A stretch of DNA of 64,000 nt from Octopus vulgaris (Eukaryota). How positions within the stretch are numbered: position 1 is the stretch's first letter; every line of letters starts with the position of its first letter. Made by a program: the position numbers and the translations under genes. Location of the stretch: NCBI GenBank assembly GCA_951406725.2, contig OX597831.1, positions 50,096,001 to 50,160,000 of the forward strand, read 5' to 3'. Of this stretch, positions 1 to 64,000 are shown in pieces. The notes beneath the pieces are model-generated. The model was not told the DNA's origin, ran no database searches, and worked only from the letters and a program-made list of their open reading frames with translations.

Positions 1-214
1 GTTGAAGAACGTTATACAATTTTTTAAGTCGAGATACCACTTGTCTAAGAGCTTATGTAAATATATATGTCTGCATATAGTCATAAACTTGCGTGTACAT
101 ATATCTATATTTATGCGTCTATTCATCTAACATATATAGTAACTATGTGTGTATGGATGCATGTATGTGTATATATATATGTGTGTGTGTGTGTGTGGTT
201 ATACATATTCTTTT

Positions 215-472
215 TTACTCTTTTACTCTTTTATTTGTTTCAGTCATTTGAGTGCGGTCATGCTGCAGCACCACCATTTAGTCGGAGAAATTGACCCCGA
301 TACTTATTCTTTGTAAGCGTAGTACTTAGTCCATCGGTCTCTTTTGCTGAACCTGAAAGATACGGTGACATCGGTTGTCAAAAGGTTAGCCGAGGGACAA
401 ACACAGACATACATAAATACACGCCCACATACACACACACAAACACATACACACATACATACATACATACAT

Positions 473-505
<33 letters not shown>

Positions 506-680
506 TATATATATATATGTAGGTAACTGGCTTCTTTCAGTTTCCGTCTATCAAATCCACTCACAAGGCTTTGTTTGGCCCCAGGCTATAATAGAAGAAA
601 GCCGCCCTTAGTGCCACGCAGTGGGATTGAATCCGGAACCATGTGGCTGAAGAGCAAGTTCCTTACCACACGGTCGCGCC
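215..680 (-). mobile_element. tRNA-derived SINE, family 1 (octopus OK/OR-like), full copy
   Basis: Minus strand reads a tRNA-like head (GTGTGGTAAG...GGATTCAATCCC), a body with an internal CA/TA microsatellite and a GAAACAAATAAAAGAG tail. The same body recurs more than 10 times in the window. Confidence 0.85.
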
Positions 681-695
681 ACCACATGTATATAA

Positions 696-806
<111 letters not shown>

Positions 807-1238
807 CTTTAATCTGTTATTTGTTTCAGTCAACAAACTGCGACCACACTGGGACACCGCTTTGAATTTATATAGGCAGCGACATGCAATGTTTACCAAA
901 TATGAAAACCATAATTGTCTCTAAATATGACTCGGGTATATAAACGCCTCTAAATATGACTCGGGTATATAAGATATAAACGCCTACATTGCTAGAAATA
1001 AGAGTTAAATTGCTCTAAAGCCGAAGTCAAAGCACATAATTATATACATATATACCGATCTAAAAATTGCTTTGGAAATGGGTTTGACAGCAAAAGATAG
1101 TCGCTCATAGTGTAATATTTTCTGGGTTCATATCAATACAGATATGTAAATATGCATTTATGTAAGTCTGATAATTTACACAGAAATAAGTTTATATAAA
1201 TACATAAATACAAACGAACACACACACATATACACATA

Positions 1239-1369
<131 letters not shown>

Positions 1370-1601
1370 ATCTCTGGCCGAAATCAGATCGCCATGTTGA
1401 TTCGTTAGTTACTGCACGCATTTTTTTTCTCTCCTTCTTTCTGTGTTTTTTTTCTCTCTGTGTATCTTTCTGTTGAAGAGCGTAGGCTCGAAACGTTAAA
1501 GACTTGTTTTATTTATATTTCCTGAGCGCCATACTAATACAATTGTTTGTTTGTTTTCCACCTGCCTTCGTCTTTTGTCTATTTTCATAAAGCTTCCCGT
1601 T
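1370..1601 (+). mobile_element. PLE pseudo-LTR-like fragment between microsatellites
   Basis: Contains an HHR-like motif at 1465-1502. The tail CCACCTGCCTTCGTCTTTTG...CCCGTTATATA recurs at 45835-45911 and ends in (TA)n. Confidence 0.55.
1465..1502 (+). ncRNA. Minimal hammerhead-like variant
   Basis: TCTTT-CTGTTGA-A-GAGC(GTAG)GCTC-GAAA-CG-TT-AAAGA. Stems I and II pair; core A6 is replaced by U. Confidence 0.45.
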
Positions 1602-1621
1602 ATATATATATATATATATAT

Positions 1622-2574
1622 ATAGGCAAATCTGTTGTTGAAAATGCACCTAAATTTGATAAAACTGTAATTATCTTCAAATAAATTTATTTAAATATAT
1701 ACCAAATTAGTTTCAACATTATTTTTGCTTATCAATAGTAAAAATTTAGAATTGTGAATTAGAAAAACATATTTTAAAATTTCAATGTTGACAAGTTTAA
1801 ATGTTCATAACAGGCAATGATATAAACACTGTTGATCAACTTATTTCAATGTACAAAATTCAATAGTCTTAGTGATCGACAAGAACTGAATATCATCAGC
1901 TTCAGTTATACTGAGATAAGAGGGAAAAAACGAGGAGAAATGAAGATAGTAAAACAGGGACCAAAACCGAACTTCAGCAAATGCAAGAAAATGATCCTGT
2001 AAGAGAAACAACCAATTGGAACAGCTGATAACCGTTCCCCACAGGGTAGCCAGCCAGGCAGAACGTCAAACTTGACCAGCAGATAAACAAGACACCACCA
2101 GTACTTTAACGAATCAGAAGTCAGATCTTTTCTCGGAAAAAATTATAAATGCACCGGATTCCAAAAAAACACCGTTACAATCAAAAGTTCCTGCACACGA
2201 TGGAAAGAGAATAAAAGAAACTGTAAACAAAATCCCCTTTTTTGCTATCTTTATTTCTCCCTCGTTTTCCTCCCTCTTCACTCAGTATGAGTGAAGCTTT
2301 TATGATATTCGTTTCTTGTCGAACACTACAAACACTATTGAATTTTGTACCTTTAAACAAGTTGATCAAGAGTTTTTATATTATTAACTGTTATGAACAT
2401 TTATACTTGTGGACATAGAAACAGATTTTTCTAATTCATAACTCTAAATTTTTAACATTCATAATCCAAAAAATATTGTTGAAACTAGTTTGGTATATAT
2501 GTAAATAAATTTATTTTAAAACAATTACAAGTTTTTCAAATTTAGGTGCGTTTTTAACAACAACATAGCCTATA
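1622..2574. repeat. Degenerate long inverted repeat, arms about 340 bp (1622-1960 / 2232-2574)
   Basis: Arms align as reverse complements, e.g. TGTTGTTGAAAATGCACCTAAATTTG vs CAAATTTAGGTGCGTTTTTAACAACA and TTGATCAACTT vs AAGTTGATCAA. Confidence 0.85.
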
Positions 2575-2667
2575 TTTATTCCTCCGTGCAAATACACGCC
2601 CTATTTGTAAATAAAATCTAAGTAAACAACAGGATATGATGTAGTGAAGAGTGTACGACTGTTTCAA

Positions 2668-3027
2668 GCGGCTCCATTTACTTGAAAAATACAAAGATTA
2701 TATCAGTTTAAAAGTAGTGCCATCTTCAGCTGCACAAATACATAAATAGAACTTTAACCAGTTGGATAAATTAAAATACTTTTACTCAAATGCTTTAACA
2801 GAGCAAGAAGATAGAGGAGATTCATGCTGTCGCTATTGTAGCAACGAATAGACTACAGTTCCAAGAATCGCATGAAGCCCATTCGGGTCATAGCTTGTAA
2901 AGGATTGTAAATCATTTGTTATTCGTTTAGCCGTTGGTTAAAATTTTATATATTTATTTGTGCAGCTGAAGATGGTACGAATTTTGAAGTTGATGTAATG
3001 ATTGCATTGTTCGAATAAATGGAGTCG
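2668..3027. repeat. Degenerate inverted repeat, arms about 100 bp (2668-2770 / 2925-3027)
   Basis: CCATCTTCAGCTGCACAAATA vs TATTTGTGCAGCTGAAGATGG, with the flanks also aligning. Confidence 0.75.
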
Positions 3028-3069
3028 TACTGGGTTACTACTTGATATCATGTTGCCCATTTTGATTTC

Positions 3070-3200
3070 AGCGGTTCGGCATAAGAGACCGATAGAATAA
3101 GTACTGGGCTTACAAAGAATAAGTCCCGGGGTCGATCTCCTCGACTAAAGGCGGTGCTCCAGCATGGCCGCAGTCAAATGACTGAAACAAGTAAAAGAAA
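3070..3200 (+). mobile_element. SINE family 1, 3' fragment
   Basis: GCGGTTCGGC...GATAGAATAAGTAC...GCTCCAGCATGGCCGCAGTCAAATGACTGAAACAAG. Confidence 0.85.
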
Positions 3201-3217
3201 AAAAAAGAAAGAAGAAG

Positions 3218-3278
<61 letters not shown>

Positions 3279-4109
3279 GCATACATATATACGCATATAT
3301 ATATACTTATTTATATATATTATGTATATATGCATAGATGAGTTATACAACAGCAATCATGAATTAATATATGGAACTGGCACGAGTGAATTCAATGAGT
3401 ATCAAAACTTATCGCTTCATAAAGAAACATGACTGCATCACACCTGTGGTAACATCTACGTGGATGTGTATCTGTGTATATAAATGAATAGACACACACG
3501 CACACACGCACACACACACACACACATACACATACATATATATATATATATATATACATACATACGTACATACATACATATACATATATATATATATATT
3601 TAAATATATATATATATATATATATGAATAAATATAGTCATTTTCACCATGGTTATTGTGAAATGAAGTACATGACTGCCAATTGTTAATGAAAATTTGT
3701 GCTGTTGTGATGATGTCGTAAGTATATTACCAATTGTCTTCGCCAACATCATCATATAATAATCATCATCATCATCATCATCATCTTCATCCGCATCATC
3801 ATCACCATCATCTTCATCATCATTGTCATTATTACTACACCACAGCCACAACCATTACCACCACTATCCTCACCGTCGTAGTCGACGTCGTCTGCTCTCT
3901 TACTGTTATCTTTCTGTTTTTATTTTTGTTAATTTTTCATCGTCGTCGTGCTGCAAAAAAAAGTGATAATATTACAAAACATCTAATAATCAAAATTACA
4001 CGAAGCTGCCAGCGAAAACAATTCCAAAGGAAATTGTCATCAAAATATGCTCAATGTTATATCATACACTATCATAGAATGGGAGACATACACATATGAA
4101 TGATTTCTA

Positions 4110-4535
<426 letters not shown>

Positions 4536-4911
4536 AGTGTTTGTACGTGCAGTTTGACGAAATACACCTGGAAGTTTTAAGGAGATATAACGAAATACCA
4601 GACAGGTAAATATATCGTCTCCATTTTTACCAGAATCTCGTCATCTCTTCGTACGATAACAGTTGCCGTCGTTGTAATTGATTACATGTACACAAATAGA
4701 CAAACTGAGACAGAAACAAATAAAAGTCGGCGGAAACAATTTATTCATGTATGCAAATACGTATGTATATATTTATAAATTAAAAAAAAAATACTCTTTG
4801 CTCAAACGTATATGTAAAACACACACATGCACGCATCTAATAAATGTTTTACAACTAAAACATTTGTTTAAGCTTGCTTTCTTGAATTGTCCTCTTCTTG
4901 TACTCATTGCG

Positions 4912-4946
<35 letters not shown>

Positions 4947-5095
4947 TAAATTAGAGACAAAACCACTATTATGCAAATCAAACAAAGAAAGACTTAATCC
5001 AATACATAAATTAATTTATATTATTTTGAAATTTAACAATTATTATATATTATTATATATATTATAACAATTATATATTACATATATATAACAAT

Positions 5096-5207
<112 letters not shown>

Positions 5208-5273
5208 ATAGATATTGTGTTTGTTTGTTTGTGTCTGTGCGTACCTATACCAGTTGTCCTCTATTGCTCATTG

Positions 5274-5314
<41 letters not shown>

Positions 5315-5450
5315 GTAATGAGCATATGAGGACAACTCGTATAGGTACGCACACACACACAAACACAATATATATATACACACATATATATATACTGTGT
5401 GTATGTCGTGTTATCTATATGAAGTGTCCTCTTCTTAGGCGCATTGCCTC

Positions 5451-5501
<51 letters not shown>

Positions 5502-5776
5502 TATGTATATATGAAGCAACAATCTTAAGAAAAGATGACAATTCATATACATACGACCACACACACATACACACAGAATTTAAAGGTAATTGCATATTCA
5601 GATACACATCATTAATTCCGCCTAGATCTTAACAATAACCAAGAAGACAACACGGCACCCGGCACATGCAGTCTTACATTTTCCTTATATCTGTTTTCTA
5701 TATATTTTTTATTTATTTATCAATATTCTATTTGACCACGCAACAACGAAATGAAGAGATATTTCCTCTGTATTTA

Positions 5777-6070
5777 TTAGTTTCGTTTGACAACCTTGAC
5801 TCTGACACTCGTGCGTTCTTCATACTGTAATAAATGTATTGGCTTTTATCATGGCTGTCTTCATTGTAGTTACTACTGTCGTCATCAAATACAGTGTCTA
5901 CACTGTATTTCCTAATTGTCATTTTCACCAGCGTTGTCGTCATTTTAGTTATCATCATCATCGCCTTTTTTATCAGCCCCATCTTGGTCGTTGTCTTCAG
6001 TGGCATCACCGTTACTTTCCTCATCATAACTGTTTTCCCTATCGTCATTTTTGTTGTTTTTATCGTCACC
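5777..6070 (-). repeat. GAT/AAC-rich segment duplicated in inverted orientation at 13571-13865
   Basis: Reverse complement aligns colinearly with 13571-13865, roughly 90% identical by eye. Confidence 0.9.
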
Positions 6071-6379
6071 AATTTCACCATCGTTATTTTCATCACCACT
6101 CTCATTGTCATCATCCTTCGCGATTCTCATCAATGTCACCATCAATTTCATCGTTTTATAGTTAGCGTCCTCTTCACATTATTATTATATTTACTTCTGA
6201 CTTCAAATTATACCATGGTCCACAGACATTTCTCGTAGGAGTCCATGGTTCCTTCATATACTGCCTTCTTGTTGTTATTACTATTTTTGTTGTTAATTCA
6301 GTTAATTCTGATGTGGATGACTCTATATCTTTAGCTCTAGCTTTGCTTTGGTAACCAATACCGTAATTAATTTCAAACA

Positions 6380-6820
6380 GCAATTAAAATACTGGCCAAA
6401 TTAGAATCCACCTGATGAAGATAGTGGCTTTTTCTAAACCTTGCGCCATAATACCCTCAATAGTTTCACACCCCACTTCTCTGATTTCGCTATTGATGTC
6501 CTCCTTCAGTTGCACTTGGGTCTACCTTCTCTTTCAAGTATCACCACAAGAAAAAAATCCGGGCTTATCAAGCCTGGGGAACGTGAAGGCCATTTAAAGT
6601 AGACCTCACACATGATTCTAGCAATATTAGGCAACTACTCGTACCGGAAGAGAAACAGTGCAGTTGCTAGGGTAATGCTTTGGAGACAGAATAATCGCCC
6701 ACCACGGCAATGTCAACTGGCCTTCTATTATGTCCTTAATATTATATCAAAATTCCATGTCTTTATTTGTAAAGTTAAGGAAGTTATTAGAAATTGATAC
6801 CCACCAGTGACATTTGAGAC

Positions 6821-6823
<3 letters not shown>
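6380..6823 (-). mobile_element. Decayed Tc1/mariner-superfamily transposase fragment with one TIR
   Basis: Minus strand gives WPSRSPGLISPDFF(LW)..YLKEKV, matching the WPPRSPDL..DFFLWGYLK motif. The terminus TA-TAGGGTGTCTCAAATGTCACTGG abuts (TA)n. Confidence 0.6.
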
Positions 6824-6861
<38 letters not shown>

Positions 6862-6968
6862 TTAAATAATGAGGGAGATAAATTAATATTAATTTCAATA
6901 TCAATTTAAAAGTAGTAGTCCAGCATACAAAAAATCTAAGAAGTCAGAGAAAATTCTAATATATGGTG

Positions 6969-7036
<68 letters not shown>

Positions 7037-7064
7037 CACATACATATATATATATACATATATA

Positions 7065-7104
<40 letters not shown>

Positions 7105-7429
7105 TATATATACATATATATATATATATTATTATAATTATATACATAATTATAACAAGAGATTGGCTATGAGCCTTTTCACGCACTAGAAAAGACGCCA
7201 AAAGACGATAATACCACCTTAATAACTAAACAAAAACTAAACATGGGTTGTAGTCGAGCAAAAGAAAGATAATGAATTAAACTTTTGGTTAAACGTGTAC
7301 AAGATTCCGTTTCAAGCTTAAGGTAAAAAAATATATACCTACGTTATTCCGTAGTAAATATTCACGTGTATCTACTCATACGTACACGAGCAGCTTATAG
7401 CCAATTTCTCGTAATTATGTATATAATTA

Positions 7430-7493
<64 letters not shown>

Positions 7494-10458
7494 TATATAT
7501 ATATGTATGTATGTATGTATAACAAACTCACAAAAACGCCGATGTGCATCAATCCATGGCATATAGCAAAGGATATTTTGATAACAGTTAAAGATTTCAT
7601 AAATGGATGCCGTTCGTCTTAGGAAACACCTTTCACTGAAATCAAGATTGGATATAAAGAATTATGGTCATAATGAGGCCATTGCTAAGCAACAGTATTA
7701 TTCCTGATATTATGATGTAAAATATTTAGTCTCTTCCGTTATTTATAGTTAATTTCTTGTTATGCGAGCTACGAATACCCATTTTTTTTTTTGGGGGGGG
7801 GGTATCAGCTGTTGTGCATGAATATTTATATGAGGTAATTTGTACTGTAATAGTTTAAATGTTATTTTTCTTATTAATATTTATAATTTAAAATACTGAA
7901 AATAACAGTAGTAAATTAATAATTAAAATAAAAATCTATACATATAAAACATAGGATTTGTGTCTGTGTATTTGTCATGTCGTTAAAACTCGAGATCCAC
8001 CCAACCAGTTTTAACGAAATTTTACTCATGCATTGCATATGTTATGGGCCAAACGCAGTTTCAACTTCTTGCCTAATGCGGGCCCACGGGCAGATAAACC
8101 GCATTTTCAAAGCATTTTCACAGCATTAAGACCCGTAACCTGAAGAGAATCTAGTTTCTTTCCTCCAAATTTGCAACAAACATTGAATTGCTCGAATTTC
8201 TGCTGACTAAAAATAATTTCCGACGCCAATATGCCCCTCCCCCCATAAAAAACCATGCAGATTAATCAGATTGAGTATACTGCACTGGGTTTTATCTTTC
8301 TTTTTCGCCATTTTCCGATGATAAAATATTGATACTACTTATGAATTATATGTAGTGTATAATATTTCATGAAAATCTTTTTGTCCAACTTTTTCTGAGG
8401 ATATGAAAACATTAAAATTTTTGTCGGCGACCTTTCCACGATTCACCTTACCATCTTGCGCACTACTGGGCTATGTGCGTGTGTATGCGGCTGGGTAAAG
8501 GCACAACAAACCTATTCATCCACTCTGCATAAGTGCCCTGTTGATATTTCAAGTTTTCAATCCTACGGAACGCAACATGCCTGGCAGCATGCCCCTGTTA
8601 TGTCATTCCTGTCTGAACTACATAATACAAAACGTTCATACAAAAATACAAACTGCTGTCGTAACTCCTAGCCATTTGAGTTTGTCCGTGTTGTCCCAGA
8701 ATCAATGATGTTTTGTGTGAAATCGGATGCAGTTTTTAAAACTCACTTTTATGTTTATCATGTTTAATATGTGTTAAAAATGTATGAATTTCGAATTTTG
8801 TCTATATTTCTACTTTCATTCCTGTTGGACCCCTCTTATTTGTCCATGACAGATTTTTTCCAATGTAGCAGCAATAATTACCTCGATCACCACGATGGAG
8901 CAATCGTTGATCTGAACTTAAAGAACACATTCAGTTAACAGTACGGAGCTAACTCCTGAAATGCTTCGAAATGTGTTTCACAACGCTAAGGAGAAATTTA
9001 AAGTGTACAGAGATACAGACGTGTTGAAACTTTTCAATAAAAGCTTGACGTAAGATTTATAAATATATTTATTTTGGTAATAAACATAAAATTCTGTCAT
9101 TTCTTTTTAATTTGCTCAATTTCACTGAAACAGATAGTTGATTCTGGAATACCTTATATGGTATAGCATTCTTAGTTGTTGCGTTGCTCGAGTAAATATC
9201 AAAATCAAATGTCTTCTCGTCGTAGACATTCCATCTTTTTGTGAAGCATATTGTATCAAGGAGTATATTAGCCAAAATGTAACTCTCCTTTATAGGCGTG
9301 GCTGTGTGGTTGAGAAGCTTGCTTTCCATTCATTTCGCCTTGGATTCAATCCCACTGTGCAGCACGTTGGGCAACTCTCTTCCATTTACAACCCTGTGTA
9401 TTATATAATTGCCTTTACTACATTGATATATAAAATAACGCATACAACTCACTTACTATTGTCATATAATAAACAAACAGAAGTTCGTGTATGAAATTGA
9501 TCTTTTTTATACTCCACCCCTCCCTTGTTAAACAGCCATGCAAGGGCGTTTAGAAGTTATTCATAGTCATCGATGTCAATTTTCTTTTAGATGAAACTGC
9601 TCAGACTGTTTGCCTCGACGTCCAGAATCGCCCCAATAATCTTCTACAGAAAGTGACTGTTGTTTCCTCACAGACTGTAATGTTAATCTATGAGTGGCTA
9701 GTAATATTCTAGACGCCGATGCTCCCCCCCCCCCCGCCCTTGATCTACGTTTGACACATGATTTCAGATTTGTCAAAGAGCAGTTAGGAGTAACACAGTC
9801 ACGTAAATGGTTCCCGCTCCAGCCCTTTTTCGTTAGTTACTGGGATTGTAACGATTATGTTTACCATGAATTTTTTGATGTCCGTCCGGTGTAAGCCAAA
9901 ATAGACTAACAATAAAATAGACGATAAAAGTAGAGGCTTCAATAACGAGAAATTGAAATCCCCTCGTAATAGCCAAAGAAAGGTTGTCCTAAGAGTATAA
10001 AGCACAAGTAGCGATAGACAGATAGATAAGACTGCTTCATATTATATTCACAAATTGGTTTACAGAGACAGGGAAATTATTGTTAAAACCCTCAGGTTAC
10101 ATCCCTTTTAAAGAAGGAATTCTATCTCAACAGATATTAATACATGACTGAAAAGAAATTATGAATCTGTCCATATATAAATACATGGAGCTATTGACAT
10201 GAAAACAATAAGGCTTGCATATATGAAGCAATCCACTTTAAAAATATGCCTTATGAATAATAACCGGAGGCTTAAAGGTAATATAGCCTATATGCAAAAT
10301 TCTCAGGCATACACAGGAAAACAACATCGCCTCTAGACACAGCGTTTGTATCACGTAGATTACAAGAAATCAAGTTTTAAGAATCTCAGAATAAAGCAAA
10401 ATTTCTTTCACCATGACAGTCCTGGGCGCACTCAATTTTTGGTTGAACAATGAAAATA

Positions 10459-10684
10459 TTGGTTTGGTGCATAATTATTGCGGCTTTTTTCAACCAATTT
10501 TATTCAACAAAAACAATAATAATATTTAGCAAAAATATCTTTAAATGACGACCTGAAGCAGTAATTGAAGTAGATGGTGAATATGCTTCGGAATATTCAT
10601 TTAAAGATGTTTTTGTTACATGTAATCGTTTTTGCTGAATAAAATTTGTTGAAAAAAAGCCGCAATAATTATGCACCAAACCAA
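10459..10684. mobile_element. Mariner-derived MITE (MADE1-like TIRs), TA target duplication
   Basis: TA|TTGGTTTGGTGCATAATTATTGCGGCTTTTTTCAAC ... GTTGAAAAAAAGCCGCAATAATTATGCACCAAACCAA|TA. Confidence 0.92.
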
Positions 10685-10979
10685 TAATATTGATATGTTT
10701 TAATACATGCACAAGACCACACATACGAGAAATGATAATCGATCAAATCACTTCATAGAAATTTAGTTTTATCGATACTCGGAATGATGAAACCTAAAGT
10801 TGACTTCAGAGGGATTTGTAATGAAGCAGAAGAAATATCCTAAGACATTTTGACCAGGACCCTTTATATTTCAGAGCCATATATTTGTCTGGTAGTATAG
10901 TCGATTAAATCAACTCAAAAAGTATGTATCAATCCCAAATGAAATTGCAAATCAGAGACCTGCAGCAAATCCAAACTAG

Positions 10980-11140
10980 TTAAGTCGATTACACCGAACC
11001 TAGTGCTCAACTGGTACTTATATTTTCGACTCCAAAACGATGAAAGGCAAAGTCAACCTCGGTGGAGTTTGAACTCGGAACATAAAGAGGGACGAAAAGC
11101 CACTACGCTTGCTAACGACTCTACCAGCTCGCCACCTTGA
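10980..11140 (-). mobile_element. tRNA-derived SINE, family 2 (GCCTTTCATC..GGAGTCGA..ATAAGTACCAG central domain, possibly Meta-domain type)
   Basis: AAGGTGGCGAGCTGG head and GAGTTCAAA B box. Further copies at about 18375-18575, 20770-21120 (two), 22335-22725 (two), 35005-35210 and 61555-61770 (all minus) and 45260-45470 (plus). Confidence 0.8.
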
Positions 11141-11261
11141 AGTAGTTGAATATAGCAATGCATTTTGTCTTATTTTCTGTAGATTCTACTAATCCACCGC
11201 TACAAATAATAATAGTTTCTTTGGCACAAGACCAGCAATGATAGAGTGGGCTACTAGATTA

Positions 11262-14165
11262 CATAAACCTCTTCATTTGTACGAACATGTATTTGTTTGA
11301 ATATATTTTTATCATAACTAATGAGCCTACTATGATAGGAATTGTTTCTGTTTTTAGATGCTGTGTTCGCATCCAGTAAGTCCTCCCCCACCCTCTTTTT
11401 CTTGGTACATACAGTTGTCTGTGTCATTTTTGGGTGGAGTGACCCATATCTAGTTAGCAACTTCCTTGTCTTCCTGTCTAAGATGTTTCGTTCGTCTACT
11501 GTCTATGCGATTACCCCTGCTCTGTATCTAAGGAATGAAACCGTCCACGTGTTGATAGCTTCGATCTTATTCCGTCCGTTTAATTTTGACTTAAGGATCA
11601 GTCTCAGTCTGAGCAAGTACTCCACCTTAAAGTTTTCCTTCATTTCTTTCTCCATCAATTTATCTATTTCCAAAATCCCCAAGTACTTATAGCCCGTCTC
11701 ATATCTGCTTCATAACCTCTTCCGACGGTATCGTTAGCCCGTCCATACATTTGATTTTGCCTCTCTTCAATACTAATACACATCACTTTCTTAGTCCGAA
11801 CTCCATTCTGATATCAGCACTGGAGGTATACACCGTATCAATGAGACAACTGACTTGGGCTTCATCTTTACCATTAAGTTTGAGGTCATCCATGAATAAC
11901 AAATAGTTGACATCGTGCTGGCGGCTTTTGAAAACATACCCAGCCTTTGCTTTCTTCAGAATCAGTGTTTGTGGTATGAAGCACAGTACAATGATCAGTG
12001 GGACAGGCAGTCGCCTTGGAAGATGCCCCTCTTAATTTCTACTGTCCTTAAATTTCTTCCGTATGCTTTCAGATCGCCATACATTTTCGCGATACTTTTT
12101 CCAAGCAACCGCTCAACATTCGATGCAATACCAAATAGGTTGATACACTTCATAATCCAAGAATGTGGCATCATATCGTACGCCTTACGATAGTCGATCC
12201 GTGACATCGCTAAGTTAGTTTTCCTCCTCTTGCAGTCTCTAAGTACAGTTTTGTCTATCAGGAGTCTATCCTTGGTACCTCTGCACTTACGCTTGCATCC
12301 CTTCTGTTCATGTGGCTTGACTCCATTTTTTTCCAGATGTTCGTACATAGACTCTGCGAGTATTCCAGTCAATAACTTCCACATAAGTGGCAAACATGAT
12401 ATTGCCCTGTAATTGTTTACCGTATTGCCATTTTCGATGTTTTTCAGGCACAGCATGGTCCCACCCAATGGCAACCACTCTGGTGTTGCTTGGTCGGCAT
12501 CTAACAATGTGCAAAGCTGCGCAGCTTTTCGTGCATGACATTCACTAAATCTTTTGATCCAGTAGCCTTGGACTCCATCTGCTCCCGGGGTCTTCCAGTT
12601 GCTCATTTTTTGCTGATTTCCTTCACTTTCTTAACTAAAATGACTAGTTCTGTCTGTTTTGGACAGACTACGTATGTTTCAGTTCTTGCAACCTTTCAGC
12701 ATCCTTCTTGTGCTCCTTGTCTTTGCTCCAGATGTCACTCCAAAACCTTTGACTTTCAATGTTATCTGGTATCAACTTTTCATCCATGCATCCTCCATTT
12801 ATTTCTTTATAGAATCTCTTCTGATCTACTCTGAATATCGTATTCTGGTGGTAACCCTTCATTTTTGTTCGTATCTTACCATCTTTGCTTTCTGTGCAAC
12901 GCGTCACTGTTTCAGTTCCTCCACTGGGTCTAACACAGTGATTTCCTTCGAGAGCATGGATTCTTTTTTTCCACCATGGATCTTTTCTTTTGTCACTCCC
13001 ATTATGTTTCTTTTTCTTGACACCAACACCCAAGTTTTCTGCTACAACAATACTTGCTGCCTCGATCAAATTATTTGTTTCTGTGATGTTGTTTGTTCTG
13101 TCAGAATGTCATTGACATTTTTCGTTTCTTGTTTCAATTTCCATCGATCAACATTTTTAACGTTGCAAATAATGTCGCTATCGTTCTCCTGTAGTCTTAC
13201 CTTTATTCTGTCGTAGATTGCCTTTTGTTCATATGTCATGTCGCCATTAGTTTTATTGTTTTCTTTTAGATCAGCTATATGTCTCTCATCAAGTAAACTA
13301 CCACTGCTCCTTTCCTGTGCTATGGGATTACTCTTATTAGTAAGAACTGTATTTTCGTTCTTATCTATGCTGCTATTTTCCATGACCCGTCTTTAGATAG
13401 CTTTGAGCTCTACTTCTGTGAACCAACAATTTTTTCTTATTGCTCTAGCTTGATCACATAGACTCTGTTCCGTGAGTTGAAACAATCCCTTTTCTCTCCA
13501 ATGATCATTCATACGTTGTCGGTAATCCCATCCCTAATTTGAACACCATTTTCATCTACCGGGCTCCTCAGGTGACGATAAAAACAACAAAAATTATGAT
13601 AATGAAAACAGTTATGATGAGGAAAATAACGGTGATGCCACTGACGACAACAACCAAGATGGGGCTGATAAAAACGGCAATGATGATGATAACTAAAATG
13701 ACGACAACGTTGGTGACAATGACAATTAGGAAATACAGAGGTAGACACTGTATTTGATGGCGACAGTAGTAACTACAATGAAGGCAACCATGATGAAAGC
13801 CAATACATTTATTACTGTATGAAGAACGCACGAGTGTCAGAGTCAAGGTTGCCAAACGAAACTAACACTCCATGACCCACAGCATTAATTTGCTTGCTCT
13901 ATCTACACAGTGTGTGGTGGTCCTTTCTGGATGCCAACAGGCTGGAATCAGACCAGATTCTCTGAGCCTTCCGGGTGTAACACTGTCACCATCATTGGCT
14001 TCAGTTTCATTCACACCGTTATTCACTATATTTTGTTTTTTTTCATTGTCACTCATATGAGGTAGCGATTATCAGGTTGCGCAATTACCAGTGTTTTTAT
14101 TGTGACACCATCACTAGATGTATCATTAATCAGCTCATGAGGAGGAGGCGGCTCCACCCGTTTCC
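11262..14165 (-). mobile_element. R4/Dong-like non-LTR retrotransposon, frameshifted and 3'-truncated
   Basis: N-terminal [32 protein letters not shown], then RT motifs [60 protein letters not shown]. No RLE endonuclease region remains. Confidence 0.88.
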
Positions 14166-14389
14166 TTTCATTATTATGATTATTATCATCACTGATATCA
14201 CTGATATTATTGTTTTTATGTGTTGTAGCAACAGCGGTTGCAGCAGCAGCAACAGTAGCGTGGGTGGGGTTAGTGGTAAAGGTGGTAGTTGCGCCTCAAA
14301 TACATGTACTACCATAATAATAGTAGTTGTAGTGTTAATTTAGTTTTAGTAGTATTTAGTATTAGCAGGTGCAGCATATTCTTCTTCTT

Positions 14390-14459
<70 letters not shown>

Positions 14460-16218
14460 ATTATTATTATTATCACCATCACCGCCACCACCTTTATTTT
14501 AGGGAAAAGTTACGTAGGAGTTAGGTGAATAGATCATATCTTACAGGTCTATATTTAGAGTCGGCAGAAGGTGGGAAGATTATTATTAATAATTATTATT
14601 ATTATTACTATTATTGTTATCATCATCATTATCATCATCATCACTTTTAGGTCAGTTACCTGTCAGGATTATTAAAACACTGAGTAAGTTCGTTGTGCCT
14701 TTCGAGACCGATAAAATAAATTGACAGTTATTTACTGTGTTTGATAGTATTGACTTTTCCATACCTCAAGATTACCAGGCCGGTGCCTTCGATCGCAGAG
14801 AATTATAAAATAATAAACTTTTATTCATTGTTACCTTTTTCAAGAAAATGATTAACTCAGTTGTCGAGCAGCATTATAATTCGAAGAAAATGTTGAAAAA
14901 TTAATTTATTTTAATAGTTGGAAGATATAAATGTTGAACAAAATATACGGATTCTGGATATTAAAGTACTCCAGGGGGAAATGTTTGAAAATTGCAACAC
15001 ACTGAATGTAACTATCTAAATGTAATTTCAGAAATATTTGATATATACATTGAAAAAATATATCAGAGACACGAAATATATAGATATTTTCCTGTATCAT
15101 AACTCTCCATTTGGAACTTAGCATAGTTAAAGTATGATGAGCAGGCAATTTTTTCTCTTGTGAGGGCGATCTAGTGATATAAGAAATAAATCATATATCA
15201 GACGCCATAATTTTTTCAAACAGTACATATACAAAATAGATACGAATTCTTACAAATTACATTTAGGAAAGGCTTGAATAAATAAATGAGAAAAAATAGA
15301 AAAGAAATGAAAAGTGGATTGAATAGTGATGTTCCATACGCCCTAGAGAAAGGAGTAGGAGTAGAAGTAAAAATATGGAAAATAAATAATAATGGAAAAT
15401 TGCATACATCGAAGACAGAACAGCATTTTATATAGCTCAAATATTCTCCACGCAAAGATAATCCATTGTAGCTTACAATTAAGCGTAAAATTTGTAGTAA
15501 ACATGTTCAAAATTTCAGCAGTGAAGTAAAAATACAATCTATAGCTAATTCGATGTAGAACATCAATGAAAGTAATGGGTCCTCAGAATAGTTATTAGTT
15601 GAAAACAATAAAATATCTTGCACAAATGTCAATACCGAATAATTAAAACGTCATTAACAAAAGAAACTAAAGTAATGAAAGGTTCAAACAAAATCTAATA
15701 AATTTGTTACCATAGAAACATCATAAATTTTAATACAAAATAACGGGCTGTACAGTATTGACAGTATTTAAAAGCTATGATAAAAACAAGCGTAAGATGT
15801 CGAGCGTTTAAATTTACCACATTTTACCAAAATAAGAATTAATAACACGAGTGCACGAACAATACATTAGAAATGCCATGAAACATGCCAGTAAAAACTA
15901 GTTTCCAGAAATTTCTAATGGAGAATCGCATGAAAATATGGTTCGCATCAACACCGGTTGGAAAATAATGACGCAAAAATATATTCAAAATATCGGTTGT
16001 CTGGTTTATGTAGAGGGTAGAATATGTTTCGGTAAACTCCAAACAACCAAGACAGTCAAAAGCCGTACTTATACAAAGACCAAGACACATTGGAGATGTA
16101 CTACGGCCGGCAGCAGCTGTTAGCTACCAGTGAAATTCGAGGTGTTACTTTTAGTTCACTGGTAGTGAACAGCTGGTACCGTAGCACATCTCTGCCGTTA
16201 GAATCTGTGCAAATACAA

Positions 16219-16279
<61 letters not shown>

Positions 16280-16280
16280 T

Positions 16281-16330
<50 letters not shown>

Positions 16331-16331
<1 letters not shown>

Positions 16332-16775
16332 TGCCCTGATGCAGTACGAGACAGTGCTTGTCAGTTGTTTGACATTAACCAGTTGGCCATGTCCTTTAGT
16401 GGCCGACGATATGTGCATCTCTGATCATGAGCAGAAGTAGTGGGGGAGCATCATAGCCGTGTTTTGAATGGAATTCTTGGAGGTTTGGATAATTCACCTT
16501 TGGAAACATGGGTGTTTTATTCAGCATCCTTAAACAACCCTTATTCAAGGACCTTTTGACTGTGAAGGGCTACTCGATCTGAAGAAAATTCTAACTGGAT
16601 CCCACCTGAAAGGTCATGCGCTGTTTATCTTGATATGAGATCACCATGTCGCGCACATATTGTTGTGATGCATGTGCCTGGTGTACCTTTATCAGACGGG
16701 TAGTCATGATGGGTATACTGGGTTTCGTATATTTTATCCGTGTCACTTTGATGGCATGCACTGCTCTCTCACTCA
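16331..16775 (-). mobile_element. Non-coding interspersed repeat embedded in (AAT)n; second partial copy at 18711-18900
   Basis: Both copies share TTGAGTGAGAGAGCA..GTGACAC..CCCAGT..CCCATCATGACTACCCG. Ends abut (AAT)n. Strand is an inference. Confidence 0.75.
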
Positions 16776-16799
16776 ATAATAATAATAATAATAATAATA

Positions 16800-17800
16800 T
16801 TTTCTTTATTGGCCACAACGGCCGAACTCAAAATAAATAGGATCCATGCAAACCAAGGAGGGACAAGTGGGACATAAACAAAAATACTTGTATGCAATAA
16901 AACAGGAACAATTAACAACCAAAATTCAACAATAAAATTCCCGAAATTGAGGGAGTTCTGCCCACAGACAACAAAGGTAGCTAACACATCCTGGTCATCC
17001 GTCAACAGCCAAGGGGCATCTCAGCAGGTACTTCTCTCTTCTCAACCATTCAGCCTTACAAGCTTCTTAAAAAAATTGGGACTAGTGTGCGCTTGTCAGA
17101 AACGTTGGTCTCACTGGCTGTTATCTCATCCGACCCTATTAACCCGAGTGACCTTGCATCCAGAACGACTCCAGGTCACAAACATTTATACAATTAACTG
17201 TAATAATTGCCATTTGGCTGGAAAAGCTGAGAGGAGAAAAAAGAGCGGGGTTACTTATCCTTGAGGTGCTATTGTTGTTGTTATTAGTGGTGGTGGTGGT
17301 CGTTTCATTTGGTTGCTTTTTTCCTCTGGTGTCGTTGTTCATGTTGTTCTCGGCGTCGCGCATTGTCCCTGTTTTTCGTGTCAATGCTGTTCATTGTTGC
17401 TGCTGTTGTTGTTGTTCTGGTAATTGTTTTGTGGTGGGGGAGGTGGCATAATTCTCACTGATGTTGTTTTTGTTTTTGTTGTCTTTGTTCTCTTTCAATG
17501 TTCCTGTGATGGTTATTGCAATGTCGAAATTATAACGTTCATACTTTTCCCTTGCTGTTGTTGTTGCTATCACCGTCCTCGTTCTTCTTGTTGTTGTTAC
17601 TGTTGCTGTTGTCACTGTCTTTCACAATTTGGTTGTCTATCCTTCGAGTAGCGGGCTATTCTTTTCAGCGGAGGGATAATCTTGTCAGTTATCCTTCTTT
17701 TTAAACTAAAATTGAGGGGCGAATTTGCTAAACAAACCTCAATTTAGCTCCGAAGGGCTACAGATGGAGAAAAGTTAACCAACCCCCTTAGGTCCTGATT
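16800..17800 (-). mobile_element. Probable internally deleted Tx1/L1-like remnant
   Basis: Q/T/N-rich leader similar in character to 25160-27194, weak ORF2 C-terminal resemblance, and a 3' AATAAA followed by (ATT)n. Confidence 0.35.
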
Positions 17801-17859
17801 AGTTTATACATGAAACAAAAACAAATGTTCAATATATAACTTTGTGTAACAATGAAAAC

Positions 17860-18349
17860 GTGTCGGTGTAGAATGTGATCTACATACATGTATCTGGTAT
17901 AGCTTGTGATCTACATTAGTTCAAATGGTATAGTTTGTGACCAACACGGACTTTTTGATCTATATTTTAAATTCATCTATTTACCCGACTTCCGATTGGT
18001 TTGGTATTTTAACCCCAAAATTCTTTTATGATTTAAACACTTTTTGTCCTGAGCTCATTGAAAGAATTCGTGATGAGGGCGTGGAGGATTTAAGATCAAC
18101 TGAGCAAAATCTCTTTATAGTATTTTGAAATAATATCCTTGATGTACACAAATAGTCACAATATTCATGCTTCTAGTATGAAATAAAAATCAAAAACAAT
18201 TTGTCTTCTTTTATTTTTTAAATGTTTAAGCCATTCCTCTAATTACAATTGCATATTTATAACAACATTTTGAATGTAGATCACACGCTACTGTAGATTT
18301 AATTTACTGTAAATCACAATGGCATGTAAACCACATACTACACCAGCAC
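17860..18349. mobile_element. Non-autonomous TIR DNA element with subterminal repeats
   Basis: GTGTCGGTGTAGAATGTGATCTACAT vs ATGTAAACCACATACTACACCAGCAC. The TGTGATCTACA motif is repeated on the left and inverted on the right. Confidence 0.6.
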
Positions 18350-18578
18350 CATACTACAATCGGGAGCAGAATGACACAAGGCCAGCAACTTTGGGTAAGG
18401 GGGCAAGTCGATTTCATTGACGCCCCAGTCCATAGCCGGTACCTATTTTGCCGACCCCAAAAGGATGAAAGGCAAAGTCGACTCTGGCAGAATCTGAGCT
18501 CAGATCATGAAGTCGGACAAAATGCCGCAACGAATTTCGTCTGGCGTGTCATTGATTATGCCAGCTCGTCGCCTTCCG

Positions 18579-18640
<62 letters not shown>

Positions 18641-19155
18641 AAACAACAACAATAATAATAACAATAATCATTTCTATTATAGGCACAAGGCCTGGAATTT
18701 GATGGATAAGCCTAACTGGCTACCACCTGAAAGATCATGCGCTGTTTATTTTGAAACGAGATCACCATGTCTCACACAAATGTATGTGATGCAAGTGCCT
18801 GGTGTACCCTTACCAGGCGGGTAGTCATGATGGGTACACTGGGCTTCGTATAATTGTACCCCAGTGTCACTTTGATTGAATGTAATGCTCTCTCACTCAA
18901 TAATAATAATAATAATAATAATATTAATAATAATATTGAGAAGAGCATTGTCGATGTGAGAACTATTACTACCCATGTATTTTAATTTAACTTTAAAAAA
19001 ATAAAATAAAATAAAAATGAATGAACTAGTGAGTTTAGTTTAATGGTCTACCAATGTGTACTATGAGTTACTTTGCCCTAGGAGTCGGGAAGACACTCGG
19101 CAAGAAATGGAAGCAAATTTGAAAGAAGAAGAAAAAAAAGATAACAATAATAATA

Positions 19156-19231
<76 letters not shown>

Positions 19232-20264
19232 TGATGATGATATTCTGAAAATTCTTCTTCCAAATCGATCCAAACAAATACAAAACGATATATACAAATA
19301 CAATGAGGAATATGGTCCATGTCTGCACTAATTACTAAAAATAGCGACCAAGTCGCAAATTAAAGTATTGTTATTTTTGAAAAGCTCTACGATACACCAG
19401 TTCAACTATTATTTGAAAGACTGTTGAATAAATAATGATGTAGTCGTGTACGGAACAACTTTCATTATAGCTATGCTTGATCATTGCCGATCTGAGTTTA
19501 AATTACAATAGGATCTCATTAGCTCTAAACATTATGCTAAGGTGTGTAACACTCATGATGAATGCAGAACATGTCTACTTTCTCCGCATCTGCAAGCCGG
19601 ATATTTCAATTTATGGGAATATACTATTGGTTAATGTGCGATTTATTCGATAATGTACTATTATATTGAATGTTTGAATAATAAAAGACGGTTTAATCAT
19701 AGCTGGAACGCTTTTATTCATGGGACTGCACGATCATGATTTATCCGCAGCAAATAACAATGGCAATCTCTTAACTTCTAAATACTTTCGGAGAATGGTC
19801 AACACTTGCGTTAAGAAAACATGACGTCTGTTCTTTGTGCACCCACAAACCGTATGTACTATAGGGGACATCCTTGTGATTTTAACATATCTGACTACAT
19901 GGTAAACCACTACCTCATGTCGACATAAGTAATGTCGTTCTCATAAATACTATGGCATAATAGAGTTGAAGTGATGCTTCTATAGACTAAATCTATGGTT
20001 TTGACAGACAACATATGCTTCATAGATTTGGACGATCAGGGATGATTATGTTTATGTAAAAATTAAAAGAAAAATAACAGTATACACAAATGAAGGTTTA
20101 AGTAAATATCATAATAGAAGAGGAAACTACAATTTGAATAACAGCAGATGAATATGCAGAATACATACATACAGATGCACACACATACATACGTATATAC
20201 ATATGCATAAACACACATGCATAAATACATACATACATACACACATACATGCATACATGCATAG

Positions 20265-20302
<38 letters not shown>

Positions 20303-20599
20303 ACCCACACACATGCGCATAAACAAACAAAAAGGAACGCTGTGTAAATGACGGACAGAGTCAAGACTATTGAAAAGGTTGCAAGACGCAATGAAAATTT
20401 TAGGAAAATAAAAATAAGAAATAAGTGGAAATTTTACCGGTGAGTGTGTTAAATTATAAGGCACAAAAATAAATTGACTTTTCCCAGACACAACAGAATA
20501 TGCTTCAACACACGAACTCATATAAAGAATCTCACAAACCAAATCCTAAAACGAAATAAAATGAACAAATACTAAAGAAAACTATTAAAGAAAACTATT

Positions 20600-23500
20600 T
20601 CTGAATCTTCAAGTTACCCGCAAAACAACACTACAATTATATATCTGTTTAAATAATTAGAATTTCGAAATTGCCATTGGAGCAATACAAATTTCTAAGG
20701 AAACGGTAGCTAAAATTTAAACTACTTTTGAAGCAATAGTGAAATTTTAAATTCTGAGTGACACTATTTTGGTTTCAAATTTTGGCACAAGGTCAGCAAT
20801 TTCGAGGAGTGGGCTAAGTCGATTAGATAGACCTCAGCACTCAACTGGAACTAACCATTTGACCCTGCGCGCTAATGATTCTGCGAGTGGCCGCCTTTCT
20901 GAGTGACACAGTATTGGTTTTAGATTTTGGCTCAATGCCAGCAATTTCGGAGGAAGGGATAAATCAATTACATCGATCTTAATGCTCCACTGGTACCTAT
21001 TTTATCGATCTGGAAACGATAAAAGGGGAAAATCGACCTCGGCGGCATTTGAACTCAGAACCTAAAGACGGACGAAATGCTGCTAAGAACCCTAACGATT
21101 CGGCCAGCTCACTGCCCTTCTAAGTGACACAATATTAACATTGCAAATTAGCAGTGAGGCAAATTACAAATTGCCATTCAAAGAATAGTAAAGCTACAAT
21201 CTGACAGCGAAGCAGCAATATAAATACAAGTCGCCAGTACAAGTTACACACTGCCATTGAAATTATGATTAATACAATGTTACATTGAGTGCTATACTGC
21301 CATGGGAGCAACAACAAAAACAAAATTGCTATTGTAAAAACCAAAAATTTCAAATTTTTATGGAAGCAACAGGAAAGTTATATATTGCATATCATATCTA
21401 AATAATTGTAAATTAACAGTAAAAATAGTAAAATTACAGATTTCGATCAAACAAAAGATTTACAGACTTCCTTCGAAACAATAGGAAGATGTACAAATTT
21501 CCATTAATGAGATCGTAAAATCACATATTTTTTTCAGTCATAAGTCATAAAAAAACGCCTCCGACACTGATGAGAGTGAAGAAGAGAGAAAAGCATCCTT
21601 TAACAGGAAAACTGGCTCCATGCTTGCAATATAGTATGAGACTCTGCTAAAGTGCATGTGGATGATGTTGAATTTGTCTCTGGTCTAGGTTTATAATGCA
21701 AGTAGAATACGGCAAGAGTTGAACTTTATAACACTAAACGCCAGAATAAGTACATCATGACATCTAGTCTGGCACGCTAACAATTCTACTATCCCATCCA
21801 TCACAGCAGATAAATCCTATATTTAGTAACCTAAGAAAGATGAAGTCAAGAATTGATCACATGATTGCAGTAGTATTTGAACTCAGAGAGAAAAGAAGCC
21901 CACCCCTCTCCAAATAAATGTAAGGCAACTGGTCAACCTTCTTAGTGGAACGTGAATCCACCACTTGCATTTTTTATTGACTTTGAAAGTATGATGTATA
22001 GAAAATTGTCTACGGCGAGTTATCAACTTGGAGCGCAGGAGATAGAAAGAAACAGCGAGTAATTTTCGTCTGACGTTCTATCGGTTCTTCCAATTTAACC
22101 TGCTCTGTCACTACTGAAAATATTAAAAGTTGTGATAACTTACTAGACTAAGAATTGTATAACTGTTACTGAATCAGTATCAATGCAATGCAAAATATCA
22201 TAAGTTTGTATTGAGATTATAGAACAACTGTTATTTATAACAGAAGCTATTTCTACTTCAAATTGACAGTTAAAGCCGTAGGAAAATTAAATAGGACTAG
22301 AAATAATTATCTTTATTATAGAAACAACGCCATATGTTTTGGGGAAAGGGACTAATCAATTACATCAACCGCAGTTCTTATTTGGTACTTATTTTATCAG
22401 ACCCGTAAGGATGAAAAGCAAAGTCGAATTTGAAGTGGGAAGGTAACGTCGAAAAAATGTCACTAAGCAATTTCTCCGGTGCGTTACCAATTGTCAACTC
22501 ACCTCTTTTGGTCTTGAGGTTATAGACACAAAGCGTGAAATTTCGGAGGAGGGACTGGGTGATTACATCAACCCCACTGCTCAACTCGTACTTATTTCAT
22601 CGACCCAGAAAGGATGAAAAGCAAAGTCGGACCTAGCAGAATTTATACTCAGAACGTGAAAACGGACGAAATACCGTTTAGCATTTTGTCCGGCGCAGTA
22701 ACGAGTTTGTCAGCATGCTGCCTTAGGACTTAAAGTAATATAATGAATGTCAAGCAATCACGGAATAAATAGTAAAATTAAAATTGCCATTGCAACTTCC
22801 AGTGAAACAATCTCTATATTACAATCTTTATATTACAAATTACTACTAATAGCCATAGTTCATATTATCTTGCAAGTAATAATCATGTCAAAATTGCTAT
22901 AGAATTAGTAGTACAATTACAATTTACCATTAAATCTATTATAAAATTATTAACTGCAAGGGAAATAATCGTCACGCCTCGAATTTGTTTTGAAGCTATA
23001 ATACAGTAATATTAAGACATCTTTATTGATCAGGAAAAAGCAATATTAAACGTATGTATTCTGTACATCTATGCACTTTGATTTCAAATTCACACTTCCG
23101 AAACCGCCTTAACTTAAACTAAAAGATATTGTCTCCTCTATGGTAGCTGATGACCAGGATCAGGCTACGCGTAGAAATTTGGATAGTAGCTATATTAAAC
23201 TTCAAATTAACATTGGAGTAACAGTACATTAAATCCACCGAAAACTTACGCATTCTCATTAAGTAATAGTAATTATAACAGTTATCATTGAATAGAAATT
23301 AACATTCATTTTGACGTTGAATCTAAAAAAAAATTGATAAAATGCTATTTAGACAATTGTGACATAACAGATTCTTATCGAAGCTATACAAAAAAATGCA
23401 TATCGATTTTAAAGCATGGTACACTTGGAGTAGTAGTAATTTTGAAACCTCGCGAGGTGTAAGAAATTACTCCTGAAGTGACATAGGAAATTTCCATGTC

Positions 23501-23678
23501 AGAAATAGTAAAAGTAAGATTACTAAACAGGCAAAAAGGACACATTAAGGAAAATTAGAAATTACAATTGCAAAGATATTTAATATTCAAAACCATCATT
23601 TGATTAATAGCAAATTCAAATAGTTATTGAAGCAATATTACAACTAATAAGTACCAGAAAATCAGCAGTAATTTTCAG

Positions 23679-23755
<77 letters not shown>

Positions 23756-24300
23756 GATATAAATTGTAATTGCAGCAATAACTATTTTACAAATGACGAT
23801 TGAAACTGCAGTGAAATTACAACTTACCAATGAAGCAATCTTCAACTGCTGTTGAAAGAGTAGCGCTTCTCGCAGAAATAAAATTTCCAAATGCCATCAA
23901 AAGCAATGACAGAATTGAAATCCTAATTGAAATGTAGTAAAACACACATTACCATGAAGCAATAGTCTAATTAATTACGAATTACCAGTGAGCAATAATA
24001 ATAATGATAATATTAAAACTTCAGCGATAAAACAGTCAACATTATGAATTGACATTTAGTTGATGTTAATATTATACGTTGCTTTTAACGCGATGATAGT
24101 ATTATAAATTAACATCGAAGCAAATGTGGTAATATAAATTGTCCGTGAAACAATACAAATTGCCGTTAAAGCGGTAATTATATTACAAATTGCCATTAAG
24201 GCATTAATAACGAGATTCGAATTGACATTGAAACAGTATTAAATTGCAAATTGCCTTTTAAGTGATTGTAGAATTCAAATTACGATTTGATCTCTAGTAA
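20600..24300. repeat. Highly degenerate ~30-bp tandem array (consensus near AAATTACAAATTGCCATTGAAGCAATAGTA), interrupted by SINEs and (GA)n
   Basis: AAATTGCCATT / GAAGCAATAGT variants recur at about 30-bp spacing; clearest at 21140-21520 and 23760-24290. Confidence 0.7.
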
Positions 24301-24514
24301 AGTTCTATGGCAAAGACAAAAAATATAATGACATAATAGAAATGAAACTAACAGATCATGAACGTCAGTTCTTTTAAAGGAGTTAAAATATAACCAGCTA
24401 AACTAAATGGAAATTAAAAATACAAAATGTGAAAGCTAAGCGAGTAAAAGTTTATTAATTATACCAGCAGAAAAAGTACTCTCCGGGCGGTTCTCTGTTA
24501 GTGAAAGCTGGAGT

Positions 24515-24552
<38 letters not shown>

Positions 24553-24602
24553 ATATTATAGAGACAGTGTCTGTATTTATATTACAGAGAGAGTGTGGGT
24601 AT

Positions 24603-24642
<40 letters not shown>

Positions 24643-25159
24643 ATTGCAAACAATGAACGAAATAAACATGAAATGAAAACATTGTTTAAATAAGAGCTGG
24701 TTAAAACCTTATCTTCTACCGAATATTTAAATTTGTGAACTTAAAATATGCAGTAAGAAAAGGAAGTTTAGAAAGTAAACTTTTCTGAAAATTTCAATTT
24801 ATCACATTTGCTTAGTAAATATTTCTTTCAGTAATTTATCGTAGTTGTAATACATCTGTAATTTAAGCAAACTTCAAGGTTTAGCTTGCTAGGAATAGCA
24901 GCGATCACATAGCTATTATTGCAAGGCTTATAGCGTTCCAAACAGTCGTACCAACAAAATCACTTCTCAATGTTTTTTTAATAATTAAACCGGTATATTA
25001 AAAAAAAATCATTTTATCAAAAATAGGACTCTAAGTTATACAGCTATTTTATCCAATAGCAGTCATTCATTCAATAAATAATTTTTTTCACATTACGTCT
25101 ATAGAATAAACGGGGTTTAGCAAATGGCGAATTAATACTTGAAAACTTTGAAATGGTTA

Positions 25160-27193
25160 TATATCATGTTATCATTAATGAAAATAGAGGCAAGAGAAAA
25201 TAAGGGACTGTCTCGGTGACCAACGATTTATAGAGGCTCCATGAACCGGCCGTGGAAATTTGGATTTTATGTTGCTGTATGTATGTTGCGATGTTCGAAG
25301 TATCTGTATGTGTGGTGGGGGATGTATTATCCGTGGTGGAAACAAAGTCTGTCATTTTGATGTCCGTATTTTTCTTTATGTATAATAAGTTTGTGTTGTC
25401 TGTGTTTCTGGCGGTGAGTTTTGTGGTATTTATATTTTCGTTTACTTTTTGTGTTGACCTTGTTGTGCCTTGTACTGTTGGTTGTATCTGTGGTGTTGGT
25501 AGTGGTGGTGTTGGTGAAGGTGTTGGAAACATGGCTGTTGGTGCGTTCTTGTTGTCTTCGGGTGATTTTGAATGCTTTTCTGAGATACAGCCTTTTTATT
25601 TGTTGAAGTACTGTTGTGCCGTTTTCTTAATCTTTTACGTGTGACTCCTGTCCACTTAATTCTGTCGGCCTCTCCGCACATGTCTGAATGGGTCGAAATA
25701 TGCTGATGTCTTTTGTTCCTCTGGCAAGAGCTACATTTAAGGTGTTTTTGTAGGCGCCTCTGTTGTTGGCGTTGTTGTCTCTCGTGTAGTTGGTTGTGGT
25801 GTATTTGCTGGAGCCCTCGTGCTTTCTTTTCGTGGGGTTTCTCCTCTTGTTGGAGTTGCATTTGTTGTTGGTGTTGCTTCTGTAGTTGGGGTTGCTTCAG
25901 TTGTTGTAGTGTGGGTGGTGCTTGTAACCAGGGGGTAGTACTCTCCTGTTATAGTTGTGGGTAGAAGACTTTCAGGTGGTTATTCTCTCTGGATTGATAA
26001 CTTCTTGGCCTTCTGTCCTCAACTGTGATGTTCAGCATAGTGCCATCTGGAAGGCCGAATTGGTCAGGAATTTGTATCGGTTTATTTGGACCATTATTTG
26101 CAATTCCTGACCAGTCCAGTTGTTTTTTCCTTGTTTCTTGACTTGGATGATTCTGATTTTATCTTTCAAGTCCAGGAAGACTACTGCGACAATCCAAGAA
26201 GCGTTCATTTCTGGGGCTATCTTCAGTATGTTTACCTTGGTGACGCGCCGTCCCAAGTATGTTGAAACTAGGACAAGTAAACTGTTTCTCAACTGGGCTG
26301 GTGAGTGTTGTTTTGCTACGTCTTCTGTAGCAAATCTGACTTCAATTCTGCCATATTTCTTACCACTAGACACATATGTTACGTCTTTCCAAATGGGTTG
26401 CAAGCAATTTCAACTGCTTATTTTCTGGCAGTTCCTAAACGTCTATTTTGTTAAAGATATAGTTTTGTTCACTATGGTATGCTGGTTTGCATTGTCTAAG
26501 ATATCTGGAGGTGTGTTTATCGAAACAAATCTTTCGCTTTTTCATTTTAACATGTTTCTGTAATCTTTGAGAGATTCTACAGAAACATTAAAGAATTCAT
26601 TTCCAGGCTTTGACATTGAAACAAAACCTCGGGGGTTTGATGCATTGGGTTGTTGTTGTTGTTGTTGGGTGTTCAATGTGTTAGTATTAGTAGTGGTAGT
26701 GGAGGGCTTGGATTCACAGGTGTTGCAGCGTCCTAAAGCTGAATTTCTTTGCTCTTTTTCTTCTTCTTTCCAGCGTTTCTTCTTTTTCCTGTTGTTGCCC
26801 AGCGTTGCACGTGGTAGCAAGACTTTGGTCGTCCCTTTCTCTACCTTTTAAGATGCTGAGAGGGCGGAGGCAATAAATTTTAAAACATTTTCGGCTGTTT
26901 TCAGACAGCAGAAAGGTGAAGTCAAAACGAAAGGAAGATCTGACACGCTTCCCCAAGGACATTTTGCAAATTTTAAAATTGAAAAATGAAAAAAATCAAG
27001 AATTTAAATCGAAAATTCACCCCAAAAGGGGTAAAGTCCCGCCTAACCGCTCAGCTCAGCAAGAGCTTAGTCGGCCCGGCAACATAAATGTCGTAAAAAC
27101 TTTTCGGATACAACAATATTATCTGCAAAAATTGAAAAAAATCTTACAGCTCACGAACACACATTCTTCCTCTTTGAATCCGCGAGCAGAGTC

Positions 27194-27194
<1 letters not shown>
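25160..27194 (-). mobile_element. Decayed Tx1/L1-like 5' portion (5' UTR plus ORF1-like)
   Basis: RRM-like GRIEVRFATEDVAK..TYLGRRVTKVNILKIAPE, then ITVEDRRP before a lost knuckle and a Q/T/P-rich tail. The 5' end abuts (TAA)n. Confidence 0.5.
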
Positions 27195-27273
<79 letters not shown>

Positions 27274-27328
27274 TAATAATAATACCACCACCACCACCAA
27301 CAGCAACAACGACAAAAATAACGCTAAC

Positions 27329-27390
<62 letters not shown>

Positions 27391-28312
27391 TAATAATCGT
27401 ACACATGTTTATTCTTTTTGCTATAAATATTTGCTCTCTTAATTTTTATGGTATTTATTAGCGGTATATTTTCAATGCAAATATGGACGGGAGCAACTGT
27501 ATGTGTTAGAGGAGGTTAACAGCCGAATAATAAATAACGTAAACAGTATTGCATATTCAATTTGAAGAGATCTAAAAAAATATAATGGATTAAAAGGACA
27601 CTTTCTCTCAGAAGTCAAAGTACAAAGATGCATTGAATATTCAGAAAAAAGCTGAAACTCATTTCCAGAACATCAGAAACAATTATCAATTTTATAACCA
27701 AAATAGTTATAAAGGTTATTATAAAAATAGTGTATAAAACATTAATATTATAAAATATATGATATATGAGAATTCCGCTGTGGATCTCAAATGTTCATAT
27801 ATTATTCTCTTTTGGCAGAGAAATAAAAAGAGATTAATTCAATTCAGGTGGACAAAAAGCTGCTAGGGACATAATTGTTATGTTTATTGATTTCCTGCTA
27901 CGACCAAATTGTAACCAATTTACGAGATATTATAGACTATGAGGTTGTATGTGAGCTTCATGTTAGCGTTTATAGCTTTTTTTTTTATTTAACAAAAGAG
28001 ATTTTGGTGCCATGCATATAACGAATTGTCTTCACGAGAGACAGATGCCCCCGGTTGGGAAGCTGATTACTGAAAATCTTCCTTTCTTTCTCCCCTCTCT
28101 GTTATATCTTGTGTCTTTCCCAACATGAAAGCATGCATGCGAGGCGCAGGCATGAGTGTGTAGTAAAATCTTAGATTCAGAATCAAATGGTTCTGAGTTC
28201 AGTACAACTGCCTAACAGACTAACACATTGGACAGTTGTTTTGTACTAATGCCCAGAATCGACCGATGCCTTCTGAGAGGATTTGGTTGATGAACACTGA
28301 AAGGAGCCCGTC

Positions 28313-28384
<72 letters not shown>

Positions 28385-28386
<2 letters not shown>

Positions 28387-28625
28387 AGGCGCGTGGCCTA
28401 GTGTTTCCGCATCATGATCGTAAGGTTGTGGTTTCGATTCCTGGACCGGCTGACGCGTTGTGTTCTTGAGCAAAACACTTCATTCCACGTTGCTCCAGTC
28501 CACCCAACTGGCAAACATGAATAACGTTGTGATGGACTGGCGTCCCGTCCAGCTGGAGAACACATACGCCATTGAAACCGGGAAACCGGACCCATGAGCC
28601 TGGCTAGACTTTAAAAGGGCGTATT
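28385..28625 (+). mobile_element. tRNA-derived SINE, family 3; related copies at 34765-34988 (-) and 35439-35720 (+)
   Basis: GGAGGCGC.TGGCC.AGTG A box, GGTTTCGATTCC B box, TTGAGC.AAACAC core, GAAACCGGGAAACCGG tail. Confidence 0.82.
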
Positions 28626-28633
28626 TATTATTT

Positions 28634-28689
<56 letters not shown>

Positions 28690-28889
28690 GGGTGTGTATA
28701 GAAGAATATATTACTCAAAGAAACTGCAACTTTGATTTTAACGTTTTATTTACAATCTTATAATAATATAAGATAATATAATATAATGAAATGATAGAAT
28801 GTTAAATGCCCATTCTGATTGAACTAGTACATAATTGTCACTACTACTACTATATGAACCTGAAGTTTCATGGTTTAATTAATGCATGA

Positions 28890-29640
28890 AAGTAATACAT
28901 TCGATACGTACACACTCTTCCACACTTATCAGTTCTCTTCCTCCAGTTGCTCTCTTCACATATAGGCGATCAGTGTTTGCACGTGGATGATGGGCTCCAT
29001 GCATCGTTTGGACCTTTCTTGACATTCTCTACATCACATTTAGCTCCCCTGTCCACTTCGGGATTCCAGCGCCATACTGCTTGCGCGCGAGTTTATTACC
29101 GAAATTATGTTTCTGAGATTCAGCTTTGAAGCCAGTATTTTTCTCAACCGCCGCAGGTACTCTCTTTTTGTCTTTTCCTTTATGTCTTTGTGTTTAACTC
29201 CTTCTGCCTCAAGTATTCCCAGCTATTCATAGCTGGATTGAGGTTGAATTGCCTTCATCATCTCACCACTTAGCAAACGTTTGTTTTCTGTACTATTTCA
29301 CTCAAAGGGATCATTCCTAGCACAAAACTCAGCGGGGACACACTGTCCCACTGGAAGATTCTTCTCCTGATTATCAACTCACCTAATACTTGATTCCCTG
29401 CTGCCTATTCCGTTCTCCACCATTTCATGCTATTCCATATAAGGCTTCTCATATTTTCTGCTACTCCACGCATTTCTATTGTTCTTATTACCCAGGAATG
29501 TGGTATTCTATTATATCCTTTTCGATAGTCAACCCATGCCATACTCAGATTTGTGTGTCTTCTCTTGCAATTTCTTATAATTAGATTATCGATAAAGAGC
29601 TGATCCTTCAGCCGGGTCTTGTTTTTAAACCTACAGGGTA
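28890..29640 (-). mobile_element. R4/Dong-like RT fragment (second, older copy)
   Basis: KDQLFIDNLIIRNCKRRHTNLSMAWVDYRKGYNRIPHSW ... IRRRIFQ.D ... YLGILEAEG..KREYLRRLRKILASKLN. Confidence 0.85.
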
Positions 29641-30947
29641 TCGAAAATCCACCCTCCTCACCAAGCAAACTTAGAGGGGTTGCTGGTTTAGACGCAGACG
29701 ACTCAACGGTTGCACACTGTTGAAACAGTGGGCATTGGACATTGAATCAGTGGGTAGCTGATTGATTGGTTGTGGTGCTGATGAAAGATCAATGCCTCTT
29801 AAAATATGCATATTCACTCATCAACTGTTTTTTTTTTGTCTCGGATTGCTTTGTTTACATAGGGGTATTTGTCTACGAAACGATGTAACTCCCACTGAAG
29901 ACTGTGATTCTATAGAAAATCTATAGAGAAAAACTTAGGTGCAAAAATATCGCGTTGCTAACACAAGGCAAGGCACAATATTGACTCGAAAACATGTAAT
30001 ATACTTGATAGCATATAAAGGTTGCAAAACGCAATGGTTTGTCCTTGCCAGTAATTGACATATAGCCATGCATGCATTTTTTTGTATATACTAGTCTTTT
30101 TTGATTCGTGTAGATTTATTCATATTGAAATCGATTAAACTTCATTTTTTATGTTTGCAGTAAGCTAATAAATTCTTCACTAGGTTTCTAACGGAAGTGC
30201 ACGATCCTAAATCGTTTTTGCCAGAAGTAATTTGTAATTAAAAGCAATTATTTATTTCGTCAAGATAAATGTACTTGCTTTCACGCAAATTGAATCACCA
30301 AACCAACGCGAGTGCGTGTGTATGTGTGTGTGTGCGTCTGTGTCTGTGCGTGCGTGTGTGTATGTGACAATGGGGAGTTGAATGTGCGCGTGTTTATGTG
30401 TATGTGTGTATATATTTATACGCATAGACATGTATTTCCAAAGTATATTTCCAGGGCCCGTATGTATGTATGTGCGTGTGTGCGTGTGTGCTTATGAGAG
30501 TGTTTGTGTAGGTGTGTGCATCTCCATCCATTCTAACTAGCTACCATCTAATTCAGTAAAATCTACAAACCACTTAATATTCTAATGAAACCGCGCTAAT
30601 GAAATGTGATTGGTAGATCTACATCCATATAAGTATGAGACTCATGTAAAACTTAACATATTAAACTATATCTAATCTTATTCCTGTCAATGAAAAAAGT
30701 CTAGATAAATGCAACAATTCTGGCAACATCTACACACTGAAGAGTACAAACTACACTAAAAATTAACCAAACAGAAAACTTATAAACAATCACATATACA
30801 ATACAATAACAATAAGCTAATCTCCACAGATCTGGACTAACTCTCAGGTCCTCAGGCTGGAAAACATTATAATTTCGACACTATGCATAGGTTTTATAAT
30901 TTTTATCTAAGCTGATTCCATTGTCCAGTGTATAAAAATCGTAACAA

Positions 30948-31609
30948 ACTACTATGCTAAACACTCCAATGGTTTTCTGAGACGTGATTAGAAATAATAA
31001 TATTCCTTTCTACTATTCACATTGTGAATTACTAAAGGAACTATAACATTTTAAAAAGGAACTCTGCTGTAACGGAAAAAATGTAAAAATAACCTTCCTA
31101 ACGTAAAGATAGCATAATGAGAAAAATATATCTCGCTTGTGACTACCTAATTCAATGACAGAATAAGCAAATACGAGTCTTCACCAAACGCGTTTAATTT
31201 TCGGTGTATATTAAAAATGATAGAATGTGGGTGGAAAGAAAATTACCACACCAATCAAACAAACTCCATTCTCCAGAGTATAAAAGTCATAATACACTAC
31301 TAAGCTAAGCATTCCAATAATATATTAAAATCTGGTTAGAAATAATAATAACGTTTCTTTCTTCTATTCACATTGTAAAATGCTGAGCGAACAATAACAT
31401 TTATAATATGGATTCTGCTGAAACGGAAAGCGTAATAATAACTTTCCTATGAGTGGACCTAGAAAGAATAATGAGAAAATTATACTTCGCTTGTGACTTC
31501 CTATTTCAATAAAAACTGAAGCTAATGGAAGTACACACCGAATGTATGTAATTTTCGGTGTACATTAAAAATGATAGAGTGTGGGCGGAAAAAAATACTT
31601 CACCAATCA
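30948..31609. repeat. Two-copy degenerate direct tandem repeat, period about 345 bp
   Basis: 30948-31257 aligns with 31295-31609 (CTATTCACATTGT, TCGCTTGTGACT, AATTTTCGGTGTA.ATTAAAAATGATAGA). Confidence 0.85.
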
Positions 31610-31964
31610 TGCACATACAGCCAAGGAACATTCTAACTAATGAGAGACAATATAAAGGAAAACCTATCTCTAATACATCACAGTCCGACGATGATTTGCA
31701 GGCCGAAACTTAGAAGTCACTCTCAACAATAATCTTTTTTACGAATAATAAATGTGTACTCTTCAAACGTATAAAGTAACCTTTCAGATTAATGTAAAAT
31801 TGTTTTTTATTATAACAACACAAAAACAAACATGACTAAATAAGCAGTTATTTAGGAAATAAAAATAACCCCTCCGTACACAACCATCGCTTGCAACCAG
31901 TTAGGAATATCCCAGTGCCTCTTTAAAAATGCGCACGCACATCCATACACATATGTGTATCTGT

Positions 31965-32028
<64 letters not shown>

Positions 32029-32062
32029 CCAACTAATTAGAGAGAGAGTTAGCTTAGATCAG

Positions 32063-33397
32063 ATGCAGTTTGGGTTCGTGCCAGGGAAAAGTACTACTGA
32101 TGCTATATTCCTGGTAAGACAGCTGCAGGAGAAATACCTAGCCAAAGATAAGCCCTTGTACCTGACTTTTGTTGACATGGAGAAAGCCTTCGACAGGGTC
32201 CCCCGATCCCTTATCTGGTGGTCAATGAAGAAACTAGGGATAGATGAATGGTTAGTGAGAGCTGTGCGAGCCATGTACAGAGATGCTGCTAGTAAGGTGA
32301 GGGTTGGCAACGAGTACAGTGAAGAATTCCGGGTAGAGGTTGGGGTCCACCAAGGTTCAGTCCTCAGTACCCTCCTATTTATCATAGTCCTCCAGGCAAT
32401 AACGGAGGAATTCAAGACAGGATGCCCCTGGGAGCTCCTCTATGCTGATGACCTTGCTCTAATTGCTCAGTCACTATCAGAACTGGAGGAGAAGTTTCAG
32501 GTGTGGAAGCAAGGATTAGAATCGAAGGGCCTTAGAATCAACCTAGCCAAAACTAAAGTCCTAATAAGTAGGAAGGTAGACCAATCACAAACGACTTCAA
32601 GTAGATGGCCCTGCTCGATCCGTAAAAAAAGTGTAGGTAGAAACTCTATAAGGTGCACCAAGTGTAAGCTATGGACACATAAGAGGTGCAGCAATGTCAA
32701 AGAAAGGCTAACTAGGAAAATAGTTTTTGTCTGTGGCAGATGCTCAGGAGCAATAAACACTGGAAATGTGCAGAGACCAACTTCTACCACGTTCCAGGGA
32801 GACAAACTAGAAGTAGTTGATAGCTTCTGCTACCTAGGTGACCAACTCAGTAGCGGGGGTGGGTGTGCTGAAAGTGTAACTGCTAGAGTAAGAATAGCCT
32901 GGGCAAAGTTTAGAGATATCTTACCCCTGCTGGTGACAAAAGGCCTCTCGCTCAGAGTAAAAGGCAGACTGTATGATGCATGTGTACGTACAGCCATGCT
33001 ACATGGTAGTGAAACATGGGCCGTGACTGCTGAAGATATGCGTAAGCTCGCAAGAAATGAAGCCAGTATGCTCCGATGGATGTGTAATGTCAGTGTTCAT
33101 AATCGACAGAGTGTAAGTACCTTGAGAGAAAAGTTGGACCTAAGAAGCATTAGTTGTGGTGTGCTGCAAGAGAGACGTTTGCGCTGGTATGGTCATGTGA
33201 CGAGAATGGCTGATGATAGTTGTGTGCAAAAGTGCCACACCCTAGCAGTTGAGGGAACCTGTGGAAGAGGTAGACCCAGGAAAACCTGGGACGAGGTGGT
33301 GAAGCACGACCATCGAACTTTAGGTCTCACTGAGGAAATGACTAGAGACCGAGACCTATGGAAGTATGCTGTGAGTGAGAAGACCCGGCAAGACTAG
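32063..33397 (+). CDS. RTE reverse transcriptase (C-terminal 444 aa; the ATG is internal) with embedded PHD-like Cys/His finger
   Basis: QFGFVPGKSTTDAIF, FVDMEKAFDRVP, GVHQGSVLS.LLF, LLYADDL, FCYLG, HGSETW, RLRWYGHV.RM, GRGRPRKTW. Confidence 0.92.
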   Translation: MQFGFVPGKSTTDAIFLVRQLQEKYLAKDKPLYLTFVDMEKAFDRVPRSLIWWSMKKLGIDEWLVRAVRAMYRDAASKVRVGNEYSEEFRVEVGVHQGSVLSTLLFIIVLQAITEEFKTGCPWELLYADDLALIAQSLSELEEKFQVWKQGLESKGLRINLAKTKVLISRKVDQSQTTSSRWPCSIRKKSVGRNSIRCTKCKLWTHKRCSNVKERLTRKIVFVCGRCSGAINTGNVQRPTSTTFQGDKLEVVDSFCYLGDQLSSGGGCAESVTARVRIAWAKFRDILPLLVTKGLSLRVKGRLYDACVRTAMLHGSETWAVTAEDMRKLARNEASMLRWMCNVSVHNRQSVSTLREKLDLRSISCGVLQERRLRWYGHVTRMADDSCVQKCHTLAVEGTCGRGRPRKTWDEVVKHDHRTLGLTEEMTRDRDLWKYAVSEKTRQD

Positions 33398-33650
33398 TGA
33401 GACCATAACTCGTGGCCTCTACCTGGTATGTAGCCAATCGACTTATACATACCTTTCCTTCTTGGGACACAAAACTCCACTTGTGAAGACCCGTTGAGGC
33501 AAGTGAAAATCAAAATCAATATCAAAATCAAAATCAAAATCAAATCAAACCAAATCAAATCAGATATCAGAAAGCAGAACCAAAATCGAAGTCGATCAAC
33601 ATCAATGGAAATTGCGGCTGTGATACCAGTGCCGGTGACAAGTAAGCGAA

Positions 33651-33990
33651 CCATCCAATGTGGCCGTTGCCAGCGCCGCCCCGACTGGCCTCCGTGCCGG
33701 TGACACGTAAAAAGCACCATCCGTTCGTGGCCGTTTCCAGTCTCGCCTGGCCCCCGTGCCGGTGGCACGTAAAAAGCACCATCCGTTCGTGGCCGTTTCC
33801 AGTCTCGCCTGGCCCCCGTGCCGGTGGCACGTAAAAAGCACCATCCGTTCGTGGCCGTTGCCAGCGCCGCCCCGACTGGCCTCCGTGCCGGTGGCACGTA
33901 AAGGCACCATCCGTTCGTGGCCGTTGCCAGCCTCGCCTGGCCTCCGTGCCAGTGGTACGTAAAAGCACCATCCTTTCGTGGCCGTTTGCA
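33651..33990 (+). repeat. GC-rich 62-67 bp minisatellite (about 5.4 units) in the RTE 3' UTR
   Basis: Unit CCATCCGTTCGTGGCCGTT.CCAG...CGTGCCGGTGGCACGTAAAAAGCA, starting at about 33651, 33717, 33779, 33841, 33907 and 33968. Confidence 0.95.
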
Positions 33991-34219
33991 CCCACTACAC
34001 TCGCGGAGTGGTTGGCGTTAGGAAGGGCATCCAGCCGTAGAAACACTGCCAGATCAGACTGGGCCTGATGCAGCCTTCTGGCTTCACAGACCCCAGTTGA
34101 ACCGTCCAACCCATGCTAGCATGGAAAACGGACGCTAAATGATGATGATGATGATGATATATATATATATATTATATATATATATATATGTATGTTGTAT
34201 ATATATGTATATTATATAT

Positions 34220-34250
<31 letters not shown>

Positions 34251-34317
34251 GTACATTTATATATATATATGCTATATATATTATATATATATATATATGT
34301 ATATGTATATATATGTA

Positions 34318-34356
<39 letters not shown>

Positions 34357-35733
34357 ATTAATATATATATATATGCATATATATATATGTGTGTGTGTGT
34401 GTGTATGTATGGATGGATAGTTATATACATGCACAGGAAAGTTTGGTACAAGGAAGAGGAGAAATATCACTTAATATATGAGTATAAATTCTGATTGAAT
34501 ATTGTTAATGAGTTGAATGTTACAAAAGTGACTGAAGAACCGAACATTCAGCGTATGGATTTTATTAAACTAACTTCAAATCTAGGAATTTATTCCCCTT
34601 ATAGAATAAATCTTCTCCATACAGGAAACGAAACAAGCTCCCAGATTTGAAGTCATTCTGATAAATACCTTCACGAAACTTACTACACTTAACTCATTGA
34701 CTCACATTCGTAACTTCCTATGGATTAATGTTAAGTTAAAGTTACCTTCCCGCTGTTACGCCGACTCATAACGGTCGGTTTGCCGGTTTCCATGGCGTAT
34801 GTATTCCCCACCTGGACGGGACGCCGCTCTGTCGCAGGGTTACGCATTTTCCCCAACTTAGTGGACTGGAGCAACGTGAAATAAAGTGTTTTGCTAAAGA
34901 ACACAGCGCGTCGCCAAGTTCAGTAATCGAAACTACAATCTTACGATCACGAGTGTAACATCCTAACTACTGGGCCACGATCCTCCACTTGTCGATTAAT
35001 GATAATGGTTTCAAAAATTGGTACAAGGCTAGCAATTTTAAGGGAGAAGTAAGTTGATTACATCGTTTAGCAGGTACATATCTTATCGATCCCAATTGTC
35101 GAAAGGCAAAGTCGATCTTTGTGGAATTACAACTTAAAAAATAAAGGGGCGGAAGAAATTCTGCTGAGGATTTTATCCAACGCGGCAATGAATCTGTTAT
35201 CTTGCAGTCTTCCCACTGACAAATAATAATAGAAAAGCACATAGAGATACCTACGCATAGAAATGCATATACATATATATGCATATATGTTTGTGCGTGC
35301 ATTTATGTATGCAATTCAGTAAATACATACATACGTATATACATATGTATGTCTGTGTGCGTGTGTGTACGTACATACACACACACACACACACACACAC
35401 ATACACACACATACACACACACACACACATAACTATATGGAGGCGCAATGGCCCAGTGGTTAGGGCAGAAGACTCGCAGTCAGAGGATCGCGGTTTCGAT
35501 TCCCAGACCGAGCGTTGTGTGTGTTTATTGAGCGAAAACACCTAAAAAGCTCCACGAGGCTCCGGCAGGGGGTAGTGGCGATCCCTGTTGTACTACTTTG
35601 CCCCAACTTTCTCTCACTCTCTTTTCCTGTTTCTTGAGTAACGCCGCGATGGACTAGTGTCCCGCCACAGAAACCGGGAAACCGGGCCCATGTGCCAGGC
35701 TAAGCTTAAAAAGGTCACATAAATAAATAATAA

Positions 35734-35825
<92 letters not shown>

Positions 35826-36319
35826 ATCAATTCATAAAGGGGTGCATGAATCAAAGTGCTTTAGTCAAAGTGCTAAATCATTCAAGATACATCAGCCACA
35901 AATTCTCCTAACTAGTAAGCCTTAACACACAAGTAAGCTCACACACATACACACAAGCGCGCGTGCACACGCACACACTAACACTGACACTAACACTAAA
36001 CACATACTTTCTTACATACACATGCACATGTTAAAAACGTGATACGCCCACATATAATTATTACGCTATAATCTATAAATACGGGGGCGGAGAAATCCGA
36101 CAGATTAATTTTCAAGGATATGAGAAGTTCAATGGGGGTAAATAATTGTTAAGGTTACAGACTGAGACGAATGGTCTTTGATAAACCAATCGGGTGAATT
36201 ATCAAACAACAACTAATCACATAACTAATTATTAAATTAGCTAATTAGTGGACTGTTGCAACTAAGAATAATAATCCAGCTAGACAATTAAAGCGCGCTG
36301 TTGACCTACAAGTACAACA

Positions 36320-37675
36320 ATAACATGGTTTCCGACCAGGGAGAAGCTGTTTAACTCAGCTCCTACAACACTATGACTGGGTGCTGAAACGGCTGCTCAA
36401 CCACTCAAATGTGGAAGTGATATATCTCGACTTTGCAAAGGCCTTTGATAAAGTCGATCATGGAATGATGTCACAAACTGCGTGATCTCAACATAGTTGG
36501 AAAACTGGGAGAATGGCTTCATGACTTTCTGAAAGATAGAAGTCAGGTGGTAGTAGCCACCTTCCATTAACACGCAAATAGTGAGCGGTGTTCCGCAGGC
36601 CACTGTTCTGGGACCACTACTGTTCATAATGGCCCTCTCAGACATGCCCTCAGCCACGCAGAGAGCCACGATCACAAGTTATGCAGATGATACAAAAGTT
36701 TCACAGGCAATACAGAACCATGAGGACACTAAACGCCTGCAATGTGAGCTGGACAAAATATACAAGTGGGCTGAAAAGAATAGCATGCAGTTCAATGCTG
36801 AAAAGTTTCAAGCTTTATACTATCAGCATGCAAAACTGAATGCAATACCCAATGAATACACTGGACCCGGAGGAATAGCAATCCCAGAGGCACAATCAGT
36901 GCGTGACCTTGGTATTTACATGAGTGATGACGCAACCTTTCGTGTACATGTTGCTAAATTGGCAATGAAATGTAGACGACTGGCCGGATGGATTCTCAGA
37001 ACCTTTAGAACAAGAGAACAAGAAACCATGATGGTCCTCTGGAGGACACTTGTCCTAAGCCACTTTGACTACTGCTCTCAGTTATGGTCACCATCCAGTG
37101 TCAAGTTGATCACAGAGCTCGAGGCGATCCAGCGTAGCTACACAAAGAAGATAGCCTCTATGCAGAATGTAAGCTAATGGGAAAGACTCAAGAGATTAAA
37201 ACTATATTCCTTGGAGCGTAGGCGGGAAAGATATGCCATAATATACATCTGGAAGATCCTGGAGGGACGTGTCCCAAACTTTGGCATCGAGAGTTACACA
37301 AATGCCAGAACTGGGCCACTGCGTGGTGCCTAGGTCTCCAAATTTGCCATCAAGATGTAGGACAAGATACTGTGATAGCCTGGCCTTCCGAGGCCCACAG
37401 CTCTTCAATATCCTCCCGAAGAACCTGAGAGACCTGCATGGGGTGGATGCAGATGTCTTTAAAATGGAACTAGATCTCTTCCTGTCAGGTGTCCCAGATG
37501 AACCAACTTCACGGCAGGAGGTGCATATGAGGGCAGCTGCATCGAACTCTCTCATGCACCAAATGGCAGTTGCTAAAAAAGCTTTCGTGAAGTAAAACCA
37601 AGTAGCAACACCAAATGGCGGTGCCCCAGCATGGCCACAGCTCATGAGCTGAAACTAGAATCAATCAATCAATCA
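36320..37675 (+). mobile_element. CR1-group LINE 3' portion (RT pseudogene), (ATCA)n tail
   Basis: HGFRPGRSCLTQLL, IYLDFAKAFDKVDHG, SGVPQATVLGPLLF, SYADDTK, RDLGI, DYCSQLWSP, LEAIQRSYTK; contains frameshifts and stops. Confidence 0.9.
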
Positions 37676-37711
37676 TATATATATGTGTGTGTGTGTGTGT
37701 TTAACGATATG

Positions 37712-37783
<72 letters not shown>

Positions 37784-37852
37784 CATACATACATAAAATT
37801 TATGAATAAATGAAAGAATGGAGTTGAACGACAAATTAACAAATTTCCTTTA

Positions 37853-37935
37853 TTTTCGACATATGTTTCGAAGGCTGCATATTCCTAATTGTGAAGGAAT
37901 AAGGAGTACATTATGCCGCTTTCTCATCAGGAAAA
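37853..37935 (-). ncRNA. Type I hammerhead ribozyme, intact core, long stem II
   Basis: TTTTC-CTGATGA-[54-nt stem II GAAAGCGGCATA...TATGCAGCCTTC]-GAAA-CATATG-TC-GAAAA. Confidence 0.85.
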
Positions 37936-38025
37936 ACAAGCAATTTATGTCAACATCAAGATTCACAAAAACTTTTAGATGAGTGCTCTCACGGAGCGCA
38001 TAGCGATAATGAGTGTCTCTTTCAT

Positions 38026-40657
38026 ATGGAGTTGTTCGAAATTAACGCATCCCTTAAGGACATACCAATACCATCAAAAGAAACCTTCCTTAAGGAAATT
38101 GTCAACAAAACAAATGCATTCATCAACCGAATTAGATGGCTCACTTTCTTCCATGATAATGCGGATATAAAACAGAACTGTACCGAAACATCTTCCGAAT
38201 ATAAGAAGTTATACAAGTCAAGGGAAACCACTCCACCTAATCCCATACTGAAGAAATTTGAGGACGATCTTTGGGATATTGTAAGGGGCATTAAATTCCG
38301 TAAATCACCCCTTAGGAATAAACACCTAAAATACCTCAACGAAGTCACCAAAGATATAAACAAGTTAGACGCTATACTAGTCCAATCAGATAAAAGCAGG
38401 AATACATATAAGATAGCAAAAAAACAGTATTTACATATGCTCAAGAAAGAAATACAGAAGAATTACAAAACAATAAATAAGAATAAACTCAGACAAGCCA
38501 ACTTGGAAATTAAGAAAATCATGGAAACATATGGATTAGAAATAAAAACACAACCGCTGAACCCCAGACAACCAAGATTTATAGTGAAGGAACATAAACC
38601 AAATTTTCTCAGCAACCCGGCATTAAGGCTCATATGCCCCTCTAGTTCCGACATCGGTTCCATTAGTAAGTACATTTTAGATAAATACATACCTAAATTA
38701 ATCAATAAGTTAAAACTCAACTTATGGTCTAACTCCACTCAAGTCGTAGATTTGTTTTCTTCTATTTCTAATAAAAACAGCACAAAATTCATTCAATTCG
38801 ACATATCCAATTTCTACCCTTCGATTAACCCTAGTGTACTTAATAAGGCCCTATAGCACGCTCATAATAAGGCAGGACTCTCAAGGGGGAAATTAATATA
38901 ATTTTAGCGGCTAGAAAATCCTTCATAAAGTTCGATGATAAGTTATGGGTACGTAAGGATATCCCCAACGCGTTCGATGTACCAATGGGAAGCTCAGACA
39001 GCGCCCAGATAGCCGATTTGGTCGGAATCTATATTCTTTACGAGTTAGCCGACCAATTCCCGGACATCTGCGGCGGTCTCTATCGAGACGATTGTCTACT
39101 TTACCTACAGAATGCTCCGAACAGATTGATACAAAAGACTAAAAACAGATTAGCTAGATTTTTTAGCAGAATGGGCATGGCCATAGTTTTCAACGACGAG
39201 CTAACGAAAGCTAACTTCTTAGATGTTACCCTAAATCCGTAAAATAACTCTTATTTCCCTTACCACAAACCTTCTACTAACCTTAAATATGTCAGCATTT
39301 TCAGCAACCATGCCAAAAATATCACCGATAATTTAGTTAAAAATATATCTTTAAGACTATCAAATTTATCTGCGAATGTCGACATTTTTAAACAAAAAGC
39401 GGAATTTTATAATGCCGCCTTGTCAAAAGCCGGTTATAGGGATAAGGTATCATATATCGACCCGGCCCATTCTAAACTAAAATTTGCTTCTCAGGATAAG
39501 AAAACTTATAACAATAGTAGCAATGTAAATAGTGATTTTAGCTCTAACAACGTCGACACCAAGATACTTAACAAAAACAATTTATGGACCAGAGGAGGCA
39601 ATCGAAAACCAACACCAATTCTACAACACAGAAATACTCCCTTTAATGTAAATGTTAACACTCTGAGCCATTCTAAGTAAAAAAAAAACTATATCTGGTT
39701 TGTCATTCCTTTCGGGAAACAAATCAGGTCTAACCTCCCTTTACAGTTCCGTGAATCAGTAGCTAGGAATTTCCCAGGAATTCTAGGTATTATTCTTCCA
39801 TCAACTCGCATAAGGTAAGGATTGCATTCTCCAACACTAGCAATCTATCGCAGATAAATGCCTCCCATAATAATAAGCTGCTAAATAAGGACTCATCACC
39901 CGGGGATAGCGACACTACCCTTGCTAATTCCAACCTAACATACAATAATAATAGTAATAGAAAAAGTATCGATATTAGGAGCAGAATGTGCGTTAACGAC
40001 AGTAATATTGATAATAATATTAATCAGTTTATTAACAGTGGTGAAGTTAGTGATAATAGCAACAACAGTTCTAATAACAGTGGTATTATTGATGATAATA
40101 ATCCTAGCATCCCTATAGTCAGAGAAATTGCCGACGATATTACAATTATTAGTAATGATAATAATAGGAATAGTATCGTGACCAATGCTAGCAATAACAA
40201 TTACACCTATCATAACAATAAAAACTCCGTATTAGTCTCGGAGGTTAACCCCAACAGATTAAAGTTCTTATCCAAAAATTCTAAAATTAGAAACACAATT
40301 TACCAATGCAAAATTTCTTCGGGTACCGATGTCTTCTTTTACATAGGGGCAACTTCGTCTAAATTAGCCCGAAGGATCTCCAACCATTATTCAACTTTCC
40401 GAGATAAGAGAAAACAACACAGCACGGGATTAAGCAAACTAATTTAGCGTCTGAAAGACAGCAATTCAACCTTCAAGCTGGAATAGTCCATTTTGTCGGT
40501 ATCCGTTCCGTTTGATAAGGGCAGAAAAATGTGTGGGGTCTGTAATTCTGAATTTTTTCATATATTATTCGCCAAAGTACCTTTAATAAATTCAATCGTT
40601 GAGAGGTCCTACAGGTGTTTGCACCGGAGAAAACACACCTTTCACTCATATGAATAA
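38026..40657 (+). pseudogene. PLE RT-GIY-YIG polyprotein, disrupted by stops and frameshifts
   Basis: SLKDIPIPS..RIRW, DKSRNTY, RLICP, FIQFDISNFYPSI, FDVPMGSSD, GLYRDD, NFLDVTL, SNH, IYQCKI..YIGAT..R..NH, CGVC, CLH. Confidence 0.9.
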
Positions 40658-41248
40658 TGACTAATATAGATAACTCCCTTGAATTTTAATTAATATATTT
40701 CCATTTATATATTTCACCCCTTTAGTTTAAAAAAAAAATGTTTATGCTTTCAAAGACATACTACCCAATCCATTGAGGTTTGCTTTGCCTTTGTTCCAAT
40801 ACCTCGCCCTCCTTTTTTCTTTTTCTCTCTCTTTCCCTCGATCTATAGTAATCAAGCACACAGACACATATCTGCTACAACACCACTATCAGTTTTTTTT
40901 TTTACATCTACCCATCCACATACACATTCACGCACACACATACACACACATAGGTATTAATACAGTTATATTCATTCACTCACACAGACACTCATTCACA
41001 AAAGAATTTAACAAAACCCACCATACATACGACCTGTTCCAAATCACCTTACTTTTCTTAGGCCTCTCTCCCCCTACTTCGTTTGAACTCTTGAACCTTT
41101 ATAACCTTCTAGAATTTTCTACATTCAACCAGTTTGACGTCACTCTTTATAAAGGAATATTAAAGAGACACTCATTATCGCTATGCGCCCCGTGAGAGCA
41201 GTCATCTAAAAGTTTTTGTGAATCTTGATGTTGACATAAATTCCTTGT

Positions 41249-41331
41249 TTTTCTTGAGGAGAAAGCGGCATAAGGTACTCCTTATTCCTTCACAATTAGG
41301 AATATGCAGCCTTCGAAACATATGCCGAAAA
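41249..41331 (+). ncRNA. Hammerhead copy with mutated core
   Basis: TTTTC-TTGAGGA-...-GAAA-CATATG-CC-GAAAA (C3>U and U16.1>C). Confidence 0.7.
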
Positions 41332-41532
41332 TAAAGGAAATTTGTTAATTTGTCGTTCAACTCCATTCTTTCATTTATTCATAAATTTTATAAAAATACA
41401 CACAAATTTCCACACGAAAACACGTGGTCTGCCCTAGGCACGTAACTTCAACCGTGTTATTTCTGATGTGAATTTGCTACCCAGGTATCGCTTAAACGAA
41501 TCATCCATAAAAAGATAGTCCATTTTTCTACT

Positions 41533-41593
<61 letters not shown>

Positions 41594-41666
41594 CATACAT
41601 ACATACATATATATATATATGTATGTATGTATGTATATATATATATATGTATGTATGTATGTATAC

Positions 41667-41771
<105 letters not shown>

Positions 41772-41772
41772 C

Positions 41773-41917
<145 letters not shown>

Positions 41918-42794
41918 CAAATAGACAGATAAATGCCTATAAATAGATGGATTGAATGTTTGATTTATGAATTGTTAGATAGCTCTACATATGTTTGTAC
42001 ATATAAATGTGAGTGTGTGTGTACGCGCGCGTGTGTGTGTACACGCGCGCGTGTGTGTGAGCATAGCATTTAGTGCGTGATTAAAAGAAACACAATTCAA
42101 TAAAAAGAAATGCAACATGAACAAATTGATAATTTACATGCTTATTGCACCAAGCGTGACATGATAGATGAAATCAAATTAATGCACATAAATTGGACAT
42201 TTCGGCATTGGCAAAGAAGTTGAGCAAGAAATTTTCTCGTCTAAAATCTTCTGTAAGTCCTTAAGCAAAAAGACGAAAAATAAAAAAATAAACTGAGTGG
42301 AAATGTCGTTCGGCTTAAATTATAAGCAAATTATTTACTTCTAACACTTAATGTGCTTGCCATAACGATTGGTTGCGCTCGACGCAAAACAATCAAACCA
42401 CATAGATTTCAGTTGTAATATTAAAGATGCTATATTCCCACCGTCGTTAGTAAACACAGATTGCTCGTATGCGAGACTGGGTTGTCGTGTGTTGCTGAAT
42501 ATGGAAACATACGTAAAAATTGGATTAAAGGCGGTCGGAGTTATGCGCCTGCTCTTTTCCCTTACATGAAAAAGAAAATTCAGAAGGATCAGTTAACTAT
42601 GTTTTTTTTTCAGTATATTACACAACTGATTCACATACTTATTACAGCGGTCGTTCAGTTTTTCTGAGCCCTGTAAAAGAACTCGAAAAGTTGGGCCTCC
42701 AACCAAGCCTTTTGCTATACCCTTAAAGCTAGAGTATACCTAGAATACAATAATTATTCTATGTATACTCTGTTTTCGCTATCTTTTTTACTCT

Positions 42795-42990
42795 TTTCTT
42801 TTATCTTTTATTTGTTTCAGTCATTTGACTGCGGCCATGCTGGAGCACCGCCTTTAGTCGAGCAAATCGACTCCGGAACTTATTCTTTGCAAGCCTAGTA
42901 TATTATTCTATCAGTCTCTTTAGCCGAACGGCTACGTTACGGGGATGTAAGCACACCAGCGATGTTGGGTGGACAAACAGAGACACACAA

Positions 42991-43036
<46 letters not shown>

Positions 43037-43206
43037 ACAACGGGCTTCCTTCAGTTTCCGTCAACCAAATCCACTCACAAGGCTTTGGTCGGTATGGGGC
43101 GAGGCTATAGTAGAAGAAACTTGCCCAAGGTGCCACATAGTGGGACTGAACCTGGAACCATGTGGTTGGTAAGCAAGCTACTTACCACACAGCCACTCCT
43201 GCGCCT
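42795..43206 (-). mobile_element. SINE family 1, full copy
   Basis: AGGCGCAGGAGTGGCTGTGTGGTAAG head, GGTTCAGTCCC B box, GGCACCTTGGGCAAG core. Confidence 0.9.
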
Positions 43207-43210
43207 AATT

Positions 43211-43338
<128 letters not shown>

Positions 43339-43408
43339 GGTCCCGGGTTGATTCGGGGTTAACCACAGTAAATGAATGAAACAGTTCTAGTCCTGTAGAA
43401 GCTCCTTC

Positions 43409-43502
<94 letters not shown>

Positions 43503-43506
<4 letters not shown>

Positions 43507-43990
43507 TCAGTCATTTGACTGCGGCCATGCATGAGCACCGCTTTTAGTCGAACAAATCGACCTCAGGACTTACTATTTGGAAGCCTAGTACTTATTGTAT
43601 CGGTCTCTTTTGCAGAACCGCTTAATGTTGTAAATGTTGTAAATGCCGAACCGCTAAGTATTGGACATGTGTCTTCTACTGTAGCCTCGGGCCGACCAAT
43701 GTCTTGCGAGCGGTTTTTGTTAGACGGAAACTGAAAGAAGACCGTCGTAGATATACATATTTATATTTATGTGTACGTGTGTTAGTGTTTGTGCCCCCCA
43801 CCATCTCTTGACAACTGATGCTGGTATTTTTATGTCTACATAACTTAGCAGTTCGGCAAAACAGAACGATAGAATAAGCACTAGGGTTACAAAGAATCAG
43901 TCCTGGGGTCGATTTCTTCGACTAAAACCACTTAAGTTGGTATTCTAGCAAGGCCGCTCTCAATTGACCAAAACAGGTAAAAGAATCAAA
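43503..43990. mobile_element. Two partial family 1 SINEs joined in opposite orientation (43503-43660 minus, 43661-43990 plus)
   Basis: Family 1 sequence switches strand across a short duplicated junction (AATGTTGTA twice). Confidence 0.8.
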
Positions 43991-45471
43991 CAACACACAC
44001 ACACACACATATATATATATGTGTGTGAATGTGTATGTGGGTGTGTATGTACCATTTAGCCCAGTACAACCTCTCCCATGATCGGGTCCTCGGCATCTAA
44101 GCCGGCAACCCTACCATGGTTGGTTGGTTGGTAAGTGGGTTAATTTAGATGTTGTCCAGGAATAAAAACAAGCCGGTCAGAGAGCATAAACTCTCCAGTA
44201 GTATATATATAGAGAGAGGAGAAAGTCACAGCAAAATCATAGGAAGTAACATCAACGTATGATCTTCATTCGGTGAAACTTCACAGCACAATCTTGACGG
44301 AAGCACCTCTTCAACCAACGACCAGTCAAAGGTCAACCAATTACGGCTAGTTGTTAGAACTGGTCATTCATCAATTCAGTTTAGCTACTTGTAAAACGAT
44401 GTACACTTCTGAGATCTCCTTGTGTTACCTATTAAAGCAGGATGAATAGTAGTAGTTGTAGTAGTAGTAGTAGTAATATGTATGTATGTATGTGTATATG
44501 TATGTATGTATGTATATAAGTATGTATGTATATCTATATACAGATGCGTGTATATATACATATCTACAAACTTACATGCATACACACATACACACAACAC
44601 AAACACACGGACCTACGTATTGATAGACATGGATGCACATACATATACATATATGCGTGTGTGTGTATTTACACACATATTCTCACACACATAGGCACAC
44701 ACACACACACGATCTGTGATCATAAAGGCAATGTAATCTCACTTCATTTATAAAATATTCACAAAGCGAATAATTATCTGGTTCCACGTACAAGCATTTG
44801 CCTGCAGTGTGTTCTTGTGTGCATGGTAACAAATCTTACTAAGACATACTCAAATATTCTTTCCACACTCATCGCACTTAATTAACCGATATTATTCCTT
44901 ATTTACTCCAGTGTAAATATAGCATGCAGTATCTTAGATATTCCTCTTAGCATTTACAGTGCTTATAGATTGTGACGTCAGATATCATTTCATAAGCCAA
45001 GTAAAATTTCTTTCAGCGATTCTTAATTTCTCTCTGTGTTTGATTGACATATTTTCAAATATAATGTAGAAGGTTACCCGCCATATTTGCAGGAGAAATG
45101 GAATACAGGAATATTCCGTCACGTTCTGTCAACGAAACTCTCTTCTTTCCATTGAACACGGTTATGCCTCCGAATAGGCTTGTAATAGTTTGCGAAAGCA
45201 AACGTGCGAATGCTGTGCATTACTCTCGTTATCTATCTCTAAATATTCTCTTAGACGCACGACGGTGAGCTGGCAGAATTGTTAGCAACGCCGGGCAGAA
45301 TGCTAACGACATTTCGTACGTCTTTAGGCTCTGAGTTCAAATTACGCCGATGTAGATTTCCCATTCATACTTTCGGGGCCGATAATAACCAGTTGAGCAC
45401 CGGGGTCGATATTATTTGATTTTCCTTTTACCCACCTTCTTACTGGCCTTGAGCCAACATTTGAAGGCAAT

Positions 45472-45673
45472 GGATCTTTTTCACTTTGACCGGAAGATTT
45501 TAAAAATAATTTCTATGTAACTAAAACATTTTAAACTTCGTATACTGGTAGAATGTGTTTATAAAACATCTTTTTCTCTTGGCTTTCTTGAGAAAATTCT
45601 GTAATGTGTAACATATTTGTTGTTTAATTTCTTGCATTTCAGCAAATTCTGCCGGTCAAAGTGAAAAGATCCC
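45472..45673. mobile_element. MITE, PIF/Harbinger-like, AAT target duplication, inserted in a SINE tail
   Basis: AAT|GGATCTTTTTCACTTTGACCGG ... CCGGTCAAAGTGAAAAGATCCC|AAT. Confidence 0.8.
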
Positions 45674-45907
45674 AATATTCTCTTACACATGTACATGTAT
45701 GTGTGTGTGTGTGTGTGTGTGTGCGTGTGTGCGTGTGTGTGTGTGTGTATTGTGTCATTCAAAGAACTGATGTATTATGTATGTATGCGTTTATATATAT
45801 ATATCTAGCTGTCTATCTTTATATATATGTATCTCGAGCGTTACATTAATACATCTGTTTGCTGTCTACACCACCTGTCTTCGTCTTTTGTTTTCTTTGT
45901 GAATTCT

Positions 45908-45985
<78 letters not shown>

Positions 45986-46277
45986 ATATATGTATGTATA
46001 CACTTATCCATGTATACTTATATGAGTATATCAAATGCCGATTTAAAATGTTGCTTCAGTGGTTTTGATGCCCAAAACCCAGTTCAATAATAATTCTGAG
46101 TGTAATTTGCTGAAAGCAAGATCGTTTGTTACGAAATCCAGCTTATGCCTCCTATTTGCGTACTCTCTCAAATACATTCATATATGCATTCACCCATCGA
46201 TCAATCGGTACATTGAAGCATACACATATGTGTGTGTGTGTCTACGTGTGTGTTTGTGCGTGTGTATGTAGATATAC

Positions 46278-46336
<59 letters not shown>

Positions 46337-46340
<4 letters not shown>

Positions 46341-47410
46341 TCAGTAATAATATAGGGTGAAATTAATTAATTTGGAATAATCATTAATTTCACCAGGTAG
46401 ATTTTCGGTATGTAAAAGCCCCCTTCGAGGAAAGTTTAAGTAATACTAAGTAATTAAGGGTTTAGCAACGATTTGCCTCACCACACACCGAATTTAGAAA
46501 TAGCAGTCAAAGAGTTATAGCTATTCTTTTGTTGGGGTGACCTACTGGAAGAGTTTTGGTTATTCCAGGGTCTGGGTTGTTCGAACTGGGTGTAATGTTG
46601 GTTCCTTAGAGTGGGTTGGAAACCACATTCATGGTCTAGAGGTGAATTCTTATATGTTGGGAGGGAACTCCAAGTTTGGAATGGTTTGGGTTGGGATCTA
46701 TAATCATAGTTCAGAGGTAGATTCCTATGTGGTGAGTAGGATCTCTGTTTCTGGAGCAATTCTTGTGTGGGCTGGGGTCTACATTGTCTGGTAAAGTTTT
46801 GTCTTGTGTTGGTGGGTGTCTGGGTTCTTTTGATGGGGTTGTAGTCCTCGAATGGGGCTTTTACATACCGAAAATCTACTTGGTGAAATTAATGATTATT
46901 CCAAATTAATTAATTTCACCCTATATTATTACTGATAACCATATTTCATCCCAGTAAATGACCACAACATCTTGTCTTGGCTGCACGCTGGTGGGAGGGG
47001 GTTGGTGACACAAACTTTCATTCACACTTTGAATTTGGTGATACTGGTAACGGCTTTAGCTCGCTCTGATACTATGAGTTGAGATGATGTCTTCTAGTAC
47101 CTCGAAATTTAATATACAATTATTCATAATTGTAGTGTCCTACGCTGATGAGAAAAAAGTTGGGTAAGACATAATTATCTAATTCTTATGCTTTCCTAAA
47201 ACTTAATTTCGAAACGTACGTCCGTAGGTGACTTAATATTGTATGATCGATTGTCGTCATTTCTTTCTCTCTTGCCTGTGTTTGCCTTTCAAGTGCTGTG
47301 GTTTTACTGAGATCTCCCTTTTAGTAGAAAGAATAGCTATAACTCTTTGACTGCTATTTCTAAATTCGGTGTGTGGTGAGGCAAATCGTTGCTAAACCCT
47401 TAATTACTTA

Positions 47411-47414
<4 letters not shown>
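46337..47414 (+). mobile_element. PLE-type non-coding insertion with two crossing inverted repeats, flanked by (TA)n
   Basis: 46337-46430 is the reverse complement of 46846-46939; 46443-46528 is the reverse complement of 47327-47414; HHR at 47139. Confidence 0.8.
47139..47228 (+). ncRNA. Type I hammerhead ribozyme, intact core
   Basis: CCTACG-CTGATGA-[59-nt stem II GAAAAAAGTT...AACTTAATTTC]-GAAA-CGTACG-TC-CGTAGG, with a perfect 6-bp stem I. Confidence 0.9.
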
Positions 47415-47487
<73 letters not shown>

Positions 47488-47514
47488 CATATAAAAGTAT
47501 ATATATATATATAT

Positions 47515-47900
47515 AGCCGCAAGAGTGGATATGTGGTAAGTAGCTTATTTACCAACCACATGGAACCGGGTTCAGTCCCACTGCGTGGTATCTTCTGCAA
47601 GTGTCTTCTTCTATAGCCTCGAGCCGACCAATGCCCTGTGACTGGATTTGGTGACGGAAATTGAAAGAAGCCCGTCGTATATATATATGTATACATATAT
47701 GTATATGTGTGTTTGTGTTTGTCCCTCCACTATTGTTTGACAACCGATTTTGATTTGTTTAGGTATCTGTAACTTAGCGGATCGGCAAAAGACAACGATA
47801 GGATAACTACTAGGCTTACAAAAAAATAAGTCCTGGGGCTCATTTGTTCGACTAAAGGCGATGCTCCAGTATGGTCGCAGTCAAATGACTGAAGCAAATA
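47515..47900 (+). mobile_element. SINE family 1
   Basis: GTGGTAAGTAGCTT..GGGTTCAGTCCCACTGCGTGG head and standard body. Confidence 0.88.
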
Positions 47901-47912
47901 TATGAAAAAAAG

Positions 47913-47949
<37 letters not shown>

Positions 47950-48949
47950 GTATGTATGTATGTGTTTGCGCGCGTTTGTGTGTGTGCGCTTCAGTATTTT
48001 ATTGGATGGTTTGGCCGAAGCATATATGAATGCATTTGTTTAAGTATGCATATAAACTTTCTACGGTTTATCGACGAATATTGTAATAAACGCTAATAAA
48101 AGGGCTTCGACCATAGAGTTTTGCTGAAAAGAAGGCCTTTATATCGATTTACTTTCCAGAAGCTCCTTTGTAACTCGTCCTATCATAAATTTTATGAAAC
48201 CCCTAGTTAGTTCATCGGTATCAACTTACAAACGGCACTCTCGTCACAAACATCTAAAGATTTGTACAAGAAGCAATTATTTTGATATGAAATTCTATTT
48301 TCAGAACATCCATTAAGAGCCAAAGAAAATACAACAAAATATAGAGAATGCCAAAAGTATTCTTCCTTACCCAGTATTTTAATTTAATGATGTAAACGTT
48401 TCCTTTAACAGAAATGTTCAATTATTGTTAAGAATAGATGTTTTCCCAACTTCAAGAACCTTCAGAAAAATGTTAAGTATAATATAAAAAAAATATGCAT
48501 AATGAACTAATTTAGAAATCAATGTCTATATATATAGTATTAATTTTAACAACTGTTTATAAAACTGAGTGCAATAAAACTTTCCTGAAAAGAAAACAAA
48601 AAATAGCTAATGACAAAAACCATAGCAATAGCTATTATATAATCAAGCAATTAAAGAAGCCATAATACTTTCATGCATGCACACATGCATACGAAGAGGT
48701 ACCCCAAAGAAACTGGAATTTTGCAATATTATGTAATTCACTTAGTTTTATATGTTTACACTTTTATCGTTTTCAAAGTATTCTCGATTTGGAACAATGC
48801 ATCGGAGCAGGCGCGTTCTCCACTATTCGAAGCAGTTAAGCAGTTCTTTCTTCAAACACTTTTCAAGAAAGAACATTATTTCTATTCTATATTTGTGTAT
48901 CAATGTAATAGATTCCAAATCAAGTAATAAAGCATGAGTGATACTCAGT

Positions 48950-49375
48950 TACTCTTTTACTCTTGTACTTGTTTCAGTCATTTGGCTGTGGCCATGCTGG
49001 AGCACCGCCTTTAGTCGAGCAAATCGACCGCGGGACTTATTCGTTATAAGCCTAGTACTTATTCTATCGGTCTTTTTTTCCGAACCGCTAAGTTACGGAG
49101 ACATAAACACACCAGCATCGGTTCGGTTGTCAAGCGATGTTGGAGGGGGGACAAACACAGACACACATAGATGTACACACACACACACATACACACACAT
49201 ATATACATACATATATGACGAGCTTCTTCCAGTTTCCGTCAACCAAATCCACTCACAATGCTTTGGTTGGCCCGTGGCTATAGTAGAAGACACTTGCCCA
49301 AGGTGCCACGCAGTGGGACTGAACCCATGACCATGCGGTTGGTAAGCAAGCTACTTACCACACAGCCATTCCTGT
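48950..49375 (-). mobile_element. SINE family 1
   Basis: Same consensus as 42795-43206. Confidence 0.9.
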
Positions 49376-49854
49376 GATGCACACATCGAGGCTATTATAT
49401 TTTGAAATACATTTCAACTTTGAAGGAGTGTTTATCTACCAGCTATTTAACGTAATCCACTTGATATACATTTGAAAATATATGTTTTATGTAATTTAAC
49501 ACACACGTAGATACATGTATATAATTATTCCTTCTAAAGCTAGTTGCAGATAATCGAAATCGATTAGATAAGAGAGTAAAAGACTTAAATATTCCAGCTT
49601 AAAACGTGCGGTTTTTTCACGGTTGATAAGGTTCAGAATTGTTCTTGAAATTAATCTACAACAATACATTCATAGATTGACAAACTTAACCAAAGACGCA
49701 TTAGGTCAAAAAAGTCTCACTGAAACATATACATTTTGACGATGAATTTCATTGAATAAGATATTGAAATGGCAAAGGATTTGTTTTGACAAAAGGAGAA
49801 GCGAGTTCCTTGATGTCATCATAATAGTTATGAATACGCACACTCACATATCCG

Positions 49855-49991
<137 letters not shown>

Positions 49992-50200
49992 GATAGATAT
50001 CATTATTAATAAATTCCAGGGTAGCAAAGAAAACTTGTCAATAGACTCTATATTATTCATATAAAAATACGGTTTACATTGAAACACATAAGAGATGGTC
50101 ATAACAGGACATCTGACCCGCTAGAAGGAGTAGTTAAACTCCAAACTACTATTAGGGGTAATTTCAAAAGGGAATGAAATATAAAAACATTTACCCTCTA

Positions 50201-50276
50201 TTTCCTGTACCATGGTTTCAAGCAATCTTTAGCAAATAAAATAATTTACTTTGGCGAAGCTCTCGTCAGCAGCAAA
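50201..50276 (-). ncRNA. Type I hammerhead ribozyme, intact core (GUA site)
   Basis: TTTGCTG-CTGACGA-GAGC...GCTT-GAAA-CCATGG-TA-CAGGAAA. Confidence 0.8.
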
Positions 50277-50449
50277 GACAAAATTAACATATAAAGAGGA
50301 GGCGATACATAACATGCCTCTTGTTTACATGTTATAATCAAAATTTTTATCGGCAGCAAATACAAAAATGCCGATTCTCTTGGAAGAAAATCATGTAAAC
50401 ACGAGGCATGTTCTTTATCGCCTCGTCTTTATATGTTAATCTTTGCTTA

Positions 50450-50519
50450 CCTGCTGATGAGAGCTTCGCTAAGGTAAATTATTTTATTTGCTAAAGATTG
50501 CTTGAAACCATGGCACAGG
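50450..50519 (+). ncRNA. Hammerhead copy with U16.1>C
   Basis: CCTG-CTGATGA-GAGC...GCTT-GAAA-CCATGG-CA-CAGG. Confidence 0.7.
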
Positions 50520-50742
50520 AAATAGAGGGTAAATATTTTTAATTTTCATTCCTTTTCGAAATTACCTCTAATAGTGGTTTGGAGTTTAACTACTCCTTCT
50601 AGCGGGTCAGATGTCCTGTTATGGCCATCTCTTATGTGTCTCAATGTACACTGTATTTTTATATGTATATATAGATACATATAGATATACATACATACAT
50701 ATATTTATATGTATGTATGTATGTATGTTTTTTTTCCGGTAG

Positions 50743-50813
50743 GCTGATATTGACGTGGTGGGGTATACTTTCTTCAAGCGCTGGGTGTTAAAACACTTTA
50801 GGTTCGTGGACAG
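50743..50813 (+). CDS. Candidate internal host exon (71 nt; ADIDVVGYTFFKRWVLKHFRFVD), product unknown
   Basis: TTTTTTTTCCGGTAG acceptor, CAG|GTGAGA donor, one open frame, unique sequence between microsatellites. Confidence 0.35.
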
Positions 50814-51546
50814 GTGAGATATCTCACACATACGCACACAAACACACACACACACAAATACACACACACCGACGGACACACTGGAAAGCCTTTGATCCTA
50901 AATATACTCGATCGAGGCCGATATAGCAGCCTAATGCACTCGAATAACAACGGCAGTAACAACAACATATATCTCAAATAGATTTGTAGACACCACATAA
51001 AAATATTTTAATTCGATAGGAAATATAAAAGCTGTGATATTTATGGACTTTTTTTTACAATAGCCTTAGCAATAATGGCGAAAATGAAATAAAGTTGTAA
51101 AGAACTATGTAAAGACTTTGAAGGACCATTGTTGATGTCCTGTTAAGTGAAATAACTCAACAGAGAAAAAAAAAACATCTCTAATCACCAATCACTTTTC
51201 GCAGAGATTAACCCTACGTCAGTCACTTCAACCACACAAACTAATAGAGTTTAGGAACTTTTGCCCCTAACAAAGAAAGCTGAAACGTAAAAGGCAGCCA
51301 TTCTCGAAATACATGAATAAAAAGATGATAAGAATTTGCAAATACGGCCGTAAATTCATTATTTAAATTATTTACACTATTTACATTCGACGGATATTTG
51401 TCCTCATCTTGTTTGTTGTTAACACAATATTTCGGCTGATATAGCATCCAGCCTTTTTCAGGTGTCTTGGGGAAATTCGAACCTGGGTTCTCATTCCTAA
51501 GGGTTTTTTTTTTTCGATTTTATTATTATTGTTATTGTTATTGTTT

Positions 51547-51603
51547 AGGTCACTGCTTGGAGTCGGACTCGGAATCTTGGGGTTAGTAGCCCGCGCTCTT
51601 AAT
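51547..51603 (-). other. tRNA-Ile(AAU)-like SINE head, 5'-truncated (not a functional tRNA)
   Basis: TTAAGAGCGCGGGCTACTAACCCCAAGATTCCGAGTCCGACTCC vs metazoan tRNA-Ile TTAGAGCGTGGTGCTAATAACGCCAAGGTCGCGGGTTCGATCCC (recalled sequence). Confidence 0.65.
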
Positions 51604-51651
51604 ATCGAAAAATACCTTAGGAATGAGGTCCCAGGTTCGAAATTTCCCCAA

Positions 51652-51697
51652 GACACCTGAAGAAGGCTGGAGGGTATATCAGCCGAAACGTTGTGTT
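51652..51697 (+). ncRNA. Minimal type I hammerhead (extra A after core, GUU site)
   Basis: GACAC-CTGAAGA-A-GGCTG(GAGGGTATAT)CAGCC-GAAA-CG-TT-GTGTT; decayed mirror copy at 51421-51466 (-). Confidence 0.75.
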
Positions 51698-51798
51698 AAC
51701 AACAAAGAGGAGGACAAATATCCGTCGAATGTAAATAATGTAACTAATGTACATAATTCCTCATCTCTTAAATATCGAACGGACGTAAGTTGCTTTAA

Positions 51799-52031
51799 TC
51801 TTTATACTGCATGCAAATCACAGTATTTGTATAGAAAGCGATAAAGGCAGTTTCTGTGCGTTCGTATTCATATACAAGAGGTGGTTATGTGTGACCGTTA
51901 CTTGGAATCGCAGCAGGAAGAAAATACGTCTAATCACTTTGGTTGCGACGTCCAAAAGCTCTAGATTTAATTCTCCCAAAATACAACACCACGACGTGCG
52001 CCATCAAGTGGCCAATGGACGAGACAACTAG
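51799..52031 (+). mobile_element. Possible non-autonomous Helitron
   Basis: A|TC...CTAG|T termini with a small GCCA-TCAAG-TGGC hairpin shortly before CTAG. Confidence 0.35.
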
Positions 52032-53579
52032 TTTCGAGGGAGGTAACTGTCTACAAATTACTCAAGGGAAAGTTGGATAAAATTTATATAGAAGCTTTCA
52101 GTTTCACAATACATTTCTGTTTTTGTATAATTCTGTATTATTTCCTATTTCTTTTCATGTAGAATAACATGAAAAATGGATGCTTTTGCAGTGTATTTAA
52201 ATGCGAACAGCAAGATTGTGTTCATCAGAGTGTTTACCGGGAATAAGAATAGAGTGCCTATTGAGCATTCTTTGTGTCTTTTTTTTTTCCTGTAACTTCT
52301 AGTGGATATAAAAATAATCAGTTGCTGAAATCAATAACGGGTAGCTTTCTCTCAGTAAAAATCAAATGATTTAGTAAATTTCAGACATAATGGCACCCAT
52401 TCTCAATTTAAAGTCAGTTGATATCTTTATACGCAATTTTATTTGCTCTCAGCATTTACACATATGCATGCTCACACGAACTCACAGTGAGGGAAATAAA
52501 GAAAGACAGAGGCACAAAGAGAAAGAAAGAAAGAAAGAAAGAAAGAATGAGAGAAAGAGAGACAAAGAGAAAGAAAGAGAGACGCATTTAAAGCTTCAAC
52601 ATGTTGGTAACGTGATATTGCTTTCCCTGTATGATATATCAGTGTTTATTTCATCTCCTGAGTTGTATTTGTGGAAAGATAGCTAATTTGAGCCTATCTC
52701 TTTCCAATCTATTATTATCCAATTAGAATTTGAACTCAGTATTGAAATCTAACGTTCTATGTTTATCATATATACATATACATACATATATATATATATA
52801 TATAGGTGGGTATGTATGCGCGTATGTATGTATATATGCATGCATGTATGTATATGTTTTATAATACCAAGTATTGATTATGAGGAATACAATATTCCGT
52901 ACATGGAATATTATATTGAATTTTGTTCATTTTGAACTCAGACTGATATTCTATCCACTGACTGAATAATTGTTAACTAACGCATACACAGTTTCTTAAC
53001 AATCTGAAAGAAATCGAAGAGCTTGCTAGAAATAAAAACAAAATACTAAAGAACTAATATGCCTTAAATAGCATTGTTGTACTTAGAACCCGTCGGATAT
53101 ATTCCTAAATACCCAATGATTACTATACATACATACATACATACATACATACATACATACATACATACATACATACATACATACATACAGCTAACTGACA
53201 ACGTAACCATACGCTCTCACACTCACACACACACACACACACACTCAACCCACATATATACGCGCGCGTACACATGCACTCACAAATGGTTTTATATAAT
53301 GTAACATCATCAAAATATATGACGAGACACAAAACGCATTCTGTTGTAGAGGCAAATAGAGCTTTTATCAAATACTCTATGTGAGACAACTTCACCGAGG
53401 TCCAAGATATAAAGATGTAACTATTGGAAAGTTAAGCTTATGGAGGAAGAATTCTCTGATGTTCCCGATGTGACTGAGTGGGCCCTAACAAACTGATTTG
53501 ATGATATATGTTTGTATACATATACATATGCATATACATACACACATACATACATCATATATATATATATATATAATCT

Positions 53580-53950
53580 TGCGCTTGAAGGCTGGGACTA
53601 CGGGCCATACGTCCCCTGCCCAATTCAAGATCACAGCATATAGGTACACTACGACATAATTTCTTTTTCCTCAACAGGCCCTGCCCTGTTTAACATTGTC
53701 CCAAAACTGATTAAAGAGGAAAAGGATCCCATCACCTTTGAACGGAGTCTGGACAGATTTCTTCAAGGAATACCTAATAAGCCACCCATACCTGGATACA
53801 ACTCACTCAACAAGAACTCACTACTTGAATGGACCATAAACAAAACTTAACTTAAAAAGGATTTAGATAATCCCATCAGGTGGTACTATTAATTTAGACA
53901 TGGCCTGGACCAATCCTTGGCTGAAACATATCTAAGTTTGTTTTTCTAAG
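53580..53950 (+). mobile_element. CR1-group LINE 3' end fragment
   Basis: RHNFFSSTGPALFNIVPKLIK..FERSLDRFLQGIPNKP..NSLLEW, homologous to 37380-37560; flanked by (TA)n. Confidence 0.75.
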
Positions 53951-53952
53951 TT

Positions 53953-53987
<35 letters not shown>

Positions 53988-54359
53988 TTGACGAGTCTAT
54001 CTAATAGTAGCACCTATTTGGACGCAAATATATAATGTTGCACTTTGTAAGAGTATAGGAAGTGCCAAACAGTATGTTGCGTACGTTTTCACATAAAATA
54101 TGAAATGCCACTGCGCATGAAATTAACTCTAAGGCCAGTCTGTGAACTAAGAACACACATCTATTATAAAGGATGTTTGCTGAATACATGAGTGAAGTAA
54201 TTATCCGAAAACATTGCCCTGACTAATGGAGTGGTACTTCACGAACCAACATAGTTAGCCAACATATGCACTGCAGTTACAGTGTATTTCTTCCATACAA
54301 AGTTACCTAACAGCATACCACCCTCATCTTGGACCATTTATGTTTCTCACTTTTTCTCC

Positions 54360-54395
<36 letters not shown>

Positions 54396-54398
<3 letters not shown>

Positions 54399-54441
54399 GG
54401 TTCAGTAAATTGTATTATATAATACAATTTACTGAACGTTC
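54396..54441. repeat. Perfect 38-bp palindrome (54400-54437)
   Basis: GTTCAGTAAATTGTATTAT|ATAATACAATTTACTGAAC. Confidence 0.95.
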
Positions 54442-54518
54442 AGATTTTAATATGCTACACCACAGGTGTTAAATTGATGTTAATTAAATTAATATCCAAT
54501 TTCTCACCCTCATGTTAA

Positions 54519-54598
<80 letters not shown>

Positions 54599-54599
54599 A

Positions 54600-55340
54600 T
54601 GTATCTATATATCTGTGTCTGTGTTTGTGTTTGTTAACCATCACCGCTTGAAAGCCGCTGTTGGTGTGTTTACGTACCCGTAATCCAGCGGTTCGGCAAA
54701 ACAGACGTAGAATAAGTACTAGGCTTAAAAAAATAAGTCATGGGGTCGATTTACACGACTACAACCTTTCAAGGCGCTGTTTCAGCATGGCTGAAGTCAA
54801 GTGACTGAAATAAAAAAAAGAATACAAGTATGTATGTATGTATGTATGTATGTATGTATGTATGTATGTATGTATGTATGTATGTATGCATGTATGTATG
54901 TTTGTATGTATGTATATTTGTATGTATCTAGGCGCTGGAATGGCTATCTGGTAAGTAGCTTGCATACCAACCACATGGTCCCGGGTTCAGACCTGCTGCG
55001 TGGCACCTTGGGCAAGTGTCTTCTACTATAGCCTTGGGCCGACCAAAGCCTTGTAAGTGGATTTGGTAGACGGAAACTAGAAGAAGCCTGTCGTATATGT
55101 ATATATATATATGTGTGTATGTGTGTATATGTTTGTGTGTCTGTTTGTCCGGTCCCCAGCATCGCTTGACAACCGATGCTTGTGTGTTTACGTCCCCGTA
55201 ACTTAGATATTCGGCAAAAAGAAACCGATAGTATAAGTACTAGGCTTACAAAGAATCAGCTTTGGCGTCGATTATAAAGGCGGTGCTCCAGCATGGCCGC
55301 AGTCAAATGACTGAAACAAGTAAAAGAGTAAAAGAGAGTA
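54600..55340 (+). mobile_element. SINE family 1: 3' half (54600-54825) and full copy (54929-55340)
   Basis: Matches the family consensus seen elsewhere in the window. Confidence 0.88.
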
Positions 55341-56077
55341 AAGAGTATGTATATATGTATGTAATAACACACAAGGTCTCGCGCTGACCCCAGTGTCCAA
55401 TCGAAGAGATACACATTTACACAATGGAATTCCCTTATAGAATTATCGAATAGCACATTATCTAGCGTGTTATCCTTCCACTAAAATATGAATTGAAATA
55501 GGACTTGATAACTGCTTTAGCACGTTAAGCAACCATAAGGGAATAAACAACCCCATTCCACTTTTTTTTTTTATCCATAGCTTTCTCAATAATTCTGATG
55601 TTTATTATTTCAGTAAGTATTTGTTTAAGGTTTCTTTTTCACTGCAAACCAGTTCGCAATGGCTGTTATGAAATGTATTAGTAATATTCAATTTACAGTT
55701 TGCTGGTAACAAGCTGTCGATAACGTAGAAAAGTATAAATTTAATATTGTTACTGTGTAATTTTGCTGTAGCTTTTAGACTGCATCGATTGTTGTCCACA
55801 TTCTTGTAGACCTTTGTTAATTTTTCATTGAAATTTTTCTTACGGAATGAATACTTTATACATACATGTCTCACACCTATACATTCCTCTATTCTCTGAA
55901 TCCCTTCTGTCTGTCTCCTCTCTCTCTCTCTCCCTCCAGCTGCCTTGACGGTGAACGCGTGATACACACACACACACACACGCATATATATATGTAAATT
56001 TATATACCTGTATGCATCTATGTGTGTGAATGTATGTGTATTCAAGTATATATATGCCTATATATATATTCTTGTAT

Positions 56078-56946
56078 TATTTTACCTGTTTCAGTCATTT
56101 GACTGCGGCCATGCTGGAGCACCACCTTTAGTTGAACGATTCGACCCCAGGACTTATTCTTTGTAAGCCTAGTACTTATTCTATCGGTCTCTTTTACTGA
56201 ACCGCTACGTTACGCGGATGTAAACACACCAGCATCGGTTGTCAAGCGATGTTGGGGGGACAATACATATATATATATATACATATATACGACGGGCTTC
56301 TTTCAGTTTCCGTCTGCCAAATCCACTCACAAGGCTTTGGTCGGCCCAAGGCTATAGCAGAAGACATATACCTAAGGTGCCACGCAGTGGGACAGAACTC
56401 GGAACCATGTGGTTGGTAAGCAAGCTACTTACCACACAGTTACGTATATGTATGTATAGTTATATATATGTATGCATCTATGTGTGTGACTGTATGTGTA
56501 TTCATGTATATATATATATGCCTATATATAGTCTTGTATTGTTTTACTTGTTTTAGTCATTTGACTGCGTCCATACTGGAGCACCGCCTTTAGTCGAGCA
56601 AATCGACCCCAGGACTTATTCCTTGTTAGCTTAGTATTTATTCTATCGGTCTTTACTACCGAACCGCTAATGTTACGTGGATGTAAACATACCAGCATCG
56701 GTTTTCAAGCGATGATGGGGGACAAACACAGTCCCCCCCCACACACACACACTTATATACATATATATATATATATATATACGACGGGCTGCTTTCAGTT
56801 TCCGTCAACCAAATCCACCCACAAGGCATTGGTCTGCCCTAGGCTATAATAGAAGACACTTGCCCAGGATGCTAGGCAGTGCGACTAAACCCGGAACCAT
56901 GTGGTTGGTAAGCAAGCAACTTACCACGCAGTCATTTCTGCGCCTA
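56078..56946 (-). mobile_element. Two tandem family 1 SINEs (56078-56440, 56540-56946)
   Basis: Matches the family consensus; the flank TATATATATGCCTATATATA.TCTTGTATT is also duplicated. Confidence 0.9.
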
Positions 56947-56958
56947 CATATATATATG

Positions 56959-57025
<67 letters not shown>

Positions 57026-57903
57026 TACATATATATATATTATATATATGTATATTATATATATATATTTATATATATATTATATATATTTATATGTATA
57101 TTTATTATATATATATATATATATATATATATTACATACATATATTATATATATGTATATTATATATATATATATTTATATATATATATTATATATATGT
57201 ATATTTATTATATATATATGTATATGCATATATACATGCACGCATATAAATGTGTGTATATATATATATATTTATATATATATATATATATACATACATA
57301 TGTACATACATATATATATATATATACATATGTATATATATATATATATACATATGTACATATATATATATATGTACATATATACATATGTACATATATA
57401 ATATATATATATATATATGAATATGTGTATATATATGTATGTATGTATATATATACATATATATATATATATGTATGTATGCATGTGTGCATATATGAAA
57501 GTGAATCGCTGCCTGCGGCGCTAGCAGCCATAATGGGGAACTACATTCAAAATATTTGCTTCTGACATCGACCTCGTTACATATATCAGTCTGGAACTTA
57601 GTTTTATCCATATATTTTCGTTTTTCCAATTACTGATCACGGGAATTGGAGAACCACAATATAAATACAAGACAGCGCTTCTTAAGAACAGTCTGTTGCA
57701 TAGATACATTTAAACACTTTTGAGCACGTTTATTAGCGTATGCATATACATTTATACAAATTTACACACTCTCACAGATGTACGTGCATCATGTATGTGT
57801 AATTATATACAAATGTTATTCCGCATTTCAGCAACTGTTACCGTCTACAATTTCAGGCCTGACATATATATATCTTTACATATGAATTTTTTGCCTAATA
57901 AGA

Positions 57904-58059
57904 TAAATAGCCAAGGCTGTGTAGATATTAGAACATTTATTGATAGAAGGTCTTACAGCTGTTTCCAGGATATTTATTAATTAAATAGCCAAGGCTGTGT
58001 AGATATTAGAACATTTATTGATAGAAGGTCTTACAGCTGTTTCCAGGATATTTATTAAT
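57904..58059. repeat. Exact 78-bp tandem duplication
   Basis: TAAATAGCCAAGG...GGATATTTATTAAT at 57904-57981 and 57982-58059. Confidence 0.95.
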
Positions 58060-58079
58060 TATATCCCTTCATCGGAGAT
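58027..58079 (-). ncRNA. Hammerhead-like variant (CCGAUGA core)
   Basis: TCT-CCGATGA-A-GGGATAT(AATTAATAA)ATATCCT-G-GAAA-CAGCTG-TA-AGA. Confidence 0.55.
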
Positions 58080-59049
58080 GGTGTGAGAGGATGGTTAAGT
58101 AATAGTTAGTTTAGATAGGACACAAAATAGAGAGTGATGTGAAGGAAAGAAAATAGATGTAAGATATGTAGAAATATTGAAGTTGTAGATCCAATTTTTA
58201 GGTATAATGATATATATGTAAGATTCCAATACCTTATGAGTAAAATCCAACAGTATTTAAAATGGGCCCTTCCAAATATAGAGTTTATACACAATGTAAG
58301 ATTCCAATACCATATGAGTGAAATCAGCATTATTTAAACTTGGTCATTCCAAGTACAGAATTTATACACAGTGTTGCAGAGTCAAAGGTAATGACACCAT
58401 CACCTCTTATAACCTCAATATATATATATATATATATATATATACGATGTAGTGCCTCCTTAATGTCTAAAACCGCAAACATTACGTAAATTTTCATTTC
58501 GAACTTTTGTGCGAACTGACGTTGCAAAGATTGTTGATACAGAAAGAATTGTAACTTTCTTTGTCTTCTTATCAATTGAATATATATACATGTATACATG
58601 CACTCTATAATTCAGCATATATGCATACATAAATACACACACATGAATAAAAAATTTCCAGTGTTTCAAGTTTCATGTTTCGGCGTCAGAGATGAGTGAC
58701 GTTTAATGGTCCTAAGTAAGTATCGGATTTATGTGACCATAGCAAACAAACTTGAATATGGAATGCATTTATTACTAAGAATTTTATGACATATGTTATA
58801 CTAATGTAACAAGTATTAAGATACAACAATTGGTAAATTGTTCGCAATATCGAATTTCACATATCAAACTCAACGGAGAGAGTAACCAGATTACACTGTA
58901 GTAACGTCGTTTGATTATATTGTATGGGAAGTGTGTTGCTTTCGTTGGATGGTGAACAGTATCTGTTGTCAAAATCTGGTGCATTATTTTAGTGAAATGC
59001 ACTTTTATCGAATTATTTTCCTTGTCAGATGTTGACTTTTCTGTTTTAT

Positions 59050-59253
59050 CTTTTCCTTGTTTCAGTGATGACTGCGGTCATGCTGGGGCATCACCTTGGA
59101 CGGTTTTATTCGAACAAATCGACCTAAGGACTATTTGTTTTGAAGTCTACTGCTTATTCTATAGATATCTTTTGCAGAAACTCTTAGTCATGGGGGCGTA
59201 AACACACTAACACCGGTTGTCAACTGACGGTGGAGGGACAAACACAGACACAC

Positions 59254-59300
<47 letters not shown>

Positions 59301-59465
59301 ATATATATATATATATACGACGGGCTTCTTTCAGTTTCCGCCTACTAAATCCGCTCACAAGATTCTGGTCAGCTCGAGACCTTTAATAGAAGGCATTTGC
59401 CCAAGTTATCACACAGTGGGACTGAACCCGGAATCATGTGGTTCATAAGCAAGCTTCTTACCAAG
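59050..59465 (-). mobile_element. SINE family 1, diverged
   Basis: Matches the family consensus with more substitutions. Confidence 0.82.
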
Positions 59466-60959
59466 CGTCTCTAGTGCCCGTACTTATAAGGGGACATCTA
59501 ATTATTTCCTTAGTATTATATATGTAGTTGTAATAACATTACGTGAAAATATATGAAATGCAAGGATAAGGTCTATACATACTAACTTTAGATTTCACTC
59601 CGTTAAATTATTACCTATAGTTCAGTAATTTCCTCTGTAAACGACCAAGTCCTATATGTAAAATGTAGATTCAAGCTTATCATTTATGAATAATATATCT
59701 ACATTACAGTATTCTCCTCTATTAAATAAGTTCCTCCTCACGGTCATTAAATCATAAGTATCAATTGAAACACAGTATGCATGCCTATGTATATATTAAT
59801 ATTTTGTATGTCTGCTATGTGTGGGTGTGTGTATATATACAACCGAATAAATTCTAGACGTACTGTGGTGTATGCAGTAACATGTTTCATACTCACTATT
59901 GCCAATTTAAGAGTTGGCTTCAGTAATACTTCGTAATATTTCCGACTTTATTTTGCTATTATACGCTCCAAAGATTAGAAAAGTGAAACAGATACTTCGT
60001 ATGATATTATCTTTCCCTCGACATCAAGATTTTTCTGCACCTGATACTGAAATTCAGTTAGGCTTGTTGATCGGAAATCGATATACCCAACTCAAGTTAT
60101 TATAAGGCAAAGGACAACATATTGCAAATATTTAGCGTGTGTGTGAGAATATTCTACTTGAATATATTGTAATAGGCATAAACACACAGAAATACGCCTG
60201 AGATTATCGCATTAATACACGCTACACAAAATATACTTGTTAAGTCTGTATTAAGTTTATAAGAGCCAATTTAATGTCGCTGGAGATGTTCGTTGTGAGT
60301 AAATGGCATCTGCTAAACTAGTATTCTGAAATATTTATGTCTACAACGGAAATATAAATGTTTATTTATTTCATCCACATATATTTACATCGTGGTCAAT
60401 ATCGATCACCTACCTGTGTTTGATAATTATATTAACATAATGTGTTTTGAAATCAATTGATGCGAATTGATGCATATTGAATTTTAATATTAGCTCAAGG
60501 CCACCACTCTTGGGAAGGACATAGTTGTCTCTAAAGACATATTACTTGTGGCTTACTATATTTGATTGATGCATGTAAAGGAAAGATGAAGATATTGGAC
60601 AATTTAATCTCTGGTCTTACACTAGCTATCGATAAATATCGCAGAGCACTTTGTCTGACGCTCGAACAATACTGGGAGTTCATTGGACTCTTAAATTCAT
60701 AATAACAGTGTGAGCTATCCTTCGGTGTAGATCTATGAATGTTTTCCGTAACTGAAGTATGGCACTTAGCAATGTTCACTCCTGACCTCATCTTTAGTAG
60801 AGTTCCAGTAAATCATCGGAATTGTTTTTGAGCGATCCTTCGTTTTAACTCGAAATAATGTAAACATGGAATCGGTCATTTCCGTGACCACCTGTTGTCT
60901 TGTCAATTGTCAGTTGGGAAGAGAAAGCTAATGCATTGTGCGTGCGTGCGTGCTTGTTC

Positions 60960-61020
<61 letters not shown>

Positions 61021-62006
61021 CTTGTTCTTCTGTGTATGTGTGTGTATCTGTTCTGTTTTATTTTTATTTATATGTTGTGGAATGTAGAAATAATACAGAG
61101 GTACAAACATGCACACACACACACACACGCACAAAAGCACAAGAAAGAACAAGCACGCACACAAACAAGAATAAGCACGCGCGCGCACACCTACGCACGC
61201 GCGCGCGCGCATACACACACACACACACAGGAACAAGCACGCACAACCCATCAGTATATTTATTTTAGTGATGCCAGAACAAAATCAGGAACTGATAGAA
61301 CAAAACCTAATAAAAATTCTTGGTGAGCAAGAATGACCTAAAATTAACTGTCAAGTCTAATTAAATAGACAAGAAATTGAAAATTTTCCGCACTGGCAAT
61401 AAAATGCTGTGACACACTTTTCGATTCTCAAATCATAAACGATAACCCACAATAGAACAACAAAATTTCCAGCTTCGTAATGGATAGAGTTAACCATAAT
61501 TCGTATTAGACACTCGCTCTAAAAAATACAACTATATTCGATACTTCAAATATTAGTTTCAAATTATGGCAACATGCCTGTATGATGAGGGGAGAGGATT
61601 AAGTCGATTATATCGACCTCAGTGATAGATTGTTATCGATTTTATCGACTCCGAAAGGATAGATGGTAAACAAAACCTCGAAGGCATTTGAACTCAGAAC
61701 ATGAAGACGGACGAAATGCCGCTATGATTTTGCCCGGCGTACTAGCGATTCTGCCTGCATGCAACCTTGGATATTTCAAATTGCCAGGTAGTTTCTTTTG
61801 CATGTACAGTCTAAAATCCACACTTCATTTACCTAAATTAATAATGAGCCTAGAGTGAGGATACAAGTCTGCTCTCTTGTACATAGTTAATCTGCATGCT
61901 TAATCGTGAATCCTAAAGCGCACACGCACACACACACACACACGTACACAACACACACACACATTTATCTATATATGTATATATATATATATATATATAT
62001 AACGAA

Positions 62007-62043
<37 letters not shown>

Positions 62044-63038
62044 GGTTAAGAATAGCGGACGGGCTAACGGAGACACTTAGTGTTAAAATGGTACAGATGC
62101 ACATAATACAAAGCAAATTTCGAAGTAACCGACCGATCTTTCCCGATTACCCATCATTTCCAAGTGAGTGCTAGCTCTGTATAATATATCTATGATTCTT
62201 AACAATAAGGCCTTATATTGCTATGTGTGGCTTTCATAGGCGAAACATACGATGAAAGTAGAGTAAATTTTGTTTATAAAATACCATTTTGACTGCAACT
62301 TTAAGTTTGTTCACTGGTTCAATAAGCCTTGAGGCATATACTAAGTACTAAACGAGACTTCAAAAAACGTCATACAAAATCTAAATAAAAGAATTTCACC
62401 AGGAAATTAAGTTTAAGTTCTGCAGGTTTAATACATTTTGAATTCCAGTCAAACTAAAGTGTTTAAGTGCTAATATAAATGTTACGTTGTTCTCTTCGTA
62501 TATGTGTGTATATGTGTGTATATATGCGATTTACAACCTGTATGTTTAAACAACTTCCATTCACACGTACCTGACACATCAACTTATATATGAAAATAAA
62601 TTTTCAACTCTATAATTCAACTAGTTTTAATAGACGCAGTGCGTTGGCAATCCCATTTCACAAATCACCAATGGTTGGCCTTTAGTTGCTTCGATATTTT
62701 ACATTTATTAATATTTAATCATTAATTACTGATACTTACGTTTATTTACTCATCTTTGTATTTTGATAGTTTTCTTCTTCTTTAGTCTGTCTCTGCATTT
62801 GAACTTCTTTTTCTCTTTTCTTTTTTTTTTGTCTTTGAATTTACATACCGGATGTCTGCTGAAATTACATTAAAATCTCATCGGAAGAGCAACAACTTTA
62901 GCTCATAATCTAAGCACAAATGCCTATTTAAGTAAATTTTACATCCTCTTTCTTGATAATTAAATAGCAAAAGAAAAATCTTTCTGCAGTGTCTGAATAA
63001 GCCATCATGCGAAAATTTAATATGGAATTTTACCTTAC

Positions 63039-63079
<41 letters not shown>

Positions 63080-63565
63080 TCTATGGTTGCAGAACAAACA
63101 AATACAAGGTCATCCACGTAACATTTCATATCTCGAACATTTAATCATTGAATATACATGTATAACATCACGGAAGATGAAACATAACTCATCAGTACAA
63201 GCATATAAGAAAATGCGAGAAAAATGTGTGAATACAGTTCATCACGGTTAAAAGTTAATACTTTAGCGATTAAGAAATATATATATTTAAAAAAAAACAT
63301 TACAACACATAGAATAATAAATACGTAAAAATATAAAGTAATATATAAATATATAGATATATAAAAATATATAAAAATACATATATATAGGAAGCATATA
63401 AATAAGTAATATATAAAGTATATAAGGTAAGATAAAAGTTCATCGTTCAGAAAAATTAAATGAGACAAATGTAGCTGTCCTATTAAAGTATTTTGTTCCT
63501 GATAAGAAACAATCACTGTATTATTGACACTTTTGCTCTTTTGAGCACTTCATATATGCTGCATA

Positions 63566-63927
63566 ATGAATAAGCACTGTCTAGGTTTTTCCACAAAGAA
63601 TATTCCCATACCCTCGAATAATGCATACATGGAATCATTGATCCATCGAACCACGGAATTCATTAACAGGCTAAGATGGCGAGCCTACTTCTTTGATTTG
63701 AAAAATAATAAGAAGAGTGACAGCAGTTCTAATGAATCCAACTTTCCCGGCGAGAAAAATAATTTAACCTTAAAACCTATAGATATCCTCCGTCCAACCC
63801 AGCTCTTGCTGAGTTTGAACAGGACCTGATGAACTTAATTAAGCGTTTGAAATTTTCAAAATACACCAATCCCTTCCAGAAGGTGCTATCTCAGAAGATA
63901 TCGTCCATATCCTTATCTGAAAAGTAA
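63566..63927 (+). pseudogene. Second Naiad-type PLE, N-terminal fragment of a different family
   Basis: FSTKNIPIPS..IHRTTEFINRLRWRAYFF, then after a frameshift YPPSNPALAEFEQDLMNLIKRLKF; homologous to the start of the 38026 ORF. Confidence 0.8.
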
Positions 63928-64000
63928 TTTTTAAGAAAAAAAATTTTTTTTAATTTCTAAACGATGAAATTTTATCTTACCTTATATATTATATATTACT

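Follow-up and report, generated by a model that had tools for sequence, protein, structure and literature searches.

A Penelope-type pseudo-LTR pair with a tRNA-derived head, a probable Pol III promoter, in the octopus genome

Background

Schistosoma SM-alpha is a short repeat that carries a type I hammerhead and is tied to the pseudo-LTRs (pLTRs) of Penelope-like elements (PLEs). The octopus SINEs OK, OR1 and OR2 were reportedly described by Ohshima and Okada in 1994; the family treated here has been set beside OK and OR1 by SINE class only. OR2 has been named a CORE-SINE (PMC4758252; here and below, published papers are cited for the sections drawn upon). Inverted arms, a one-sided tail and target site duplications (TSDs) are published PLE traits (PMC8557442, PMC3846280). 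For the anole Poseidon element, internal starts of reverse transcription have been demonstrated in vitro, and self-cleavage is not needed for insertion in vitro (PMC11167929). The sole PLE promoter mapped so far, that of D. virilis Penelope, is LINE-like, TATA-less and internal (PMC2377424). The autonomous partners of TRIMp3 elements, it has been argued, must use Pol II (PMC10886601).

In the literature searched, neither a PLE whose pLTR carries a tRNA-derived promoter nor a SINE mobilised by Penelope is described, although Repbase, Dfam, supplements and Ohshima and Okada (1994) may list the family by a different name. In the terms looked up, no such element appears in the sections drawn upon of the cephalopod repeat papers PMC13282606 and PMC8967140, of SINEBase (PMC3531059) or of PMC4758252, and those of the first three hold 0 mentions of "hammerhead".

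The locus described here lies in a 64,000-nt stretch of octopus DNA (the window). The original prediction saw in it a non-autonomous SINE, formed when a tRNA-Ile promoter was fused to a hammerhead-bearing PLE pLTR, and inserted by Penelope machinery.

Results

Structure of the insertion

The segment 51344-51791 is a single insertion in which two 5'-truncated pLTR copies stand head to head inside a 13-bp TSD (Table 1); the two arms belong to one insertion because this TSD, absent from the earlier description of the locus, encloses both. Head, linker, body, hammerhead and inverted second copy are all present where they had been described, except that the head, placed earlier at 51603-51547, begins at 51602 and overlaps the opposite arm by 3 nt. 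The whole minus arm runs from 51602 to 51357 and comprises the head, an AAT/AAC linker, the body from 51518 and a decayed hammerhead. In the window head the A box has been removed by the 5' truncation and the B box (51570-51559) is mutated. ARAGORN called 0 tRNA genes in the 64-kb window, and among the 150 of 219 matches listed an Rfam scan of the window gave no tRNA or hammerhead family, just repeat-driven miRNA-type matches.

Table 1. Features of the insertion at 51344-51791 of the window
Feature	Coordinates	Strand	Evidence or remark
Left TSD, 13 bp	51344..51356	+	11/13 identical to 51779-51791
Short tail-less arm: body (PLE ORF 5' end), stopping at the inner 3' terminus	51357..51518	-	140/153 identical to family majority
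Decayed minimal hammerhead, core CUGAAAA, stem III altered	51421..51466	-	sequence
Copy of ORF start codon	51492..51494	-	minus arm
(AAT/AAC)n linker of pLTR	51519..51545	-	12 to >100 nt in other copies
tRNA-derived head, positions 19-75	51546..51602	-	53/56 identical to majority head
3-nt overlap where the 5' ends of both arms join	51600..51602	.	sequence
Long tailed arm: body, hammerhead and tail	51604..51780	+	170/180 identical to majority
First 53 codons of the 838-aa PLE ORF, open from ATG	51623..51781	+	N-terminus match to P0005; tandem copies continue into RT
Intact minimal type I hammerhead motif, palindromic stem III remnant	51652..51697	+	predicted cut after 51692
PLE tail, ~30 nt, plus arm only	51753..51780	+	one-sided tail as in family pairs
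Right TSD	51779..51791	+	11/13 match with 51344-51356

The hammerhead core reported at 51652-51697 is intact on the plus arm, with stem I at 51652-56/51693-97, CUGAAGA at 51657-63, stem II at 51665-69/51680-84 and GAAA at 51685-88. The motif agrees with published traits of minimal hammerheads (PMC4209133) and is classed as a minimal type I hammerhead with predicted cleavage. Folded by itself, 51645-51705 does not outdo its shuffles (z -0.81), which is what a minimal hammerhead should give, and co-folding of two copies did not yield the active dimer, which energy folding cannot model. The core regex is present in 78/122 solo and 27/54 ORF-linked arms.

Abundance and linkage of the parts

Exact searches of the source genome (2.8 Gb, 227 contigs, the window being on contig C18) gave 5,674 matches for a 22-mer of the hammerhead, 5,148 for a 20-mer of the head and 2,238 for a 25-mer of the head 5' end, with 0 for each reversed-pattern control. 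Copies diverge from the majority by ~4-6% outside CpG, so that exact matching gives a minimum for the number of copies. A first-look search with the long arm gave 1,525 candidates, the best 40 of which are 91-95% identical to it. Of 30 position-ordered head matches, 24 have a body next to the head in the same orientation and in the order head, body, so that the co-occurrence asked for in the original prediction extends beyond the window locus. Chance nesting of head and body was rejected on this order, on the genome-wide linkage and on the position of the head after the ORF.

Two other arrangements were encountered. At L019 (982-1680) a complete body is preceded by four tandem repeats of the head plus a short folded-back piece of body. 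Loci L104, L108, L109, L116 and L133 on contig C31 are near-identical and lie within larger duplicated blocks, and represent segmental duplication rather than independent insertions.

The parent element

The head, (AAT)n linker, hammerhead and tail are the pLTR of an autonomous Penelope/Poseidon-type family in the source genome. An autonomous PLE sharing the hammerhead and tail had been proposed as something to look for, and it was found: the majority of 70 pieces is a unit of 2,659 nt in the order head, (AAT)n, an 838-aa ORF with RT and GIY-YIG parts, a 30-nt 3' UTR and the next head, with the ATG of the ORF inside the "body". The majority ORF shows LAMGSP, YVDD and GIY-YIG-type motifs in order and matches RVT_1 at E 1.2e-09; a Pfam search of L122 gave no GIY-YIG match, the endonuclease assignment being based on motifs read by eye. 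The "Poseidon-type" label is likewise provisional, given on domain order and architecture. A promoter fused to a PLE pLTR to give a non-autonomous SINE is not supported by this arrangement, in which the head belongs to the pLTR of the autonomous element itself, 30 nt past the ORF stop.

Loci anchored on different parts of the ORF agree. Four head loci have a common upstream sequence, whose translation is the end of a Penelope-type RT plus a GIY-YIG-type endonuclease. At endonuclease-anchored loci the head lies directly 3' of the ORF in 26/30 (BLAST), with the query and four C31 copies that are nearly identical included in the count. With the database relative P0002 as query, RT-anchored loci have the head after the ORF in 23/30, while six of the other seven are without an ORF end and one has a decayed head; the same search, made for a headless sister family, gave the tRNA-headed family at all 30 loci. 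At the opposite side, the tail continues into the ORF in 24/30 loci anchored on the 5' part of the ORF, and the order head, linker, body, ORF is found in L145, L148, L157 and L167 (the L145 row of alignment A2, which was in the wrong orientation, was disregarded).

The "~50-nt body", hammerhead and tail of the original prediction do exist, but as protein-coding sequence. Because the plus arm is open from the ATG at 51623 and its 53 codons match the N-terminus of the full-length relative P0005 (45% identity over 42 aa, E 7e-07), these three parts represent the ORF's own first ~53 codons. With its RT and GIY-YIG ORF, a pLTR that includes the ORF start, an inverted arm, tail and TSD, and a hammerhead motif, the family has the features of EN+ Penelope-like elements.

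The majority ORF is 55-75% identical to 24 database proteins. A scan of JGI metagenomes (27/64 parts) gave six relatives at 25-41% identity, none of which matches the head. The closest database proteins (P0001-P0008, P0039-P0046) are 57-75% identical to the majority ORF, with P0001-P0003 at 66-75%, and one cluster among them contains barnacle records. Horizontal transfer may be involved.

Insertion signature

The insertion signature of the family, consisting of inverted arms, a one-sided tail and TSDs, is of the ordinary PLE type, and insertion by Penelope machinery is upheld. The 3' ends of 90 position-ordered hammerhead arms lie at body positions 138-157 (49) or 175-182 (37), with none at 158-174 and four shorter; there are thus two 3' termini ~30 nt apart, one per arm, and both recur as loose-end peaks in sequencing runs of other labelled organisms. 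Self-cleavage does not set these 3' ends, which lie ~50-95 nt past the predicted hammerhead cut. Among 61 inverted pairs (one locus entered twice), 51 could be classed, and exactly one arm is tailed in 46 of them (25.4 expected, p 7e-9). TSDs score above threshold in 34 of these 46 long/short pairs, against 1.3% of shuffled pairs, and measure 8-16 nt, mostly 10-14 nt; the 13-bp TSD of the window scored just below this threshold. TSDs had been named beforehand, together with a LINE tail and poly(A), among findings that would refute the original prediction; this was misplaced, as they are a published PLE feature (PMC3846280).

The AC/GT loop and the tailed arm showed no pattern among 8 junctions. 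By position, 30/90 arms were classed as ending within the linker. Arms cut short in the (AAT)n linker often join the (AAT)n end of another abundant repeat (L002, L010, L028, L143, L150, L248, L270), which suggests microsatellite-guided 5' joining. Throughout the family, inverted arms are 85-95% identical and would form long dsRNA if read through in host transcripts.

The tRNA-derived head

The original prediction of a tRNA-Ile head holds as far as derivation from a tRNA is concerned, and the Ile assignment is not supported. Among the retrieved tRNAs, which cover 10 isoacceptor classes, the best match is tRNA-Arg(TCG), with a score of 44 against a shuffle maximum of 20; a pattern search for tRNA-Ile genes gave 6 matches, none called Ile. 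On sequence similarity Arg is favoured among the 10 classes retrieved, Ile not being one of them. The A box sought in a consensus is present in the majority head, where both A and B boxes fit the consensus exactly. Pairing left in the majority head amounts to 2/7 in the acceptor stem, 3/5 in the T stem and 1/4 in the D stem, and ARAGORN at a lowered threshold found nothing in it. To judge from these features the head has kept its putative promoter boxes and lost the cloverleaf.

A search of the fetched loci for a SINE that might have donated the head gave other tRNA-headed repeats with just 64-77% local identity, and 11 body-less heads among these loci have no common alternative 3' part. In the 30-nt 3' UTR that precedes the head (e.g. 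L066, 1470-1500), about 17 bases resemble the beginning of the head in inverted and decayed form; they may be left over from the joining event that originally brought the head behind the ORF.

The 5' ends of 82 head-bearing arms lie at +32 to +14 (12 arms), at +13 to about -8 (61) or 63-820 nt upstream (9), with stop rates per nt of 0.008, at least 0.04 and 0.002, respectively. According to BLAST, 46 of these 61 boundary arms start at +1 to +3; inspection by eye takes two of them 20-27 nt into the UTR. Altogether ~59/82 arms stop within the first bases of the head. Among runs with other organism labels, X15 and X22 likewise show loose ends where the head starts, and X16 and X20 contain the ORF-UTR-head junction. 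We read the locus as a pLTR pair of an autonomous PLE, in which the tRNA-derived A/B-box head is probably a Pol III promoter that sets the 5' end of the RNA.

Two other explanations of the 5' pile-up were considered. It is rather unlikely that the tRNA-derived sequence is a passenger in an element transcribed by Pol II, the pile-up arising by fold-back or annealing of cDNA ends at a palindrome at head +1. A hairpin is indeed predicted from about -23 to +17 of the head start, across the UTR/head junction (folded as a join with one extra base), and 17/61 boundary arms have a palindromic junction by regex. Moreover, pLTR 5' ends in Adineta carry palindromes of 18 and 38 bp with no tRNA head reported in the sections drawn upon (PMC3846280), so that a 5' pile-up need not mark a promoter. 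However, the remaining 44/61 boundary arms are without such a junction, mostly begin at +1 to +3 and often meet the other arm at a position unrelated to their own, which speaks against the palindrome as the full explanation. Also against a passenger are the two boxes, perfect although stem pairing is lost, and the absence of TTTT from the unit (see below). It is very improbable that the RNA 5' end at head +1 is made by other means, either a coinciding Pol II start or RNase P-like cutting. Either would account for the pile-up equally well and would sidestep translation of an uncapped RNA, but the conserved boxes would be left unexplained, and RNase P needs the acceptor and T stems, which are broken here.

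Solo and ORF-linked repeats

Solo and ORF-linked repeats share variants: G64A of the head is found in 33/78 solo and 24/46 ORF-linked copies, T58A of the hammerhead in 26/126 and 19/56, and A127G in 25/139 and 15/54. Non-CpG divergence of the head is 5.5% in solo and 5.7% in ORF-linked copies. Differences near the hammerhead are ascertainment, because most solo loci were picked on the exact 22-mer. No solo-specific variant was found among about 80 solo and 58 ORF-linked heads, a sample in which small solo clades could be missed. Given the shared variants and equal age, no separate SINE lineage is seen.

A non-autonomous SINE lineage with a tRNA head and borrowed pLTR, its own masters and PLE enzymes is accordingly quite improbable and largely refuted. 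In its favour, the short copies have a defined 5' start as SINEs do, and head copies outnumber UTR copies ~6 to 1, a 20-mer of the 3' UTR 60 nt upstream of the head having 843 genome matches against the 5,148 of the head. Nevertheless the head belongs to the ORF-bearing copies, with which the solo copies share variants and age. As in tRNA-derived SINEs, a head with A and B boxes is present; against the definition of such SINEs as non-autonomous repeats whose head is absent from the partner, it is found in ORF-bearing copies, and in place of a LINE-derived 3' end with poly(A) or a simple repeat there is PLE ORF sequence with two fixed termini. Within the autonomous-PLE reading, solo repeats may still behave as SINEs do, with transcription by Pol III and copying in trans.

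Terminator content and transcription

The 2,659-nt sense majority holds 0 TTTT, against a mean of 2.98 in synonymous shuffles (P(0) 0.023); P(0) is 0.006 under a mononucleotide null and 0.23 under a second-order Markov null. TT, TTT and TTNTT are also low in the sense majority, and A5 runs are also depleted (P 0.014). Among controls, 14 loci of other RT-bearing elements were fetched, of which 12 with PLE-type ORFs were used and two without such an ORF omitted; these 12 ORFs, from other PLE families in the source genome, hold 5-17 TTTT each, near expectation, and constitute two related groups rather than 12 independent controls. They show 28-29% identity to the family RT and no head match, and the two that were scanned have weak GIY-YIG matches. 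Within the window, 2/4 LINE fragments are also without TTTT. The missing TTTT lends modest support to Pol III transcription.

Further retroelements were noted in passing. Loci L387-L400 are two young groups of other PLE-type elements, TTTT-rich, with long intact frames and ~93-99% identity within each group, one group having a T-tract of ~20-30 nt right after the stop codon. In the window, LINE-like retroelement ORF fragments with RVT_1 matches lie at 32027-33394 (+), 36557-37174 (+) and 11998-12630 (-), and a 317-aa open frame with no clear Pfam match at 37903-38853 (+). To the eye this frame may correspond to the N-terminal region of a further PLE-type ORF.

In three RNA-seq runs of organism B, no sharply defined sites were seen at which reads begin or end, but short Pol III RNAs would escape libraries of this kind. 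Orientations are equal in these data (run strandedness not given), and the 5' part of the ORF is nearly uncovered. Strand-switch joints abound in these runs, as do reads of either orientation.

An uncapped Pol III RNA would make a poor mRNA. That the element is wholly transcribed by Pol III, with a 2.9-kb terminator-free RNA serving as mRNA and template and solo repeats as SINE-like parasites, is conceivable though unlikely; if true, a SINE and its partner would be combined in one element.

Discussion

Under the reading of the head as a probable Pol III promoter, insertion may be pictured as follows. The endonuclease would cut both strands with a stagger of ~12 nt, and each 3'-OH would act as primer for reverse transcription, which would begin at either of two internal sites in the 5' end of the ORF. 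From such 5'-proximal sites the cDNA would run off the RNA at the Pol III start after ~250-300 nt and give SINE-sized arms, and short homology or the palindrome at head +1 would provide the joint between the two cDNAs. Either the tandem RNA of the master or transcripts of solo repeats whose boxes are intact may serve as template, and the present data fit both. Full-length copies would need read-through to the next repeat, which the absence of TTTT would permit to Pol III. Since reverse transcription would start internally, ~250-300 nt from the 5' end of a head-initiated RNA, SINE-sized copies would need no SINE gene.

Several consequences follow. Autonomous retrotransposons are expected to use Pol II; a PLE that bears a tRNA-type promoter at its repeat boundary and has no terminator in a 2.7-kb strand would be an exception open to test. 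Internal initiation of reverse transcription on an RNA with a fixed 5' end would be a route to SINE-like elements without a LINE. The near-strict pairing of long and short arms inside TSDs of ~12 nt supports, from genomic data, a model in which both strands prime and RT starts at two sites. Repeat annotations are likely to list copies of this kind wrongly as SINEs.

Comparison with tRNA-derived SINEs shows an A/B-box head, a defined 5' start, a length of ~250-300 nt and thousands of copies in common; unlike SINEs, the octopus family has the 5' end of a PLE ORF as its 3' part, no poly(A) or simple-repeat end, inverted pairs and no separate lineage. The TRIMp3 elements Cassandra, Helenus and Ajax, the nearest in concept, likewise have a Pol III promoter derived from a small RNA inside the terminal repeat; they are non-autonomous LTR elements, whereas the octopus head sits in an autonomous PLE (PMC10886601). 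Instead of true LTRs with PBS/PPT and no coding, the octopus family has the pLTR of an RT-encoding element. Metazoan non-LTR retrozymes (10.64898/2026.07.22.740005, PMC7761336) are likewise short repeats with a type I hammerhead and a link to PLE pLTRs; they form head-to-tail arrays that are cut into monomer circles, whereas octopus copies are single or inverted with 3' ends off the cut site. The 90 position-ordered hammerhead matches are mostly single or inverted, with at most a few direct neighbours.

Among the closest systems are the Penelope/Poseidon PLEs, namely anole Poseidon (PMC11167929), Adineta Pen2/Pen2a (PMC3846280) and D. virilis Penelope (PMC2377424), with which the octopus family has in common an ORF with RT and C-terminal GIY-YIG, partial tandems, a pLTR that includes the first codons, a minimal hammerhead at the ORF start, an inverted 5'-truncated arm, a 30-40-nt tail on one end, palindromes at inverted junctions and TSDs, which are 8-10 bp in Adineta (PMC3846280). 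As in anole Poseidon, body, hammerhead and tail fall within the first codons of the ORF; in that element the ORF starts at hammerhead stem II and reverse transcription 111-118 nt into the ORF (PMC11167929). Unlike these PLEs, the octopus pLTR has as its non-coding half a tRNA-derived A/B-box head plus (AAT)n, its short copies stop at the first bases of the head and its sense strand is without TTTT. The family is a member of the EN+ PLEs that is set apart by its tRNA-derived repeat.
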